The notes under the pieces were generated by a model that did no database searches, was not told where the DNA came from, and worked only from the letters and a program-made list of their open reading frames with translations. A stretch of 32,000 bases of DNA from Nitrososphaerota archaeon. Lineage in GTDB: Archaea; Thermoproteota; Nitrososphaeria; Nitrososphaerales; UBA57. Location of the stretch: contig JABUBF010000003.1 of assembly GCA_013306035.1 (NCBI GenBank), forward strand, positions 28,850-60,849, read 5' to 3'. Below, piece by piece: positions 1 to 32,000 of the stretch (the stretch's first letter is position 1; each line of letters starts with the position of its first letter). Position numbers and translations under genes: made by a program.

Positions 1-1
1 A

Positions 2-970
2 TTACCTAAGAGTATTCTCAAACTCTTCAAAGGCCCTCAATTTGGTATTGAAGGTATGAGAAAAATCTGTGGTACAACAAAGACAAGAAGACCTCATCTT
101 GGTGCTACATTGAAACCTAAAATGGGTGTTACAGACCAAGGCGCAGCTGATCAATTCTATGATGCAGCTTGTGGTGATTTTGACACTTACAAAGATGATG
201 AGACTTATCATAATCAATGGTGTTCTCCTTTAATGGATCGAATTACAAAGATTTATGAAGCACTTGATAAAGCTAAATCTGAAGGACATCATCCTGAAGG
301 TGAGATGTTTTATGTTCCACAAGTCACTACTGACTTGGAAACTACCTTGGAAACTGCAGATCGAATGATTGCACATGGTGCTCGAGGAATGATGTTAAAC
401 TTTATGTGTACATGGTATCCTGCACTTCGTGCTCTTGCAGAAGATGCTAGTATTAATGTTCCAATTCACTTACATCGTGCATCACATGCAGCACTTACAC
501 GTCATCCAAGACATGGAATTAATCTTCCAGTCACTGACTTTATTGCAAGAATTGCAGGTGGTGATATGGTTCATGTTGGAACTGCACGAGGTAAACTCGG
601 TGATCAGAATAAATTCACTGAAATTCCTCAGATTATGAGTAAGATCCAGGATCCATTAGAACACATTAAACCAATGATGGGAATCTGTTCAGGTGGATTG
701 ACACCTCAAAACTACCATTTCTCAATCGATTTAATGGGTAATGATATCCAACTTCAGAATGGAGGAGGAATTCATGGCCATCCTTGGGGAACCAAAGGAG
801 GCGCAATTAGCGCACGACAAGCTGTTGATGCTTACATGCAATCAATTCCAGTCGAAGAATATGCTAAGACACACGAAGAACTTGCAGGTGCTATTCAAGC
901 ATTTGGTAACAAATACGCCGTTGCATCTGAAGAATCTGTCGTTCCTGAATTAGGTGAAGGAGAACAATAG
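2..970 (+). CDS. rbcL: RuBisCO large subunit, archaeal form III-like (5' end cut by window edge)
   Basis: The frame is open from nt 2; LPKSILKLFKGPQFGIEG precedes the first listed Met at 56. The translation carries the RuBisCO signature blocks: GATLKPKMG (KPK lysines), DTYKDDE (carbamylated Lys plus Mg ligands), IHLHRASHAA, GGDMVHVGTARGKLGD (loop-6 Lys), CSGG and LQNGGGIHGHPWG. Confidence 0.9.
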   Translation, partial: LPKSILKLFKGPQFGIEGMRKICGTTKTRRPHLGATLKPKMGVTDQGAADQFYDAACGDFDTYKDDETYHNQWCSPLMDRITKIYEALDKAKSEGHHPEGEMFYVPQVTTDLETTLETADRMIAHGARGMMLNFMCTWYPALRALAEDASINVPIHLHRASHAALTRHPRHGINLPVTDFIARIAGGDMVHVGTARGKLGDQNKFTEIPQIMSKIQDPLEHIKPMMGICSGGLTPQNYHFSIDLMGNDIQLQNGGGIHGHPWGTKGGAISARQAVDAYMQSIPVEEYAKTHEELAGAIQAFGNKYAVASEESVVPELGEGEQ

Positions 971-972
971 AA

Positions 973-1671
973 ATGACTTTTCTAACACATCCAAATAAAG
1001 TTGCCAATACACAGGATTATTCCGTTGCGTATGATCAACTTTTGAGTAATTCAGAAGAAATTCTTAAAGAAGTCGATTCATTACTAGACAAAGCAGATGT
1101 TTCTAAAACAGAATATGAAGGTAGATCATACACATATTCTCGTGGAGGACCTACTGGCTGGTTAGACTATAAGAACGCAGCTGAAAAAGCATGGACTGCT
1201 CTGTATCAGGCAATTGATGTTTTGTTACATAACAACAACATCAAGTCCCAACATGGTGGAAGAATTGAACATGACAGAGAAATGCCAGAACGCCCAATTC
1301 TTGGTCATTATGATCGTAAGCTTGCTTTAATCAAACTTGAGAAAAGTAATCAAGATGTTGCATCAAAGCATCTGTATCAGGCAATTGATGTTTTGTTACA
1401 TAACAACAACATCAAGTCCCAACATGGTGGAAGAATTGAATATGACAGAGAAATGCCAGAACGCCCAATTCTTGGTCATTATGATCGTAAGCTTGCTTTA
1501 ATCAAACTTGAGAAAAGTAATCAAGATGTTGCATCAAAGCATTATTATGATCGTTATGTATCGATTACTGCTGGTTTAAGAAACAACAGTAATTACTATA
1601 CAAAACAAGACATCGAACTAGTAAAATGGGAAGCAAGTCGAGTTAAAGATATAATTAACGAATTAAAGTAA
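973..1671 (+). CDS. Hypothetical helical protein, possibly PaREP1/HEPN-like, containing a 57-aa internal tandem duplication
   Basis: The ORF starts 2 nt after the rbcL stop on the same strand. AAEKAWTALYQAIDVLL resembles the EKAWGA helix I recall from archaeal PaREP1-family proteins; this is from memory and unverified. The block LYQAIDVLLHNNNIKSQHGGRIE(H/Y)DREMPERPILGHYDRKLALIKLEKSNQDVASKH occurs twice. Confidence 0.6.
   Translation: MTFLTHPNKVANTQDYSVAYDQLLSNSEEILKEVDSLLDKADVSKTEYEGRSYTYSRGGPTGWLDYKNAAEKAWTALYQAIDVLLHNNNIKSQHGGRIEHDREMPERPILGHYDRKLALIKLEKSNQDVASKHLYQAIDVLLHNNNIKSQHGGRIEYDREMPERPILGHYDRKLALIKLEKSNQDVASKHYYDRYVSITAGLRNNSNYYTKQDIELVKWEASRVKDIINELK
1201..1542. repeat. Direct tandem duplication, 2 x 171 bp (1201-1371 and 1372-1542), in frame
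   Basis: The two copies are identical by eye except C1270 versus T1441 (His to Tyr). Confidence 0.95.
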
Positions 1672-1714
1672 TTATATTCTATTAATTCTACTCGAAAACC
1701 ATTTTAACAATGTT

Positions 1715-1750
1715 GCTGGTGAGTGTGAAACTCACCCAGTAATTTTTTTT
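1715..1750 (+). terminator. Hairpin plus T8 tract between convergent genes
   Basis: GCTGGTGAGT (1715-1724) pairs with ACTCACCCAG (1730-1739), with one bulged C and a GTGAA loop. It is followed by TTTTTTTT at 1743-1750. This is one of the few GC-rich spots in the spacer. Confidence 0.5.
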
Positions 1751-1752
1751 AA

Positions 1753-1947
1753 CTATAATCCTTCTGTTACTGAATATATTTCTTTTAATTGATCTACAAT
1801 GTCATTAATGTCAATAATCAATCTACGTAATTCATCGAATTTCTTGTCATCATTCTCAATTATCTCCATTTTTATAAGTTTCTCAACTTCCACCATCTTT
1901 TCATTGAGTTTTCGTGCATCCATCTTGGGTATAATTAATTGTTTTTG
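1753..1947 (-). other. Displaced original 3' coding end of the Hsp70 paralogue, cut off by the 95-bp duplication
   Basis: The reverse complement of 1947-1753 reads [64 protein letters not shown] followed by a stop. Its first 31 codons repeat the current C-terminus of ORF 1935..3776. Confidence 0.7.
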
Positions 1948-2042
1948 TTCTCAATTATCTCCATTTTTGTAAGTTTCTCAACTTCCACCATCTTTTCATT
2001 GAGTTTTCGTACATCCATCTTGGGTATAATTAATTGTTTTTG
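1853..2042. repeat. Direct tandem duplication, 2 x 95 bp (1853-1947 and 1948-2042), not a multiple of 3
   Basis: The copies differ at two positions (A1874/G1969 and G1916/A2011). The junction shifts the minus-strand frame and produces ...EIIENKNN followed by a stop at 1935. Confidence 0.95.
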
Positions 2043-3776
2043 TATCTTGTGTCCTCGATAGACTGCCATATCTGCAGTCTTAAGTAACTCTATCGTATTC
2101 TTTTTCTTACTATCGTCATACGAATATCTGTCTGCATCCTCCATAGCTTCTTGAACTGATGTTTCTTTTACATCCAGGCGGTTTTCTATCGTGATTTCTT
2201 TTGACGCTCCACTAGAAGTCTCTCTTGCAGAAACATTAAGAACTCCATTTTCATCAATGTCAAAGTTTACCATTATCTGAGGAACTCCTCTTTCTCTCTC
2301 TGGTATTCCTGATAACGTAAAATTTCCTATCAAAGTATTGTCGTCTGTCATTATTCTTTCTCCTTGAACTATCTTTACAGCCACTGACTTTTGATTATCT
2401 TTTGACGTAGTGAAAATCTGTTTCCTGGAAATTGGAATAGGACTATTTCGTCTAATTAATCTCTGTACAGTTCCTGGAGCTGTACCTACGCCTAAAGTCA
2501 ATGGAGTTACGTCTACCATTTCATATGATATTTTTCCTTGTAATATTGCAGCATTAATTGCAGCACCATTTGCAACACAAGACATTGGATCTAATCCTTC
2601 TTCCGCAGCAGTTTGCATGTAGTCTTCTACTGTTCTTCTTACAAGTGGCATACGCGTTTGTCCTCCAATCAATATTAATTTATCAATCTCTTTAGCTCCT
2701 AACCGTGAATCAAATAATACTGTTTTTATTGTGCCTTCAACACGTTTGACTACTGACATAGATAGTTGTTCCAATTCTTCCTGAGATAACGTATATTCAA
2801 AAGTTGAATTATCATCGGGAAATATGCCCCCCATTTCAATATCCGCTGCTAAATGATAAGATAAATGAATCTTTGCTTCTTCTGCAGCAAGTTTCAATCT
2901 TGCTTCTACAGAAGGATCAAAAGTTGAATTATCATCGGGAAATATACCCCCCATTTCAATATCCGCTGCTAAATGATAAGATAAATGAATCTTTGCTTCT
3001 TCTGCAGCAAGTTTCAATCTTGCTTCTACAGAAGGATCATCAACCTCTTTGTTGTATTTTTCTTTTATCACTTCTTTAAGTCGATCCACAATTACTTGAT
3101 CAATATCTGTTCCTCCTGTGTGTGTATCTCCACTTGTCGCGATTACTTTGAACTTATCATTTTCTAATAGCATCGTAGTTACATCGTGTGTTCCTCCACC
3201 AAACGTAAAGACCATAATATTCATTTTGTCTTTATGTGTAATCTTGTCTAATCCATAAGCCAAACATGCCGCAGTTGGCTCATTAACAATTCGTATTACG
3301 TTTAATCCTGCTAATCTCCCAGCATCTATTGTTGATTGTCTCTGCGCATCGTTAAAATATGCAGGAACTGTTATTATCGCATCAGTTATCTCTTTTTCAT
3401 TCAAGAACTTTTCAGATTCAGTTTTTATTTTTTTAAGTATGTATGAAGAAATTTGCTCTGGAGTATATTTATAACCATCAATTTCAACTGTTTCCTTGGT
3501 TCCCATCTTTCTTTTTATTTCAAGAACTGTATTTTGGGGATTGCTTACGTACTTCTTTTTCGCTTCTATTCCTACTAGAATTTCATGAGATTTTTTATTA
3601 ATATAGACAATCGATGGAAACATTTTCTCGACTGAATCAGACATCTTATTATCTGAACTTTTTATCACCTTTATTTCATCATTGTGATAGACCGCAGCGG
3701 CGGAATTTGTTGTACCTAAATCTATTCCAAGTATATATCCGTCTTTATTTTCAATTTCTTTGTTATTTTTTTCCAA
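1935..3776 (-). CDS. Divergent Hsp70/DnaK-family chaperone paralogue (TTG start), carrying two tandem duplications
   Basis: Nucleotide-binding-domain motifs are [66 protein letters not shown] and LIGGQTRMP. The substrate-binding-domain block is DVTPLTLGV...VKIVQGER...[21 protein letters not shown]. It is clearly different from the canonical DnaK at 30135. Confidence 0.9.
2797..3039. repeat. Direct tandem duplication, period 120 bp (2797-2916 and 2917-3036, plus 3 nt of shared TCA), in frame
   Basis: There is one mismatch (G2826/A2946). It duplicates [40 protein letters not shown] in the Hsp70 paralogue. Confidence 0.95.
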
Positions 3777-3838
3777 TATATACTATATTTTTTTAATTAT
3801 CTATAATAAATATTGTGCAAATTTTCGTTTCCTGAAAT

Positions 3839-4222
3839 CTATTCTGTAACCGGTTCTTGTTTTAAATAGTAGTCTTTTACAGATTCATAGCATTCTTCAC
3901 AATATTGATACCCATTAATGAAATGCGTTGACTCACCAAATGAAAGAATTTGGTCTCTACATCTACTACATGATGTCCACGCTTCTGAAAATTGCCTTGG
4001 ATTAATTCCTTCTCTTGTGATTGCTTCATTTCTATCTTCTCTAGGAAATTTATTATCTTTCTTTTTGTTTAATTTCCTTGGTTTTACCTTCTTTATTTTT
4101 TTATCTTCATTCTCTTGGTCAGTTTCAACAACATTATTCGAATCTTCTAATTGTTCCTTTATTTCCTCATTATTTATTTCATTATTTTCTTCTGTCAATC
4201 TAAACTGTGATAATATACGCAA
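3839..4222 (-). CDS. Small acidic/Lys-rich protein with a C-terminal four-Cys zinc ribbon, immediately upstream of the Hsp70 paralogue
   Basis: The N-terminal half is low-complexity and charged (EENNEINNEEIKEQLEDS...KKIKKVKPRKLNKKKDNK). The C-terminus has CSRC-x19-CEEC. It sits on the same strand, 62 nt upstream of the Hsp70-like start. Confidence 0.65.
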   Translation of the reverse strand: MRILSQFRLTEENNEINNEEIKEQLEDSNNVVETDQENEDKKIKKVKPRKLNKKKDNKFPREDRNEAITREGINPRQFSEAWTSCSRCRDQILSFGESTHFINGYQYCEECYESVKDYYLKQEPVTE

Positions 4223-4286
4223 TTAGAGATATTTTAACATATTCTAGAAGTTATATAAAATATTAATGTATTATGAAATTGATTAA

Positions 4287-5672
4287 ATGAAGGAAAATCA
4301 AATCATTATAGTTTTATTTATTGTTCTCGGGTTATTTGCGGTATATTTCTTCTCTCAATCTACTTTATTTCAAGAAGAAAATAACGAGATGGAATCTATT
4401 CCTTCATTATTACAACCTATAAACCAAGAAATTCCTGTAGTCTCTGAACAATCTAATATATCTATACCTGTTCAACCAGAGCCAATTGTCGAAGATGAAG
4501 TTGTTTTGGTTGAGGATTCTGATCTTATTAGTAAAAATGAACTCTCCGAACCTGATATAGATATTAATATATCAAACACTTTTGCTTGTCCAAAATCGAA
4601 TTTCTCTCCAAAACCTAATGCCTATGTGATTTACGATATAATTGGGTTGGAACAGCTCTCTGTGGTATTTAGAGAAACATCTGGAAACGAAGTTAATATC
4701 ACACTAAGTTTCACGAATACTAATTCCACTTGGTTCATTGCTGATTTGGAATCTCGTGCAATAATAGCTGGCCCTGAAGTAGAAATTATAGGAAACGTTC
4801 CATTATTCTGGCTGCCTATGTATTATGACATAGGTGATACAATTACAAGTCTCGGAGATATTGAACTTAAAGTAGTTTCCGAAGATTCTATGTTGTTTGA
4901 CAATGAAAATATCAATACCCTTGTTGTTCAAGGAGTCTCTGTTATAGATAATCAAAATAATAGATCTGAAAGTATTGTAACATCTTATTATGATAAAAAT
5001 ACTGGTATTCTTCTACAAATTAATGAACAAAGTTCTACATATGAGGGAGAGAATTTAATTGATCAACAATCAATTAATATAATTAATGTAATTGAAACAA
5101 ATATTGATTTTAATAATTATTCTGTTGAATTTATCTCACGAGAAATGCCTTTTGAATTTAATTCATTTGTAATTTATGAACATGATAATTTTGACTGGAA
5201 ATTACAATTCTCTATGCTCGATGGTTCTTTTGTTAATATTACTGAAAGTAGAAGTTTCTTTGAGGATGAATGGGAAGTAATGCGATGGAGAGTTGTAGAT
5301 CTAAATTGTATAATCATAAAAAACTCGCATACTTCATCATTTGATCAAAATTTTCAAAATACTCCTTATCTTCTTGGAAAATCTTATGAATTTCTTATTC
5401 GATCAGATGTCTCCATCGGTGATTATATATTCCCTGCTTACGAAGACATTGGATTAGGTCTCGACATTTCAGTATTTCGTATCATTGATTTTCGTGAATT
5501 CGAGTATAATGGGGAAATATTTGACGTTATAATCATAGAATCCGTTGGTGATGGAGGTCTAGTTAGAAGATATTTTGATAATCTAACTGGAATAATGTTA
5601 CTTGAAGAACTTGAATATGAAGGCATTGTAAGACCTATTCTTCGCTTAAAAGAAAGCGGACTTAGTGACTAA
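4287..5672 (+). CDS. Membrane-anchored or secreted hypothetical protein with two homologous domains
   Basis: There is an N-terminal hydrophobic segment (IIIVLFIVLGLFAVYFF). Two related halves share FVIY...VNIT...S and end in Y(Y/F)D(K/N)xTGI(L/M)L. I recognise no family. Confidence 0.6.
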   Translation: MKENQIIIVLFIVLGLFAVYFFSQSTLFQEENNEMESIPSLLQPINQEIPVVSEQSNISIPVQPEPIVEDEVVLVEDSDLISKNELSEPDIDINISNTFACPKSNFSPKPNAYVIYDIIGLEQLSVVFRETSGNEVNITLSFTNTNSTWFIADLESRAIIAGPEVEIIGNVPLFWLPMYYDIGDTITSLGDIELKVVSEDSMLFDNENINTLVVQGVSVIDNQNNRSESIVTSYYDKNTGILLQINEQSSTYEGENLIDQQSINIINVIETNIDFNNYSVEFISREMPFEFNSFVIYEHDNFDWKLQFSMLDGSFVNITESRSFFEDEWEVMRWRVVDLNCIIIKNSHTSSFDQNFQNTPYLLGKSYEFLIRSDVSIGDYIFPAYEDIGLGLDISVFRIIDFREFEYNGEIFDVIIIESVGDGGLVRRYFDNLTGIMLLEELEYEGIVRPILRLKESGLSD

Positions 5673-5747
5673 CTCGAATTCTGGATATATTTCTCACAAA
5701 ACGAGAAATTTAAGTAATCGTTCCAAGTAGGATAATTTGATTAATAG

Positions 5748-7205
5748 TTGCCAAGAGATTATGATGTAATTGTTGCCGGTGGTGGAATGACAGGTTTAAT
5801 CACTGCTACAACAATAGCCAAGTACACTAACCAGACTATGAAAATTCTTGTTATTGACCGTAATGAAGAAATTAATCCTGCACGAAAGAATATTTCTGGC
5901 TGGACTTGCGGAGATGCAGTAAGTAAACGCAGTATTGATTTCTATTCAAAAGAAGTTGGAATTACATATGATTATCCTGAGTTAGAACATAAAGTCAAAG
6001 GAGTAATTGCTTTCGCTCCTGATCGTAAAACTAAAGTTTCATTTGATGGAGAAGGTTATGTTCTTAATCGTAAATTATTGGGATTACGTCAAGTTGAAGA
6101 TGCCAAAAAATTCGGTGTTGAATTTTCCTTTGAAACTGAATCTGATAAATTAGTATTAGAAAATGGTTTTATTACCGGAGTGGAAATTCTCGACAAAGAT
6201 AAACAAAGAAAAACACTTACTGCAAAAATTGTTGTAGACGCTACAGGTTCTGCCTCTAAACTCCGCCAAAACCTTCCTATTGAGAATTCTTTCATGGAGA
6301 AACAAATTGATCGTGAAAATGATATGGAAACTACTGGTAGATATATACTCGAATTTGATAGAGGTGAAACTGATACATCACTTTTTGACGATGATTATTG
6401 TATAATACATCTTAATCAGGATATTGCCCCAGGTGGCTATGCTTGGGTATTCCCAAAATCAAAAAATAAAGTTAATATCGGACTCGGCGTTCAGAAAAAA
6501 AGACTTGTTACACGTAATCAGCGATTAGGTAAAAACGACACTCTTCAAAGTTTAATTGACGATTACATTAGTTCAAATACGTCAATTAAGAACTATAGAT
6601 TATCTTCAGACGATGCCGATTCAGGAAATTCACGAGGAAACTGGCAAGTTCCAGTAAGAAGGCAAAATGATTGTATGGTGGAAAATGGTTATGTAATAGT
6701 TGGAGATGCTGCTTGGTTACCTAGACCAATAGATGCTGGTGGAATAGGACCTGGAATATTTGCAAGCGTTATTGCTGGTAAAACTATTGCTAATGCATTA
6801 CAGGCAAAAGACTATAGTCAAAGTAGTTTATGGAATTATAATACTGAATACGTACGAAATTATGGTTATCAGATGGCTAGCTTTGAAATACTTCGTAGAT
6901 TCTTACAAATAGTATTAAATGAAAAAATCAGTTATGGAATGAAACATTTTCTCTCTGCAGATGATGTAGAAAAAATTGTTTCCAGAGAACACCCAAGTTT
7001 TGATAAAGTAAACATGTTTAATCCTCTTATGCTCTTTAAAATACTCACACATTGGAGTCTTGCAAAAGAATTACGTTATACTGCAAAAAAAAGTAACGAA
7101 CTTGTTCGACACAATCAAGCTTATCCTGAATCTCCAGAAAGTTTTCCTGAATGGAAAAATAAATTAGATTTACTTCTTAGTGACGCCTACAGTAGGTTCT
7201 CTTAA
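5748..7205 (+). CDS. Geranylgeranyl reductase family flavoprotein (TTG start)
   Basis: It has the FAD-binding motif YDVIVAGGGMTGL, then DATGSAS, GGYAWVFPK and VGDAAWLPRPIDAGGIG, the typical archaeal lipid-saturase layout. Confidence 0.85.
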   Translation: MPRDYDVIVAGGGMTGLITATTIAKYTNQTMKILVIDRNEEINPARKNISGWTCGDAVSKRSIDFYSKEVGITYDYPELEHKVKGVIAFAPDRKTKVSFDGEGYVLNRKLLGLRQVEDAKKFGVEFSFETESDKLVLENGFITGVEILDKDKQRKTLTAKIVVDATGSASKLRQNLPIENSFMEKQIDRENDMETTGRYILEFDRGETDTSLFDDDYCIIHLNQDIAPGGYAWVFPKSKNKVNIGLGVQKKRLVTRNQRLGKNDTLQSLIDDYISSNTSIKNYRLSSDDADSGNSRGNWQVPVRRQNDCMVENGYVIVGDAAWLPRPIDAGGIGPGIFASVIAGKTIANALQAKDYSQSSLWNYNTEYVRNYGYQMASFEILRRFLQIVLNEKISYGMKHFLSADDVEKIVSREHPSFDKVNMFNPLMLFKILTHWSLAKELRYTAKKSNELVRHNQAYPESPESFPEWKNKLDLLLSDAYSRFS

Positions 7206-7211
7206 TTTATA

Positions 7212-8891
7212 TCATTGATTATTTTTTAATTCTCTTCGTAGAATTTTTCCAATCAAACTTTTTGGTAGTTCGTCTCTAAATTCTATCTCTTTAGGAACTT
7301 TATATCCTGTTAATTTAGTTCTACAGAATTCAATTAATTCTTCTTCACTTGAAGTTTTTCCTTCTTTGAAAACTACAAATGCTTTGATATATTCAGATAA
7401 ATCTTTATTCTTCATTCCTACAGCTGCTGCTTCTAGTACATTTTCATTTTCATAAAGTACATCTTCAACATCCCTTGGATAAACGTTAAATCCAGCTACT
7501 TTGATCATATCCTTTTTACGATCAATAATATAAAAATAACCTTCTTCATCCATCTTTCCAATATCACCTGTTAACAGCCAATCGTTTTTGATCATATCAT
7601 CTGTAGCTTTCTTATTTTCCCAATATCCTTTCATTACAATTGGACCTTTTATCGCTATTTCACCAATTTCATTTACTTTACAAAACTCATTATGATTCTC
7701 ACTATTCACTATTGCCACATCACACATTGGCAATGGAACACCTATTGATCCAACTTTTGCTAGATTCATGTCATGAACTGGGTTGAAAGTTACTGCTCCA
7801 GTAGTTTCACTTAATCCATATAATTCCACTAGTGGCGACTTTGATTTCTCAACAAATTGTTTTACTACTGCATCTGGTAATGCCATAGCAGCCGCAAAAG
7901 AAATTCTAAGTGACGATAATTCTGATTTTTTCATATTTGGATGATCAATTAATCTTGTAAACATGGTAGTAACGCCTGGGAATATTGTAATCTTACTTTT
8001 TTCAATTGTTTTTAAAACTTGTTTTTCTTCAAAGCTAGGAAGTAAAACAACTTTGCCACCAGATCTCATCATTATCATCTGGCCAATAAAACCGAATATG
8101 TGAAATAATGGCAGTACTATTAGTGCAGTGTCGTTCTTTTCTCTTAATCTCACCCATTCACAAACCATTTCCACTTCTGTTATGATATTTTTATGTGTTA
8201 ACATTGCACCTTTAGATTTTCCAGTTGTTCCTCCAGTATATTGAAGTGCTGCAACATCCTCGGATATAGATGTACTTTCTGGTCGTGTAGTATCACCAGA
8301 ATTCAATACTTCCATAAAATCAATTGTATCATTGAATTTTCTTTTTTTAACTTTAACAAACGCTAAACGTTTTTTTATGCCTGGTAGAAATTCCGTAACA
8401 CTTGTAGTAATTACTTTTTCAATATTGAGATTTCCTCTATTCTCATGGAATCCTTGATATAAATCCCTCATTATCGGTTTTTTTATTAAATCTGTGCAAG
8501 CAATAACAACCCTTGGTTTTGCATCAAGTAATTGCGATTCAATTTCTGCTGGTGTATAAAGAAAATTCGTTCCAACTGCAATTGCGTCAGCCTTTAAAAT
8601 TCCGTACAGTGCAATTGGAAATTGTGGAATATTTGGTAATAAAAGTGCAACACGATCCCCTTTTTTTACACCTAATTTTATTAACCCATTTGCAAATTTA
8701 TTTGAAAGTTCATTAATTTCATTATACGTAAAAGTTTTTCCATTATATTCATATGCTATCTCGCTAGAATATTTCTTGCAAATATTATCTATATAATCTC
8801 CAAAAGTTACATCTGGTACATCTATATTGAATTTTAATCCTTCTGGATATTTGTCTAACCAAATTCTCTCCTGTTCACTAGTATTTGACAT
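7212..8891 (-). CDS. AMP-dependent acyl-CoA synthetase / long-chain fatty-acid-CoA ligase
   Basis: The AMP-binding motif is LQYTGGTTGKSKGAMLTHKN. Also present are YGLSETTG, TGDIG..DEEGYFYIIDRKKDMIK and C-terminal YKVPK. Confidence 0.9.
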   Translation of the reverse strand: MSNTSEQERIWLDKYPEGLKFNIDVPDVTFGDYIDNICKKYSSEIAYEYNGKTFTYNEINELSNKFANGLIKLGVKKGDRVALLLPNIPQFPIALYGILKADAIAVGTNFLYTPAEIESQLLDAKPRVVIACTDLIKKPIMRDLYQGFHENRGNLNIEKVITTSVTEFLPGIKKRLAFVKVKKRKFNDTIDFMEVLNSGDTTRPESTSISEDVAALQYTGGTTGKSKGAMLTHKNIITEVEMVCEWVRLREKNDTALIVLPLFHIFGFIGQMIMMRSGGKVVLLPSFEEKQVLKTIEKSKITIFPGVTTMFTRLIDHPNMKKSELSSLRISFAAAMALPDAVVKQFVEKSKSPLVELYGLSETTGAVTFNPVHDMNLAKVGSIGVPLPMCDVAIVNSENHNEFCKVNEIGEIAIKGPIVMKGYWENKKATDDMIKNDWLLTGDIGKMDEEGYFYIIDRKKDMIKVAGFNVYPRDVEDVLYENENVLEAAAVGMKNKDLSEYIKAFVVFKEGKTSSEEELIEFCRTKLTGYKVPKEIEFRDELPKSLIGKILRRELKNNQ

Positions 8892-8928
8892 CTATCATAT
8901 ATTGTGCATAATTCCTAATGAATCTTGT

Positions 8929-9942
8929 CTATTTTTTCCGCCTTTTCGACCCTAAAACCCTTTTTGCACCCAAATAAGCAATTGCTGAAGCTAACAATGT
9001 TGAAATCAATAATATAATTAGTAATTCTCTAAACATTGAAGAAGGATTAGGAATTATTGCGAAGACTGTTGCTAATGTATTCGGAACCAACACAGCTGTG
9101 CCCATTACTGTTAACCAAAGAATTATTGTGGAAAGACGATTTGTTATATTTGTTTGAACAACATTTACACCAGTTGCTAGAACTTCAAGTACTTGTTCTG
9201 CTAATTGAATCTGTCTATCTAAATCTGCTAATATTATATTAAATCTAGATAAAATTTCATCTTTATCACTTAACATCTCTGGATCACCATATCTTAATGA
9301 ATGTACAGTTGTATGTGTCGCCCATATAGCTGTTAAGAATGTAATTATTGATCTCCTTATATTCGACATCTCTTCAGTAATGTCCTCATTCATCGTCCTC
9401 TCATCAGTCATTTCAATTTCCAGTGTTTGGGCTTTTTCTACAATCAATCTTAGTGTGTCATAATTTCTTTCTGAAATCTCATCAATAATTCTAGCAAATA
9501 ATATAGTCTGTCTATCTGCCCATAATTCTTTACTATTTGGAAGCTTCTTCATTATTCCTTCAGCAAATCCAGAAAGACGAAGTAATTTCTCGGCTTCCTC
9601 ATCGTGTATCGAAATTATCTTGTCTTTTGCAATATAGATTAAAACTGATAGAGAATTCACATTGCCTCCAGAAAACTTGATTAACGGAACAGTAATTCCT
9701 AATACTTCTCCTGCATCTTCATAGTTTGAATAATATCCTCCCAGTACAGATGCCGGTTCTAATGGTATTCCGAATTCTTTCGCAATCTCCTTTGAATCTG
9801 TTTTTACATCATCTACTACGCATTCTAACCATGATAAAGAATATTCTTCAATCCTTGATCTAATATTGCTAATATTTTCTATTGTGTCTTTAACTGGTAT
9901 CCCGTCTTTTGATATTGCAGCCAGCTTCAGGTTTTTTATCAT
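8929..9942 (-). CDS. CorA-like divalent-cation transporter family protein without a GMN motif
   Basis: A large soluble N-terminal domain is followed by two C-terminal TM helices and a basic tail (KRVLGSKRRKK). The pre-loop P-x-T (LVPNTLATVF) aligns with CorA, but the position of YGMNF reads FAIIPNP. Confidence 0.55.
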   Translation of the reverse strand: MIKNLKLAAISKDGIPVKDTIENISNIRSRIEEYSLSWLECVVDDVKTDSKEIAKEFGIPLEPASVLGGYYSNYEDAGEVLGITVPLIKFSGGNVNSLSVLIYIAKDKIISIHDEEAEKLLRLSGFAEGIMKKLPNSKELWADRQTILFARIIDEISERNYDTLRLIVEKAQTLEIEMTDERTMNEDITEEMSNIRRSIITFLTAIWATHTTVHSLRYGDPEMLSDKDEILSRFNIILADLDRQIQLAEQVLEVLATGVNVVQTNITNRLSTIILWLTVMGTAVLVPNTLATVFAIIPNPSSMFRELLIILLISTLLASAIAYLGAKRVLGSKRRKK

Positions 9943-10026
9943 CGATATCTCCTGCTTAATTAAAAAGTACTATACATTATATTATTAACTCTAAAAATTC
10001 ATCTCTTCACACTTATCATTGATTGT

Positions 10027-10090
10027 ACGATGCCCGCATGATTCTTCATCCTCAAATGAGTCCAGATTGCCCGTCGATGCAACGGGCATC
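10027..10090 (-). other. GC-rich structured element with mutually exclusive pairings (candidate 5' leader or small RNA)
   Basis: On the minus strand, GAUGCCCG can pair either with the nearby ACGGGC (6-bp local hairpin) or with the distal CGGGCAUC (8 bp). CGGGCA occurs twice. The element lies between the cupredoxin stop and the CorA-like start. Confidence 0.35.
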
Positions 10091-10145
10091 ACACAAATAC
10101 CTAGTAAAAACCATATTATTAAAAATATTTCTTAATTAATGTTGA

Positions 10146-10487
10146 TTAGTTTACTGATATTGTACCTTTCATGTATGGATGTAACGTACAATAATAATGA
10201 AATTCTCCCTTCTCATTAAATTTATAGGAAATAATTCCCAATGTATCAACATCTTCTGATAAATCTATCTGTACCATTAAATTCTTCTCTATATTCTGCC
10301 CTGCGTCAGATGTAATATTATGACCCTCTAAATCCACATTAATCCAATAAACAGTTGTACCTTTAGCTATAGTGATCTCTTCAGGCTGATAATCAAATCT
10401 ATTAATTATTATCACTTCTAAATTCACAAATACAATTACTAATGATATAGATAATATCAGTAATCCAAAGAAAATTTCTTTCCTCAT
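10146..10487 (-). CDS. Small blue copper protein (cupredoxin, plastocyanin/amicyanin-like) with an N-terminal membrane anchor
   Basis: Type-1 copper ligand pattern: H in LEGHNITSD and C-x2-H-x2-M in YYCTLHPYMKG. The N-terminal hydrophobic helix is IFFGLLILSISLVIVFV. Confidence 0.85.
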   Translation of the reverse strand: MRKEIFFGLLILSISLVIVFVNLEVIIINRFDYQPEEITIAKGTTVYWINVDLEGHNITSDAGQNIEKNLMVQIDLSEDVDTLGIISYKFNEKGEFHYYCTLHPYMKGTISVN

Positions 10488-10532
10488 ACTTCTGATAAAT
10501 ATCTCTATTGTTTTTAATTCCTCGTTATTGAA

Positions 10533-10635
10533 GGCCGCCGGTGGGTTTCGAACCCACGACCTGAACCTATCTGCTTTTCTTGACCCACAGGGTCCTATGC
10601 TACCAACTACACCACGAATTGACTAATAATCGGCC
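10533..10635 (-). tRNA. tRNA-His(GUG) with two introns (acceptor stem 4/5 and canonical 37/38)
   Basis: Exons 10635-10631 (G-1 GCCG), 10617-10585 and 10568-10533 join to a 74-nt cloverleaf. It has an encoded G-1 opposite C73, the anticodon loop CUGUGGA, the T arm GUGGG UUCGAAA CCCAC and the acceptor GCCGUCG/CGGCGGC. The introns are 10630-10618 (13 nt) and 10584-10569 (16 nt). Each is bracketed by a 4-bp helix (UGGC/GUCA and CUGU/GCAG) with 3-nt bulges at the predicted cut sites. A second GGCCG at 10651-10647 could be an alternative 5' exon (see the rejected list). Confidence 0.85.
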
Positions 10636-10676
10636 ACGTGTACAGACGGCCTACAATAAAAAAGTACTAAGATTGA

Positions 10677-10682
10677 TTTAAA
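10677..10682 (-). promoter_or_regulatory. Candidate TATA element (TTTAAA) upstream of tRNA-His
   Basis: It lies 26-31 nt upstream of position 10651. This would place the transcription start near 10651 and give a leader of about 16 nt, which takes part in the acceptor-intron BHB helix. Confidence 0.3.
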
Positions 10683-10695
10683 GTTGCATGAAAAA

Positions 10696-11922
10696 TTAAT
10701 TATTTGTCAATATGTTCAACAATACTTCAGCATATACTTGCGATGATTCAACTAGTCTTTCTACTTCGATAAATTCATCAATTGTATGAGCTTGTTTGAT
10801 AAATCCTGGTCCATAAATTACTGATGGAATATTTCCTTGATTAACTAATATAGACATATCTGTAGTTGCTTTCATTCCTGATACTATTGGATTTATATTT
10901 AATATTTTATTTACAGCTCTTTTTACTTCTTGCACAATGGGTTCTGATTCTGAAACTTCTACTGCTTCTCTAATTGTATCTTTTTCTATATTGAATTTCA
11001 ATCTGTTATCTATTAGACGAAGGTTATCAAATCTTACTCTTAATTCATCTAGTATCTCATTAGGTTCTTCTTCTGGCAATGTTCTTCTATCTATCGAAAC
11101 TTTACATGAATCTGCAATCATGTTTTGTTTAGTACCTCCTTCAATCAACCCAACATTAATAGATGGATGACCAACTAAACTGTTATTTTTCCCCTCCAAT
11201 TCTTTGCTAATCTTATTAATTTCCTCAATCAGTCTCATCATGTTAATTATTGCATTGTTTGATTCTGTATCTGATTCACTTGAATGTTCTAATTTCCCAT
11301 ATGTGAAAATGTTGAACCATATAGTCCCTTTATGCGCTCGATAAATCTTTTCGTCTGAAGGTTCTCCAACTATTGCCATATCTGTTTTTATATTTTCTTC
11401 TAATACTTTTTGTGTTCCTAAACCGGTTGTTTCTTCTGCCATTACTCCTGTAAATATAATTTTTCCATTGAAATTTTCTACATTATTCATGATATATTTT
11501 ATTGCTATTATCATCGACGCAATAGAACCCTTCATATCAGTAGCACCTCTTCCAAATAATTTGCTATCTTTTATTATAGCTTTATACGGATCTGTATTCC
11601 ATTTTTCTATGTTTCCTATTGGAACTGTATCTATATGCCCATTAAACATAATTGATTTTTCTATGTTTCCTATTGGAACTGTATCTATATGCCCATTAAA
11701 CATAATTGATTTTCCATTGTTGCCCCCAAGTACTTCTGCAATTATATTTGGTCTCTTTGGCAGAACTTCTTGTAATCTCACTTTCATACCTAATGATTTT
11801 AAAATATCTGATAAATATTCACAAACTTCTTGTTCTCCTGCAATCTCATCACTTGGAATTCTTATTAATTCCTGTGCAAGATTTGTTATGTCTTTTTCTT
11901 TTATCTTTGACTTAATGTCCAA
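10696..11922 (-). CDS. M20-family metallopeptidase (ArgE/DapE-type deacylase) with an 18-aa tandem duplication
   Basis: Motifs are MFNGHIDTVP (metal-binding His/Asp), GRGATDMKG and MAEETTG. The block KSIMFNGHIDTVPIGNIE occurs twice in succession. Confidence 0.85.
   Translation of the reverse strand: MDIKSKIKEKDITNLAQELIRIPSDEIAGEQEVCEYLSDILKSLGMKVRLQEVLPKRPNIIAEVLGGNNGKSIMFNGHIDTVPIGNIEKSIMFNGHIDTVPIGNIEKWNTDPYKAIIKDSKLFGRGATDMKGSIASMIIAIKYIMNNVENFNGKIIFTGVMAEETTGLGTQKVLEENIKTDMAIVGEPSDEKIYRAHKGTIWFNIFTYGKLEHSSESDTESNNAIINMMRLIEEINKISKELEGKNNSLVGHPSINVGLIEGGTKQNMIADSCKVSIDRRTLPEEEPNEILDELRVRFDNLRLIDNRLKFNIEKDTIREAVEVSESEPIVQEVKRAVNKILNINPIVSGMKATTDMSILVNQGNIPSVIYGPGFIKQAHTIDEFIEVERLVESSQVYAEVLLNILTNN
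11602..11713. repeat. Direct tandem duplication, 2 x 54 bp (11602-11655 and 11656-11709, plus 4 nt), in frame
   Basis: The copies are identical by eye. The duplication covers the HIDTVP metal-ligand motif of the M20 peptidase. Confidence 0.95.
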
Positions 11923-11983
11923 AGCATAGTCAATTTACATTGTATAAACAGCTTTTATAATTGTTACCGATATATGTTATTCG

Positions 11984-12259
11984 ATGACTATGAATGCACG
12001 TCTGATTATAACTGGTAACGTTCAAGGTGTGGGATTTCGCGCATTTGTTCGAAATCGCGCTATTAAAAATAATGTTACTGGATGGGTGAAAAATCTCGAC
12101 GACGGCAGTGTAGAGGCTTTACTTTCAGGCTCCAAAGAAAATCTAGATAAATTAATTGAAATAACTCGCCGAGGCACTCCTTGGAGTAAAGTGTCAAATG
12201 TTGTAGTAACTTATAGTGAAGACCAAGAAGAATATTCTTTATTTGAAATTATATCCTAG
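11984..12259 (+). CDS. acyP: Acylphosphatase
   Basis: The 91-aa protein has the signature GNVQGVGFRAFV and GWVKNLDDGSVE. Confidence 0.9.
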   Translation: MTMNARLIITGNVQGVGFRAFVRNRAIKNNVTGWVKNLDDGSVEALLSGSKENLDKLIEITRRGTPWSKVSNVVVTYSEDQEEYSLFEIIS

Positions 12260-12268
12260 TATTTCTGA

Positions 12269-12901
12269 TTAATTAAATTTCTTTAATAGACTCTTTGTTC
12301 TCGAATCTAACAATCTTTCATTGATTATCTTAATATCTTCTGGTTCATCAAGATCTAATCTTATCGAATCCTCTAAATAAATCCAATGTTGTAGATTCCT
12401 AACTTTTATCATATCTAAATGTTTAAAGTAACTGTTATTATCATACGAAGTTCCTATGATATCTGGTGGACTCCTGAATAGTAGATTGGTTCCATTTTTC
12501 TTTCTTGATGGAGTAATAATTACCTGGTTGTCTTTTATTAAATTAAATAATTCATCTAATACTTTATTGTGTATTAATGGAATATCTCCTGGAATTACTA
12601 CTGTTGCATCAAATCCTTCTTCTATAAAATATCTATTCCCTAATTCAACGGCATTATCTACACCGTTAACTTCATTCTCTCTCAAATACGTAATATCATC
12701 GTAGTTTTCATATTGAGTTATTTCCTCTTCTGAAGATACTAATGCAATCTCTGTAAAATATTCTGATTTTATCAGCACATCACATATGTCAAACAACATA
12801 CTTCTAGACAGATCTCTTCTTTCTTCTAATGTACAAATTGATGATAATCTCTGTTTACTATCATTGAACTTCTTAACAGGTATAATTACTCCAATCTTCA
12901 T
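12269..12901 (-). CDS. cofC: 2-phospho-L-lactate guanylyltransferase (F420 biosynthesis)
   Basis: It has the N-terminal IIPVKKFNDSKQRLS motif and the right size. Its start overlaps the end of cofD by 4 nt. Confidence 0.75.
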   Translation of the reverse strand: MKIGVIIPVKKFNDSKQRLSSICTLEERRDLSRSMLFDICDVLIKSEYFTEIALVSSEEEITQYENYDDITYLRENEVNGVDNAVELGNRYFIEEGFDATVVIPGDIPLIHNKVLDELFNLIKDNQVIITPSRKKNGTNLLFRSPPDIIGTSYDNNSYFKHLDMIKVRNLQHWIYLEDSIRLDLDEPEDIKIINERLLDSRTKSLLKKFN

Positions 12902-13818
12902 TCTGAAATCTTCATCACTTCCTCTGCTAATTGTATCTCTTTTAATCTATCATTCATCATTATATCCGATACATGTGCAACTTTTCCAATCTTTTCAATC
13001 TCACTTATACTCTCCTTGTCAATTCTATCAATCACAATATCTGTCATAACATCTCTGTAATACTCGGCTACACCCATAACTGAGACCTCATATCCTTTCG
13101 CTTTCATCATTCTTCCTGCAGGTCCACTTATTGGTTTATTATTCATTATTGGACTAATCACGATCTTTTTAGTATTAGTTCTTTGTAACGCATCTCTAAT
13201 CTGTTTGATACATATTGTTGGACCTATACTTGATATCGGATTACCCGGCGAAATTATTATTTTATCTGCTTCCTCGATAGATTTGATTACATTCTGTGCT
13301 GGCTTTGCGTTATCTATTCCATTGTAAATCACATCAGATATTTCCGGCTTTCCTTTATTCTTAACCCAGAATTCCTGTAGATGCATTTCTCTATTATCTG
13401 TAATTATTGTTGTTTCTATCCTGTCATTAGACGCGGGAATAATCTTGTGTTTTATTCCAAATTCTTTTGATAATATATTCGTCACTTCTGTCAAATTCAA
13501 CCCATTTTTCATTAAATTCGTTCTTCTTACATGTGTTGCTAAATCCTTATCTCCAATCTGAAACCACGATTCTTCAGAAATCCCTCTTCTTGATTCTAAG
13601 AAATTGAACGTATCGTCCTTTATTCCCCACCCTCTCTTTATATCTAACTTGTTTGATAACCCATAAAGTGTAGTGTCTATGTCAGGACAAATATAAACTC
13701 CAAATAAATTAATATTGTCTCCTACATTCACAATTATATTGACTTCCTCTTTAATGATTGAATTTAATCCTCGTAATAATCTTATTGATCCAGTACCACC
13801 GGTAATTATTGTAATCAT
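12898..13818 (-). CDS. cofD: 2-phospho-L-lactate transferase (LPPG:FO transferase, F420 biosynthesis)
   Basis: It has the N-terminal ITGGTGSIRLLRGL and later ISPGNPISSIGP and ISPIM...ISGPAG blocks typical of the CofD family. Confidence 0.85.
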   Translation of the reverse strand: MITIITGGTGSIRLLRGLNSIIKEEVNIIVNVGDNINLFGVYICPDIDTTLYGLSNKLDIKRGWGIKDDTFNFLESRRGISEESWFQIGDKDLATHVRRTNLMKNGLNLTEVTNILSKEFGIKHKIIPASNDRIETTIITDNREMHLQEFWVKNKGKPEISDVIYNGIDNAKPAQNVIKSIEEADKIIISPGNPISSIGPTICIKQIRDALQRTNTKKIVISPIMNNKPISGPAGRMMKAKGYEVSVMGVAEYYRDVMTDIVIDRIDKESISEIEKIGKVAHVSDIMMNDRLKEIQLAEEVMKISE

Positions 13819-13842
13819 ATCTAATTCAATAAATTATTGATT

Positions 13843-14922
13843 CTATAAATCAGTCCATCTTGTTACTTTCATTGCTATCGCTATTGTTACTATTCCAATT
13901 GCAAACACAATACTGCAATTCCATAAAGCTGCTTGATAATTGCCATATATCATTATCTCTCTTAATCCATTGTTTAAATAAGTAAGAGGAAGTATTCTTG
14001 CGATTGCTTGAATAACCGTAGGCATTGTTTCTAATGGAAAAAACGTTCCTGATAGGAATAACATAGGGAATGTAACTACATTGCCTGCTGCATCTGCTTC
14101 TTCTTCTTCACGTACAACCGTCGAAATAATCATACCAAGTCCAGGAAATGTTAATGCACCTGATATAATCAGAATGATAATTACTGGATTCAAAATTATA
14201 TTTATATTAAAAACTAACACGGCAACAGTTAATATCACAATAGTTGAAATAATACCAATTAACATGTGATATAGAACTAATCCTATTATCCATTCAAATT
14301 TCGATAGTGGTGTAGTCGCTAATTTTTTTATTACTCCATTCTTTCTATATTTAGTATTTGTTCCAATTGTTCCAAATATTCCTGTTGACATTATTGCTAT
14401 TCCTATGACTCCTGGCACAAAGTATTCTATGAAACTAATATCATTCGAAGAAATCTGTTCCTGGATTAAAACAATTGGCTGTTCTACCCCTTGATTCTCG
14501 ACATTCATTGAATTTATTACCCCATTTATCAATGAACTCGTTCGTAAAAACGTTTGATGCGATTCATCCATGATTAACTTTATCGACGAATTTCCTTCTT
14601 CTAATCTTGATTCAAAATTCTTTGGTATTACAATTGTTCTAATTTGTTCTTCTAAATTCCCTTCATCATCTTCTATATTGAATGAATCTGTCTGATTAAT
14701 TAGTTGAATAATTCTCAATGAAGCCATTGACGGACTATCTTGATTCATGTCATTGTTCTCAATATATAGATCCATCTTATCCGATTGAAGAGAGAATAGT
14801 CCACCAAATAATAGCATTAATAGCAATGGAAATGCCAATGTCCAGAATAAAGTAGTCTTGTTTCTCCGCCACGCCTTGAAATGACCCTTGAACACAGTGA
14901 AAATTATTGAAGCAGTTCTCAT
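13843..14922 (-). CDS. ABC-2 type transporter permease
   Basis: An N-terminal TM helix is followed by a large extracytoplasmic loop and a C-terminal cluster of about five TM helices. It overlaps the upstream ATPase gene by 4 nt. Confidence 0.8.
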   Translation of the reverse strand: MRTASIIFTVFKGHFKAWRRNKTTLFWTLAFPLLLMLLFGGLFSLQSDKMDLYIENNDMNQDSPSMASLRIIQLINQTDSFNIEDDEGNLEEQIRTIVIPKNFESRLEEGNSSIKLIMDESHQTFLRTSSLINGVINSMNVENQGVEQPIVLIQEQISSNDISFIEYFVPGVIGIAIMSTGIFGTIGTNTKYRKNGVIKKLATTPLSKFEWIIGLVLYHMLIGIISTIVILTVAVLVFNINIILNPVIIILIISGALTFPGLGMIISTVVREEEEADAAGNVVTFPMLFLSGTFFPLETMPTVIQAIARILPLTYLNNGLREIMIYGNYQAALWNCSIVFAIGIVTIAIAMKVTRWTDL

Positions 14923-15842
14923 TTTGCCAACCCTTCCGCATTAATTCTTCTTCCCGTCAAATTCAAGAATACTTCATCAAGATTTGGTTTTTTTATCTCA
15001 ATCTCAACATTTGGGTCATTTGTTACAGCTGATAGTATGTTGAATAGTTGCTCGTTATTATCAAATATTATTTGTATCTGATTCTCTGTGTCTGTTTCAT
15101 ACTTTATTCCACGATCTTCTAATATCTTCTTATTACAATTCTTTAATATTACTGATTTATTTCCACCATAATTTTCAATTAATTCGTTTGGAGAGCCTCC
15201 TGCTACTATCTTTCCTTCTATTATGATAAGTATTCTATCTGATAATTCCTGGGCTTCTTCCATATAATGTGTTGTTAAAAAAATAGTTTTTCCCTGTTCT
15301 TTCAATTCCCTAATTAAATTCCAAGTCTCTCGTCTAGCTTGTGGATCTAATCCTGCAGTTGGTTCATCAAGAAATAATAATTCTGGTTCATTTATTAATG
15401 ATATTGCTATTCCTACTCTTTGTTTCGTTCCTCCTGATAATGTTTTATACATTGAATTCATTTTTTTTCTTAAACCAACTCGATCAATTAATTCATCAGT
15501 TGATACCTTGCTTGAATATAGTTCTCTAAAATATTCTAAATTTTCCTTGACCGTCAACCAATCAAATGCATTGAAATTTTGTGGCATGACTCCAATCCTT
15601 CTTTTCACATCATTTTGTTTTTTCTTATCTTTCAAATCTATCCCAAATACCTCTACTTTCCCCTTATCTGGCGTCTTTAAACATTCTATTATTTCCACTG
15701 TTGTGGTTTTACCTGCTCCATTTGGACCTAAAAGTGCAAATACTTCTCCCTCGTTTACTGTAAATGAAATCTCATCTACTGCAGTAGATTTATCATAGGT
15801 TTTCGTTAGGCCTTCAATATTTATTACTATATTATTTATCAA
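14919..15842 (-). CDS. ABC transporter ATP-binding protein
   Basis: Walker A is GPNGAGKTT, the signature is LSGGTKQR, and Walker B is LLFLDEPTAGLD. Confidence 0.95.
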   Translation of the reverse strand: MINNIVINIEGLTKTYDKSTAVDEISFTVNEGEVFALLGPNGAGKTTTVEIIECLKTPDKGKVEVFGIDLKDKKKQNDVKRRIGVMPQNFNAFDWLTVKENLEYFRELYSSKVSTDELIDRVGLRKKMNSMYKTLSGGTKQRVGIAISLINEPELLFLDEPTAGLDPQARRETWNLIRELKEQGKTIFLTTHYMEEAQELSDRILIIIEGKIVAGGSPNELIENYGGNKSVILKNCNKKILEDRGIKYETDTENQIQIIFDNNEQLFNILSAVTNDPNVEIEIKKPNLDEVFLNLTGRRINAEGLAK

Positions 15843-16222
15843 TCTCTAAATTTTCCCCCTAATTTTGATTCTTTTATCTCTCTATATGCTAATAAACTGA
15901 AAAATGCTAAAAAATACTGCAATATCGGTATAATTCTTGCTATTGTAGTTGCATCTCTATAAGTTAATGCAACAAAAACTGCTATAATCATTCCTAATAT
16001 GTATGCATATTTGTTTCTCTTCAAATAAGCTGGTGTTAGAGCAAGTTGCGTTATGTATATGGGAACGATTAACTCATTTGGAATTCCGTACATAAAAAAA
16101 CCACCTGTATCTAGGAAAATCAAAAACCCACTAAAAAAAACAAATATGGAAGATGTTAGAACCTTTTGAGAAATATTATTATTTATCCCTATTCGCCGAA
16201 AAGACTTGATTATACTGCTCAT
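15839..16222 (-). CDS. Small polytopic membrane protein, hypothetical
   Basis: It has three to four hydrophobic helices and overlaps the ABC ATPase start by 4 nt, so it is probably the first gene of that unit. Confidence 0.55.
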   Translation of the reverse strand: MSSIIKSFRRIGINNNISQKVLTSSIFVFFSGFLIFLDTGGFFMYGIPNELIVPIYITQLALTPAYLKRNKYAYILGMIIAVFVALTYRDATTIARIIPILQYFLAFFSLLAYREIKESKLGGKFRD

Positions 16223-16248
16223 AAAAGGGACTCCATGTATATCTACAC

Positions 16249-16629
16249 TTATGCTGCTTTATTTGCAATCCATGTTCTATTAGGTCCATCCCAATGAGTT
16301 ATGGGTAATTTTGAATTTAGAGGTATGCCCATTGAAGATTTTTTCTTTATAATTCCGTTTACACTTGCATCTTTATTATCAATATGATAGTCTAGCCACT
16401 GTTTCATACAATCAAAACTACAATAGCTTGGAGATGATGTTTTATTTGTACCCCATACTTCAAACATTTTACCGCAATTTTTACATTCTGTATTACCTTC
16501 TTTACTCACTGTAGCTGTCTCTTGACTTGATCCAGATAAAGTAGGCAATTTCATCTTTTTGTAATTTGCACCTAGTTCTGTTATCCATTCTCTTGAATCT
16601 TGTTCCCATCTAGTTACTGGTAATGCCAT
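16249..16629 (-). CDS. Hypothetical zinc-finger protein with matching N- and C-terminal motifs
   Basis: The central cysteine pattern is CKNC-x19-YCSFDC (FCS/TRASH-like). The termini share LPVTRWEQDSREWI and LPITHWDGPNRTWI. Confidence 0.5.
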   Translation of the reverse strand: MALPVTRWEQDSREWITELGANYKKMKLPTLSGSSQETATVSKEGNTECKNCGKMFEVWGTNKTSSPSYCSFDCMKQWLDYHIDNKDASVNGIIKKKSSMGIPLNSKLPITHWDGPNRTWIANKAA

Positions 16630-16672
16630 TATTTCTAATTCACCATCTGTTTACTAAAATATTTCTTCATTT

Positions 16673-17254
16673 TTATTCTATTACCACTATGTTATTTTCT
16701 GAATCACTCTTATTATCTTTATTTATGATAATTTCCAGTATGCCATTATTATATCTTGCTCGTGCCGAATTAGCTATTATTTTACCTGTTAACGGAATTT
16801 CTTTATAATAATTCTTTGAATTTATCGTCGTTACAAAAATTATTGACTCTTTTATCTCCACTTTAATGTCTGATTTTTCTACACCTGGTAATTCAATTAC
16901 AACCGTTACTGCATTCTTTCCTTCAATTATATCTACTAGCGGCTCACGTGATTCTGATACCTCTAGATTTTCTTCACCTTCTGAACTTGACTTTATATTG
17001 CCAAATTCATTAATCTCTGCTTTCCCATTTTCATCTATATTTATTGAATACCCATAAATAAATGCCTCAGATCTATGTCGGTCTTCAGATTCAATTTTGT
17101 TTATCATATTAACTAAATCGTCATTCATTTCATGCTCAAATTCTCTAAATATTTCTTCAAAACCATCTAAATCCTTGAATAAATCATTGAATATGGGCAT
17201 GAAGTATGGATAATTACTCTTTATTCGCTTGAAAAACTCATCTATATCTGTCAT
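16673..17254 (-). CDS. Small heat-shock protein, Hsp20/alpha-crystallin family
   Basis: The alpha-crystallin domain reads PLVDIIEGKNAVTVVIELPGVEKSDIKVEI...YYKEIPL...ARARYNNGILEIII. Confidence 0.85.
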   Translation of the reverse strand: MTDIDEFFKRIKSNYPYFMPIFNDLFKDLDGFEEIFREFEHEMNDDLVNMINKIESEDRHRSEAFIYGYSINIDENGKAEINEFGNIKSSSEGEENLEVSESREPLVDIIEGKNAVTVVIELPGVEKSDIKVEIKESIIFVTTINSKNYYKEIPLTGKIIANSARARYNNGILEIIINKDNKSDSENNIVVIE

Positions 17255-17348
17255 TTATTATACTATTTTGATATTTCTTTCCTTTAATAAAATTGTTTGT
17301 TATAAAATTAAAATCTTAAAAAATTAGTTAATCTATTGATAATGTAAT

Positions 17349-18062
17349 TTGAACAAACAACCTAATATGACTGAAATTATAGAAAATTTTCACAATGGCG
17401 AGTTTATATTCTTACACGATGATGATTCACGAGAAAATGAAACTGACATAATGCTTGCCGCCAAACACGTCACTCCAAAAAAAATTAATCAAATGAGGCA
17501 ACTTGGTGGGGGACTTCTTTGTGTGGGTATTTCTCCGGATATCGGCTCTAAATTAAATCTCTCATATATGTGGGATATTCTATTACAAACAAAATCCCCT
17601 TCATTAAGTAGTCTTGTTAATACAAATCGCAATACATCACAACGTTCTACTCATTCTATAACATTTAATCATCGAACTCTCGGAGGCGCAACAGATTTAC
17701 AACGTTCTAGCACAATTTCTTCTTTACATGAACTATGCAAAGACTATACTTCAAACAATAATCTCTCTAGCGATTTTCATTCTATGTTTGAATCACCAGG
17801 ACATCTACAAATGCTCATTGGTTCTCCCGGCCTCCTTAAATCAAGAGAGGGCCATACAGAACTCAGTTTATTTCTGTGTGAAGTCTCTAATCTAATACCT
17901 ATAGTAATTATGTGTGAAATATTGGACAATCAAACCTTTACTGCTAAATCTGCCGATAATTGTGAACAACTGGCCAAAGAAAACAACATAACGTTTATCG
18001 AAGTAGATACAATTCTAGATTATTACAAAACTAATTTTAATAACGGACCCGGTGAGACTTGA
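17349..18062 (+). CDS. ribB: 3,4-dihydroxy-2-butanone 4-phosphate synthase
   Basis: Motifs are GEFIFLHDDDSRENETD, GGGLLCV, SPGHLQML and REGHTELS. This matches the layout of archaeal RibB as I recall it. An alternative ATG start lies at 17367. The last 19 nt overlap the tRNA-Arg 3' exon on the opposite strand. Confidence 0.85.
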   Translation: MNKQPNMTEIIENFHNGEFIFLHDDDSRENETDIMLAAKHVTPKKINQMRQLGGGLLCVGISPDIGSKLNLSYMWDILLQTKSPSLSSLVNTNRNTSQRSTHSITFNHRTLGGATDLQRSSTISSLHELCKDYTSNNNLSSDFHSMFESPGHLQMLIGSPGLLKSREGHTELSLFLCEVSNLIPIVIMCEILDNQTFTAKSADNCEQLAKENNITFIEVDTILDYYKTNFNNGPGET

Positions 18063-18191
18063 ACTCACGACCTCTAACCAAGATTGATTACTCAATCTCT
18101 ACAGCTGTCACCATGAATTAGGAGGATCGGCTATCTTCTGCCGCGCTAATCCAGATTACGCATTCTTTTCATAATTCTGCGCTACGGGCCC
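18044..18191 (-). tRNA. tRNA-Arg(CCU) interrupted by four introns (five exons)
   Basis: Exons 18191-18177, 18155-18138, 18125-18119, 18106-18101 and 18073-18044 join to a 76-nt tRNA: GGGCCCG UA GCGC AGUCUGGAUUA GCGC G GCAGC CUCCUAA GCUGU AGGUC GUGAG UUCAAGU CUCAC CGGGUCC G. Conserved positions U8, A14, G15:C48, G18G19, A20, A21, G26:A44, U33, A37 and G53:C61 are all satisfied. The introns are 18176-18156 (21 nt), 18137-18126 (12 nt), 18118-18107 (12 nt) and 18100-18074 (27 nt). Each has a bulge-helix-bulge-like context. Confidence 0.8.
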
Positions 18192-18213
18192 ATTATGAAG
18201 TTTATTAAATAAA

Positions 18214-18221
18214 CTATAAAA
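18214..18221 (-). promoter_or_regulatory. Candidate TATA element (TTTTATAG on the minus strand) upstream of tRNA-Arg
   Basis: It spans -23 to -30 relative to the tRNA 5' end at 18191. Confidence 0.35.
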
Positions 18222-18243
18222 GTTCACAATTAATAATAATCAC

Positions 18244-18582
18244 ATGAACGACAAGTTAATTGACGAAGTTATTTCTGTTGACGATCAATCATTTCACTTA
18301 TTTATTTTAAAATATTCAAATGGATATTTTGTATCTCTTGCCCAGGGAAACGAGCCAAATTTAGGATCTATGTCTCTTTCTTTAAAGAAATCAAATTTAG
18401 TTAATACTACAATTATCATTCCTAGTAGGTTTTCTCCTATGATTCCTCAACTGATCAGTGAACTAGCTAGTGATTTATCTGACGGTATTGGTATCTCATC
18501 TGTATATATTAAAAAAGACTTGAAAACGGAAACAGCAGTTACTCTTCTTAAAACTATAAAATCATATATTAAAGAATTATAA
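18244..18582 (+). CDS. Hypothetical protein
   Basis: A 112-aa ORF with no motif I recognise. Its 3' end overlaps the convergent HD-domain gene by 6 nt. Confidence 0.45.
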   Translation: MNDKLIDEVISVDDQSFHLFILKYSNGYFVSLAQGNEPNLGSMSLSLKKSNLVNTTIIIPSRFSPMIPQLISELASDLSDGIGISSVYIKKDLKTETAVTLLKTIKSYIKEL

Positions 18583-19848
18583 AACTTCTTTCTCAAAAAT
18601 TCCTTTCACTGTTGTATTTAATTTCTTTTTATATGTCGCAGTAGTGTAAATTCGAATTATATTCATATATCCTAATATTGCGTTCATCAATGGCAATTCT
18701 GTAGCTTTTGTTATTTCAAATTCTTTCTTTCGTGTATTATTCAGCAATACTGTAATTTCATTGAAAGATTCTTTTGTTGATGTCGTAGGAACTGAAGTTG
18801 CAGTTGACACATCAATGAATATATGACTCTTTGGTATCTTGGATTTCTCTGCAATCTCTTCTGCTAAATTCTCTCGAAACTTTCTTTGAGCAAATATTTT
18901 TGTACTAAATTCATCTTTTCCTAAGACAATCTTTTCAAAGACTAGTTTTAACATCTTTCTATTTGTATAATCTATTACTAATTTCTTTGCTAATCTTGAG
19001 TTCTCACTATTAGAATTAATATTTGAAATATTATACAGAATTCTTTCATCTGTTAATTGTAAAAAATCATCCAAATTATCGAGATTTGTAAAATGTAATT
19101 CTTCATTTGATAAGTTCATTGCTCTTATTATCATCACTGCAGACGCACGAACACTTTTATGAAAATACACAGCTCTGAACATCTCATACCTTGCTAACAT
19201 TAAGGATTCTAACGCATACACACTGTCTTTATTTATTGCCAGTTTCTTTCCTGCAATTTCATACGCATCAATAATCCTGTGTACATCTACTTTTCCATAT
19301 TCTACTCCTGAAAAATATGAATCTCTTAGTAAATAATCCATTGAATCAACACTTAGAAATCCAGCAATTATATCGTTCATAAATCTGGGATGATTTTTTG
19401 ATGTTCCTACACATAAATTGGAAAACTTTTTTACATTAACTCCAAACCTTGATAAGATATCTGCAATTTCTGTTTCCCTAATTATACGATCTGTAATGTT
19501 TTCATGCGTCATTCCTTTTTCATGAAGTACTTCTTCAAACAGATGAGAGAACGGACCATGACCAATATCGTGTAATAGTGCAGCTATAGATAACTCATTA
19601 CTCATATCTTCATTGATTATTTCTTGAGACTTTAGATGATTTGCTGCTCTTTTTGCTAAATACATAGAACCAATACAATGTTCAAATCTTGTATGAAGAG
19701 CTCCTGGATATGTTAGGTGTGCGGTTCCCAGTTGTCTAATTTTTCTCAACCTTTGAAAAACCGGTGAATCAATTATCTTACATTCTAATTCATTTGCATA
19801 AATATATCCGTGTACTGGATCTCTTATCTGCGTAATTCCATCTTTCAA
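18577..19848 (-). CDS. HD-domain metal-dependent phosphohydrolase (dNTP triphosphohydrolase-like)
   Basis: Motifs are TRFEHCIGSMYLA and LLHDIGHGPFSH, with a downstream DSMDYLLRDSYF block typical of the long HD hydrolases. Confidence 0.8.
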   Translation of the reverse strand: MKDGITQIRDPVHGYIYANELECKIIDSPVFQRLRKIRQLGTAHLTYPGALHTRFEHCIGSMYLAKRAANHLKSQEIINEDMSNELSIAALLHDIGHGPFSHLFEEVLHEKGMTHENITDRIIRETEIADILSRFGVNVKKFSNLCVGTSKNHPRFMNDIIAGFLSVDSMDYLLRDSYFSGVEYGKVDVHRIIDAYEIAGKKLAINKDSVYALESLMLARYEMFRAVYFHKSVRASAVMIIRAMNLSNEELHFTNLDNLDDFLQLTDERILYNISNINSNSENSRLAKKLVIDYTNRKMLKLVFEKIVLGKDEFSTKIFAQRKFRENLAEEIAEKSKIPKSHIFIDVSTATSVPTTSTKESFNEITVLLNNTRKKEFEITKATELPLMNAILGYMNIIRIYTTATYKKKLNTTVKGIFEKEVL

Positions 19849-20460
19849 CTAATTCACATCTTTGATTTTATACTTATTTACAACTAAATTCCAAATTTCT
19901 TTACTTACTTCTTCTTTACTCTTATCTCCCTTTATTCTGGACCATTTGTTCATAGTTGCAAGTTTCTTATACCTTGACTTTACATTATTGAGAAATTTTC
20001 TATCTTTTTCATACCTGTCACGATTCTCACTCTTTCGCAATACTGATTCTGTTATTGGAATGTCTATTAATATAGTTAAATCCGATTTTGGCAAACCTAA
20101 ATCTAAATTTTCCAACCACTCCTTTTTCAAGCCATTTGCTAATCCATATGCAATATTTGAATCACAATAGCGATTACAGATCACAAAATCCATGTTTTCT
20201 AATTTATACCTTATTTCTTTCTCAGATTCCCATCTATTTGCTGATAGTAATATATGCGACATTTCTAGAGAAAAACTATCATCGTGAAGACATTTTTTTA
20301 CTAATTTGCCTATGCTTGTATTGTATTTTGGAAAAGATATGTATCCAACTTTGTATCCGTTCTTTTTTAACCTATTTCTAAGCAATATAGATTGAGTCTT
20401 TTTTCCTGATTGGTCAATTCCCTCAATGACAATGAATTTCCCCTTCCTCAATAACTGCAT
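19849..20460 (-). CDS. tmk: Thymidylate kinase
   Basis: It has the P-loop FIVIEGIDQSGKKTQ and the DRY-like CNRYCDSNIAYG region. Its stop abuts the HD-gene start with no gap. Confidence 0.85.
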   Translation of the reverse strand: MQLLRKGKFIVIEGIDQSGKKTQSILLRNRLKKNGYKVGYISFPKYNTSIGKLVKKCLHDDSFSLEMSHILLSANRWESEKEIRYKLENMDFVICNRYCDSNIAYGLANGLKKEWLENLDLGLPKSDLTILIDIPITESVLRKSENRDRYEKDRKFLNNVKSRYKKLATMNKWSRIKGDKSKEEVSKEIWNLVVNKYKIKDVN

Positions 20461-20519
20461 TATGTTGTTGATTTATATAAGGTAACTATCAAATTTTTTA
20501 ATAGTCTAAATTTTTATCT

Positions 20520-22079
20520 TTGTATTACATAATATATTCTGTGTCATCCCAATTTATCGAAAAACAATATGTTAAATCAAATACTATTGATAAACGGGAA
20601 TACCAAGTCAACATAGCAGATTCTATTAAATCTCAGAACTCTATTGTTGTATTACCTACTGGTCTAGGAAAAACTGTAATTGCATTATTATCTATGGCTG
20701 AGTCCATGATTAATAATCCCACAAAAACCTGTATGATCTTAGCACCAACTCGTGTACTTGTTCACCAACACTATGAATTCTTGTTGAATTCACTCAATCT
20801 TAGCGAAACTGAAATCAGCGTAATAACGGGAGAAGACACACTTAAAAAAAGGCAAACTAAATGGCAGAATCAAATCGTTTGTGCCACACCTCAAATATTA
20901 CAACTCGATATTAATCGCGGAATAATAGATTTAGAACAATTCTCTATTGTTATTTTTGATGAGGTACACCGAGCTGTTGGAGAATACGCATATGTGCCTG
21001 TCGCACAATCACTATATTCAAAAAACAATGAAATTATAATGCATGGAATGACTGCATCTCTTCCTAGCGAATCACCAAAAATCGAAGAAATTATGAACAA
21101 TATACATGCTGCTCATATAGAATTTCGCGATCGTGAAAGTGAAGACGTAAAACCTTATGTTCATGATACAAAAATTGAAAAAATTGAGATTGAATTAACT
21201 GACGATATTAAAACAATTAGCAATCTAATCAAAAAAACTATATCTTCCTACTCATTGAAACTTCGTAATAATGGTCAATTGTTGCCCAGAGATCCTTCAT
21301 TAAAAGCTGTTCTTGCAAAAATCCATCATATTGAAAAAGATCCATATCTATCAAAACGTTGGGATATTCGAAATAATCTATATTCTTTGGTTAGATTATT
21401 ACATGGAATTAATATAATTGAAACTCAAGGCGTAGATAGTTTCTCAAAATATGTCTCTCGACTTAAGTCAAAACAAAAATCTAGCGGTGTTAAAAAATTA
21501 CTTGAACATCCAGATTTTAGCCAAGCAATTATTCTTACTGATCGTCTTCAATCTCTTGGGGAAGACCATCCAAAGCTTGCTAAATTAGAAAGCATTATGG
21601 AAGCAAACCTCAGAGGTACAGATAAGGCTATAATATTTGCTAGTTATCGAGATACGGTTGATAAAATCTTTGAAGTACTTCATGGCAAAGGATATCATAT
21701 TGGTATATTAATTGGAAAAAGCGGACAGACTGGCCAATCACAGAAACAACAATTAGAATCACTTGAAAAACTCAAATCCGGAGAATTTGATATTATCGTA
21801 GCAACCCAGGTTGGAGAAGAGGGTCTCGACATTTCAGAATGTAAACTTGTTGTTTTTTATGATAATGTTTCTAGTGCTATAAGATTTACACAACGACTAG
21901 GAAGAACTGGCCGTCGTTCACCAGGAAAAGTCGTATCTTTTATTACTAAAGGTACACGTGACGAAACCAATTATTATATCAGCCAACAAAGATTGTCTAA
22001 ATCTCAAAGAACTATAAAACGTATGAATAAAAATTATAAAAAACCCGCTGAAAAAAAAGGATTAGATAAATTCCTTTAA
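20520..22079 (+). CDS. Hef/Mph1-like superfamily-2 helicase (helicase domains only)
   Basis: Motifs are REYQ, LPTGLGKT (motif I), FDEVHRAVG (DEAH-type motif II), TAS and TQVGEEGLDI..RLGRTGR (motif VI). There is no ERCC4 nuclease domain after motif VI. The start is uncertain (TTG 20520 or GTG 20541). Confidence 0.8.
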   Translation: MYYIIYSVSSQFIEKQYVKSNTIDKREYQVNIADSIKSQNSIVVLPTGLGKTVIALLSMAESMINNPTKTCMILAPTRVLVHQHYEFLLNSLNLSETEISVITGEDTLKKRQTKWQNQIVCATPQILQLDINRGIIDLEQFSIVIFDEVHRAVGEYAYVPVAQSLYSKNNEIIMHGMTASLPSESPKIEEIMNNIHAAHIEFRDRESEDVKPYVHDTKIEKIEIELTDDIKTISNLIKKTISSYSLKLRNNGQLLPRDPSLKAVLAKIHHIEKDPYLSKRWDIRNNLYSLVRLLHGINIIETQGVDSFSKYVSRLKSKQKSSGVKKLLEHPDFSQAIILTDRLQSLGEDHPKLAKLESIMEANLRGTDKAIIFASYRDTVDKIFEVLHGKGYHIGILIGKSGQTGQSQKQQLESLEKLKSGEFDIIVATQVGEEGLDISECKLVVFYDNVSSAIRFTQRLGRTGRRSPGKVVSFITKGTRDETNYYISQQRLSKSQRTIKRMNKNYKKPAEKKGLDKFL

Positions 22080-22127
22080 TCTATATTTTTTTATACATTT
22101 ATTATTCACGTCTTTAAATAATCAATA

Positions 22128-22919
22128 ATGGATTGTTCGTTCTGCAACGTATCAGAAGATTTACCATTTACTTGCTCTTATTGTGAGCTCATTTTTTGTT
22201 CTTCACATCGTTTACCAGAAAAACATCAATGTAGTCAATTATATCGTGTTCATAAACCTCGAGACAGTTTATATCAAAACACAAATTCTCAATTCTCTAT
22301 TAATAATCTCAATAATCTAGATTCTAGAATGAATCGCATTCTGAATACCGAATTACGTCAATTACTACTTGGTATGGTTTTGGTACTCTTAGTGGGAATC
22401 TCATTTTTTCTGAGTAATAATTCTTCATATTCTGCAATTACAATTGTAATTCTTGGCCTCGTACTGATGGGTTCATTTTTAATTCATGAGATGTCTCATA
22501 AATTCCTTGCAATGAGGAATGGATATAGAGCAGAATTTCGCGTCAATTCACTGGGAGTACTTCTAACATCTTTGAGTATATTCCCATTTATTCCATTGAA
22601 GATTATTGCCCCTGGGGCAGTTGTAATATCTGGATACCCTTCTAATTCAAAACTGGGAAAAATTGCTTTAGCAGGTCCTGCAAGTAATATAATTCTTGGT
22701 TTATGTTCAATATTTATTCTAACATCTTTTTCTCTCACAGCAGAGTTGTTTGCAATAATTTCTACTGCTGCATATATAAATGGAATTCTTGCAGCGTTTA
22801 ATTTATTACCATTTAGTATAATCGATGGAAAGAAAGTATATAATTGGAATAAATATATCTGGATTTCTTCTTTTATTTTTTGTATATCATTTATATTTGT
22901 TGTATCTAATATAATATGA
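22128..22919 (+). CDS. AN1-type zinc finger fused to an M50/site-2-protease-like membrane metalloprotease
   Basis: The N-terminus CSFC-x9-CSYC-x4-C-x2-H-x5-H-x-C fits the AN1 pattern. It is followed by TM helices carrying HEMSH (HExxH) and a distal NLLPFSIIDG motif. Confidence 0.75.
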   Translation: MDCSFCNVSEDLPFTCSYCELIFCSSHRLPEKHQCSQLYRVHKPRDSLYQNTNSQFSINNLNNLDSRMNRILNTELRQLLLGMVLVLLVGISFFLSNNSSYSAITIVILGLVLMGSFLIHEMSHKFLAMRNGYRAEFRVNSLGVLLTSLSIFPFIPLKIIAPGAVVISGYPSNSKLGKIALAGPASNIILGLCSIFILTSFSLTAELFAIISTAAYINGILAAFNLLPFSIIDGKKVYNWNKYIWISSFIFCISFIFVVSNII

Positions 22920-24382
22920 ATAACATGAAGAAAAAATTTAGCACCTTTGAAATTGGTTCATTTATCTCTACAACTATTTATGATGATCTATCATTAAGTC
23001 CTAATACTCGTAAAATCGATAAACAAATAGGTAATCTTATCTCAAGCATTATAAAAAATAAAGAATTTACAGGAAAATCTAATGAATCAATATTACTCAG
23101 GACTCCTCAAACAAATGTTCTCCTAATCGGATTAGGAAATAAAAAATGTATATCAAATGATAAATTACGCGACGCTGCTGCAAAAGCCTCAATCACTGCA
23201 AAAAAACTAAAAACTAAATCATTTTCATTTAATCATGATGTTTCTGATATGACCAATGACTATGTAGAAGCAGTTGTCCAAGGATCTGAATTGGGACTTT
23301 ATAATTTCAATGTTTATAAAAGTAACAAGAAGGACTTTCGCCCTTTGACCATGAATATAATTATAAAAAATAAAACTAAAACTTCTCTTACAAAAAGTAT
23401 TAGAACCGGTGAAATCATTGCTGACGCAATAATGCTTTCTCGTGATATCTCTAATCTTCCTAGTAGAGATTGTACTCCTCTACAACTTGCTTCTCGCGCT
23501 AAAAAAATCTCATCAAATAGACCACTCAAAACTACAGTTTTTAATACTGATAAACTCAAAAAACTAGGTTTTGGCGGCCTTTTAGGTGTAGCTAGCGGTT
23601 CTCAACAACCTCCTTGTTTCATAATAATGGAATATAATGGAGGTAAACGAGGTGAAAAACCAATTGTATTTGTTGGCAAAACAATTACTTTTGATACTGG
23701 AGGAATTTCTATAAAGCCATCAGCTTCTATGGATGAAATGAAATATGATAAATCCGGTGGCGCTACTGTTATGTCTATAATGCAAGCCGTTGCAGATCTT
23801 AAACTTCCAGTTAATGTTGTTGGTTTGATGCCTGCTACAGAAAATATGCCTAGTGGTTCTGCCTACAAACCTGGTGATGTTATCACATTTTATAATAAAA
23901 AGACTGCAGAAATTCTAAATACAGATGCAGAAGGCCGTGTAATTCTTGCAGATGCTTTATCTTACGCTCAAAACTATAAACCACGAATGATTATTGATTT
24001 TGCAACATTGACTGGCGCATGTGTAATTGCACTAGGTAATGCCGTAAGCGGTCTTCTTGGTAATGATAAAAAAATTATTAATTCATTATTTGAATCTGGC
24101 GAACGTACTGGTGAAAAAGTCTGGGAACTTCCTTTAACTAATGAATATAAAAAACTTATTAAAAGTGATATTGCTGATATTAAAAATATTGGAGGTCGAG
24201 GAGCTGGTACAATAACTGCCGCCGCATTTCTTAGTTACTTTGTTGATGATTATCCATGGGCTCATTTAGATATTGCTGGCACAGCCTGGACTCAAGACGG
24301 TACTCCTAAAAAATCTTATATTAAGAAAGGAGCTACTGGAGTTGGAGTTCTTTTGAGTATAGATTTCTTAAGAAATTTATAA
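22916..24382 (+). CDS. pepA: Leucyl aminopeptidase, M17 family
   Basis: Motifs are VGKTITFDTGGISIKP and NTDAEGRVILADAL, with C-terminal HLDIAGT. Confidence 0.9.
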   Translation: MNNMKKKFSTFEIGSFISTTIYDDLSLSPNTRKIDKQIGNLISSIIKNKEFTGKSNESILLRTPQTNVLLIGLGNKKCISNDKLRDAAAKASITAKKLKTKSFSFNHDVSDMTNDYVEAVVQGSELGLYNFNVYKSNKKDFRPLTMNIIIKNKTKTSLTKSIRTGEIIADAIMLSRDISNLPSRDCTPLQLASRAKKISSNRPLKTTVFNTDKLKKLGFGGLLGVASGSQQPPCFIIMEYNGGKRGEKPIVFVGKTITFDTGGISIKPSASMDEMKYDKSGGATVMSIMQAVADLKLPVNVVGLMPATENMPSGSAYKPGDVITFYNKKTAEILNTDAEGRVILADALSYAQNYKPRMIIDFATLTGACVIALGNAVSGLLGNDKKIINSLFESGERTGEKVWELPLTNEYKKLIKSDIADIKNIGGRGAGTITAAAFLSYFVDDYPWAHLDIAGTAWTQDGTPKKSYIKKGATGVGVLLSIDFLRNL

Positions 24383-24388
24383 TTTGTT

Positions 24389-26008
24389 TTAATAATCCAT
24401 TCCGCCAGGTGGGCCGCCTGCGCCTCCACCTTTAGCAGATGATATTGTATCATCAATTCTTAATATCATGTTTGTTACTTCAACTGCTGCTTTGATTACT
24501 TGTTCTTTGACTTTTAACGGTTCATAGACATTTCTTTTCGACATGTCTGCTAATCCTCCTCTTAATGCATCAACACCATACCATTTTTTTCCTTCAACTT
24601 GTCCTGCTCTTAAGTTTACTAGTGTGTCTATTGCATCCATTCCTGCATTCTCTGCTAATGTAATTGGTAGTGATTCTATAGCGTCTGCGAATTTCTGTGC
24701 GGCTAATTGCTCTCTTCCTGTTAAATTATTTGCCCATTTTCGTATTTTAAACGCAACATTGGCTTCAGGAGCACCTCCACCTGCTACAATATATGGATAT
24801 TCTAAAACATCCTTTACTACCATTAATGAATCATGCAAAGATCTTTCTGCTTCATCAAGAACTCTTGGAGAGCCTCCTCGTATTAATATTGATACTGCCT
24901 TTGGATTCTTACATCCTTCAATGAATACCCATTTATCAGTCTCAATTTTTCTTTCTTCTACTAATGCTGCAGTGCCCAAGTCATCCTTTGACAGATCCTT
25001 CAAATTTGAAATTATTCTAGCTCCTGTTGCCTTAGCTATTTTTACCATATCACTTTCTTTTACTCTTCTAACTGCCATGATTCCTTCTTGTGCCAAGTAA
25101 TGTTGAGCAATATCATCTATGCCTTTTTGGCATATTATGATATTTGCACCAGATGCAACTATTTGATCAACGTATTGTTTCAACATTCTATTCTCTTCAT
25201 CTAAGAATTGTTTCATTTGCAATGGCTCATTAATTCTAATTTCTGCACTGATTTCTGTTTTTTCAATTTCTAATGCAGCGTTGACAATTGCAATTTTTGC
25301 TTTGCTGATTGACTTAGGCATATTAGAGTGGACTACTTCTTTATCGAGAACAATACCTTTAATTAACGAAGTTTCGCTCAGTGAAGCTCCTGGTTTCTTA
25401 TCGACTTTAACATTCGCTAAATCTATTTTTGTTTCTCCACTAGTATTATCTGCAATCAATAATAGTGCATCTACAACAATTTTTGATAATTCTTTTGATT
25501 CTTCTGCAACTAGTTTACTCATCATACTTGTCGTTGCAATTTTTATTAACATATCTTTGTCATCTTTGTCCACTTTAATTGCAATCTTCTTTAAAATATC
25601 AAGTGCTTCTTCAGCTGCTCTTGCATATCCATCAATTATCATTGTTGGATGTACTTCTTTATCAATTAGTTCTTGTGCTTTCTCTAATAATGCTCCTGAA
25701 AATACAACTGCTGTTGTAGTTCCATCGCCAACTTCACTATCTGTAGTTTTTGCGACTTCCACCATCATTTTTCCTGCAGGATGTTGCATATCTATTTCTT
25801 TCAAAATTGTAGCTCCATCATTTGTTATAGTTACATCTCCTAAACCATCTACTAGCATCTTATCCATTCCTCTTGGACCTAGTGATGTTTTTACTAATTG
25901 TGCAACAAGTGTTGCAGCAAATATGTTGTTCTTTTGTGCTTCTTTTCCCTTTGTTTCGCTTGAACCTTCTTTTAAAATAAAGATAGGTTGACTGTTATTA
26001 TTAGACAT
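24389..26008 (-). CDS. ths: Thermosome subunit (group II chaperonin)
   Basis: Motifs are LGPRGMDKML, ITNDGATIL, VGDGTTT, VAGGGAPE and a Gly-rich tail ending GGMDY. I place the start at ATG 26008 (MSNNNSQPIFILKEG). The 26 extra codons in the ORF track would overlap pus10. Confidence 0.92.
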   Translation of the reverse strand: MSNNNSQPIFILKEGSSETKGKEAQKNNIFAATLVAQLVKTSLGPRGMDKMLVDGLGDVTITNDGATILKEIDMQHPAGKMMVEVAKTTDSEVGDGTTTAVVFSGALLEKAQELIDKEVHPTMIIDGYARAAEEALDILKKIAIKVDKDDKDMLIKIATTSMMSKLVAEESKELSKIVVDALLLIADNTSGETKIDLANVKVDKKPGASLSETSLIKGIVLDKEVVHSNMPKSISKAKIAIVNAALEIEKTEISAEIRINEPLQMKQFLDEENRMLKQYVDQIVASGANIIICQKGIDDIAQHYLAQEGIMAVRRVKESDMVKIAKATGARIISNLKDLSKDDLGTAALVEERKIETDKWVFIEGCKNPKAVSILIRGGSPRVLDEAERSLHDSLMVVKDVLEYPYIVAGGGAPEANVAFKIRKWANNLTGREQLAAQKFADAIESLPITLAENAGMDAIDTLVNLRAGQVEGKKWYGVDALRGGLADMSKRNVYEPLKVKEQVIKAAVEVTNMILRIDDTISSAKGGGAGGPPGGMDY

Positions 26009-26042
26009 CAATAATCGCATTTTTATTGGTAACACTAGGTTT

Positions 26043-27044
26043 TTAACGTTTCTCTGATTCTTGAACCTTGACATAATGTATGTCAAAAGGCGCTATTTTA
26101 TCAACCGAGCATTTTATTCTCATCACTTTCCTAAAATTCGGCTTTACTTGTTCATTTTCGCCAGATACTAATTTCTTGATATTTATACCTCCCTCGCAAA
26201 TTAATTCAACTGTAAATCGTTTTCCAGATACTTTCTTTAGTTTTATTGACCTAACTCTTCTTGTAAAATACTTGTTTTTATTCATTGAATAAATTGAAAT
26301 ATCTCTTTCACTAAAATACTTCTCTATTCTTTCCAATCTTTTTGTATCTTTTAAATTAGATTCGAAATTCACTATTGCTTTCATAATAAAACCTTGATCA
26401 ATAATTGGTCTCTTTCGTAATATCTCTACAGATTTTATTATTATTCCATGATTCATCTTCTTTTCTCTGAACAATGCTTTACGCTTTATTGGCGAAGATA
26501 CTTCTGCAAAAAATGGCCTTCCATTATACTTCACTAGACTGTTCCGATCCTCACTTCCTATCCATGATATCTTTACTTTATTTGCATTAAATTTCTTTAT
26601 TAGAAATTTATGTATCTCATTTTCTACTGAAGGCACTCTCATAAATCCTGAAAATCTACATTTCTTACATCCTTCACTCTTGCATTGTTTACATCTTTGT
26701 TTTTTCTGATTTATTCCTCTTTTATTCTTAACATATTTACCCATTAAAAATATAGATCTTGACGACACTTCAATTTCATCCAATAATGTATTTACTAGAA
26801 TATTCAATTCAGGTCTATTCAGACTAATTGTTCTACCATTAGTTCTTTTTATTAATCTTGATAATTCTTTTGTTATTTCACTTTTTATTGGTTCTCCACC
26901 TTTTACTTTAAACTCTGATCTAATTACATCTTCTCTTTCAATTATATCGGAATCCAGAATCGTTCCTACCATAAAACTCGAATATTCAAATCTTTCAATC
27001 TCATTTAGTATCCTTTTTGCCATTTTATTCAAATTTGACATCAT
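26043..27044 (-). CDS. pus10: tRNA pseudouridine synthase Pus10; the coding frame very likely extends upstream to about 27224
   Basis: It has a Cys cluster (CKQCKSEGCKKC) and the THUMP/catalytic-domain size expected for Pus10. The 60 in-frame codons upstream of the first ATG encode RVLYRYKLCDSCLGRQF...ECFICEG, which matches the Pus10 N-terminal zinc-ribbon hallmark. That stretch contains no ATG, GTG or TTG. Confidence 0.75.
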   Translation of the reverse strand: MMSNLNKMAKRILNEIERFEYSSFMVGTILDSDIIEREDVIRSEFKVKGGEPIKSEITKELSRLIKRTNGRTISLNRPELNILVNTLLDEIEVSSRSIFLMGKYVKNKRGINQKKQRCKQCKSEGCKKCRFSGFMRVPSVENEIHKFLIKKFNANKVKISWIGSEDRNSLVKYNGRPFFAEVSSPIKRKALFREKKMNHGIIIKSVEILRKRPIIDQGFIMKAIVNFESNLKDTKRLERIEKYFSERDISIYSMNKNKYFTRRVRSIKLKKVSGKRFTVELICEGGINIKKLVSGENEQVKPNFRKVMRIKCSVDKIAPFDIHYVKVQESEKR

Positions 27045-27220
27045 TCCTTCACAAATGAAACATTCTTTCTTGATTTGATTCTTTTCTATAGCCTGACGAA
27101 TTTGTTTTCCATATATTCTATTTATGTTATTGTTTGGAAATTGTCTACCTAGACAACTATCACATAATTTATATCTATACAGAACTCTTTTTGCTGTTTT
27201 TATTCTGGTATGATCCAGAT

Positions 27221-28543
27221 CTAATTAGCACCTAATTTCTTTAACAATTGTCGCATTCCTCTTCCTTTACTAGCTTTCATCATCTGCTTGGATTGTTTAT
27301 ATTTGTTTAATAATTCTTTTATCTCTTTTTCTGATCGTCCAGAACCTTTTGCAATTCTTTTTACTCTGGACGAATTCATTAAATCAGGATCTTGTTTTTC
27401 ATCTTTTGTCATTGATTGAATTATAAACTTCCATTTTTCCATATTCTCTTCAATATTGTCTATATCCTTTTCTGGAACTTGTGCCGCACCTGGTATTAAT
27501 TCCATTACTTTTTTTAATGAACCCATTTTATTAATTTGTTCTAATTGTTCATATAAATCATTAATTGTCATTTTCCCCGACATAATTCTCTGCATCTTAA
27601 TTTCTTGATCTTCAGATTGAACTTCTTTTAATCTCTGTAATAATGTTTGAATATCTCCCATTCCAATTAGTCTTCCAACAAATCTTGTCGAAACAAATTC
27701 TTCTAGGTCATCAATTCTTTCTCCATTACCTATAAAAAATATATTAGCGTTAGTATTTGCGACGGCTGCAATGGCGCCTCCTCCTTTAGCTGCACCATCA
27801 AGTTTTGTTATGATTATTCCTCCAATGGAACTTACGTTAGTAAATGCTTTTGACTGTGCTTCTGATTGTTGTCCTATTGTCGAATCAATTACCAGTAAAG
27901 TGTGATCAGGTTTTATCTTGTTAGTTAGTTCTTTCATCTCTTCCATTAACCCACTTTCTTCTTTATGACGCCCAGTTGTATCAATAATTATTACTTCTTT
28001 TCCAATTTTCTTGAAATGTTCGATTCCATTATTAATAATTTTTAATGCATCTTTCTCTTTATCTTGTCCAAATATCTCAATATCAAATGGCTCACATAAT
28101 GAAGTAATTTGGACTAAAGCACCTGGTCTGAACGTATCTGCACCAATTACACCTACTGAATAATTTTTCTTTGTTAAATATCGTGCTAATTTACCTACTG
28201 TCGTAGTTTTTCCACTTCCTTGTATTCCTAATACTAGAATTATGTTCTCTTTCTCTTTATTCAGTTCAAATTTTCTTTCTGAACCTAGCGTTGTAGATAA
28301 TTCTTCGTAAAGTATCTTTACAATGTGGTCACGTTTTGGTATTCCTGTGGGAATTCTTTCGTTCAATGCTCGAGTTTCGATTTTCTTTGTTAAATTAAAT
28401 ACAAGTTTAACATTTACATCTGCTTGCAATAGTGACCTTTGTAGGTCTTTTACAAACTCTTTTACTGTTTGTTCATCAATCTCATCATTACTCACAAATT
28501 TTTTTATTGCGTCTTGTAGTCCAGTTCTAAGATTATCTAACAT
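27221..28543 (-). CDS. srp54: Signal recognition particle protein SRP54
   Basis: The NG domain has GIQGSGKTTTVGKLA, DTTGRH and TKLDG. The M domain is C-terminal and Met/Lys-rich. Confidence 0.95.
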   Translation of the reverse strand: MLDNLRTGLQDAIKKFVSNDEIDEQTVKEFVKDLQRSLLQADVNVKLVFNLTKKIETRALNERIPTGIPKRDHIVKILYEELSTTLGSERKFELNKEKENIILVLGIQGSGKTTTVGKLARYLTKKNYSVGVIGADTFRPGALVQITSLCEPFDIEIFGQDKEKDALKIINNGIEHFKKIGKEVIIIDTTGRHKEESGLMEEMKELTNKIKPDHTLLVIDSTIGQQSEAQSKAFTNVSSIGGIIITKLDGAAKGGGAIAAVANTNANIFFIGNGERIDDLEEFVSTRFVGRLIGMGDIQTLLQRLKEVQSEDQEIKMQRIMSGKMTINDLYEQLEQINKMGSLKKVMELIPGAAQVPEKDIDNIEENMEKWKFIIQSMTKDEKQDPDLMNSSRVKRIAKGSGRSEKEIKELLNKYKQSKQMMKASKGRGMRQLLKKLGAN

Positions 28544-28549
28544 TCTATA

Positions 28550-29218
28550 TCACTTCTCTATGATTCTTAATTCTGGAATCTCTAATTTACCTCTGTCTCC
28601 ATACCAAATTCTTTTCGATTCTATAGGCTCAAGCTTATTTGCATAAAGTGGACCATCAAGTACCAACGTGTCTAAATCTCCTCCTTCTCCAACTGCATTA
28701 AACCTATATTTCTTTGCAAGACCAAGTAATTCTTCTATACTCTTTTTATCTAAATGTCTTCCTAACCATTCTTCTCCTAATCCAAGTGCTGCGACTGAAA
28801 CTATTATCACATCTAATTTATTTTCTAATATCTTTTGATATAAATTCTCATGTGTAATTCCCCAGATTGGTGCATAATGTTCCATTCCTGTTTCTTTACA
28901 TGCGTTATCGAACTTCTTTTTCTGAAAATTTGATTCTATTCCACCAGTGATTAAATATTCTGATCTCTGTTTACTTAAAGCCTCTGTTAATGCTTCTATC
29001 TCTCTGTCTTTTGATGCACTAATTGGAATCCAATTTAAACCCGTGACTTCTGCTATTGTTTTAACAAGATTAATATTGTGTGTGTGATACAACATACTTT
29101 CTTGATCCTCCGGTATCATTGTCATTATTCCCGTAATCTTAACTCCCTGATTATGTGCTAAATGCATGGATAGTACTGAGTCTTTCCCTCCTGATAAAAA
29201 TGCAATTCCGCTCTTCAA
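28550..29218 (-). CDS. dph6: PP-loop ATP-binding protein of the diphthine-ammonia ligase (Dph6 / MJ0570) family
   Basis: It has the N-terminal SGGKDS PP-loop and a late GEGGDLDTLVLDGP block (GEGGE-type motif). Confidence 0.75.
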   Translation of the reverse strand: MKSGIAFLSGGKDSVLSMHLAHNQGVKITGIMTMIPEDQESMLYHTHNINLVKTIAEVTGLNWIPISASKDREIEALTEALSKQRSEYLITGGIESNFQKKKFDNACKETGMEHYAPIWGITHENLYQKILENKLDVIIVSVAALGLGEEWLGRHLDKKSIEELLGLAKKYRFNAVGEGGDLDTLVLDGPLYANKLEPIESKRIWYGDRGKLEIPELRIIEK

Positions 29219-29344
29219 TTATTTTACATATTCTATTCTAAACTACAATTATTAACTCTGATTATTGGTCTATTCTACTCATAATTTGAAAATCATTGGA
29301 AAAGTTTATAGATGTGATTTGGTTACTCACTTTTAGTTAGGAAC

Positions 29345-30142
29345 ATGAAATCAGAACAGAAAGACAAACGAGAAATGCACAAAGCTACCTGCGCCGACTG
29401 TGGTAAAGAATGTGAAGTACCATTCAAGCCAGATGAAGACAGACCAGTTTATTGCAAAGACTGTTTCCAAAAACATAGAACGCCAAGAAAATCAACTCTT
29501 ACTAATAAAACAGAAATGAAATCACCAGAACCAAAACCTGTTGTTGAACCAAAACCTGTTGTTGAACCAAAACCTGTTGTTGAACCAAAACCTGTTGTTG
29601 AACCAAAACCTGTTGTTGAACCAAAACCTGTTGTTGAACCAAAACCTGTTGTTGAACCAAAACCTGTTGTTGAACCAAAACCAACTGTTGACGAACAATC
29701 TATATTACTTACAAAATATCAATATCTTCTAGCTGATTTTGAAAATTATCGTAAACAAGTTTCTAAAGAAAAAGAAAATCAATCTAAATTTGGTAATAGT
29801 CAAATTATTCAACATTTAATTGAAATATACGAAGACTTGAAACGTATAGTAGATAATATTGACTCTAATGATTCTTCTCTCAATGGAATAAAACCTGTAA
29901 TTAAAAAAATTGAATCTATGTTCAAAGAACAATCAGTAGAAATTATACCTTCTGTAGGAACTGACTTTGATCCAAATATTCACGAAGCTGTTGAATCCAC
30001 AGAAAATTCTGAGTTTGCTGATAATGTAATTATATCTGAAATACAAAGTGGATATAAGATTCATGGACAAGTTTTACGACCAAGTAAAGTAAATGTATCA
30101 AAACATAAAGTTTTAGATAATGGAGTGAATGCAAATGAGTAA
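29345..30142 (+). CDS. grpE: GrpE nucleotide-exchange factor with an N-terminal zinc ribbon and an EPKPVV repeat linker
   Basis: The GrpE core reads [11 protein letters not shown]...[12 protein letters not shown]...[16 protein letters not shown]. The N-terminus has CADC-x17-CKDC. Its stop overlaps the dnaK start (ATGAGTAA). Confidence 0.9.
29528..29689. repeat. 18-bp tandem repeat, 8 identical units plus 1 variant unit, coding (EPKPVV)8-EPKPTV
   Basis: The unit GAACCAAAACCTGTTGTT runs from 29528 to 29671 without a mismatch. The last unit (29672-29689) reads GAACCAAAACCAACTGTT. Confidence 0.97.
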
Positions 30143-32000
30143 AATTATAGGGATAGATCTTGGCACAAGTAACTCCGCAGCCGCAGTGATGATTGGTGGT
30201 AAACCAACACTAATTCCAAGTGCTGAAGGCACTAGTGTTGGAGGTAAATCATTTCCATCATACGTAGCTTTTACAAAAGATGGACAACGCTTAGTTGGTG
30301 AACCTGCAAGAAGACAAGCTATAACCAACCCAGATGGAACTATACAAAAAATTAAACGAAAAATGGGTGAATCATACAAAATTCACATTAATGGTAGTGA
30401 TTACACACCAGAACAAATCTCTGCCTTTATTCTTCAGAAAATTAAGATTGATGCCGAGGCATTCCTTGGTGAAAAAATTGAAAAAGTCGTTGTTACTGTA
30501 CCTGCTTATTTCAACGATAATCAAAGACAAGCTACTAAGGACGCTGGTTCTATTGCCGGTCTAGATGTTGTTCGTATTATCAATGAACCTACTGCTGCAT
30601 CTTTAGCTTATGGGCTTAATAAAGAGGCATCCGAACAAAAAATCCTGGTTTTTGACCTTGGTGGAGGTACACTTGACGTTACAGTAATGGAATTTGGAGA
30701 TAGTGTATTTGAAGTAAAAAGTACTAGTGGAGATACTCAACTTGGCGGAACTGATATGGATCAAATTATTCTTGATTATCTTGTAGATGTATTTAATCAG
30801 AGAACATCAATTGATTTACGTAATGATTCTAAAGCAATACAGAGACTTCGAGAAGGAGCTGAAAAAGCAAAAATCGAATTGTCTACTGTTTTATCTACTG
30901 ATATCAATCTTCCATTTATAGCACAGGATTCAGAAAAAAACCCTATTCATTTTGAAACTACATTAACACGTGCAAAACTTGAAGATCTTATTTCTGTCGT
31001 TCTCAACAAATGCGAGCGTCCAATTAAGCAAGCTATAGATGATGCAAAACTTTCTATGGCCGATATTGATAAAATCATTCTTGTAGGAGGTCCAACTCGT
31101 ATGCCTTCAGTGCAAGAATTTGTTAAAAGAATAGTTGGTAAAGGGTTAGAACGTGGTGTTGATCCTATGGAATGTGTCGCATGTGGTGCTGCAATTCAAG
31201 GAGCAGTACTTGCTGGAGAAACTTCTGATATATTGTTGTTAGACGTTACACCTCTGTCACTCGGCGTCGAAGTTCAAGGAGGTATATGTAATCGTATGAT
31301 TGAACGTAATACTACTATCCCTACTAAAAAAAGTCAAACCTATTCCACCGCTCAAGATAATCAACCTGCTGTTACAATACATATTCTTCAAGGCGAAAGA
31401 GAAATGGCAACTGATAATGTGTCTTTAGGACAATTCAATCTTGGTGGTATTCCTCCTGCTCCACGAGGCATTCCTCAAATTGAAGTCACTTTCGATATAG
31501 ACGCTAATGGCATTATTAATGTATCTGCTAAAGATTTAGCTACAAACAAAGAACAAAAAATTACTGTTACAGGTTCTAGTAAATTGTCTGATTCTGATAA
31601 AGAAAGGATGATTAAAGACGCTGAAACATTTGCTGACCAAGACAAAACCAAAAAAGAAGAAGTAGAATTGGTTAACAAAGCTGATTCATTAATTTATACG
31701 GCAGAACGCACGAAAACTGATCTCAAAGATAAAATTACCGCCGAACAAATCTCTCAAATTGATGATTTATCAACAAAATTGAAGTCATCTCTTGATTCTA
31801 AAGATCATAATTCAATTCGTGAACATTCTGATAATCTAAGTAATCTTTTGCAAGAAATTGGTTCCTCTGCATACCAACAATCTGCGCAACCCGATCCAGA
31901 TCAGACATCTTCTGCTCCAAATTCATCTGCGGACACTAATTCTTCTGAAACACAGGAAAAAGTTGTCGATGGCGAATATAAAGAAGTAGATGATACTCCT
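30135..32000 (+). CDS. dnaK: Canonical Hsp70 chaperone DnaK (3' end cut by window edge)
   Basis: I hand-translated 622 codons, open from ATG 30135 to the window end. Motifs are [65 protein letters not shown] and [15 protein letters not shown]. It is absent from the ORF track only because there is no stop in the window. Confidence 0.95.

Follow-up and report, generated by a model that had tools for sequence, protein, structure and literature searches.

Main-text statements published up to 2021 set the maximum number of introns in an archaeal tRNA gene at three (PMC8450103; PMC3218864). The paper on tRNAscan-SE 2.0, which has a dedicated covariance model, reports 107 non-canonical introns in the Thaumarchaeota genomes analyzed and gives archaeal tRNA genes 'up to three' introns each (PMC8450103). 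Four-intron tRNAs appear in Supplementary Data 4 of Valentin-Alvarado et al. (2024, Nat Commun 15:6384), and the entries of that table covered here include Freyarchaeia tRNA-Arg(TCT), tRNA-Ile2(CAT), and tRNA-Leu(GAG) and Atabeyarchaeia tRNA-Trp(CCA) and tRNA-Lys(TTT) (PMC11291895). For example, the Freyarchaeia tRNA-Arg(TCT) has a length of 143 nt; its introns measure 14, 15, 12, and 24 nt, its internal exons 9, 8, and 8 nt, and a 7-nt internal exon is predicted in the Atabeyarchaeia tRNA-Lys(TTT) (PMC11291895). In the red alga Cyanidioschyzon merolae, a eukaryote with highly disrupted nuclear tRNA genes, reverse transcription-PCR has revealed ordered processing of a three-intron tRNA, with the 37/38 intron removed last (PMC3728597). 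An (alpha-beta)2 splicing endonuclease (EndA) of broad specificity, which accepts HBh' and hBH motifs as substrates, has been reported for Thaumarchaeota (PMC4090602).

The DNA analyzed here (the window) is a 32,000-nt stretch from a heterotrophic marine thaumarchaeon (HMT lineage), and it very probably contains a functional tRNA-Arg(CCU) gene from which four bulge-helix-bulge (BHB) introns are spliced out. This gene lies on the minus strand (18044 to 18191, read from 18191 to 18044), and exons of 15, 18, 7, 6, and 30 nt within the 148-nt precursor join into a 76-nt mature tRNA with no encoded CCA. Conservation, covariation, and intron-less homologues together strongly support, at the level of sequence, a genuine five-exon, four-intron gene that has 7- and 6-nt micro-exons and a G3:U70 pair.

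Exon 1 (18177 to 18191, minus strand, as are all segments of the gene) supplies positions 1 to 15, comprising the 5' acceptor strand, U8 and A9, the 5' D-stem strand, and A14 and G15. A 21-nt intron at 15/16 (18156 to 18176) separates it from exon 2 (18 nt, 18138 to 18155), which carries positions 16 to 30: the D loop, the 3' D-stem strand, G26, and nucleotides 27 to 30. Intron 2 (12 nt, 18126 to 18137) interrupts the gene at 30/31 and is followed by the 7-nt micro-exon 3 (18119 to 18125; positions 31 to 37), consisting of C31 and CUCCUA with the anticodon CCU. Beyond intron 3, 12 nt long and at the canonical 37/38 position (18107 to 18118), lies the 6-nt micro-exon 4 (18101 to 18106; positions 38 to 43), made up of A38 and the 3' strand of the anticodon stem. 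Intron 4 (27 nt, 18074 to 18100) sits at 43/44, and exon 5 (30 nt, 18044 to 18073) completes the molecule with positions 44 to 73, namely the variable loop, T arm, and 3' acceptor strand with U70 and G73. As in archaeal tRNA genes with BHB introns, removal of the introns leaves a canonical cloverleaf with the conserved nucleotides in place: U8, A14, G18G19, A21, U33, G53, T54-Psi55-C56, A58, and C61 can all be read directly, along with the Arg identity features A20, C35 in the anticodon CCU, and the purine discriminator G73. ARAGORN called the five-exon join as tRNA-Arg(cct) with a regular cloverleaf.

Standard detectors fail on the unspliced locus. ARAGORN made no call on the 148-nt gene with its intron option on or off, and the Rfam tRNA model gave no match at gathering and E-value thresholds. 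The sole Rfam match was to the tmRNA model (13.8 bits), covering the acceptor stem and T arm.

All four introns share one splice geometry: the 5' exon and the 3'-terminal nucleotides of the intron form a 4-bp helix flanked by 3-nt bulges, each of which is cut after its second nucleotide. From intron 1 to intron 4, these central helices are GCGC/GCGU (G10 to C13), CGGC/GCCG (C25 to C28), CUCC/GGUG (C32 to C35), and AGCU/GGUU (A38 to U41), with 5' bulges AG|A, AG|A, UA|A, and GU|A and 3' bulges AA|U, AU|C, AC|A, and AG|A. Fifteen of the 16 possible central-helix pairs form; shuffled introns formed 5.0 on average, and none of 200,000 shuffles reached 15. The exception is U33 in the intron-3 helix, mismatched as U.U in the window and as U.U or U.C in all seven species compared below. 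Introns 1 and 4 have inner hairpins of their own and form HBh' motifs; the h' helix of intron 1 has 3 to 5 bp, and the h' hairpin of intron 4 has 8 bp and a GUAA loop in the window (range 6 to 8 bp), with a predicted pairing probability of ~1. The mini-introns 2 and 3, of 12 nt each, have a helix and loop but no inner h' helix ('BHL-like'). The 5' site of intron 2 lies inside an 8-nt hairpin loop, its 3' bulge is the 3-nt linker between the intron-2 and intron-3 hairpins, and in the primary transcript only scattered h pairs are present, with no clear outer helix. For intron 3 the outer helix is the anticodon stem, which forms only once intron 2 is removed. The first-pass annotation had proposed this map from the letters of the window, and its coordinates, segment lengths, and insertion points, the 76-nt cloverleaf with its universal positions, the four helices with cuts 2 nt into each bulge, and the GUAA hairpin were all reproduced.

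Repeated terminal nucleotides leave some freedom in where boundaries are drawn. By sequence alone, two placements are possible for intron 3 (37/38 or 38/39) and three for intron 4 (43/44, 44/45, or 45/46). The mature RNA is the same in every register, and contiguous BHB geometry occurs only in the registers given above. Registers shifted by up to 3 nt were tried and set aside, with the mature RNA unchanged and the motif geometry worse or non-contiguous.

The gene is flanked on its 3' side by ribB (dihydroxybutanone phosphate [DHBP] synthase; open reading frame at 17367 to 18062, plus strand), which runs convergently and ends at 18062, so that its last 19 nt (protein tail ..NGPGET) are complementary to the 3' end of the tRNA, exactly the overlap noted in the first-pass annotation. 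Overlap is confined to the subclade of the window, L036, and L076; elsewhere the ribB stop lies 0 or 9 nt before the tRNA. On these comparisons the overlap is an accident of one subclade without functional meaning. Another tRNA gene of the window, for tRNA-His, is located nearby at 10539 to 10650. Upstream, the motif TTTTATA (18215 to 18221, minus strand; -30 to -24 from G1) reads as a candidate archaeal TATA box. The surrounding block AACTTTTATA is identical upstream of all seven orthologues, in flanks that are just 72 to 97% identical, which is consistent with a promoter role.

The same layout was found in six other HMT species, giving seven species-level orthologues at syntenic loci that are 72 to 97% identical over 8 kb. 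A genome scan with a degenerate T-arm pattern returned mostly unrelated tRNAs of Caldarchaeum and Bathyarchaeia, with the six orthologues among the matches. Ten independent marine metagenome contigs carried a locus identical to that of the window and so offered no variation for analysis. Among the seven species, 3 of 76 exon columns varied versus 26 of 74 intron columns, and all eight gapped columns were intronic (Fisher p = 7e-7). Exons were thus 96% invariant across species whose flanks are 72 to 79% identical. Exons 3 and 4 did not vary at all; the three variable columns were A9/G9 in exon 1, nucleotide 27 (G/A, with pairing to U43 kept) in exon 2, and nucleotide 70 (U in six species, C in L064) in exon 5. 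The cloverleaf was 100% paired in all seven species.

Introns changed in length (19 to 21 nt for intron 1, 11 to 13 nt for intron 2, and 24 to 28 nt for intron 4), yet every orthologue retained the BHB geometry. Splice helices were 95.1% paired, versus 29 to 37% when the partners were slid by 1 to 3 columns. Four two-sided pair changes were present in splice helices and inner hairpins. For example, the pair between nucleotide 27 and intron 2 is G:C in three species, G:U in two, and A:U in two, a full compensation; the h' helix of intron 1 changed from U:A to C:G, and that of intron 4 from G:C to A:U in L064. The intron-3 helix lacked covariation, and the intron-4 central helix was invariant and therefore uninformative. 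Overall, exons are constrained and introns are free to change except in covarying splice helices.

Homologues outside the HMT lineage provide a second view of the spliced product. Splicing creates the 28-nt anticodon arm GCGCG(R)CAGCCTCCTAAGCTGTAGGTCG, and 63 metagenome contigs carry it without interruption, within tRNA-Arg(CCU) genes of other archaea. These matches were genes of other organisms only, with different T arms. An uninterrupted copy with the HMT T arm was not found among the loci searched in genome and metagenome scans. The junction-spanning string of the spliced tRNA, GCGCGGCAGCCTCCTAAGCTGTAGGTCGTGAGTTCAAGTCTCAC, includes the HMT-specific T arm. Some of the introns also have counterparts elsewhere: at least six tRNA-Arg(CCU) genes checked in other archaea have an intron at 15/16 with like boundaries, and a Nitrososphaerales metagenome-assembled genome (L084) has a single intron at 30/31, the site of intron 2, ending GAU|C. 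Sequence comparison of this kind establishes how the gene is built, which splice motifs it has, and that its exons and splice helices are under selection, and it shows the identity of the spliced form to uninterrupted tRNA-Arg(CCU) genes.

A locus to which standard detectors are blind, and in which one splice helix (that of intron 3) is imperfect, could in principle be a decaying pseudogene, a former tRNA-Arg gene riddled with insertions that has lost expression and splicing. Decay on this scale is hard to reconcile with exons that stay nearly invariant in diverged flanks while the insertions vary and carry all the indels, with compensatory changes that preserve splice helices, and with a conserved upstream TATA block. 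The identical locus in 10 independent marine contigs and the failure of genome and metagenome scans to find an uninterrupted copy with the same T arm also argue against a pseudogene, making this reading extremely improbable. A real gene with a different map, in which, for example, introns are fewer, the anticodon loop is a different one, or boundaries lie 1 to 2 nt away, is slightly more probable. The sequence permits the alternative positions for introns 3 and 4 described above, and the minimum-free-energy fold adopts a shifted 3-bp helix for intron 4. However, the alternative registers yield an identical mature RNA, and only in the registers of the first-pass annotation are inner helix, central helix, and bulges contiguous. 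Anticodon loops built with intron 2 or intron 3 sequence were inspected, and U33 was absent from all of them; no other join produces a loop with U33, and only the five-exon join creates the 28-mer that is uninterrupted in 63 other genes. A different map is accordingly very unlikely, and the five-exon, four-intron reading stands.

The G3:U70 pair raises a separate question about what amino acid the tRNA carries. G3:U70 is the main determinant for alanyl-tRNA synthetase (AlaRS) in all domains of life. The first-pass annotation pointed to the pair, which is real and occurs in six of seven HMT species (the window and five orthologues), so it is not a sequencing error; L064 has G3:C70. G3:U70 was not seen in ~30 other distinct tRNA-Arg(CCU) genes retrieved, all of which were G3:C70 where cleanly parsed; automated parsing of 3:70 misread a few metagenome genes with D-loop introns, and these counts are used qualitatively only. 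A pair that among these genes is confined to HMT species and is the main AlaRS determinant could suggest a dual-identity tRNA, charged by both AlaRS and ArgRS, that makes AGG ambiguous between Arg and Ala in the U70-bearing HMT subclade. If true, a streamlined archaeon of global distribution would insert Ala in place of Arg at AGG at a low level. Yet the discriminator is G73 rather than the A73 of tRNA-Ala, leaving the AlaRS identity set incomplete beyond G3:U70, and the Arg elements A20 and C35 are intact. With 37 occurrences in the window (4.1 per 1000 codons), AGG is too frequent for its ambiguity to be harmless. At these sites the orthologues have AGG 25 times, AGA 22 times, CGT twice, Lys codons 10 times, and an Ala codon once (Arg/Lys 59, Ala 1), a substitution pattern like that of AGA and unlike that of GCA, and the AGG pattern in L064 is no different despite its G3:C70 pair. 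Judged by codon comparison, AGG evolves like an ordinary Arg codon and dual charging finds no support, so the ambiguity raised as a possibility in the first-pass annotation is very unlikely. G3:U70 in an Arg tRNA remains a small, testable oddity in a tRNA-Arg(CCU) that probably decodes AGG in the standard way.

From the structure of the precursor we infer that it is transcribed, which enzymes act on it, and in what order its introns are removed. Transcription from the conserved TATA box would yield a 148-nt precursor with four short BHB introns, EndA would excise all four by cutting 2 nt into each 3-nt bulge, and an RtcB-type ligase would join the exons into a standard 76-nt Arg tRNA reading AGG. 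Introns excised in archaea are frequently circular. Genes for the endonuclease and ligase are absent from the 32-kb window. At each intron, the final six nucleotides of the exon would contribute four to the central helix and two to the bulge, and the opposing strand of the helix would come from the 3' end of the intron, so that the primary transcript would be a row of four local hairpins from acceptor stem to T arm. Introns 1, 2, and 4 would be removed first and the canonical intron 3 last, because a 7- or 6-nt exon cut on both sides simultaneously would be lost, and because the outer helix of intron 3 needs intron 2 removed and the intron-4 central helix opened. A tandem-hairpin precursor of this kind may enforce an obligatory order, with neighboring intron hairpins serving as mutual outer helices and the 6- to 7-nt exons never released.

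Predicted folding of the precursor was examined at two stages. In the full-length precursor, the predicted minimum-free-energy fold is favored over the all-BHB conformation by 10.8 kcal/mol; it pairs intron 4 through the shifted 3-bp helix, and in the ensemble the pairing probability is ~0 for the central helix of intron 3 and for that of intron 4. Once introns 1, 2, and 4 are removed, the minimum-free-energy fold is a cloverleaf in which the anticodon stem, the 4-bp helix, and a 3-nt bulge are formed at intron 3. The full-length fold also contains an 8-bp helix between the D loop in exon 2 and the stretch in which exon 3 passes into intron 3. This helix is kept in all seven species, with two one-sided, pair-preserving changes in L064. 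It is not claimed as a functional element; a helix of such size is expected by chance in 148 nt, by our estimate.

For annotation, the consequence is that ARAGORN and the Rfam tRNA model miss what is probably the only AGG-specific tRNA in a dark-ocean archaeon that occurs globally. Censuses of tRNAs and completeness estimates of these ~1-Mb genomes will therefore wrongly call this tRNA absent. The gene also offers a compact substrate, conserved across species, for questions about EndA and RtcB, such as the handling of closely spaced sites, mini-introns without an inner helix, and splicing order. Retention of four introns with compensatory splice helices in a strongly streamlined genome is relevant to the debate about selection for tRNA introns versus mere tolerance of them.

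Among described systems, the Thermoproteales offer one parallel, in that a canonical intron occurs together with non-canonical ones of BHB, HBh', or hBH type and the hosts have a heterotetrameric EndA (PMC4090602); in Pyrobaculum islandicum tRNA-Pro(UGG), for example, introns lie at 25/26, 37/38, and 56/57 (Sugahara et al. 2007, 2008). Unlike the present gene, theirs have three introns at most and belong to hyperthermophilic Crenarchaeota with GC-rich genomes, whereas this one comes from a marine archaeon, mesophilic or psychrophilic, whose genome is ~1 Mb in size with 32% GC. Thaumarchaeal tRNA introns described previously come from the same phylum and are likewise short, non-canonical, and of BHB type (PMC8450103). 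No report of a four-intron tRNA gene in Thaumarchaeota was found in the part of the literature covered. Cyanidioschyzon merolae resembles the present case in having BHB or BHL introns, up to three per gene and as short as 11 nt (Soma et al. 2013; PMC3728597), and its processing order matches the one proposed here. It differs in being a eukaryote, in that some of its genes are also permuted, and in having three introns at most.

The limit of three introns given in the first-pass annotation has been overtaken by the entries covered in the 2024 Asgard table (PMC11291895). Since four-intron Asgard tRNA genes are tabulated there, the four-intron tRNA-Arg(CCU) is an extreme case of a known phenomenon and no record; it equals the highest intron count tabulated for any tRNA gene and extends that extreme from Asgard archaea to Thaumarchaeota. 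The architecture of the Freyarchaeia tRNA-Arg(TCT), as listed in the part of the supplement covered, is almost the same as that found here (148 nt; introns of 21, 12, 12, and 27 nt; internal exons of 18, 7, and 6 nt). The Asgard four-intron tRNAs belong to another phylum, and in that part of the supplement they are tRNAscan-SE/R2DT predictions given without comparative support. Internal exons calculated from a few multi-intron rows of the table are 7 to 9 nt long. Compared with these entries, the HMT gene has a shorter internal exon, of 6 nt, and support from covariation across seven species.

Re-derivation of the tRNA-Arg(CCU) gene on the minus strand (18191 to 18044) reproduced the five-exon segmentation of the first-pass annotation exactly. 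In transcript order, exon 1 (18177 to 18191, 15 nt, tRNA positions 1 to 15) is followed by intron 1 (18156 to 18176, 21 nt, at 15/16), exon 2 (18138 to 18155, 18 nt, positions 16 to 30), intron 2 (18126 to 18137, 12 nt, at 30/31), exon 3 (18119 to 18125, 7 nt, positions 31 to 37), intron 3 (18107 to 18118, 12 nt, at 37/38), exon 4 (18101 to 18106, 6 nt, positions 38 to 43), intron 4 (18074 to 18100, 27 nt, at 43/44), and exon 5 (18044 to 18073, 30 nt, positions 44 to 73). The spliced 76-nt tRNA, GGGCCCGUAGCGCAGUCUGGAUUAGCGCGGCAGCCUCCUAAGCUGUAGGUCGUGAGUUCAAGUCUCACCGGGUCCG, was called by ARAGORN as tRNA-Arg(cct) with a regular cloverleaf, and its G+C content is 63%, versus 32% in the genome. The unspliced gene was called neither by ARAGORN, whether or not its intron option was set, nor by the Rfam tRNA model; its sole Rfam match was the tmRNA model, over the acceptor stem and T arm (13.8 bits). 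A tRNA-Arg(CCU) gene with four introns was confirmed as an observation, and its core interpretation is supported by sequence comparison.

In a bulge-helix-bulge (BHB) splice motif, exon nucleotides 3 to 6 upstream of the 5' cut must pair with intron nucleotides n-5 to n-2. The four central helices claimed for introns 1 to 4, GCGC/GCGU, CGGC/GCCG, CUCC/GGUG (with a U33.U mismatch), and AGCU/GGUU, form 15 of 16 pairs at the positions dictated by this rule, compared to a mean of 5.0 in 200,000 intron shuffles, none of which reached 15. Intron 1 has an inner hairpin of 3 bp; that of intron 4, as originally described, has 8 bp and a GUAA loop. In the 12-nt mini-introns 2 and 3, the 5' cut lies inside an 8-nt hairpin loop, and the 3-nt linker separating their two hairpins coincides exactly with the 3' bulge of intron 2. 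Speculatively, adjacent intron hairpins might act as each other's outer helix. Terminal repeats also permit intron 3 at 38/39 and intron 4 at 44/45 or 45/46, all giving the same mature RNA; these shifted registers were rejected, as helices and bulges are contiguous only at 37/38 and 43/44.

Identical copies of the locus are present in 10 contigs from marine metagenomes. A scan that used the T-arm/acceptor sequence as the query and covered a single genome for each species recovered six orthologues sharing the five-exon layout (L036, L076, L057, L039, L047, and L064), all syntenic with the window at 97% to 72% identity over 8 kb. Because L036, the ASW8 MAG, belongs to the heterotrophic marine Thaumarchaeota (HMT) of Aylward and Santoro 2020 (PMC7300363), the window was assigned to this lineage. 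In the seven-sequence alignment, 3 of 76 exon columns were variable versus 26 of 74 intron columns (Fisher p = 7e-7), and all 8 gapped columns were intronic. Splice-helix pairing was 95.1%, versus 29 to 37% when the 3' partners were slid by 1 to 3 columns, and splice-helix pairs contained four two-sided changes. Covariation was clearest between nucleotide 27 and intron 2 (G:C in three species, G:U in two, and A:U in two), and inner hairpins were compensated in intron 1 (U:A to C:G) and intron 4 (G:C to A:U). Despite drift in intron length (19 to 21, 11 to 13, 12, and 24 to 28 nt for introns 1 to 4), every orthologue kept the motif geometry, and the cloverleaf was 100% paired in all seven species. 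The intron-3 helix carried the U33 mismatch in all species and showed no covariation, and the intron-4 central helix was invariant and therefore uninformative.

Genes from other archaea contain the same exon join. A spliced 28-mer covering the E2-E3, E3-E4, and E4-E5 exon junctions, GCGCG(R)CAGCCUCCUAAGCUGUAGGUCG, was searched for in a metagenome collection. It occurred uninterrupted in 63 contigs, always within a tRNA-Arg(CCU) gene of another archaeon whose T arm and G+C content differ from those of the window gene (for example, L128, GGGCCCGTAGCGCAGCATGGATAGCGCGGCAGCCTCCTAAGCTGTAGGTCGTGGGTTCGAATCCCACCGGGCCCG). Six of the tRNA-Arg(CCU) genes checked have an intron exactly at 15/16, and in most of them the boundary nucleotides are also those of intron 1 (AG|A ... 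GCGY-AA|U). In L084, a Nitrososphaerales MAG, the only intron lies at 30/31 and ends GAU|C like intron 2. Three of the four intron sites (15/16, 30/31, and the canonical 37/38) therefore have precedent. Judged by these comparisons, the five-exon join is the sequence that evolution treats as the tRNA.

On eight metagenome contigs (L107, L148, L096, L104, L111, L121, L131, and L097), tRNA-Arg(CCU) genes of other archaea combine an identical anticodon arm with introns at other D-loop sites, near 20/21, and L148 has an extra T-loop intron, so that non-canonical introns appear to have targeted tRNA-Arg(CCU) repeatedly, in more than one lineage. By eye, tRNA-Arg genes in Bathyarchaeia and Pelearchaeum genomes (L027, L037, and L061) seem to have at least two insertions close together near the anticodon arm, as in L061 (..GGGCGCCG[aagagcatgcgcag]GCCTTCGGA[cctcctaagcagagaaaggcgggaagac]AGCCGG..).

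Upstream of the gene, the conserved block AACTTTTATA contains a candidate TATA box, located at -30 to -24 (18215 to 18221), which would be consistent with an almost leaderless transcript. A 112-amino-acid ORF adjoining this putative promoter (18244 to 18582, plus strand) had no Pfam match and recurs as an exact copy in many marine metagenomes (172 index blocks listed).

Because each central helix joins an exon to its own intron, the precursor would form four hairpins in a row between the acceptor stem and T arm. RNAfold pairing probabilities were near 1 for the acceptor stem, T arm, intron-1 and intron-2 central helices, and intron-4 hairpin, and near 0 for the intron-3 and intron-4 central helices; the all-BHB structure lay 10.8 kcal/mol above the minimum-free-energy fold. 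With introns 1, 2, and 4 removed, the minimum-free-energy fold became the cloverleaf, with a motif of anticodon stem, 4-bp helix, and 3-nt bulge at intron 3. Cleavage and ligation are assumed to involve an (alpha-beta)2-type EndA endonuclease (PMC4090602) and RtcB, neither of which was seen within the 32-kb window. Since simultaneous cuts at both flanks would release and lose the 7-mer or 6-mer exon, we infer ordered splicing, with introns 1, 2, and 4 probably removed before canonical intron 3. A canonical-intron-last order was demonstrated experimentally for a three-intron tRNA of C. merolae (PMC3728597). The predicted minimum-free-energy fold of the precursor also contains an 8-bp helix joining 18146 to 18153, in the exon-2 D loop (UGGAUUAG), with 18114 to 18121, at the exon 3 end and intron 3 start (CUAAUUCA; precursor nucleotides 39 to 46 with 71 to 78). 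It is kept in all seven species, with two one-sided, pair-preserving changes in L064; this helix would hide the 5' splice site of intron 3, and may delay cleavage there or be due to chance.

The G3:U70 pair noted in the first-pass annotation is real, being retained in six of seven species (L064 has G3:C70), and is absent from all other cleanly parsed tRNA-Arg(CCU) genes. The dual Arg/Ala charging at AGG proposed from it found no support: the discriminator is G73, and AGG aligns as Arg/Lys. Of the 9,070 codons in the window, 37 are AGG, and AGG sites aligned with orthologue codons AGG (25), AGA (22), Lys (10), CGT (2), and Ala (1), an Arg/Lys pattern common to AGA sites. Standard decoding stands, and mischarging could occur at a low level. 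Arg codon usage in the window was AGA 210, CGA 58, CGT 57, AGG 37, CGC 19, and CGG 5. More distant HMT species mostly have AGA where the window has AGG, so AGG seems enriched in the subclade of the window, L036, and L076.

The reported 19-nt overlap (18044 to 18062) with ribB, the convergent plus-strand DHBP synthase ORF, is present but limited to these three closest genomes, in which the ribB stop lies inside the complement of the T arm and the protein ends ..NGPGET. The ribB end is flush with the tRNA in L057 and L039, and 9 nt before it in L064. By these endpoints, the overlap is the result of a recent stop-codon loss and no functional feature.

A second interrupted gene, tRNA-His(GUG) (10539 to 10650, minus strand), matched Rfam at 30.2 bits over model positions 6 to 65 only. 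A 16-nt intron interrupts it cleanly at 37/38, with 4 of 4 pairs formed in the central helix (CUGU/GCAG), and the 5' acceptor strand is non-contiguous, GGCCG[tctgtacacgtgg]CCG[attattagtcaattcg]TGGTGTAG. Without both bracketed pieces, ARAGORN called tRNA-His with an 8-bp acceptor stem including an encoded G-1:C73; no BHB-like helix was found for the two pieces among 8 equivalent placements.

Main-text statements up to 2021 put the archaeal maximum at three introns (PMC8450103; PMC3218864), and this limit, repeated in the first-pass annotation, is outdated. In three Asgard genomes, 92 to 95% of tRNA genes have introns (Valentin-Alvarado et al. 2024, PMC11291895), and Supplementary Data 4 of that study has fourth-intron columns filled in several rows. 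These include Freyarchaeia tRNA-Arg(TCT), a 143-nt gene with 14-, 15-, 12-, and 24-nt introns and with internal exons of 9, 8, and 8 nt, and Freyarchaeia tRNA-Ile2(CAT) (101.7 bits), Freyarchaeia tRNA-Leu(GAG) and Atabeyarchaeia tRNA-Trp(CCA) with four introns by R2DT, and Atabeyarchaeia tRNA-Lys(TTT) with four by tRNAscan-SE and an internal exon of 7 nt. On these rows, the intron count of the window gene therefore equals the record but does not break it. A literature search found no report of a four-intron tRNA gene in Thaumarchaeota; what the window gene adds to the Asgard examples is this phylum, a 6-nt internal exon, and covariation support from seven species.
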